Position numbers and translations under genes: made by a program
Shown here: one piece after another, positions 1 to 33,337 of the stretch
How positions within the stretch are numbered: the first letter of the stretch is position 1
Layout: each line of letters starts with the position of its first letter
The notes under the pieces: model-generated
Seen by the model: the letters and a program-made list of their open reading frames with translations, nothing else
What the model was told of the DNA's origin: nothing
The model's database searches: none
Assembly: GCA_010093995.1 (NCBI GenBank)
Contig: ML992502.1
Span: 2,721,462 to 2,754,798 of the forward strand
Reading direction: 5' to 3'
Length of the DNA stretch: 33,337 nt
Origin: Elsinoe ampelina
Taxonomy: Eukaryota

Positions 1-225
1 ACTACCTAATCTACTAAACTAAGGTAGATTATAACTATATAAATACTTAACCTAATAAACTAAGAGATAACTAAATTAATAGAACTCCTAAATAACAATA
101 GATTAAGACAATAACTATTAAATTTAATTATAAATTAGTAGAGTAGTAGATAAGTGTTTAGTTCTACTAGGGGATAAACTAAATTAGAGTTCTTCTTAGC
201 GCTCTAGCTTATACCTCGGTTGATA

Positions 226-2232
226 TAAACTAGATCCTAACTAAATCTAGTTTGTAATTTATCTCGCATTACTATCTTAAATTGCTCTTATTTCGCTAGA
301 GAATAGAACTTGTTCTCTAGCTACTTATTTCTCTAGCTAGAGTAGCTAGTAGACTTATAGTCTATTTTAGAGTCGAACTAAGGCTAAACTAAATCTAGTT
401 TGTAGGCCGAACTAGTATCGACCTAGTTACTTAATTTAGCTAAGCAATTCTAAAGCTACTATATCTCCTCTATAGCGCTAATATATATAAAGTATATAGT
501 AGCGTAAGTAGCCTTCTCTAAGGCGCTAGCTATACACTTAGTAGAGATATGTCTAGGCTTGCTATATACGTAATAGGTAAGTACTAGAGCTAGACAAAAA
601 GACTATAGAGCACCTCTAGTAATAGGGTAGAAGGTAGGTAGAGCTATAGGCACGAAGGTAGAATAAGGTACATAAGTAGGTATAGTAATAGCATAGCTTA
701 TAGCTAGCATAGAATATAAAGCCTAAGTGTACTTAGTAATAAGGTTGTTCTATTAGATATTATAGTTAGTAGCGTAGGCCTTAGTAATAAAGGTAGTAAG
801 GTTATTAGTGTTATAGTTAACTAGAGTATTACGTAGCTTATTAGATATCTTCTAATAGATCTAGTATAGCTACTTCTCTTTAGTAATCTTAGCGTAAAAG
901 GTATACTTATTAAACTTGCTAATAAAGGAGTTAAATATACTATTATACTAGAAGAGGTTAGCGAACTAAGTATATATAGTAGCTCTATAGTTAGGATCCT
1001 TAAAGCGCTAGGCTAGGAGAGTAAGAACCTCTTTAATGCTAATAATATTATTACTAGCTAAGTCTATAATAAGGATATAAGCTTCTCTAGAGAGGTATAA
1101 GTATAGATAGGTAAACTAGGTATCTCTTATAGAAAAACAATCTATATTAGTATATATCTTATTCCTTATCTAGTGCTTAAAGACCTCGAACTACTCTAGT
1201 ATACCTATACTAAAGATAGCTAGGTCTAGTATCTTTTCTAATAAGGTAGAGCTATATATAGAAAGAGCTAGTATACTACGCTCTATCTTATTTTTTAGTT
1301 AGTTTACCTTAGCCTTAAGCTCTTAGATTTTATCTAGGTAGTAAGTAGCTTAGGTAGTAACGCCGTTAGTATAGAACTAAGATACGTCTAGTTCGGATTA
1401 GAGGTTACTAAGCTAGGCCTAAGTAGTATCTAACTTATAGTAATAGTAGAAAGTGTTAGTATAAGTGTCTTTTACCTACGTAGTTTACTTATTATAGAAG
1501 GACTTAATATAGTTAAATACGTCTCTTAGTGCCTATATACTATACTCTTTCTATAGCTTCTTAAGAAGTATAGTATTAGAGAGAGTAAAAAGATTATAGT
1601 AGAGAGAGTAGATAGAGACGTTATTATTATTAGAGATAGGTTAAGGTAGCTTACTTTAGTAGTGCTCTTTATTACTATAGTTAGATTAAGCTATACTTAG
1701 CATAGTTAGTCGTAAATATAATAGTAGAAAAAGTTAATATATAATAAAGAAAGTATTTAAAAATTTAGCTAGTAGCCTACTTTCTTCTTAAGTTATCTAT
1801 AACTTAACTTATTACCTTCTTCTTATATTTATAGTTTGTAGTATTAACCTATATAGTAGTAGTAAGAATCTATTATAGTATATATAGGAACTATAGTTAT
1901 AATAGCTTCTTCTTTAATTCTTTAATTCTTTATAAGTAGTAGTTATTAGTAGTTACGTAAGTAGTAGAATAACTAGATAGTTTAATAGCTCTATTACTCA
2001 GTCGTAGTCGTTTCAAAGTCTCAATATAGTAATTATAACTAGTAAGACAAAAAGTTAATTACGTCTATTTATTAAGATATTAAGACTTAGAAGAAGAAGA
2101 AGAAAGCTAGTATATAAAGCATATATAATATTAAGGGCAAAGTAGCTAGAAGTCTAGGCTATAATACTAAGATTACGTAACTAATCTAAACTAGATCCTA
2201 ACTAAATCTAGTTTATAATCTATCTTATATTA
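226..2232 (+). repeat. 46-bp direct repeat with internal palindrome; copies at 226-271 and 2187-2232, plus an 18-bp partial copy at 387-404
   Basis: taaactagatcctaactaaatctagtttgtaatttatctcgcatta versus taaactagatcctaactaaatctagtttataatctatcttatatta. All five differences are transitions. Each copy contains the inverted repeat aaactagat...atctagttt. Confidence 0.8.
534..1241 (-). pseudogene. gag: RIP-inactivated Ty3/gypsy-type retrotransposon gag remnant with CCHC zinc knuckle
   Basis: One minus-strand frame reads LEKILDLAIF...NKIYTNIDCF...YLYLYLSREA...RFKDPNYRAT...FANLF*...FISKF. Reverting C>T/G>A transitions gives a fungal gag-like pattern (SEKxPDPxxF...NADxF...SRLSGEA...FEDPNR...LxQ...F). 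In the same frame, 575-534 reads TAT TAC GTA TAT AGC AAG CCT AGA CAT ATC TCT ACT AAG TGT, which reverts to C-x2-C-G-K-P-G-H-x4-C. The in-frame stops I read are TAG, as expected from CAG/TGG. Confidence 0.75.
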
Positions 2233-3123
2233 TTTAGCTAGTCTAGTATAGGTATTAGAAACCTTAATTAAAGAGATAGCTACTAAGATCTAGCTTATAA
2301 TCTAGCTTATAAAGGTAGTATAACTTAGTTTATAGTTTACTCTATAAGTCTCTAAAGAGCTAAGTTAGTAGATATAATCTCTAGATAAGGTACTACCTAC
2401 GCTAGTACTAGTATATAGCTCTTTAGCTAGATAGTTAAACTATAATAAAGGTCCTCTAGTACCTTCTCTAATAAGCTTAAGAAGTATCTTAAAGAAGAAA
2501 AGACTAGTAGTAATAATAGAGAAGTAAAGAATATTATAATTACCTTCTATACTATCCTTAAAGGTTTCTTTATATAGCTAGAGTAATAGTTAGTTATAGA
2601 AGAAAGACACTTATAAGCTATAATTTAGTAATGTTAGTATATACTAACTAGTCTATTATACCTTTTCTTAGCTTTAATTTTATTTAAATAGATAGCGTTA
2701 TTAAGCTATTCAACTCTATATTCTCTATAGACTTCTAGCCAGCTAATTTTAGTAAGTAGAAGTCGGTGAAGAGTACCGCCAAGCCCGGGGTAGCTCGGTT
2801 GAACTCAAAACGACTGTATTCCAGGAACGATCGGCGCAAGGATGGGCCGCGGAAAAAAGCTTGCAAGCCTGTGCGGGGCAGAGGGTCAAAAAAGGTTCGG
2901 AAATGCACTGCTCGACTCTATCATAGTGACCATGTTCGAGTGCTTGGTTCAGTCAGCGAGTGGATCTAATCACGGTTGCTGCTGCGATAGCGGCTGCACG
3001 GCACCTAGTTCGTATAGAAGAAGTATTTGTCCCACCGGCCCTGCTAGATAAGTAGCTGTGCTGCCCCTCATCGGCTTCGCTTAGTAGCTGTGTGACCAAC
3101 CAAGACACAAATTCCAAACCACA

Positions 3124-4566
3124 ATGTGGGCGCGTACAAGCTTGCTAGCAGGCCTCGCCGCTACAACGGCGGCAGAGACAATTCACAGCGTGGTTGTCTT
3201 CTCACGCCATGGAGACCGGAGCTCCAAGTACTACCCTTTGTACCAGATGACCGCGCTGGGGGCTACGCAGGTCTATGAGTCTGGCAACTTCTACCGCCAG
3301 AGGTATCTGTCCAACACATCAGACCATCAGATCGCCGGTATTTCCCCAGACCGCGTCGTCGAACCCCAAGTCTGGGCAAGCGCTCCTGATCAAGCGGTGC
3401 TCTATCAGACAGCGACGAACTTCCTCCAAGGTCTCTATCCACCTCTTGGGACTATCAATAACGAGATTGGCACCGAGGAATTGACCAATGGCACATCCAC
3501 CACTGATCCTCTCAATGGCTACCAGTACATTCTTGTGCACGGTGAGGACTCCAATTCGCCAGACACGATCTGGATCAAAGGCGACGAGCAATGTCCGGCC
3601 TGGAGCAGCGCGAGCAAGACCTATCGTACTTCGCCTTCTTACCTTGACCGCCTCAATTCCACTGCGTCCTTCTACTCGCAATTTGAGCCAATCTTGAACC
3701 CAATCATGGGCGCCGGCAATGTCAGCTACAAGAATGCTTACGACGTGTTCGATCTCCTCAACACTGCCTCCATTCACAATGCTACCGTAGCGCCTCGCAT
3801 CCCAAGTGATGCGCTCGACCAAGCTCGCTACCTCGCCAATGAGTGGGAATGGAATATGAACTACAATGCGACTCAACCATCCAGGTCAGTGGGAGGTGCC
3901 GCCCTGGCTGGCGGCATACTCGCCCAGATGGACGCGGCCGTCAAGTCCAAAGCGACAAAGCAGAAGTTTAACCTCATGGCCGGCAGCTACGATACCTTCT
4001 TGGCTTTCTTCGGTCGCGCCAACCTGACGGCAGCCAGCGACAATTTCTATGGTCTGCCAAACTACGCTGCCACGATGGCTTTTGAATTGTTCAGCGAAGC
4101 GGATGATGCAGCGTTTCCTACCAACGTCAATGACGACTTGCGAGTCCGTTTCTTGTTCAGGAATGGCAGCGAGACCAGCTTGGATGCATATCCTCTATTT
4201 GGTCAAAGTCAAGAGAGTCTGTCGTACGGACAGTTTGTCGGCGAAATGTCACCCAGAGCAGTCACCAGTGTCCCACAGTGGTGCTCGACCTGTGGCAGCC
4301 TAGCAGACTTTTGCGTGGCGGCAAATCAGACCAACAGTGCCGCTGCGGATAAGGCAACCACGACATCAGCGTCCAAAATGTCCAACGCTGCAGCTGGAGG
4401 CATCGGCGCTGGTGTCACGCTCGCAGTAGTTGCTGTGCTGGGTGGACTCGCGGCGTTGCTGATGCGCAGGAGAAAGGGCAGGAAGACTGAGCAGCCAGTG
4501 ACAATGGTGGTAGCGCGCCCAAAGATGGAGAAGCGACTGAGTGCCAGCGAGACGTCCTCCGTGTAG
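3124..4566 (+). CDS. Histidine acid phosphatase (His_Phos_2 clade), signal peptide plus C-terminal transmembrane anchor, 480 aa
   Basis: N-terminal signal peptide, VVVFSRHGDRS catalytic motif, many N-x-S/T sites, and a TM helix GIGAGVTLAVVAVLGGLAALLM followed by RRRKGRK. Confidence 0.9.
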   Translation: MWARTSLLAGLAATTAAETIHSVVVFSRHGDRSSKYYPLYQMTALGATQVYESGNFYRQRYLSNTSDHQIAGISPDRVVEPQVWASAPDQAVLYQTATNFLQGLYPPLGTINNEIGTEELTNGTSTTDPLNGYQYILVHGEDSNSPDTIWIKGDEQCPAWSSASKTYRTSPSYLDRLNSTASFYSQFEPILNPIMGAGNVSYKNAYDVFDLLNTASIHNATVAPRIPSDALDQARYLANEWEWNMNYNATQPSRSVGGAALAGGILAQMDAAVKSKATKQKFNLMAGSYDTFLAFFGRANLTAASDNFYGLPNYAATMAFELFSEADDAAFPTNVNDDLRVRFLFRNGSETSLDAYPLFGQSQESLSYGQFVGEMSPRAVTSVPQWCSTCGSLADFCVAANQTNSAAADKATTTSASKMSNAAAGGIGAGVTLAVVAVLGGLAALLMRRRKGRKTEQPVTMVVARPKMEKRLSASETSSV

Positions 4567-4878
4567 AAGACCGGACATGAGGGGTAGGTCCGTCAATATG
4601 TAATGCATCCAATAGCAAGAAACAAATCGTATCAGAAAAATAAGCTTAGATGCAATCTGCACGGTCCGGATTGCTTGACTGTTTTTGGACTAAATGATCC
4701 ACAATGGTTGCCTCTTCGGTTCCCGGTCCGCCGATATGGCGCATGCAAATGCTCGTGCGGCGATGGGATTTTCTCAAGGCGAAAAGAAGTATAAACCGCT
4801 GGCGGCATTCTTGATCGTGCGAACATCAGATCTTCTTGAACGCCGTACCACCCACAGAGATTCTGAAGAGTGATCATC

Positions 4879-5397
4879 ATGTTCGAATTTATCCTCATCT
4901 CGCTCCTACAGCGATTGCTGTCCGCCATCATTCCTTACCTGCAAACGGCTGAACGCAGACTTCAACATCTGTTACACCAGAACGATGACGAGGAAAGGGA
5001 CAAATATGTTACCCCTCTCATACTCACAGCAAGCGAAATTGAAGCTCGTTCGTTCGAAGGCTTTGCACCGGGCACAGCGAACAACGTCTATTGGCGCACC
5101 CTTATCTCTCGCGACAGGACCCCGAGCGATAGCCTTACAGTCGGCAAAGCTGTGCTTCCTCCAATGTCAGGACAGCTGTGCCCGCACGCCCACCAGCAGG
5201 CTGAGGTGTACCATATTCTCTCTGGCAAGGGCGCAGTGACTCTTGGTGAAGGCGAGAGAGAAGTCAACGCTGGCGATGTAGTGTACATTCCAGGAGACGA
5301 GCGACATGGTATCCGCAACCTGAGCGAAAAGGAAGAGCTGACCTGGATGTACTACTTTGCCTGCGATGGCTTCGAAGATGTCAAGTACCGCTTCTAG
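4879..5397 (+). CDS. Cupin protein resembling the bacterial DMSP lyases DddK/DddW (intronless, about 172 aa from ATG 4879)
   Basis: Cupin motif 1 PHAHQQAEVYHILSGKG and motif 2 GDVVYIPGDERHG. The flanking VYWRTLISRDRT and C-terminal FACDGFEDVKYRF segments match the DddW/DddK pattern as I recall it. Confidence 0.8.
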   Translation: MFEFILISLLQRLLSAIIPYLQTAERRLQHLLHQNDDEERDKYVTPLILTASEIEARSFEGFAPGTANNVYWRTLISRDRTPSDSLTVGKAVLPPMSGQLCPHAHQQAEVYHILSGKGAVTLGEGEREVNAGDVVYIPGDERHGIRNLSEKEELTWMYYFACDGFEDVKYRF

Positions 5398-5742
5398 CGG
5401 GCGCGTTCTTTGTGTCGCAGGCTGCCGTGCTGGGCATACACGGCCTGCGACCAGGACGCTATTTCAACAACAAGATAACAATCCGTTTCAACAAATGACG
5501 GATGGCCTGATGATGTTTCTTGAAACATTCTGGCCAAGTTTCGCAGATCAGCGCAGATGGATTTGCACAGCCTGCCCCGCCTGCTCCGCCGCCCCGCTCC
5601 GCCCTGCTCGACTGCATGCCTGACCCAACACCTGTCTGGCACCTGATCACGGTCCTTGCAGTATGGGTTTTCTTGATGGTCTATAACTATCCCGTGGCAC
5701 TCACCGGTCTTCCATTGATAGCAACTACCACAGCCCACAACC

Positions 5743-6549
5743 ATGAGCAAAGCTACCATCTCGGAAAAGCCAAGCCCACCCGCGTCCCATCACGACCCGT
5801 CAAGCAGTGTACCTGCGGAATCGCAAGACACCTCACCACCGGTATACGACTTCACCGACTCCAAACCACTCTCTGCTGGTGAAGAAAAGAAGCGACTGGC
5901 CGCCAATGACAAGGCCGCCAATGTCGCCGACCTTGGTTCCTCGACATGCTCTTCGTCGTCCTTGACACAAACAACATGGCAGATCGTCACCGACTCTCGC
6001 ACATCAGGTTCATTCGATGTGCTCGATGACGCCGGTACCAAGCTCTATCGCATCCAGAAACGTGGTCGAAGCCCTCAAGTTCGACTTACATCCCTCACGA
6101 ATGGGCAACAGATTGGAGAGGCTTCGTACCTTTCCCATTCTCAAGTCGTTGACATGGACATCCAAGACGTCAAAGATGTCGAGCTCCGACCCGCTGGAAA
6201 GGGCAAGGATTACACCTACTCATCGCCTTCTCTCATGCGCCGCCTCAACTGGCACCGCGGTGCGATCGCCGGCCACGTCACGAGTATCACATGCAACGAC
6301 GAGCGAGGTGATGAAGTTGCCAAGTGGTCCAACGTCGGTATGAGCTGGAGTAAAGTCGCCAAGCTGGAGTTTGCGAGATGGATGGAAGTGGGTTCCGTCG
6401 AGGACGTACGGCGGCGGAAGGAGGAGATATTGTTCGTTGCGACGGTCATGCATTTCAAGGCGAGCATCGCGGCGAAGGGATTGCATATGGATGTGGCCAT
6501 GTCGTCGACGCCGGGGCTGGGCTTGTGGGGCATTTCTGCTGGGCCGTAA
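5743..6549 (+). CDS. Hypothetical protein, 268 aa; disordered N-terminus plus possible tubby-C/LURP-one-like beta-barrel domain
   Basis: Long ORF with ATG in a good context (caaccATG). Beta-strand-like segments (FDVLDDAGTKLYRI, LNWH, EVAKW, AKLEF) end in a hydrophobic helix (EEILFVATVM). The fold is an inference. Confidence 0.7.
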   Translation: MSKATISEKPSPPASHHDPSSSVPAESQDTSPPVYDFTDSKPLSAGEEKKRLAANDKAANVADLGSSTCSSSSLTQTTWQIVTDSRTSGSFDVLDDAGTKLYRIQKRGRSPQVRLTSLTNGQQIGEASYLSHSQVVDMDIQDVKDVELRPAGKGKDYTYSSPSLMRRLNWHRGAIAGHVTSITCNDERGDEVAKWSNVGMSWSKVAKLEFARWMEVGSVEDVRRRKEEILFVATVMHFKASIAAKGLHMDVAMSSTPGLGLWGISAGP

Positions 6550-6962
6550 TCGAGCATCACATGCTGCTGCCAGCACAGCTGCCACGTAGGGACGCACAAT
6601 GTGTAAAATACAGATTCCACTTCTTCCACTTCACCTCTTCTCCTTCCTTGTCGTCGCCGTCTTCCATATCGCACAAATTCTCCGTGTCACCAGCGTAAAG
6701 ATACTACCAGCACGAGCATACCAGCAGCGACGACATACCAGCAGCGACCACCACCACGACCTCCCACCTCCTCAGATCCTACCAGACCGCCGGCGCCTCC
6801 TTCATCTTTCCTCTTCTCTCTCCCGCTCTTCGTACGTTAGACCTTTTGCCCTTCCGTGGGTCGAGGCGGCAGGCGAGCTTCTCCCCCAGCTACAGCATCG
6901 ATGGTCCGACGACCATCAATAACTACCAGGGAGCGGCGCCGCCGTTCTCCTCCAGTGTCGTG

Positions 6963-7214
6963 ATGGAGGATGTCCTCCATCGGCTGACCTGTCTTGAGTG
7001 AGTACTACCAGGAATCGGTGAGTGTGGTAGGTACTGACGGAGATCCAGGGAGGCGCATAAGGAGGACATGAAGGCGGTGAGGGAGGAGACGGGCAAGGTC
7101 CGGGCGGATCTTGAAGGGGAGAACGATCGGTTGCGGGCGGAGCTGAAGGTGGTGAAGAGGGATCTGGAGGAGTGTCGTGCCCAGCTTTGCCTGGATGAGA
7201 ATGAGCTTGTATGA
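6963..7214 (+). CDS. Putative small coiled-coil protein, not in the ORF track (exons 6963-6997 and 7049-7214; 5' end uncertain)
   Basis: A 51-nt intron GTGAGT...ACTGAC...CAG (6998-7048) joins MEDVLHRLTCLE to EAHKEDMKAVREETGKVRADLEGENDRLRAELKVVKRDLEECRAQLCLDENELV*. The frame stays open upstream to 6699 without an ATG. Confidence 0.55.
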
Positions 7215-7756
7215 TACTACCAGGGCGATGTATTACTACCATATCAGAAAGGCCGGAGAGCTTGGGAGATGGTAATGCTCGGCGTGGTCTGGTAGTATTG
7301 GTAGACTTTTTTCATTTCCAGTCGTGTCGTAATATGCATCCCTCTTTACCTGTACCATCTGAATCATATCTCATCGTGTCGATAGTGTGATGTGTTGTGA
7401 TCGTGATCATTCTCGGGTTGCCCACCGCCCATGACGACCCCGATAACTACCAGAAATGTCATTGCTCTTCTGTATGCTCGTCGCTGGGATGGTCTAGGAC
7501 GTTCCTATAGTCACCGGAAACTACCATACTGTAGATCTTCTGGGAGTTCTTGAGCATATCCTTTGTATCTTATGGAAATATTTTGGTGATATCAACGTTG
7601 CAGAAGTGAAGTGAAGTGAATAGGTGCGCAAAAAGAGACAGAAGAAGCACACCAAGCTAGACTCGAACCCAAGCACCTGCAGCATGTCACGTGATAGCAC
7701 GGTCGAAAAGGGCAAAAAAGCACCTGCCCGGCAGGGCTCAAACTCTTTCTTTCGGC

Positions 7757-7898
7757 CGCGCATCAGGTAAACTGAGTGTAACAGGCTTCCGGAAGTGGTT
7801 TGATTCGTGGCTTCAGTAGAGCTCGCGCATCTGGACCAACAGAGTGTAACAGCGAATCTCGAAGAAACGCGCGCATCTGAATTGGCAGAGTGTAACAG
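7757..7898 (+). repeat. Three copies of a bipartite motif CGCGCATC-N7/8-C(A/T)GAGTGTAACAG
   Basis: Copies read directly at 7757-7784, 7824-7852 and 7870-7898. Confidence 0.85.
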
Positions 7899-8133
7899 AG
7901 ACCTCTGAAGATTGGGGGAACTCATATTTAGTGACTATATGAAGTTTGTTTCTGTGCCTCGTGACTTGGAAGAAAAATTGCAGCCCGTGCAAGGCGCAGG
8001 CACATACACAATGGCGTAATGAGATGTGACAAATATCGCTCACCTTGAAGAATCCAGTCAATGGGCTGTCGCAGTCTCAGTACGATCCATTTGATTTCAT
8101 CATTGCCAGAGTTGGACTGGTGCAATTCCCTGT

Positions 8134-8982
8134 TCAATCGTCCAAGGCCCGGAAGCTGACAAGACGAATAGTCCCAGAAGAGTCTTCTGTGACATGAGAC
8201 ATCACGCCCTCGACATCGAGCTCATCAGCCACCTCTCTATACTCTTCCACCTCCGGGAGACTAGCCTCAAAAGCGTCCTCCTGCTCCTCATCGTCCTTGC
8301 CCAAGAACGCAGCCTTGTGCACAAACACCGCAGACTCTGCCCGTCTACCTCGTTCCCGGAAGCCCTTCTCCTCGATCTTATGAAGCTGATAAGCGAAAAT
8401 AATATCCTGCGCCGTGGCACCAGCGCGACTGGACACTTTGTCTCTGGACCCTCCAACTTCGGCGCCCATACCTACACCTTCAACTATAGGCACCGACCCA
8501 CCGACTGCGCCGCCCTTGGAGGTGCTGACTTCGATATTGTACCGGAAGGCTTTCGCCACTTTGAGGCCCGAGACGACGTAGACCGGCCGTCGACCGAATC
8601 TGCCGCCGTTGATGCTGGCTCTGACTTTGGCGTCGTCCCGCACGAGAGCAGTGGCTTCTTCGTTGGTGATTTCTGGATCGAAGTAGGATGTCTCCAGGCT
8701 TTCCATTTCGTACTTGTCCGATGTCGTCTTGGACACATCGCCGCTCAGATTTGCGGTTGCTGTTGCCAGGAATTGAGCGAAGATGCTCGAGTGGAAGGAC
8801 TTGCCTCCCGATCTGGACGACGAGGTCTCCGTCTCGGTATGTGTGACGATCTTGGGCTGCGAGGTCAGTTTGCTGCGTACTTGTGTTGGTCGGAATGGGT
8901 CCTCGATGATGCTGCCCAAGGCTAGAGATCCGCCAGGATGGAGAGTGAAGTTTGGTGCTAGAAGGTAGGTTGGCTGAGCCAT
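8134..8982 (-). CDS. Fungal gasdermin (RCD-1/HET-Q1 family) pore-forming cell-death protein, 282 aa
   Basis: Family-typical segments in the expected order: TYLLAPNF..PGGSLALGSIIEDP, LETSYFDP, PVYVVSGLKVAK, a Gly/Val-rich beta-hairpin region, DIIFAYQLHKI, then KAAFL and an acidic tail of about 55 aa. Intronless, and of the expected size. Confidence 0.85.
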   Translation of the reverse strand: MAQPTYLLAPNFTLHPGGSLALGSIIEDPFRPTQVRSKLTSQPKIVTHTETETSSSRSGGKSFHSSIFAQFLATATANLSGDVSKTTSDKYEMESLETSYFDPEITNEEATALVRDDAKVRASINGGRFGRRPVYVVSGLKVAKAFRYNIEVSTSKGGAVGGSVPIVEGVGMGAEVGGSRDKVSSRAGATAQDIIFAYQLHKIEEKGFRERGRRAESAVFVHKAAFLGKDDEEQEDAFEASLPEVEEYREVADELDVEGVMSHVTEDSSGTIRLVSFRALDD

Positions 8983-9563
8983 GATGGTGGATCAGGGATA
9001 GCGACCCAGATGGCTATCTCAATCACAAGTAAATGTCGTTCAAGGGAGACATGAGAGCTCTGCTATATGAGACAACCGGGTGAGGGCCTTTGACCATCTG
9101 CTTTGTGATGCATGCACCCAGCCGCCACCACATTGCAGGCAGGCGGCTCTGCGTGGCTGTGCAAAGTCGGACTTCGCAGGCCATGTCGACGCGCTTGCTG
9201 AGTCCGGCAAGAGGTCGAGCATACTCACGATTCAATCTACGTCTTGACTCTGAATGATTGGTCAATGTTGCGAAGGATGCAAGGAAAGGTCTATAAAACT
9301 TTCTGAGACGTAGGTACACTCCGGTGCCGCATTCTTTGTCAGCATGCTTTTGCTAATCTGTTGTATCGGCACACCTCCCACCTCCTTCTCCAACTCATAT
9401 TTTCGTGACTACACTACATGCGAGCGCCGTACAATAGCGGACGGACTGAGGGAAGGGAAGAAAATCGCCAACTGGAGTTGCTCGCAACGAGCCGGCTTTG
9501 CAAGAGGACCAGTGTCCACAGCTGTCCTGAGACGAACACCGGCGGGACGATGATTTCTTTCCT

Positions 9564-10814
9564 TCATTCGAGAACACTAGTATTACCCGGATGCTCAAAA
9601 TTGCCAGTTTCGTAGATGGCAAGCGCTTGCTTTAGCCACTGTCGACCCTCAGCCTCCTGCAGCAGTCTAGGATACTTCCATTTCGGCACAGCCCAAAAGA
9701 AGAATAGGAAAACCCATACACTCCCTAGAACAGTCTCAACACCGCCACGAAGCCTGTTGCGGTTCTGCTCTTTGGATGCAGTGTTCCAGACAATCTTCAT
9801 CGCCATGACCTCAACGAAGCAGCCACCAAAGTTCAATAAATACCACCAGATCTCCAACCACTCCATCCCGGCTCCGAGGTACCAAGAAACTGCTGCATGG
9901 CAGCATCCAGAAAGTATGAAGATGAGAAATGCAACCGTTGTCTTGTACCGAGACGACGTGGGCTTAAGCATCAGGATTTCCCGCGCCACCCAGTCCGCAT
10001 AGCTTCTGTAAGTCCTTGTGCTGACCTGATGCCAGAATCGACTCCAGAACGCCCTCAGACTCGTGATCTCGCCGAATCGCCCGAAGATCGCTGGCCAGTC
10101 GCTAGGTGAATCAATACCCGTCGAGACAAAGGCCATGGCGAGTAGACAATTTGCGCCGTCAAGGAACACCAGGCTCTCGACGATCCAGGAGACGGCGAAG
10201 TAAGTCCGAATCTGACAGTCTCTGACAGTGATGGAAGCGAGCCTTCGAATCGCAGTGGCTTTCGTGGGATACAGGTCGGACGGCTGCAGGGTGCCCACGA
10301 GCGTGCTGAAGGCGCCTGGCAAAATTAAGCGGTACGCCACGGCATAGAGTACAAGTTTGACCAAGCGACGCAGGTAGAAGGTCGCCAGGCCTTCTTGACT
10401 GCAGCGTGATGGCTCGTCGTTCTGTGTCGTCGCTCGAGTGTTCAGATTCCTTGGATTCCAGGCAATACTGTAAGCAACTCGCAAACGGCTCAGCGATCTG
10501 GCAGGAAGGTCGCCTTTTCCACCTGACATCGGCCTTTCAGCCTCCAATGTGCCTGTACTGTCCTGGATGAATAGAGTCGAGCCGACATGCAGAACATAGA
10601 GGACCATCGATTGGGTCCATAGGACTATGAGAGCTGGCTGCTCAACGTGGTCCCGGAGAGTCTGAGTGGAGATGCAACAAAGAGGCAGGAAAACCGTCGT
10701 GAAGATCTGGAAACGATCGATGTTGTGGTCACTGATTACATGACCGAAGACAAGAAGTGACAGAACGAGGTAGGCGCATGCCGTTGAGAGATGTAGCAAA
10801 TCGGAAGGCCCCAT
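9564..10814 (-). CDS. MBOAT-2 / wax-synthase-domain membrane O-acyltransferase (TRI7-like)
   Basis: Multiple TM segments, WNPR, DWPAIFG...SLRAFWSRFWHQ and FILSGCCHA motifs. Start placed at ATG 10814 (MGPSDL); upstream in-frame starts to 10943 are possible. Confidence 0.85.
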   Translation of the reverse strand: MGPSDLLHLSTACAYLVLSLLVFGHVISDHNIDRFQIFTTVFLPLCCISTQTLRDHVEQPALIVLWTQSMVLYVLHVGSTLFIQDSTGTLEAERPMSGGKGDLPARSLSRLRVAYSIAWNPRNLNTRATTQNDEPSRCSQEGLATFYLRRLVKLVLYAVAYRLILPGAFSTLVGTLQPSDLYPTKATAIRRLASITVRDCQIRTYFAVSWIVESLVFLDGANCLLAMAFVSTGIDSPSDWPAIFGRFGEITSLRAFWSRFWHQVSTRTYRSYADWVAREILMLKPTSSRYKTTVAFLIFILSGCCHAAVSWYLGAGMEWLEIWWYLLNFGGCFVEVMAMKIVWNTASKEQNRNRLRGGVETVLGSVWVFLFFFWAVPKWKYPRLLQEAEGRQWLKQALAIYETGNFEHPGNTSVLE

Positions 10815-11179
10815 GGCTGTGGTGTCATGGCGAACGGAGCAAAGGTGACTAACAAGGTCGGCATTCATAGGCACTATCCATGCTTTGGATGCACCTCTCT
10901 CATGGTCTTGGATCCATGAGGCTGATTTTGAGCCATGGATCACAGTGGGACTGCGGTCTGGGAGCGGCTCGGTGCCCTTGACACAGCTTGGATCAGTGCG
11001 CCGCTCACAAGTTTGGTTCGACTACGACGCCACATTCATTCGAAGGTGTGCACATTACACTGAGCAGGCTTGAGATTTAGAGCAAATTACGAACGATCAG
11101 ACTTCGATCAGTTCGCCTCAGACCAGAACGCCGGACCAACGCCTGAATGGAACTTGTAAAATCAACCTGCCCTACATAA

Positions 11180-11757
11180 TCAATCATTACGCAGACGGAG
11201 TGCCTGCTCCATAGCATCAATAGTCTCATCGCTGACGTTGTTGAACTGAATCGAGTCTGTCCCCATCGGCACCGGAGTCCCCTCATTGAAAGTCCCAGTG
11301 ATCGTAGTCGCCAAAACCATACAAGTCGGCGGCAGTCCAGTGACCAAGATATCTAATCATGTCAGTATTTCCGCATCGCCACCATCGTGTCAACACCCTC
11401 ACTGCCAGGCCCCGCGGCTTCGAAACCGAGGGTCGCCTTCTTGACGTCGTCGCGGCAAAGATCCCACGCGAGCTTGGCCCCGTACATCTCCTGCGGACTG
11501 CGTACGGAGAGAGCCTCGCGGGTGTATCGACGACGTCGCTTGTCGCCCTTTTTGGCGTCGCGGATGGAATCCGCCGCCGCTGCCGCTCCGCTTGCGACGC
11601 CGCCTGCTGCTGCGATCCAGGTTGCTGCTGAGACTCCGGAGGCTCCGGCCATGGCGCTGCCGACTGCGGCGATGATTGGGGGGAGAAACGCGGCGGAAGA
11701 GTGTTGAGAGAATCCGAGAAGGGCCACGGCTGCGAGTGGTGCTTTGAAAGAAACCAT
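11180..11757 (-). CDS. Small secreted protein, 175 aa (exons 11757-11403 and 11352-11180); candidate Kex2-processed precursor or effector
   Basis: Signal peptide MVSFKAPLAAVALLGFSQHSSA, an Ala/Gly-rich hydrophobic segment and a DKRRRR polybasic site. A 50-nt intron GTGAGG...ACTGAC...TAG joins a second exon (NILVTGLPPTCMVLA...ALRLRND*). Two Cys in the C-terminal domain. Confidence 0.8.
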
Positions 11758-12960
11758 GTCGATGGGTATAATGTCGGATGGAGATTGAAGAGGATTGTCG
11801 AGCGGTGCTATTGAGATTGTCGCGGTGCTGTTCTCTGATATTCTGGGACTGTTGCAAGGACACGAGACTATCATTTTATACCTTCCGGGACTGTATCTGT
11901 CTCCTCGTCATCTTCATACCTTCGCAAAGCAGCTGACAAGCTCACACGCCTTGGAAAAGCGACTTCCGCTACGGCACAATCTAATTTCAAGGGTCAAACG
12001 CCAACAAGTACTGCGGCCATTGCGACCAGATGAACCATGGTGGAGAGTCGGAGCTGTACTGAGATGGTCCAGGAACACAGTGTCGAGCACTGGATGCGTA
12101 CGAGAAGCCAGGCGTGCACGGTGCGAGGCATAAACTCGCCCCAAGACCTCGTTGATGCGTTGATGCTATGCACCAGACAAATCCGGAGACCATCTCGATA
12201 TCAGTGACTTCCTCCGTCGAAGTCTACTTGTTTGCAACGACACATCGTGCGAGTAGCTCACTCCCCCTCGTTGGTCCATTCTTCGCAAGGACACTTACCT
12301 TGTCCTGTAACTTTGTCTCGGTCCGAACACCCAGGCTGGCTTTGATGCGAAGCTGGTGTAGCACTGACAGGTTACATTAAGGGACAAGCTCCCGAAGTTC
12401 TTGCTGGTGTCCGGAACCTGAGTGAGCGGCGTGGTGCTCTATTCATAGCCCATGATGGCAGCGTCGAACCCACTAGGGTCAAAGAGGCCTGCTGGCGTAC
12501 CGGAAGTTGTCCACATAATAGATTGGCGATGTCAGAGAATAGTTTGGGGATGAACAAGAGAACCATGTTCGATCGTCCGGAGCTGATCATGAAATCGTCA
12601 TTGCAGGAAGGTCAGTTCGAAAATTGAGTGCGGAGCTACAGTAAAAAGGATTAAGATCAGCTCAATTTCGACGCGCCGCCACCAAGTCCTGAAACGTTTC
12701 AGTGGGGGCGTCGGCGCAGCACTGCTTGATTCTTCCTTGGTTCACCTCCGGGCTGTGGTGAGGCACAGCTCTGCTGTACACAGACGCTGCCCAGCAATAC
12801 GCCCGCGGTAGTGGTGACACCCAATAAGTATCCTGTCTGTATACCATTTCCGATACTACTGGCATCACCGTGGACGGATTCGGGCCCCACTGAACATTCA
12901 TAAAGCTCGAGCATTGCTGCGTCGGATCTCATCAGCAAACATTTCACAAATCACAACAAG

Positions 12961-13536
12961 ATGGCCTCCTTCGGAACCGGCCACATCTACAAGGAAGAAC
13001 GCGTCTTCGAAATCCGCTGCCCGGACCGCTTCCTCCGCGACATCCGCATCCTCATAAACGGCGAGCTCCTCTACAGCTCCAAGGCAGAAACCATCAACAA
13101 ATCCCTCAGCCAACGCAAGACCCTCCTCGACGCCGCGGGCCAGGAGATCCTTCTCGTCCGCTGGAAAACCTCCGGACTGCATCAAGCTCGTCTGATAGAG
13201 TGTCCACCTGGCACAGAGCGGTGTCAGGTGCGAACCAGCACCGTCAACCCCGGGCGGAGAGTGAGGTTGGAGACGAAGCTGCCTAATGATGCCGGGGGGG
13301 AGGTCGTGTTCGCGTGCGAGGCAGTGGACAATGGTGGACTGACGAACAGATTCTTCGTTGGGGAGACGCAGGTCGGGGAGTTGTGTATGACTGAGAGCAA
13401 CGACTTGGATTTCCTGCATGCCCAGGGACTGGATCGCTCGGCGTGGAGGCTGAGGGTCGGGGCGGGTGTAGATGTGGCGTTGGTGCTGGCTATTTGTTTT
13501 ATGAGGATTGAGGATCAGCATGCTTGGAGGAAGTGA
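12961..13536 (+). CDS. Hypothetical protein, 191 aa; probable LURP-one/tubby-C-like fold
   Basis: Coding-like codon usage and ATG context (caagATGG). C-terminal AWRLRVGAGVDVALVLAICF resembles the 'GVD-ALV' helix of LURP-one-related proteins. Confidence 0.7.
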   Translation: MASFGTGHIYKEERVFEIRCPDRFLRDIRILINGELLYSSKAETINKSLSQRKTLLDAAGQEILLVRWKTSGLHQARLIECPPGTERCQVRTSTVNPGRRVRLETKLPNDAGGEVVFACEAVDNGGLTNRFFVGETQVGELCMTESNDLDFLHAQGLDRSAWRLRVGAGVDVALVLAICFMRIEDQHAWRK

Positions 13537-13619
13537 GGCTGGCATGAAGGTATGATTATTATACAGTAATGTACATATTAAGTCTAGGTGATGGTCATGA
13601 CGTCGAAATCCCGGCACAT

Positions 13620-14433
13620 CTATTTGGAAGCATCAATTACGCCGACAGTGGCGCCAGACCACTTGCTTTCTCGACTCTCGAGGTCAGCGGCGATGAGTTC
13701 GGCATTTTGCTCGAGTGTGGTTGTGTAGCGGCTGGCGTTCATCATAATTGTGAGGGTCTTGCTAATCAAAGGTATGTGTCTCAACCATGAATGATTCCAG
13801 GCAGGTGGCATGTTCGCCGCAGCTATGAGTCGTCCTTGAGCGGTCTTGGTCGGGACAGTAAGGTCGGAGGACTCTGGGACCATGGTCATGGGACAGAGCA
13901 TGGACCAGTCGATGACATTCGGTGGCAGCGATTTGAGTAATTGGTAGTTCTGGCGATGTTCGAGGAATACGGGCATACTTGTTCGAGTCAGCTGAGTTAG
14001 GAAAGATGTTGTTGCACAGTACTCACTAGTTCGAGAGCAACGACTCAGTGCCTGGGTAATTCAGTACACCCATACCAGCTAGGAACCAGACTCTTAAGGG
14101 AGACCCTCTCTCCTCCGAAGCTTTTCGGGCAGCATCGAGGACAGCGCGAAAGATGATGGGTAAATCGCTCTTACCCCATGGTGCTGCGGCGGCTACACCA
14201 GCTGTGTTTACAACTGCATCGCATTTGTTGTTCAGAATGGCTTTGTTGATCGCTGCCGAATCTGAAGCATCGCCTTGGACAACGATGAGTTGCTGAAAGA
14301 CGGACGCGGGAAGTATCGATTCGAGCTTGGATGAAGAACGGACGTATGCGACTACACTGTGGCCATGTGTGAGGAGGGCGGGCACAAGTCGTGAACCCAC
14401 ATTGCCGGTTGCGCCGAGAAGGAGGACCCTCAT
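13620..14433 (-). CDS. Atypical SDR / NAD(P)-binding Rossmann protein, 254 aa (exons 14433-14027 and 13977-13620)
   Basis: MRVLLLGATGNVG, VQGDA, DAVVNTAG and IDWSMLCP motifs. A 49-nt intron GTGAGT...GCTGAC...AAG joins the two track ORFs in frame. Confidence 0.9.
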
Positions 14434-14971
14434 ATTTTTATAGATATCGATGTTGATCGGCGGAATTGAGTTGAGCGGAGAGAAGATCGTGGTGGATCGA
14501 AGTCGATTGGTGTTGGACTATGATCAACGGCATGATCTCGACCTCACTTATATCGAAGTGATCATTTTGCAGCCTGAGGACGTGATCCGTGATCACTAAC
14601 CCAATGACCGGCCTCGGATGAATTTTAGTAAGCGTTGTCAGCATTTAGCATCATCCTGCTACCACGATCCAGGCACCCGGCTTTGTATCCGGAGAGCCTT
14701 TGCTGAGAGGCCCTGTAGGTCGTCGCTGATTTACCATGTCATTATTCTGGCAAAGTGAAGGGCCGTGATCCGAATTGGTGCCTTCCATTAACTCGGAGCT
14801 GGAGGCCTTGTCGGATGTTTGCTTCAATGTCTCCGAGGTACAACTCTGAGTCAGCGAATTAGACCGGCTGATAAAGATGCTTACTCCCTTGTGATAGCAG
14901 TCAACTGTATGTCTTGTCATTGACCTGATCAGAAGGAACCGCCAAGCAGCCGCATCGATTGTCTAGGAGTC

Positions 14972-15830
14972 ATGCCTTCAGTGTGGGCAGATCAACCATA
15001 TAACCTCATATCCACAGAGGCCTTTTCGAATGATGTATGACTTGTAGCCTCCGGCGTGACATGAATAGCTTACCCGAAGATAGACGTCACACTCAGCCAA
15101 CTATGTAGCGACACAGATGGCGTTGGCCCACAACGGCATCATTCGCGGACTGAACTCGATATACTTGCAGGCTCCAAGCATACCTCTGCAAGACCCACAT
15201 ACGGTCCAGGATCTGCTTACCTATTGCCAATGCTGGTGCGAGTCGATGCACCACCACCACGATGCTGAGGAGGAAGTTTTCTTTCCAAACATCGAACGGA
15301 TATCCGGTGTGCAAGGACTCATGCAGAACAACGTCGATCAGCATAGAGCTTTCACTCCGGGGTTCGAGGCTTTCGATGCGTATTCGCGAAATTGCAGTCC
15401 CAAAGACTACGATCCGCAAGAGCTAAGACGCTTGATCGAGGCCTTCGCGCAGCCATTGATCCAGCACCTGAACGACGAGATAGAAACGTTGAGAGAGCTG
15501 AGGAGGTTCGATAGCGACCAAATTCGACAGGCCTACAAACAGCTTGAGAAGAAGCTGATGGACACCGACAATGTGAGTTGAATTTCTTTCGCTTTGAAAT
15601 TGTTGCCATACTGAATCACGCAGAACCGTATCGCACCTCTGGTGTTCGGGACCGCAGACAGGTCATTCGAGGGTGGTAAGCACGACTTCCCCTCCGTGCC
15701 CTTCTTTGTGCCTTACATCATCCACCATTTATTTGGGAGGGAATATCGCGGTGCCTGGCGGTTCAATCCATCCACAGCGTGGAGAGACCCCCAAGAGTTG
15801 GCGTTCAGAGGAGATAGTAGGCATTCGTGA
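14972..15830 (+). CDS. Hemerythrin-like (HHE cation-binding domain) protein, 252 aa (exons 14972-15034, 15084-15572, 15624-15830)
   Basis: WADQPYNLI N-terminus, MALAHNGIIRGLNSIY, HHHHDAEEEVFFP, DQHRAF and QHLNDEI metal-ligand motifs. Two phase-0 introns (49 and 51 nt) keep the frame. Confidence 0.9.
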
Positions 15831-16732
15831 TGTAATGAAGGTCTTTTCGGTGATTGGCGGTCGAACATATATCGTTTCGGCTAAGGCAGGATTTCTGCAG
15901 TTGAACATACCAACTCTGCCTTCCACATCGACGAGCTATGCAATAAAGGCAGACGACCGCTACAGCTTCATCAGCGTATAAAATGCGGACAGCGTCAGCT
16001 TGTCGCAATATTGAATTCTTCATTGCATGTTTGCTTCGAAGAACCAAACGACTCAGTCTTCCATTTTGACCTCGGCATGTGATGCTTGGAAATGTTCTCA
16101 AGCGGCCACGACCAGGCCAAGTCGAACGATCGTGTCAGTGTGTTATTTGGGTGTTGATTCGAATAGACGTCATGCGACTGCAAGGAACTTGGGCTCGTGA
16201 GTGTTGAAGCTCTGGGTCGAATGGTAGTGCGATTACTCATACTTTGACGTGAACTACTCGAATCTGCGCTGTTATCGATCATTCTCCTCTCTTGCCGACC
16301 ACCAACGACGACTTTCTGATGAAATACGTCCAATCACGATGGAGATATTTTCAGAAAGGTCAGGCGGAAAATCTGACAGGATCAGCTTCGGCTGAGCTGG
16401 AATTCGGCGATGCCGTTCTTGCCGTCTGATTGGCTACAGCGCTTAGGCAGGCCCTTTTACGACCTTTTGCCTGACATTGACATCCTACAGCTCAGCCTCG
16501 GACACTATCTTAACGCAATACCTAATTCTGCATCGCTTGACGTACAGAAGGCATGCCGAGAACCGCAGGCGAGCGCGGATGCCATGTCGAGCTCCATAAT
16601 TGGTTCAGACTAGGCACAGCTATGGGTAGTGTACCTTTGCCTCAATGTTTCCTATGAATCACCAGCAGACTTCAAAGACACTTTACGTCGCTTCCTTTTT
16701 CCATTCTTTCCTCACTTCATCTGACAGCAAAC

Positions 16733-17693
16733 ATGAAGCTCTACTATCCAGCATTAGTATCAACGGCTTGGGCCATGGCTATCTCACGCAACACTGATGA
16801 CTGGCATCCACCTGGACCCTATGATGGTCAGTCTCCGAACCAATCAAGCGTGTGCCTAGCTGACAGGAAGAAGCCCGAGGTCCGTGTCCCATGCTTAACG
16901 CTCTCGCCAATCATGGCATCTTGCCTCGAGATGGCCTCAACCTCACCAAGCACAATACGGTCAAGGCTTTGACATCAGCACTGAACTTCGATGTTGCCTT
17001 TGCAGAGACGCTTTGGGCAGGTGGCGTTGCCAGTAATCCTGAGCCGAATGCAGACTACTTTACGATGCTCCATCTGCGGCGGCATAATGTCATTGAGCAT
17101 GATGCAAGTTTAAGGTACGTTCCCTCGAGATGTACCATAGCATGACTAACCGAAGGAACAGCCGTCAAGATGCCTATTTTGGCAACAACTTCGACTTTAA
17201 CGAAACCATCTTCGAAGGATCCAAGGCATTCTGGGTTACCGACGTCATCGACAGACAGCAGATGGCAAATAGTAGGCTCTATCGGCAAGTTCTGTCCAAG
17301 GCCTACAACCCCACCTACCTATTCGACTCGAAGACAGAAGGCTTGAGCCTGGGCGAGGGTGCATCCGCCTTTCTTGCCTTTGGTGATCTGGACAACATCA
17401 CAGTGCGCAAGGACTGGACAGAATACCTATTCCGTGAGTTCCACGTTACTTACAGCAAGTGCCACTCTGACAGCATACCAGGGAACGAAAGGCTTCCATA
17501 CAGTCTGGGATGGACCAAGCGAGAAAGTCAAGCCAACCTCACAGACTTCAACCGCATGAGAGCCGAGATTGCAAAGTCTGCCAACCTCATGACAGGTCAG
17601 CCCAAGAAGGTTTCTGCACCCGGCATGGTGGTCCAAGACAACAATCCGCCAGCACTCCAGACTATGAGCTTCGCCGGCAGTGATGGCCTATAA
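16733..17693 (+). CDS. Secreted heme-thiolate peroxidase (short unspecific peroxygenase / chloroperoxidase family), about 272 aa (exons 16733-16826, 16874-17114, 17162-17433, 17482-17693)
   Basis: Signal peptide, RGPCPMLNALANHG (PCP heme thiolate), IEHDASLSRQD, and F-R-NERLP after splicing three 47-48 nt introns. Confidence 0.92.
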
Positions 17694-18083
17694 TGGTGTT
17701 CCTGCTCAATGAAGACACCACGTGGCACAGGTGGGGCAGCCGTTCACTCAACTTGCGAGAACACAACATCCGCTATGCCGATCTTCGTTACGCAACGCCT
17801 CCACGTGCTATATAGGTAGCCAGCCGGAGACGCCGAGGCCTCAACGGCTCGCTTTGATGATCCAGATCGGGCGGCTCGAAGCGTCCCGTGGCGACCACGA
17901 CAGATCACAGAATGTTAGCGTATTTCCTACCATGGCCTTTCTCATAGCTCCTTTGGCATCGCGCCGGCGCACACTGTCTTATGAGCACACGAAAAGTAGT
18001 AGAATATACACGAATGCACCGCTAATACACAAAAATGCTACACCTCCCCTCCCCTCCTCTCTCCCCTTTCCCCTAGACACAAC

Positions 18084-18662
18084 CTACTCAATCAACCCCC
18101 TCGCCTTACACTCCTGTATCATCTCCTTAAACTCCTTATCCCCCTCATCCGCCCTCCATTGAAACGCCGCCAGATTATCCTTCAACCACTTCTTGTCCCC
18201 TCCGGCTTCGGGCGTCATGAAACCCGCCTCGTACCCCGCCGCTATGCACCCGAAGAACATGACCATGCGCAGCGTCCGATCCGGCTTGGGCGTGCTCCGC
18301 GACACGTGCGGTAGCGGCACGATGCGGTCCCACTCGGCGATGATTTGTTCGGCGACGGATTCGAAGTCGGATTTGCTGCGTGAGGGGCCGTGGCGGACGT
18401 AGGCGAAGATGCGGTTGTTTTGGCGCTGTGAGAGGGGGAGGGTTAGTCGGTGGAGACGAGGGAGGGGGAGATGGGGGAGGGGAGAACGCACTCGTTTGCC
18501 GGCGACGTAGATGGGCTGTGAAGAGATGTCGGTGAAGCGCAGGTTGACGAAGAATTTGGGCGTGCTGAAGGCCGTCGCGTGGATGCGTGTGATTGATTCT
18601 GCGAGCTCGTCTTTTTGGGATTCGGTGAGGGGGCAGTAGTGCTCGATCTCGTAGCGGGGCAT
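18084..18662 (-). CDS. Tautomerase-superfamily protein (cis-CaaD / oxalocrotonate-tautomerase-like), 170 aa (exons 18662-18492 and 18425-18084)
   Basis: Starts MP (Pro-1), with QKDELAESITRIH, FSTPKFFVNLRF and AAGYEAGFMTPEAG. The 66-nt intron is GTGCGT...ACTAAC...CAG. Confidence 0.85.
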   Translation of the reverse strand: MPRYEIEHYCPLTESQKDELAESITRIHATAFSTPKFFVNLRFTDISSQPIYVAGKRVRSPLPHLPLPRLHRLTLPLSQRQNNRIFAYVRHGPSRSKSDFESVAEQIIAEWDRIVPLPHVSRSTPKPDRTLRMVMFFGCIAAGYEAGFMTPEAGGDKKWLKDNLAAFQWRADEGDKEFKEMIQECKARGLIE

Positions 18663-19117
18663 GGTGGGCGGGGTATGCAAGGTGCGCGGAGGTGAGGAGA
18701 TCGGCGACGACGATTGGGGAGAGGTCAATTGGAGTTGCGCTGGATGGTCGATTGCGACAAGTTGAGGCTCAGTCGAAGATTGTCCAAATATTAAATGGCT
18801 GAACGGTAGCAGTTCGGTGATTACATCATCCCATAGAACCGTTGCAGGGCCCCAGTGGTGTTGCGTTTGCGGTAGAAGCTCACCTCAACTGTCAGTGGCC
18901 CTACCGCGCGGAGATGATGAGCGAGGGAGCGAGCAGATGTGGTTAAACTTTTACAGCTCTCTGGGGGCTTCCTTGTCGCCTTGCATGATTTGCTTAGGAC
19001 ATCATTCTGGATCTTGCAATTGTTCTCCGTTTCTCACCAGCTGTGCCCTCCCGCGATTTATGCCGTCTGTAGCAATAAATGCGCGCATGATTTTGCACAA
19101 AAAAAACGAAAAAACAA

Positions 19118-19259
19118 TGCATCCTCCGGGAATCCGGTCCTGCTGCTCTCGAGTCGAATTGCTGGCGTGAACCACCTGTGGGCAGCAATCCTACCTTCGT
19201 TAAATTAGCAGGGTCTGAGGCTCTGCCAACACGTATTCTTGACAATGGACCAAGAATGC
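19118..19259 (-). ncRNA. tRNA-Gly-like but non-canonical structured element (tRNA pseudogene or tRNA-derived Pol III RNA)
   Basis: 5' GCATTCT pairs with 3' AGGATGC plus discriminator A. It begins GCATTCTTGGTCCA, ends GATTCCCGGAGGATGCA and is followed by TTGTTTTTTCGTTTTTTTT. The T-loop GGTTC is missing and the interior is about 70 nt too long. Confidence 0.45.
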
Positions 19260-19559
19260 CACTTCGTTTCATGCGACCGATGCTGATGAAAGACACCTGA
19301 TTGAGTCTGCTTTAAAATATAGTTCCTTCAATTCTGGTGGAGGGGGTCTGCTCGACCGGCGTTCTGCTTCGGCGAGCGGCGACGCGTCGAACCACTTTAC
19401 GCGACTGAGCTTCACAGGCAGCTGTCCATAATTTTCCATCACCATCACAAACACCATCGACCACTGCCTTCTGCGGCACTGCCATACTTCGCCGACTTGC
19501 ACAGCTTCCATTCCCTCCTATAATCAACCACAACCCAGCAGTGCAAGAAGTCTGCCACT

Positions 19560-20414
19560 ATGGGTATGTTACCCCTCTTCGCTCCCTCCCCTCACTAACC
19601 TCCCGCAGACTACGGCGGCGGCTACTCCACCACCTCCTACAACTCCGCCGGCGGCGGCGACTCAGGTGGCTTCATCCCCGGTGGCTCCCAAGACAGCCCC
19701 AACGCCAAACGTCGCTATGGCAAAGACACGCTCCGCCCCGTTACCGTCAAACAAATCCACCTCGCCGAGCTACCCCACCCAGACGCAGACGCCTACCTCC
19801 TCGACGGCAGCGAGACCACCCAGATCACATTCGTCGGCCAAATCATGAACATCTCCCAACAAGCGACCAACGTGACGTACAAACTCGACGACGGCACGGG
19901 TCAGATCGAGGCCAAAGTCTGGGTCGACCCGGAGAAGGCGGAGAGCGGGGAGGGCATCGGCAAGGATCTGAAAGAGCAAGGGTACGTGAGGTGTTGGGGC
20001 AAGATCAAGAGTTTTGGGAAGAAGCATGTTGTGGCGCACAGTATCAAGCCGGTGCAGGATTATAATGAGGTGAATTACCACTTGCTGGAGAGCGCGGTGG
20101 TGCATCTGCAGTTGACCAGGGGACCGCCCGGGGGTGGTGGCGGGAAGACGAATGGTGCTGGCCAGGGACAGGCGAATGGTGGGTATGGAGGGGGTGCGGA
20201 TAAGTTGGGGTCGGCGAGCAGTGCGGCCAGAAAGGTGTTCCAGTGTATTGAGAGGACGCCGCAGACGAATGAGGGGTTGCACATGCAGGATATTGCGATG
20301 CAGACGGGGATGGAGGTCGCGGACGTGTTGAAGGCTGGAGATGAGTTGCAAAGTATGGGGGTGATTTATACGACGGTGGATGATCATACTTGGGCTTTGC
20401 TTGATATTGCCTGA
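19560..20414 (+). CDS. RFA2: Replication protein A 32-kDa subunit, 269 aa (exons 19560-19563 and 19609-20414)
   Basis: ATGG|GTATGT...CTAAC...CAG intron. TLRPVTVKQI, YKLDDGTGQIE and DYNEVNYHLLE in the OB fold, and a winged-helix end GVIYTTVDDHTW. Confidence 0.95.
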
Positions 20415-20568
20415 ACGAGGAACGAAGGGGAGGGGACGGTTATGAATGCATAAGTAGGCGTCCTCGAAATGTATATCAAAGGTCATTCAGTTCATGAGTC
20501 AAAGTACAGGTACAGGGTATCTTTACGGCCATCTTGTGTCCCCAGTGCGCCACCCGTGTGGTGTGAGA

Positions 20569-22103
20569 TCAGATCATCACTCGCCTCAACCCGCCACTTC
20601 CTCCCAGTATCCGCCTGCCAGTCACAGCGTCTCTGCCCTGACCACTCTCCCACCTCCCAACTCTGCTCCCACCACCATCCTCGGCGCCAGCTTCAGCCTC
20701 CTCGTTATCCCAAGCAGCCTTTTCGTCAAGCCCCTCAGCTGAAGAGCCCAGACTATTCCCAGCCATGAATTGCTCCTGTCTGCTATGCGTGCCCTCAACC
20801 CACCGGAAGATGCAAGTGTAGCAGTACACATACCCGCTCGGACTCGCTGTCGGCGTAGTGATGGAAGCCAAGCAGATGGGGCAAAGCTCTGAGCTGTACG
20901 CGGGCGGTACAGTCAGTATCGGCATGAGTGTAGTGGAGCTGATGGGTGGGTTGCGGAAGGCGTTTGACGTAGACGACTTCTCCAGGCTGGACGAATCGGA
21001 ATCCTGCATGTTATTCTGATCTGGAGCCGTCTTTTCCTCTGTGCTGAACGTCACACCCGACTTCTCGGGAGCAGGTTTTGCTGTCTTTGGAGGAGATGGG
21101 AGACCCGAGATTGTGGGTGCTGGGAGTTCGAGACCTTCTGATGCTTTCCTTGATAGTTGGCGGGCAAAGTCGGAAGCGTGCCACCATTCCAGGAATTTCA
21201 GAGCGAAGATGCTCGTCGGCAGAAGGATCTTGAGACTTGACAGCAACCGAGGATAGACTGTCTGGGTCAAGAGTCGGGGTGAGAAGATGCGGTTGGTTTG
21301 ACCAGGTCTCACTCCTGCTCGTGAAGTCGGAGGCGGTGGATTCGTGGCCAGGGCGATCGCTTTGTGGTCCGCAGCATTCATGCGGCGCATGCGGCTTCCG
21401 ATGAGCCAGAGAAACGGCGAATGATACTTAGTCCCATCAAAGAGGTACGCTAAATTGAAAGCGAGCATTGAGAAGTAGAATGCCGCGTTCACAGAGGGAT
21501 AGACGTTCCGCAAGAACCACTTGTGATAGTACATGATGCGTTGCCGAATAGTGGCATTCGAGCTGAGCTCATCTCTGTTCGAGAACTGTGGTCCGAGAAG
21601 ATTGGCATGAGCCGCATGAATGTCGTAGGACTCGTCCAGTTTCCGCTTGATGTAAGGCAATCCCACCATGACCGCGAGGTTCTTCCATACATCCTTGCTC
21701 TTCAAGCGTAAAGATTCTCGGACAAGTTCAGGTGCTCCAAGAGCTGCTCGTGGCACCTCTCCATTCCGTACACTCAATACGCGTTCCCGCTTCAGCCCAT
21801 AGAAATTCTCAGTGAAGCCCCCTCCATAGGTCTTGAGGTAATATCGTTCGACCACCAATGATAAAAGCGCATAAACTTCATCGAAGGAATTGAGAATCCG
21901 GAGGAGGTAGCGAGGGTGTCTGTGTGTTGCGACGGCGAGAAGGTATCGCAACGAGGGCGGAATGAGCGATGCTAGTTGCTGTTCCGAGAGGAGTTCTGGA
22001 CATGGTCAGGACAGGTAGATTTGGATTGATTGTGGATGGACTGACCAAAGAGCGATGGCTTCTGTTCGTCCAGCCCGCTCTGCAGACTTGTCATGAACTC
22101 CAT
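20569..22103 (-). CDS. PEX12: Peroxin Pex12 (RING peroxin), 494 aa (exons 22103-22046 and 21995-20569)
   Basis: KPSLFELLSEQQL..LIPPSLRYLL after a 50-nt intron, GGFTENFYGLKRER, PTSIFALKFLEWW, and the reduced RING CPIC...GYVYCYTCI ending in LRRVMI. Confidence 0.95.
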
Positions 22104-22546
22104 GGTCGCATATTTGGTGTGCTTGACAGCTTGGTTGGAGGAAACCTCGAGCAATTGCGAGCGAACGAGCAAGGGTGGTCCTTGGGTGATGTAGCCGAGG
22201 CACGATGACTAAGTCATGTCTTCGCCGCGGAAGAGCTGCTCCCACAGCATGAAGCTCCACAGCAGATCCATCTTGCATTCCGCACATGTTCTCTTGCATG
22301 TACAAATCTTTGCTATTGAGCTCTGTGCTGACACTGGTTCGCGGTCCTTCAGTTAGGGATGGACGCTCGGTCATCGGTTGCCCTTGCTCGTGGGACCATC
22401 ATTCTGCCGCTAGGTTGCAAGCATTCTGCGGTGGAGCGTCGTGCAGCTGCAATCATTACGCAACAATCACGGCCGTGTTGTTAGGTAAGACCACTGTGAT
22501 GGCAGCATGACCTTTGCTTGTAGTCTGTTCCCCTCTTCTGCACAAA

Positions 22547-23651
22547 ATGTCAACAAGATCTCTCCGACAGCTGCAAAGACTCTCACTACGCAGTACGCTC
22601 TCCAGTCACTTGTTAGCATCACCTCTCGTCAAGACGGCACCAATTGCTTCGAGAATCAGATCAATCAGCGAACAGATAAAACCATTTTCAACCACCAAGA
22701 TGCAGTCCGCCCAGAACAACCCAGACTTTAAGCTCGACAAGCTCTTCGATGTCAAGGACCGCGTCGTTGTTATCACCGGTGGCGGCAGCGGTATTGGTCT
22801 GATGGCTACCCAAGCCTTTGCCGTCAACGGAGCCAAGGTATACATCATTGGCCGTACCAAGGAAAAGCTCGAGACTGTTGCCAATGAATACAGCAAGGGG
22901 ATCTCTGGTCAGATCATTCCCATTCAGGGCGACATCTCGAAGAAAGACGAGATTGCCCGCCTCTATGAGGAAATCAGGAAGCGCGAGAAGTGTGTCTGCG
23001 TCCTCATCAACAATGCTGGTATCAGTTCAAATACCCTTCAGACCGAGGCAAGCTCTGCCGAGGAGATGAAGAAGAATCTTTTCGACAATAGCGACGCCAA
23101 CTTTGAAGATTGGGTCGACACATACCGCACAAAGTGATTCATTCCGTAATCGACACGAATAGCACTGCTGACTACCTCATAGCGTCCCTCAATGTTACTT
23201 CATGACCACAGCCTTCTTACCTCTGCTCCAAGCAAGCTCCGATCACCACCACGGCTACTCCGGCTGCGTCATCAACGTCTGCTCCATCTCCGGCATCGTC
23301 AAGACCGCTCAGCATCACTTTGCCTACAATGCCTCAAAAGCTGCCGTCATCCACCTCACCAAGATGCTCGGCTGGGAAATCGCCAACAACGGTCTCAAGA
23401 TTCGTGTCAACAGCTTAGCACCTGGTGTCTTCCCATCTGAAATGACCGCCGGCGGCGAGAGTGGCGACAACCAGAAGAGTGAAATCCCCAAAGAGGACTT
23501 TGAGGGCAAGGTCCCAGCCAACAGGCCTGGGCGTGATGTGGATATGGCTCAGGGTATGGTCTACCTTGCTGCGAATCAATATGTCAATGGACAGACGATC
23601 GTGATCGACGGAGGGTATGTGCTCAAGGCGGGAAGCGCAAGCTCGGGCTGA
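22547..23651 (+). CDS. Classical short-chain dehydrogenase/reductase, 351 aa from the first ATG (exons 22547-23133 and 23183-23651); second in-frame ATG at 22700
   Basis: TGGGSGIG, NNAG, YNASK, IRVNSLAPGVFPSEMT and IDGG motifs, with a 49-nt intron GTGATT...GCTGAC...TAG. Confidence 0.92.
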
Positions 23652-24058
23652 GCAGATCATGAGGATAGTACACAATGGCAGACTAGTCTGGTAAATGAAC
23701 AAATCAAGGTCAAATAAAAGCAAAGCTACGAGTACAAAATTCTTGAATCCATCAAAGTTGAAACACTGCTGAGTTGCCCCCGGGCCGCGGCTGTCGTGTC
23801 AAACCTGCGTGGTCGAGCTTGGATGATCGCTTTCGTTACTTGGTAGCAATACCAGGAGATCGCTGTCCGGCTTGAGATGCAGACCGTCGAAGCTGCGAGC
23901 TAGTAAAGGTCCCACCAGGTCCAGTCTGTCGAGATCTCGTCAATGTCGTCGAGATCGGACTGACGCGTTGGAAGGCTGTCGGCTCGCGAATGTCCTACCA
24001 GACTAGCGTCGTCGACCTTGGTAGTGTCGCTACCACATGCTCCACCACCATCGAGATC

Positions 24059-26500
24059 CTACCAGGCTGCTACTCGCTTCCCTCTATCCCCCTTCAACTC
24101 CGTCGCAAGCGGTATAGTCTCCCAGAGCTTTCCACCATTGTCCACCAAGAACTCGATTCCAAACTCCCTGCTCCAGTACATCCTCAACGCCCTCATCTCC
24201 TCCACCTCGCTATCCTCCTGCAGCCCTGCCGCCAGCTCATCTCTGCGCCTCTTCTCCTCCAACCCTTCCAGCCTGTGCCGATGACCAGCCTTCGCCCTCT
24301 CGACCCTCTCCCGCAAAGTCCCCGGCTCATCCCCAGACGTAGCAGCAGGAGCGACAGCAGGGGCAGAGCGACGAGTCGACATGCGCACAATCCTCTCCCT
24401 CTCCCTCGCAAGATCGCTCTCCAACTGCGCCACACGCACCCGCTCCTCCGCATCCCCCACCACCTTCTCCTCAAGCTCCCGCCTCAAGTCCGCATGAACA
24501 CCCCACGCCTCCTCCAGCTGACTCTGCAGCTCCCCAACCAACCGCTCGGCAGCGACCGACTCCACCCTCTCGCCTGCGATCGGGCTCGTCGACACCGCGA
24601 GCGGCATGCTCCGCGCCAACGCCCCGAGCTCCCTCTCCCTCTGCTTGCCCAGTTCGACCAGCTGAGACTTGAACAACGCCGCCTCCTGTCGGCTCTGGTT
24701 GAGGTCGTGAGCGTAGTTGTCGATCTCGTCGAGCTGGTCGTCCCATTCGGACTTGCTCAGGTTGCAGCGGGGGCAGGGGTCCTCTTCCTCCTCGCCTGAG
24801 CCGTCGGCGGCGCCCGAGGAGTCGCGGGGCGGCGCGGTGGGGTTCGAGGCGGTCAGGTCCTTGATGTGGTTCTCGAGCTCGGCGATGCGTTGCTTGAGGT
24901 GCGAGTTCTCTTGCTTGATGGTGTCCATGTTGTTGGGGTTGGAGTTGGGGTCGGAGTTGGATTTGGCGCTGGTGTTTTGGGAGAGCAAGAGTTCGAGCGA
25001 GGCGCCGTGGGATTTGCAGGCTTTGAGGTCTTGCTCGAGCTTGGAGATGTATTCATCCTTTGACAATGGCGATGGGTTGGCAGTATTGTTGGTATTGTCG
25101 ATGGCCTTGGGTCTGGCCGTATTGTTGGTTGAGGTACTATTGTCTTGCTCATTCTCATTGCCATGTGAGTTTTGTGAGGATTCGCTGGATTCCCTATTGT
25201 CGTCTTGCTGGACCGTATTGATCTGCACAGTATTGAAATGGTTCGGCACCTGTGCTTTGGCTTCCAATTGTTGCTTCAAGCTGGCATTCTCGTCCTGCAA
25301 CTTCGTAATCTCAAGGGGCAGGTGTTCCAATGCCTTCTCTTTTGACGCAGCTCGGGCCAGGTCCTTCTTCAATTTCTCCACCTGTTTGTTGGCATACTCC
25401 GCACGCTGATCTGCGGCAGTTCGCTGGACCTCTAACTGGTCTGCTCTACGATGGTCAGCATTGATCATCGCCTCTGCCCGGCAAAGTTGACTTCGAAGTA
25501 TTGTACCCTGAGCCTTAGCATCGCGAAGCTCTTCAGCCTGAATTGCGAACTCCTTCTCCCATTCTCGACCTTCGAGCTGCGATTCCTGTTTAATCCGATC
25601 AATCTCTGCATCTCGCTTGAGAACTTCTTGCCGCCATATCTCAATACGTGAGGAATACTCCCTGTGGTATCGTCGGGCTATCGTCTGACCCTCTTCAGTC
25701 GTGGCTGGATGTACTGCTGGCCGTTCACCGGTATCAACTTGCGCCTTGTCATTTAGAAGTTCGCGTTGACGCGCCAAGTATGCGGCGTGACCAGGCGAGA
25801 GCGGGTCGGGTGTGGGTTCTGGTTCTTCGGCTTCGTCTAGATGTTGGGCTGGTGCAGAATCAAAGTCTCCAGACGGATCGGTATTAGACTCTTCATTACC
25901 ATTCGTGGTATTAGTGGTGACTGCGTCACTACCAGCCTCGGTACTGACCCTGTCCTCCCCTGTGGCTGTCGCAAACATGTCGGCAACAGATCCGCGTCGA
26001 TAGCCTGTAGGCGAAACATGATCAGCCTCGTCGCTCCAGTCGAATGTCTCTGGTCTGTGAGCATCAATTGTTGGGGACAAGTCGTCTGGCGTCATGACAT
26101 CCCCGAGCATACTATTCCTTCTTTCCGTGTCGCGCCTATGATCACGCTTATTCGAACCAGGATAAAGGAAGCTCCGTCGATTGTGATATATTTCGCCGTC
26201 GTCGGTCGCAATTGCCAGCGGAGGCAGCATGCCATTGTCCAACGATACTCCTGTCTGTCCGGGTGTATAATCCCAGGTCAGGCGCCATGGTGGTCGTGCT
26301 TCTTCGTAAACATCCGGCCGAAGCATTTCGTCGTTCTGTTGTACTCTCGGTTGCTGATTAGGGATGTGGTCTTCGTCAACATCATCTTGCTCCTGGTCCA
26401 TATCTCTCCCTTCCGAGCCCGAAGTGTGCTCCTCGACATTCCTCTCCTGTTCTGGTTGAGAATCGCCATCGCCGTTGCCTGTTGGAGCTGTAGTGGACAT
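24059..26500 (-). CDS. Large acidic/disordered and coiled-coil protein of unknown function (about 813 aa from ATG 26500)
   Basis: An uninterrupted frame of more than 2.4 kb with E/Q/R/K-rich heptad segments. Start at MSTTAPTG is preferred over 26719 because the upstream 73 codons look non-coding in composition. No family recognised. Confidence 0.75.
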   Translation of the reverse strand: MSTTAPTGNGDGDSQPEQERNVEEHTSGSEGRDMDQEQDDVDEDHIPNQQPRVQQNDEMLRPDVYEEARPPWRLTWDYTPGQTGVSLDNGMLPPLAIATDDGEIYHNRRSFLYPGSNKRDHRRDTERRNSMLGDVMTPDDLSPTIDAHRPETFDWSDEADHVSPTGYRRGSVADMFATATGEDRVSTEAGSDAVTTNTTNGNEESNTDPSGDFDSAPAQHLDEAEEPEPTPDPLSPGHAAYLARQRELLNDKAQVDTGERPAVHPATTEEGQTIARRYHREYSSRIEIWRQEVLKRDAEIDRIKQESQLEGREWEKEFAIQAEELRDAKAQGTILRSQLCRAEAMINADHRRADQLEVQRTAADQRAEYANKQVEKLKKDLARAASKEKALEHLPLEITKLQDENASLKQQLEAKAQVPNHFNTVQINTVQQDDNRESSESSQNSHGNENEQDNSTSTNNTARPKAIDNTNNTANPSPLSKDEYISKLEQDLKACKSHGASLELLLSQNTSAKSNSDPNSNPNNMDTIKQENSHLKQRIAELENHIKDLTASNPTAPPRDSSGAADGSGEEEEDPCPRCNLSKSEWDDQLDEIDNYAHDLNQSRQEAALFKSQLVELGKQRERELGALARSMPLAVSTSPIAGERVESVAAERLVGELQSQLEEAWGVHADLRRELEEKVVGDAEERVRVAQLESDLARERERIVRMSTRRSAPAVAPAATSGDEPGTLRERVERAKAGHRHRLEGLEEKRRRDELAAGLQEDSEVEEMRALRMYWSREFGIEFLVDNGGKLWETIPLATELKGDRGKRVAAW

Positions 26501-27161
26501 GATGAAATCCTGAATGGAACAACCCTTGCGGAAATTGTAATGGTCACCTGCGCTGATATCTGTATAATACTCTGGAAGCAAACGAATGTAATTCGGTGTA
26601 AGCAAATGGAATATGGAACTTGCCTGTCGAAAAGGAGAGGTCGCTATCATGTTCAGCAAGCACAAAGGAGGCAGATTGCTACACTGCATGATCAACGGTT
26701 TCAAGGACAAAGGATACATCTTCGCTTTTGCAAAGAAGTTCTCGGAAAAGGCTTGGCCCTTCCTTTGATACCTTCGGCTTCAATGAATCTGTGCGGTAGG
26801 ATCACCATTGTGAGACTGTCGTCCGCTCGCTTGATAGCAAAGCCAAAGGGATGCCTGGAGTAGCATGACCAGTACGACCAGCGTACGGTCGATTGATGTC
26901 AGATGATGGTATGGCGAAAATGCGGAGCTCACCGATGGTGAAGGCGAGGAAGGAGGAGGAAAGGTGTGGGTACGAAAGCGGAGTAAACGTGTTTTGTCTT
27001 GGCATAATCACGTGCCCGCACCAAAAAAAGAAGACTTACGTCAGATGGGCGGGACAAATCGCGGGACAGCAAGCTTGCATCAGCGAAACACCTTCTTTCA
27101 TCAATCCACTTTCTCATCACTTCTCCTTTGTCACTGACACACACAAAGGCCAACAGGAACA

Positions 27162-29909
27162 ATGGCCTATACAAAGACTTTCTTTCTTTTGCTACTGGTG
27201 GCGCTGGTGCTGCTTCCCCAACCGACTGCAGCTTTCGGAGCTGGCAACATTGCTTCCATCTCAAAGGTTGAGGGACAGAATTGGCGCCATGGAGATATCG
27301 AGGACATGCTCAAGACGGTGGCTACTCTCAAAGGCCACAAATGGACTTCAATGATGATCAAGAGGGTTTATTTCGGCAATTGGCTCCGCGACTATTCTCA
27401 AGCTGTTGACGTCGGTACGCTCAAAGGTGTACCAGCCAGTACTATTAGAGTCCTGATCTGGGTCCTTGCCTTCATGACTTTCGGCTATGCTACTGCTGAA
27501 TTCGAGGTCACTGATGAGCGTCTCGGCTGTTATCGCCCTGAAGAGCACATTGACAACCCCAAAGATTACGCTGACAATGAGGATGCACGCAAGTATGATA
27601 AGCGTCTGCGTGGACCGGTCTTGCGGGAGGAGCTCGATGTAGATCCTCAAACTGGCATGAAGAACTACATCGCCAATGAGCGTGGTGGCTGGGCTACCTC
27701 CGCCGGTTATGTCAAATTCAGCGTTCAGCGCAGCATTCACTACGGTCGTCTCTACACCAGCGGCCCAAACAAAGGACGCGAGGAGGATCTTTGTGAGGCC
27801 CTACGTTGCTTGGGCCAGGCACTGCATTGTCTTGAAGACTTTGGCGCTCACACCCAGTATGTCGAGCTCGCGTTGCGCGAGCTGGGCCATCGCAACGTGT
27901 TTCCTCATGTCGGGTCCGGGACCGAAATCAATGTCCGCGGAAAGAGGATCTTCCCTCTTGTCACCGGTACATTCGGCGGTGTCGACTTCTTGCACTCAGT
28001 CCTTGGAGAAGCTTCGGATCACGTCACGCAATCTGAGGTGGATGACATGAATGAGGTACTGGGTAGTGCTCAGTCAGGCAAGCGCTCAACTGGTGGGAAC
28101 GGATCTGATATTGGTGACCTCACTGGCATCCTCAAGCTCATCCCTGGCACAAGCGACCTTGCTACCGAAGCAGAGAATCTTCAGCGTGATGCAGATTCGC
28201 AGTCTCGTGGATTCGGTGGCGGCGACAACTACAGTTCCACTCGCGGTGGGGACTTTGGAGGAGGGTCTGATCGAGCATTCAACCCGATGTCTTCCATGGG
28301 AGGATCTGGCGGGAAGCCCATCACCGACCCTCAGGAGATCGTCAAGAAGATCTACCCCATCCTCCAATTCCGTGACAATGTCGTCCGCACAATCGACGGA
28401 ATCGTGTCCAAGATCCCTGGTCTCGAGTCAGCCATCGAGAAGCTTACCGAGACGGTTACACTCTTTGTCATGCGTCTGCTCGCTCCTTACATCATGCCCT
28501 TGATCGGAGCGGCTTCGCAAGGTCTCAAGCAAGGGTCCAGTGCGGTGGTCGACTCGTCCGCGAAGCAGCAATATATTGTCTTCGATCAGCCTCAATCATC
28601 TGATCCGACTCACTCGATGCTGTCCAAGGATCATTTCTCGAATATCCTCAATGAGCCGGCAGGCAGGGTCGCTGCCGCCATCCTGCAGTACGCCGCCCCT
28701 CGCATTCTGTACGCCTGGGAGCATCCTGAGGTCCCCGAGCAGCAGGTTCTTGACGATGTCGTTCGTGTTTTCCACCACCCTGCACTCCGCGACGAGAACA
28801 ACGAAGCCCATCGGAACATGTTCCGCGTGGTCGAGAAGTGGGTCCAGTCTCGTCCAGACCGTGGCCGTGACCTTGATCAAGTTTTGAGCAAGGAAAGCGT
28901 CAGGGCTGGCCGCAACCACAAGGCGCAAAGTATGCCTGAGGGCGGTATCCCGAACCCATTTGGTGGTCCAGGTGCTGTGCTGGGTGGCAACGCTGGTCAT
29001 GCCCATGGACCTATTGGTGGTGGTCAGGCTAGGGGCTTTGACTCCACACCTGCCAATCCCCCAGCCAGCCATGGTGGTTACGGTGGAGGATACAACGAGC
29101 CTTCTGCACCAAGCCACGGTTACGGCGGTAATACCGGTGGGTACGACAGCGGCAGCCATGGGGCCGGTTATGGCAGCTCCACTCACGATAGTCGCCCTGC
29201 TCGCCACGGTCGCGATGACGACTCTGATAGCCGACCTTATGGTGGCCGCAGAGATGATGATGATGACAAGTACGGCTCTTCTTACCGTCAGCGACCTGGC
29301 TCTCCCGGATATGGCGGCCGTGGTCACGCCACTCAAGGCAGTCATGGAGGATCGAGTCATGGAGGTGACTCGTACGGACAACAGGGTTCTGGATATGGCC
29401 AACAGTCCTCTGGATATGGTCAAGAAACCTCCGGGTACGGTCAGCAGTCTTCTGGCTACGGCCAGCAGTCGTCCGGTTTCGGCCAGCAGTCTTCCGGATA
29501 TGGTGAGCAGACATCTGGATATGGCCAGCATCAGTCTTCTGGTTACGGGTCAGGCGGGCATGACAACTCCAGCAGCGGCTATGGAGGCTCTTCTTACGAC
29601 CGTCCATCGCACGGATCAAGCTACGAGCAGCCGAGCTATGGTGGCTCCACTGGTGGCTACGGCGGCGGCCGCAATGAGGACAGCTCATACGGCCAGCAGA
29701 GTGGCGGCTACGGTCAGAGTGGTTACGGCGACAACTCCGGCTATGGCGGACAACAAGGTGGATATGGCCGCAGGGACGACGACTACGGACGACGTGATGA
29801 TGATGATGACGACAGAAGGCGCCGCAACCAGGACAGCTATGGTCAGGGGGGGTACCAGCAGCAGCAGGGAGGGTATGGTAGCGGAGGGTACGGTGGTTCC
29901 GGCTACTGA
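27162..29909 (+). CDS. het-c: HET-C-domain protein (het-c/hch/TinC family) with signal peptide and Gly/Ser/Tyr/Gln-rich tail, 915 aa
   Basis: AFGAGNIAS, NWRHGDIED, VYFGNWLRDYSQAVD, LGCYRPEEHIDNPKDY, GQALHCLEDF, PLVTGTFGGVDF and DPTHSMLSKDHFSN. The symbol denotes the family, not proven orthology. Confidence 0.93.
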   Translation: MAYTKTFFLLLLVALVLLPQPTAAFGAGNIASISKVEGQNWRHGDIEDMLKTVATLKGHKWTSMMIKRVYFGNWLRDYSQAVDVGTLKGVPASTIRVLIWVLAFMTFGYATAEFEVTDERLGCYRPEEHIDNPKDYADNEDARKYDKRLRGPVLREELDVDPQTGMKNYIANERGGWATSAGYVKFSVQRSIHYGRLYTSGPNKGREEDLCEALRCLGQALHCLEDFGAHTQYVELALRELGHRNVFPHVGSGTEINVRGKRIFPLVTGTFGGVDFLHSVLGEASDHVTQSEVDDMNEVLGSAQSGKRSTGGNGSDIGDLTGILKLIPGTSDLATEAENLQRDADSQSRGFGGGDNYSSTRGGDFGGGSDRAFNPMSSMGGSGGKPITDPQEIVKKIYPILQFRDNVVRTIDGIVSKIPGLESAIEKLTETVTLFVMRLLAPYIMPLIGAASQGLKQGSSAVVDSSAKQQYIVFDQPQSSDPTHSMLSKDHFSNILNEPAGRVAAAILQYAAPRILYAWEHPEVPEQQVLDDVVRVFHHPALRDENNEAHRNMFRVVEKWVQSRPDRGRDLDQVLSKESVRAGRNHKAQSMPEGGIPNPFGGPGAVLGGNAGHAHGPIGGGQARGFDSTPANPPASHGGYGGGYNEPSAPSHGYGGNTGGYDSGSHGAGYGSSTHDSRPARHGRDDDSDSRPYGGRRDDDDDKYGSSYRQRPGSPGYGGRGHATQGSHGGSSHGGDSYGQQGSGYGQQSSGYGQETSGYGQQSSGYGQQSSGFGQQSSGYGEQTSGYGQHQSSGYGSGGHDNSSSGYGGSSYDRPSHGSSYEQPSYGGSTGGYGGGRNEDSSYGQQSGGYGQSGYGDNSGYGGQQGGYGRRDDDYGRRDDDDDDRRRRNQDSYGQGGYQQQQGGYGSGGYGGSGY
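29373..29549 (+). repeat. Coding tandem repeat, about 8 x 21 bp, encoding YGQQSSG-type heptads
   Basis: YGQQGSG YGQQSSG YGQETSG YGQQSSG YGQQSSG FGQQSSG YGEQTSG YGQHQSSG YG. Confidence 0.9.
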
Positions 29910-30362
29910 GGTGACACCTGGTGACAGGACGGCTCACGACAGTGGCGGAGTGGATAATGCTTGAGCGTGGAGTTCTGAAGAGAGTGATATATGACGAACG
30001 GCAGCGGAATGCATCAGATTAGGGATGACAGTATAGAAGACCGATCGGTCCGTAGGAAATATTATGAAGTAACAAAAATAATGTCCCCAATTGATGGAAA
30101 GTCCATTTTTTTATCATGAATTTCGCCATCGAGAGTGCTTCGGCATGTGTTGGTGCCAAGACCGATGAACTTCACGTCAGCTTCAAAAAATGTCGAGCTT
30201 GCCGATGACAGCAATAGCAAGCAATATCAACGACCAAACGCCTGAAGAAACTTCATTGTTCCTTCAGCTCAAGGTATCAGTCAATTTGGAACTTACAACA
30301 TCACGCAATCCTCCCTCGAAGCGTCATCCACATCACCAGCGCATTTGCGCTCTCCTTCCACA

Positions 30363-31015
30363 ATGGCGTCCACAGAAATCGGCGGTCCCATAGCGCGATC
30401 AATACCGCAGATAGTCAAACGCGCACCCTTCCGACTCGGCATGAAACAAGTACACCTGTATGATCCCCTCTCCCCATGCTTCTTCCTCTCACTAACCTCC
30501 CTCCCAGTCCCTCCTTCAGAATCACCCTCCTCCACACCCCCTCCCAATCACCCTACTACGCCACCTTCCTCGTCCCCTTGCACCTCAACAAGCTCGATCT
30601 CCGCGACTACCTCTTCCACGCCTACAACCTCCCCGTAATAAGCATCACCTCCCGCGTGCTCGCCTCCGCCGTCGAACCCGACGGAAACCCCAACATCGAA
30701 CGGCCGCTTCGAGGCCAACTCTTCCGCCCGAAACCGACGAAGAAAATGACCGTGCGGATGGAGAAGCCCTTCGTGTGGCCACCTGGCCCGGCGCAGGAGG
30801 AGCTCAAGGAGGCGTGGGGGCAAAACACGATGGAGGGGGCGAGGGACGCGCAGAAGGAGTTTACGAGGAGGATGAGGGAGAAGGACACGTGGGTCGATGT
30901 CAAGGATAGGGAGTCGTTGAGGGTGCAGGCGAAGAGGATGCGGGAGGGGAAGGAGGGGTGGAGGCCACCTCGGGGGAAGGGGGATGGGAGTTGGGCGGTG
31001 AGGGTGGAGGAGTAG
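30363..31015 (+). CDS. MRP20: Mitochondrial ribosomal protein uL23m, 200 aa (exons 30363-30457 and 30508-31015)
   Basis: FRLGMKQVHLPSFRITLL across a 50-nt intron, then ATFLVPLHLNKLDLRDYLFHAYN and KKMTVRMEKPFVWP. Confidence 0.92.
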
Positions 31016-31142
31016 ATGGGTGGTGTCACGATGGGAGGTTGGGAGGTGGGGGTGGGGGAAAGAGGGGGGAGGGGAGGATGCGTAGTGATTGTACAGGTGC
31101 GGAGGAGAGATATTGTATCTGTAATGTCTGGAAATGGATATT

Positions 31143-31821
31143 CTACCACGGCAACTCGGCGCCGTCCCATTGCAGGACCTTCCCACCAATGCTCTCCCTC
31201 GTCCCTTCGTCGATGTTGCTGAGCATATCCCCTGCGCTCTTTCCGGGGGTGATGGCGCCGAACGCCACGGCATCTGGCATTCTCCGTAGCCAACTCGGTC
31301 AGTACGTACCCCGGGTGGAACGTGGCGGTCGTCAGCCACTCCTCTTCGAAATGCAACCTGTGCAATACCCTATTCAATGCGGCTTTGCTGGGACCGTAAG
31401 GGGACATGTCCACGGGGTAGTGGATCAGCTCGTTCTGCTTCCCGATGCTGCCGATGGCGGACGAAAGCGCGACGAAGACAGGCTTGCGCTTGCTGGCTTG
31501 CAGGAGGGGCTTGGTGGCCCTGCAGAGCAGTATTGGAGCGACGGTGTTGACTTGACAGAGGTTGTGGATCTGTTTTGCAGTATCGGTGGCGACGCGGCTG
31601 CTGTCGACTATGCCGGCGTTGGCGATGACATAGTCCAGGCTGGTGATGGAGTGCTTGGTTTGGAGTTCCTTGACGGCATCGAACGCGTCTTGATCGTTCT
31701 CGTTGTCGATCTTCATGATGAGGCGCGAAATGTGTCCGAAATCCTACAGCCGGAGCAATCTTTGCCCCTGGCTTACTGCACAGCGTCACAGGTGGAGGTA
31801 CTTGGTTCGCAGCAACAGAGC
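31143..31821 (-). pseudogene. Decayed tandem paralog of the adjacent SDR
   Basis: The core is intact (DAFDAVKELQTKH, VIANAGI, VNTVAP, SPYGPSKAALN, EEEWLT, HPG). The C-terminus GAIT...GGKVLQWDGAELPW* (stop 31143-31145) lies in another frame after ~31275. The N-terminus is broken by stops, with only an ALLLR remnant and no TGxxxGxG. Confidence 0.8.
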
Positions 31822-31912
31822 ACTGGCACATGTCGGACACTTTTTCTCATGTCGCACAATGACCTCGTGACTGAGTGCATGTGTCTTGGAATTCAGAACA
31901 TAGAAGCCATGT

Positions 31913-32671
31913 CTACCAAGGCAATTCTTGACCATTGTACTGCAAGAACTTGCCGCCATGTACATCCCGTGTTGCCACATCTATGATCTTCAGCATACTC
32001 TCAGTACTATCGTCCACCGTAGAACCACCAATCTTCTCAAGATCGGCTCCCCCAACAAAGGACTTGGCCATGTCTGTGATTACAAGACCAGGATTGAAAA
32101 CAAAAGCTGTAAGCCAGTCCTCTTCCAAGCATACCCGCTGCACTATCCAGTTAAGGGCGGCTTTGCTCGCACCGTAGGGACTGGTGACGTTCCCATACTC
32201 CATCATTTCCTTCATTAAGCAAAGACCGCCGACCAATGAGCTGATCCCGACGAACTTCGGAGCCACGCTCTCTTTCAGCAGCGGAGCAAATGCTTGCAGG
32301 AGGGCCAAGGGTGCCAAAGTGTTCACTTCAAAGTGCTCTCTCAATGAGTCTGGATCCGTGTTCAGAATGGAAGTGTTATTGTGGTAGATGCCGGCATTTG
32401 CAATCACTACGTCAACCTTGTCGATGCCATGCTTCTGTCGTAGCTCGCCAGCAGCTTCGAAAGCGTCTGTATGGACGGTCGAGTCGAGTTTGACGACAAT
32501 GAGCCGAGATCCCCCGCTAGTTGGCAGTCCTTCCAACGCAATGATCGCCTTGCTAGGATCGCGAACAGCAGAGATCACAGTGCTACCCGGGCGAAGGAGG
32601 AGGTGACCAACGAAACCCTGTCCGATGCCCCTATTCGCACCAGTAATGAGGTACGTGGTTGCCGAGCTCAT
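31913..32671 (-). CDS. Short-chain dehydrogenase/ketoreductase (Nor-1/C-factor-like SDR), 252 aa
   Basis: TYLITGANRGIG, VIANAGI, YGASKAALN, NPGLVITDM and a C-terminal ELPW. Confidence 0.92.
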   Translation of the reverse strand: MSSATTYLITGANRGIGQGFVGHLLLRPGSTVISAVRDPSKAIIALEGLPTSGGSRLIVVKLDSTVHTDAFEAAGELRQKHGIDKVDVVIANAGIYHNNTSILNTDPDSLREHFEVNTLAPLALLQAFAPLLKESVAPKFVGISSLVGGLCLMKEMMEYGNVTSPYGASKAALNWIVQRVCLEEDWLTAFVFNPGLVITDMAKSFVGGADLEKIGGSTVDDSTESMLKIIDVATRDVHGGKFLQYNGQELPW

Positions 32672-33189
32672 GATGTTTGTAGATGATCTTGTGCTGTCGA
32701 TCTTTGTGTGATCTCAGTCGACTACTAGGCAATCGGACGAGAGGACAAAAGACGAGAAGAATAGTGGTAGGTAAATGCAAAGAAATCATTGTTCATGAAG
32801 ACGAACCAGGGGTAAAATATTCGATCCACCATGCTAGTGGGTGGCCTCAGATTACGTGAGACATTCTGCAGCGCGAGGAGTGTTAGTGTTGGAGCGATAA
32901 TACTTCGGGCCTTTCGACCATCTTTTGTGAGGCAAATAACGATAATCCTGGTTGACTACCAATGCGATGGCATGGTGTTGAAGGAATGGGAAAGAGCGAG
33001 AGAGATAAAACGGGAGAACAGACCCATGTGGGGCTTGTCACTGTTGTAACTAGCAAATCGGATCGAGAGACGTGTGTTTCATTCAGAGAGTTACAATAAC
33101 CGATTTATCTACTGTGCGTGCGCTGACTTATTAGTACCAGTTCTTCAGTACCAGAGAAGCTATACCAGCCTTCTATTATAACACTCCCC

Positions 33190-33337
33190 CTCTAGTATAG
33201 ATTGCTAAAGCTAGAGAACTGTCCTGTCACATGTAAGTAAAGTAATTAGCTTATTACTTTATCTCTTTATAATTGCTTGTAATTGTTAGTGTTAGCTAAT
33301 TATTAGTAAGAATTTACTATTAGTTTAGCTTATAATT
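33190..33337. mobile_element. Start of a second RIP-degenerated AT-rich repeat block
   Basis: Switch to TpA-rich, AT-rich sequence (tagtaag, ttagcta, ttataatt) like 1-2765. The boundary is approximate and the block runs off the window. Confidence 0.7.

Follow-up and report, generated by a model that had tools for sequence, protein, structure and literature searches.

The window, meaning the whole stretch of 33,337 nucleotides of DNA that was analysed, contains a short open reading frame encoding a small cupin (P0001), which is delimited by the following features:

4790 to 4795, + strand: TATAAA, seen in the sequence, a putative TATA box lying 84 nt upstream of the P0001 ATG.
4864 to 4866, + strand: in-frame TGA closing the frame 12 nt before the ATG; the frame has no earlier ATG in the ORF list.
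4879 to 5397, + strand: complete, uninterrupted coding sequence of the 172-aa cupin P0001, with its ATG at 4879 and its TAG at 5395-5397, stop codon included.

Because of the in-frame TGA at 4864-4866, the P0001 frame cannot be extended upstream without an intron, and the intact, intronless ORF announced in an earlier reading of the DNA letters (hereafter the sequence-only reading) was recovered as the 172-aa ATG-to-TAG frame on the + strand. Two homologues, P0003 and, from Sphaceloma murrayae, P0004, have the same full length of 172 aa, and the closest named relatives of P0001 belong to Elsinoe fawcettii (89 % identity) and Sphaceloma murrayae (67 % identity). Contigs of three runs are co-linear over the ORF (X6, 4810-6734; X4, 4842-5006 and 4977-6734; X3, 4989-6998) and show no joint inside it, a result which, the run type being guessed, is no proof of transcription, start or splicing; all four runs have a gap in cover at about 4713-4809, upstream of the ATG. 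In the more divergent runs X6 and X4, six of the eight differences listed inside the ORF (48 more exist) lie at third codon positions, as do all three of those listed for the N-terminal extension.

The ORFs on either side of the P0001 gene (3124-4566 and 5743-6549) are likewise uninterrupted, and its G+C content (0.49-0.54) is the same as that of the neighbouring genes. These neighbours comprise a histidine acid phosphatase, an ORF without family, MBOAT_2, a hemerythrin, a member of peroxidase family 2, a tautomerase, Pex2/12, several SDRs and Het-C; none of those within the 33-kb window is linked to DMSP or acrylate metabolism. A gene-cluster reading of P0001 was dropped, as the neighbours in the window give no functional link.

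Within the P0001 translation, an N-terminal extension and a cupin barrel can be delineated, and the residues of the predicted active site could be placed on those of the DMSP lyases DddK and DddW:

4879 to 5013, + strand: N-terminal extension (aa 1-45) without DddK counterpart, made up of a helix that is first hydrophobic and then amphipathic (MFEFILISLLQRLLSAIIPYL...) and of an acidic linker after it.
5083 to 5394, + strand: cupin barrel (aa 69-172), homologous to DddK residues 23-122 (Cupin_2, Foldseek).
5092 to 5121, + strand: W72-R-T-L-I-S-R-D-R-T81 (aa 72-81), in which W72 corresponds to Trp26 of the DddK cation-pi box.
5182 to 5211, + strand: PHAHQQAEVY (aa 102-111), seen in the translation.
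5185 to 5211, + strand: cupin motif 1, H103-x-H105-x3-E109-x-Y111, aligned with H56/H58/E62/Y64 of DddK and H81/H83/E87/Y89 of DddW.
5293 to 5310, + strand: cupin motif 2, G-D-E-R-H143-G (aa 139-144), in which H143 corresponds to DddK His96 and DddW His121.
5344 to 5352, + strand: W156-M-Y158, aligned with Phe108 and Trp110 of the DddK aromatic box.
5371 to 5394, + strand: C-terminal F165-E-D-V-K-Y170-R-F (aa 165-172), in which F165 corresponds to DddK Phe117 and Y170 to DddK Tyr122.

The four motifs that had been picked out by eye (H-x-H-x3-E-x-Y, a distal His, W-R-T-L-x3-D-R-T and a terminal F-x-D/E-V-x-Y-R-F) are all present in the translation. Among 67 named fungal homologues, H103, H105, E109 and Y111 are each found in 67/67, as is H143, while Y170 is kept in 66, W72 in 65 and F165 in 64; position 156 is occupied by W in 60 and by F in six, and position 158 by Y in 60 and by W in six. 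In its published description, the cation-pi box of DddK is composed of Tyr21, Trp26, Phe108, Trp110 and Phe117, Tyr122 hydrogen-bonds the substrate carboxylate and Tyr64 is catalytic (PMC10686828). Four of these five box residues are matched by aromatic residues in P0001 (W72, W156, Y158 and F165), and the region of the fifth, Tyr21, aligns unreliably.

DddK of 'Candidatus Pelagibacter ubique' HTCC1062 (PDB 5tfz, 5tg0 and 6a53-6a55) is the best solved relative of P0001 by both sequence and fold. When P0001 was compared with all PDB chains using phmmer, SAR11 DddK came first over aa 69-170 with E 1.3e-13. The runner-up, the unrelated cupin BacB (E 9e-7), trails it by over six orders of magnitude. 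Direct BLASTP comparison with P0265, a DddK from a marine metagenome that differs by one residue from PDB 6a53 over 129 aa, yielded 36 identities in 101 positions (36 %, E 2e-18). The AF2 model of P0001 has a mean pLDDT of 94.8, and its six best Foldseek matches are DddK entries without exception (target TM 0.82-0.92, rmsd 1.5-1.6 Å, E 5.6e-12 to 1.1e-11; for 6a53, target TM 0.91 and rmsd 1.6 Å), with the next match at ~1e-8, about three orders behind. Both proteins share the H56/H58/E62/H96 site, Tyr64, Tyr122, aromatic residues at Trp26, Phe108, Trp110 and Phe117, and the C-terminal F-x-x-V-x-Y. The DddK/DddW signature noted in the sequence-only reading is therefore real and exceeds a chance resemblance. 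Unlike DddK, however, P0001 has an extra N-terminal helix, a eukaryotic host and no clear counterpart of Tyr21; the 36 % identity covers the barrel only, a DddK profile scores P0001 at 60.9 bits as compared with 256.9 for DddK itself, and the two proteins belong to different clades.

The DddW-type protein P0345 (152 aa, Ruegeria-type) is 37 % identical to P0001 over 105 aa and has the 'YRF' C-terminal end in common with it. R. pomeroyi DddW is numbered H81, H83, E87, H121 and Tyr89 (PMC4437653); H81, H83, E87, Y89 and H121 of P0345 fall exactly on this numbering, and the aligned residues of P0001 match. P0345, which shares 95 % identity with Ruegeria marina, R. aquimaris and R. marisflavi proteins, was designated as DddW by numbering and genus because R. 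pomeroyi was absent from the loci returned. A DddW-type profile gives 85.9 bits for P0001 and 216.7 for P0345, and P0001 and the DddW-type proteins form separate clades in IQ-TREE.

In a FastTree of 184 rows, P0001 and all 35 named fungal rows fall into one 104-row clade (SH-like support 96), and a quick IQ-TREE of 98 rows recovers a 52-row fungal clade (SH-aLRT 98) apart from the DddW-type and DddK groups, DddK grouping with other sequences away from the fungi. A single clade takes in all named fungal homologues, which come from Dothideomycetes, Eurotiomycetes and Sordariomycetes. When 55 named fungal proteins, none of them from Elsinoaceae, were combined into a profile, P0001 scored 148.5 bits; unnamed proteins outside the fungal clade give 133.2 bits, which is close to this value. 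Paralogous sub-lineages occur inside the clade, with two copies in Exophiala bonariae and with Aspergillus and Penicillium in two sub-clades. Two members, from Fulvia fulva and Pseudocercospora fuligena, bear the database label 'DddW', and an Aspergillus 'DddW' of Liu et al. 2024 is cited in PMC13738216. The homology search and phylogeny that had been suggested as a check of the DddK/DddW assignment thus gave a divided answer: DddK is indeed the best solved relative, whereas P0001 lies outside both the DddK and the DddW clades. From its sequence placement, P0001 is neither DddK nor DddW in the strict sense, and is assigned to a separate ascomycete clade.

A fungal enzyme fitting this description has been published. 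DddF of Aureobasidium melanogenum P16 (PQ816729) was reported in ISME J in October 2026 as a DddK-like (~30 % identity) cupin DMSP lyase, its role being backed by knock-out, complementation and purified enzyme; it yields DMS and acrylate from DMSP, and DMSO from DMSOP, with a Km around 20 mM (PMC13738216). Homologues, sought at a minimum of 40 % identity and 60 % coverage to the P16 protein, were reported from Dothideomycetes, Eurotiomycetes, Sordariomycetes and other classes, and the A. melanogenum protein is both predicted and observed to be cytoplasmic (PMC13738216). The second, cupin-type route to DMS that had been postulated for fungi therefore exists, and the earlier naming of DddP as the fungal DMSP lyase has been overtaken by this publication.

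P0001 was compared with DddF by description, and no Aureobasidium protein was present among the best 120 of 131 profile matches or among the 108 listed in a second profile search. Like DddF, P0001 is a fungal, small single-domain cupin of the Dothideomycetes that is DddK-like at about 30-36 % and distinct in the tree from DddK and DddW; moreover, the class range of the DddF family is that of the named members of the P0001 clade. Based on this matching class range and the DddK-likeness, we equate the P0001 clade with the published DddF clade and regard P0001 as a likely member of the DddF family. Differences concern the 45-aa N-terminal helix extension of P0001, as opposed to the cytoplasmic type DddF, and the host, an Elsinoe-like fungus versus A. 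melanogenum.

Taken together, these results make it probable, in our estimation, that the gene product is a cupin lyase of the DddK/DddW type with a mononuclear metal site, belonging to the ascomycete clade that matches DddF. Homology, fold, residue conservation and clade membership are shown here, whereas substrate, metal and catalysis are carried over from DddK. By homology with that enzyme, H103, H105, E109 and H143 are predicted to coordinate a divalent metal such as Mn or Fe, and the carboxylate of DMSP (or DMSOP) would bind this metal together with Y170. The dimethylsulfonium head would be accommodated in the aromatic box made of W72, W156, Y158 and F165, and Y111 would take the C-alpha proton, such that beta-elimination would free DMS and acrylate. 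Points that weigh against this reading are the published Km values near 20 mM, the 133.2-bit score of unnamed proteins outside the fungal clade, the paralogous sub-lineages within it, neighbours unrelated to DMSP or acrylate metabolism, and the N-terminal helix that sets P0001 apart from the cytoplasmic A. melanogenum DddF.

The most serious competing explanation, which we consider possible though clearly the less probable one, retains the fold and the elimination chemistry but assigns to P0001 a native substrate other than DMSP, namely a carboxylate with a cationic (sulfonium, quaternary ammonium) or other good leaving group at C-beta, DMSP cleavage being a side activity. A lyase for a related sulfonium or betaine, the alternative offered in the sequence-only reading, may still apply. 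The kept cation-pi box, yet without a clear counterpart of DddK Tyr21, would be consistent with such a substrate. The family is widespread among genera that live in soil or with plants, for example Fusarium, Colletotrichum, Aspergillus and Diaporthe, and the nearest atlas clusters are mainly bacterial and include Acidobacteriota and Actinomycetota. Elsinoe and Sphaceloma are terrestrial plant pathogens rather than marine-derived yeasts, and would rarely meet DMSP. In addition, a preprint of the Tawfik lab holds that most proteins in the Cupin-DLL superfamily are not DMSP lyases, DMSP cleavage being a side activity across much of this superfamily and the activity of DddQ and DddW possibly promiscuous. 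Against this, the DddF paper reports that the enzyme is essential for growth of A. melanogenum on DMSP, that DMSP raises its transcription about 3-fold, and that representative homologues across the family are active in vitro (PMC13738216). The gene context in the window likewise indicates no alternative substrate. The fungal clade is poorly resolved where the long Elsinoaceae branch attaches, so that this lineage may fall outside the assayed DddF lineages.

The DddF-type lyase that we favour would, in Elsinoaceae, carry an additional N-terminal element. The hydrophobic extension noted from the sequence alone proved to be real and comprises aa 1-45; the AF2 model places a helix at aa 2-40 (block pLDDT 95/96/89/71), and the 19-residue Kyte-Doolittle maximum of 1.66, located at aa 1-19, is a borderline transmembrane score. 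The extension is conserved gap-free in P0003 and P0004, and comparable 'LLQRL' N-termini occur in P0011. Probably, although we hold this with low confidence, the Elsinoaceae helix tethers or targets the enzyme.

PTS1-like C-terminal tripeptides (AKL/SKL) were observed in 31 of the 67 named fungal relatives, which suggests, as far as such tails can be read, a peroxisomal location of those homologues. A PTS1 tail is absent from the C-terminus of P0001, and our literature search found no published report of PTS1-like tails in this family or of the Elsinoaceae N-terminal helix. A rather speculative extension, to which we give little credence, is that fungal DddF-type lyases are sorted to different compartments by lineage, Elsinoaceae having exchanged the PTS1 for a membrane-anchor-like helix, and that the anchored form, in a terrestrial plant pathogen, could act on, or detoxify, some onium carboxylate, different from DMSP, that the host supplies. 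If this were true, plant-associated fungi would possess in this family an 'onium-propionate lyase' of general use and not a marine DMSP enzyme.

A far less probable view is that P0001 belongs to the generic Cupin_2 proteins (as an isomerase, dioxygenase, decarboxylase or ligand-binding domain) and resembles DMSP lyases through the common cupin metal motif alone. Both cupin motifs and the Tyr after the Glu are shared with the Cupin-DLL superfamily (DddQ, DddL, DddY and DddU; PF16867), of which DddQ 5cu1 is far more distant from P0001 than DddK (phmmer E 0.21). Above threshold, P0001 matches only Cupin_2 (PF07883; 53.3 bits, E 2.3e-14, gathering threshold 27.2) and AraC_binding in Pfam; the DMSP_lyase model PF16867 gives 15.0 bits, below its gathering threshold of 27, and NCBIfam gives only weak matches to gentisate dioxygenase, mandelonitrile lyase and oxalate decarboxylase. 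These misses carry no information, however, because a genuine DddK likewise falls short of the PF16867 threshold (21.2 bits) and NCBIfam holds neither a DddK nor a DddW model. Moreover, the likeness reaches past the metal motif to the DddK positions Trp26, Tyr64, Phe108, Trp110, Phe117 and Tyr122, and the lead of DddK over other cupins in both sequence and fold E-values, as indicated above, argues against a generic cupin.

The sequence-only reading had raised horizontal acquisition as a possibility in view of the intronless gene. A recent acquisition from marine bacteria is the least credible explanation, for although the wider cupin family is mostly bacterial and the ORF is uninterrupted, this latter feature is not distinctive because the neighbouring ORFs are uninterrupted too, and the closest relatives are fungal, a single supported clade unites the fungal sequences of three classes, and the G+C content equals that of the flanking genes. 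A transfer in ancient times, into an early ancestor of the Pezizomycotina, is conceivable; the trees are unrooted and lack resolution at that depth.

Overall, a reading of the raw sequence alone pointed to an enzyme family that was described experimentally only in October 2026, which favours this way of reading. The gene probably extends the DddF family to the Elsinoaceae (Myriangiales), plant pathogens without an evident marine DMSP link. If its activity were confirmed, the P0001 gene would add little new mechanism; a member in the Elsinoaceae does, however, sharpen the question of what DddF-type lyases do on land.

Positions 4879-5397 of the window hold, on the plus strand, an uninterrupted ORF of 172 codons (ORF listing and sequence reading) with an A at -3 of its ATG, in which all the cupin motifs listed in the sequence-only reading were recovered in place.

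The cupin ORF, its motifs and the adjoining ORFs (window positions; motifs by residue of the product and, like the two short upstream elements, read from the sequence)
3124-4566, plus strand: histidine acid phosphatase (His_Phos_2, Pfam)
4790-4795, plus strand: TATAAA
4864-4866, plus strand: in-frame TGA, 12 nt upstream of the cupin ATG
4879-5397, plus strand: cupin ORF
Residues 72-81, plus strand: WRTLISRDRT
Residues 102-111, plus strand: PHAHQQAEVY
Residues 139-144, plus strand: GDERHG
Residues 165-172, plus strand: FEDVKYRF
5743-6549, plus strand: ORF of 268 aa directly downstream of the cupin ORF, no Pfam family (Pfam scan)

Using Pfam, Cupin_2 alone was detected in the product, hereafter the query (E 2.3e-14), and PF16867 (DMSP_lyase) remained below its cut-off (15 bits, threshold 27). 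Since authentic DddK, a bacterial cupin DMSP lyase used as control, likewise fell below this threshold (21.2 bits) and NCBIfam holds no DddK or DddW model, this miss is uninformative. A phmmer search of all PDB chains placed four DddK sequence entries on top (E 1.3e-13 to 2.4e-12, query residues 69-170), followed by BacB as the next protein (E 9e-7), with DddQ 5cu1 at E 0.21. As DddK reference we used P0265, a 130-aa ORF translated after scanning marine metagenomes with a degenerate DddK-motif pattern, which differs from PDB 6a53 by one residue over 129; the BLASTP comparison with the query yielded 36/101 identities (E 2e-18). The AlphaFold2 model of the query, built from a 147-sequence alignment (mean pLDDT 94.8), shows a long helix (residues 2-40) followed by a barrel, and its six top Foldseek matches in the PDB were all DddK entries (E 5.6e-12 to 1.1e-11, target TM 0.82-0.92, rmsd 1.5-1.6 Å), ahead of auxin-binding protein and TM1459 (about 1e-8). 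The resemblance to DddK proposed in the sequence-only reading is real.

This resemblance extends to the active site. DddK is described as binding its metal through His56, His58, Glu62 and His96, with Tyr64 as catalytic base, Tyr122 hydrogen-bonded to the substrate carboxylate, and Tyr21, Trp26, Phe108, Trp110 and Phe117 holding the sulfonium head by cation-pi contacts (PMC10686828). In the pairwise BLASTP alignment, the metal ligands correspond to query H103, H105, E109 and H143, Tyr64 to Y111, Tyr122 to Y170, and Trp26, Phe108, Trp110 and Phe117 to W72, W156, Y158 and F165; Tyr21 is the sole active-site residue with no reliable counterpart. In the alignment, which places 67 named fungal homologues, each metal ligand and Y111 (query numbering) are present in 67/67, Y170 in 66/67, W72 in 65/67 and F165 in 64/67, while position 156 is W in 60/67 and F in 6/67, and position 158 is Y in 60/67 and W in 6/67. 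As these counts indicate, what is conserved beyond the generic cupin metal site is the predicted apparatus that binds a carboxylate bearing a cationic head. P0010, a fungal-clade member, carries H-L-H-Q-Q-E-E-I-D-Y, with Asp at the catalytic Tyr position and the Tyr moved by one residue; in this variant the lyase chemistry may be changed or lost.

When 1.84 billion cluster representatives were searched exhaustively with phmmer, 1086 matched at E <= 1e-3 and 198 at E <= 1e-10. Named homologues came from two profile searches of the named collection; among the matches listed were Dothideomycetes (Pyrenochaeta, Lentithecium, Periconia, Lasiodiplodia, Plenodomus, Macrophomina, Diplodia, Alternaria, Didymella, Lindgomyces, Pseudocercospora, Fulvia), Eurotiomycetes (Cyphellophora, Exophiala, Aspergillus, Penicillium), Sordariomycetes (many Fusarium including F. 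lateritium, Colletotrichum, Diaporthe, Neonectria, Clonostachys and others) and, lower-scoring, Rhodobacterales cupins. One of the latter, P0345 (152 aa), carries H81, H83, E87, Y89 and H121, matching the published R. pomeroyi DddW numbering (PMC4437653), and shares 95% identity with proteins from three Ruegeria species; from this numbering and likeness it was treated as putatively DddW-type, no R. pomeroyi record being among the loci returned. It shares 37% identity with the query over 105 aa and 38% with DddK.

Both trees were computed from short alignments. In FastTree (184 rows reduced at 75% identity, 140 columns, rows <110 aa or >210 aa left out), the query and all 35 named fungal rows fell into one 104-row clade (SH-like 96), outside which lay DddK and the remaining 79 unnamed rows. 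IQ-TREE in quick mode (LG+C20 PMSF; 98 hand-picked rows) likewise united 35 fungal rows, including 32 named ones, the query and its unnamed, Elsinoaceae-like 172-aa homologue P0003 (SH-aLRT 98), together with 17 unnamed rows drawn from the FastTree fungal clade. Within it, the query forms a trio with P0003 and the Sphaceloma protein (support 99). DddW-type sequences form their own group (support 92) and DddK is placed with other unnamed rows (support 93), the backbone among the three groups being without resolution. In agreement with the trees, the query scored 148.5 bits against a profile of 55 named fungal proteins without Elsinoaceae, 133.2 against 35 unnamed sequences from outside the fungal clade, 85.9 against 79 DddW-type sequences and 60.9 against 75 DddK variants. 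The proposed DddK-likeness stands, and the query itself belongs to a fungal clade apart from the DddK and DddW-type groups.

The fungal clade comprises several paralogous sub-lineages in IQ-TREE, for example two Exophiala bonariae copies (P0157 and P0259). At least two paralogue lineages occur inside single genera or genomes, as in the split of P0276, P0277 and P0289 from P0169, P0172 and P0173. A sub-clade with 'DddW' labels (Fulvia, Pseudocercospora) also includes Aspergillus and Penicillium copies.

Close homologues of the query are P0003, the Sphaceloma murrayae protein (67% identity, likewise 172 aa) and the Elsinoe fawcettii protein P0002 (89% identity), whose annotated C-terminus differs. 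Judged by these homologues, the source of the window is most probably a member of the Elsinoaceae (Dothideomycetes, Myriangiales). The annotated P0002 (159 aa) departs from the query directly after the distal His (…GDERHQSQRKGRIDLDVLFRL) and so lacks the C-terminal Tyr and the residues of the aromatic box, owing either to a faulty gene model or to a frameshift in the E. fawcettii assembly.

The hydrophobic N-terminal extension noticed earlier is borne out: the first 45 residues are modelled as one long helix, of which residues 1-19 have a Kyte-Doolittle mean of 1.66, borderline as membrane span with one Arg mid-segment, and residues 10-27 are amphipathic (hydrophobic moment 0.59). As the segment aligns gap-free across the three Elsinoaceae-type proteins and the clade member P0011 has a similar 'LLQRL' start, it is coding and conserved, and may act as an anchor or targeting signal. 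At the opposite end, the query stops at YRF, and 31/67 of the named fungal homologues carry a terminal PTS1-like tripeptide ([SAC][KRH][LM]), mostly AKL or SKL (typically as KAKL or KSKL), at the end of a short tail beyond the YRF core (P0043, P0162, P0166, P0167, P0169, P0174, P0175, P0180-P0185, P0192, P0196, P0197, P0232, P0237, P0268, P0285 and others). These tails suggest peroxisomal targeting, in contrast to the type DddF, described as cytoplasmic in A. melanogenum (PMC13738216). The word stem 'peroxisom' is absent from the text of that article, and the literature collection searched contained no paper coupling 'DMSP lyase' with 'peroxisomal'.

Horizontal acquisition had been raised as a possibility, but nothing points to a recent transfer: the closest relatives are from fungi, the fungal proteins form one clade, and the G+C of the gene (0.49-0.54) matches that of the neighbours (0.52-0.58). 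The gene is uninterrupted, as described, but so are the ORFs on either side of it (3124-4566 and 5743-6549). Because most of the remaining family appears to be bacterial, bacteria and an early Pezizomycotina ancestor may have exchanged the gene long ago, at a depth where the unrooted trees are without resolution.

Neighbouring genes within the window, which further include MBOAT_2, hemerythrin, peroxidase family 2, tautomerase, Pex2/12, three SDRs and Het-C, suggest no DMSP or acrylate pathway. The cupin ORF is covered co-linearly by contigs from public runs whose kind is unrecorded, which says nothing firm about its expression; in three public runs the 268-aa ORF lies on the same contigs as the cupin ORF, which does not imply a joint transcript. 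The 3124-4566 product has a signal-like N-terminus, numerous N-x-S/T sites, a stalk rich in Ser and Ala, and a hydrophobic C-terminal segment before RRRKGRK; it resembles an ecto-phosphatase or phytase anchored in the membrane. Positions 1-2500 are strongly AT-rich (G+C 0.25-0.33), adjoin gene-dense DNA of about 0.52-0.58, and may represent a RIP-degraded repeat or AT-isochore boundary.

The central idea of a fungal cupin DMSP-lyase route was right, and such an enzyme, DddF, is already published (Liu et al., ISME J, 17 October 2026; PMC13738216). As reported there, the sole DMSP-lyase candidate of Aureobasidium melanogenum P16 was a cupin sharing about 30% identity with DddK; deleting it abolished growth on DMSP and DMS release, both regained on complementation. 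Purified DddF released DMS and acrylate in equimolar amounts (Km 19.2 mM, kcat 45.2 s-1), and DMSOP was cleaved as well. Homologues of 40-90% identity were described from Dothideomycetes, Eurotiomycetes, Leotiomycetes, Pezizomycetes, Sordariomycetes and Pichiomycetes; sixteen were selected for assay, and representative ones were active in vitro. The introduction of that paper also refers to work from 2024 on an Aspergillus cupin called 'DddW'. Since the query's clade shares this DddK-likeness and class range, and holds the sole fungal DddK-like proteins from the exhaustive search, we infer that it would be the DddF family, matched through the published description rather than a DddF reference sequence.

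The literature collection searched contained no paper linking Elsinoe with DMSP. The host of the query is a terrestrial plant pathogen, in which DMSP is a possible natural substrate of the enzyme. The DddF family was already known, having been published about two months ahead of the present analysis, and the query is best regarded as a probable, predicted member from an Elsinoe-like fungus whose N-terminal helix is specific to its lineage.
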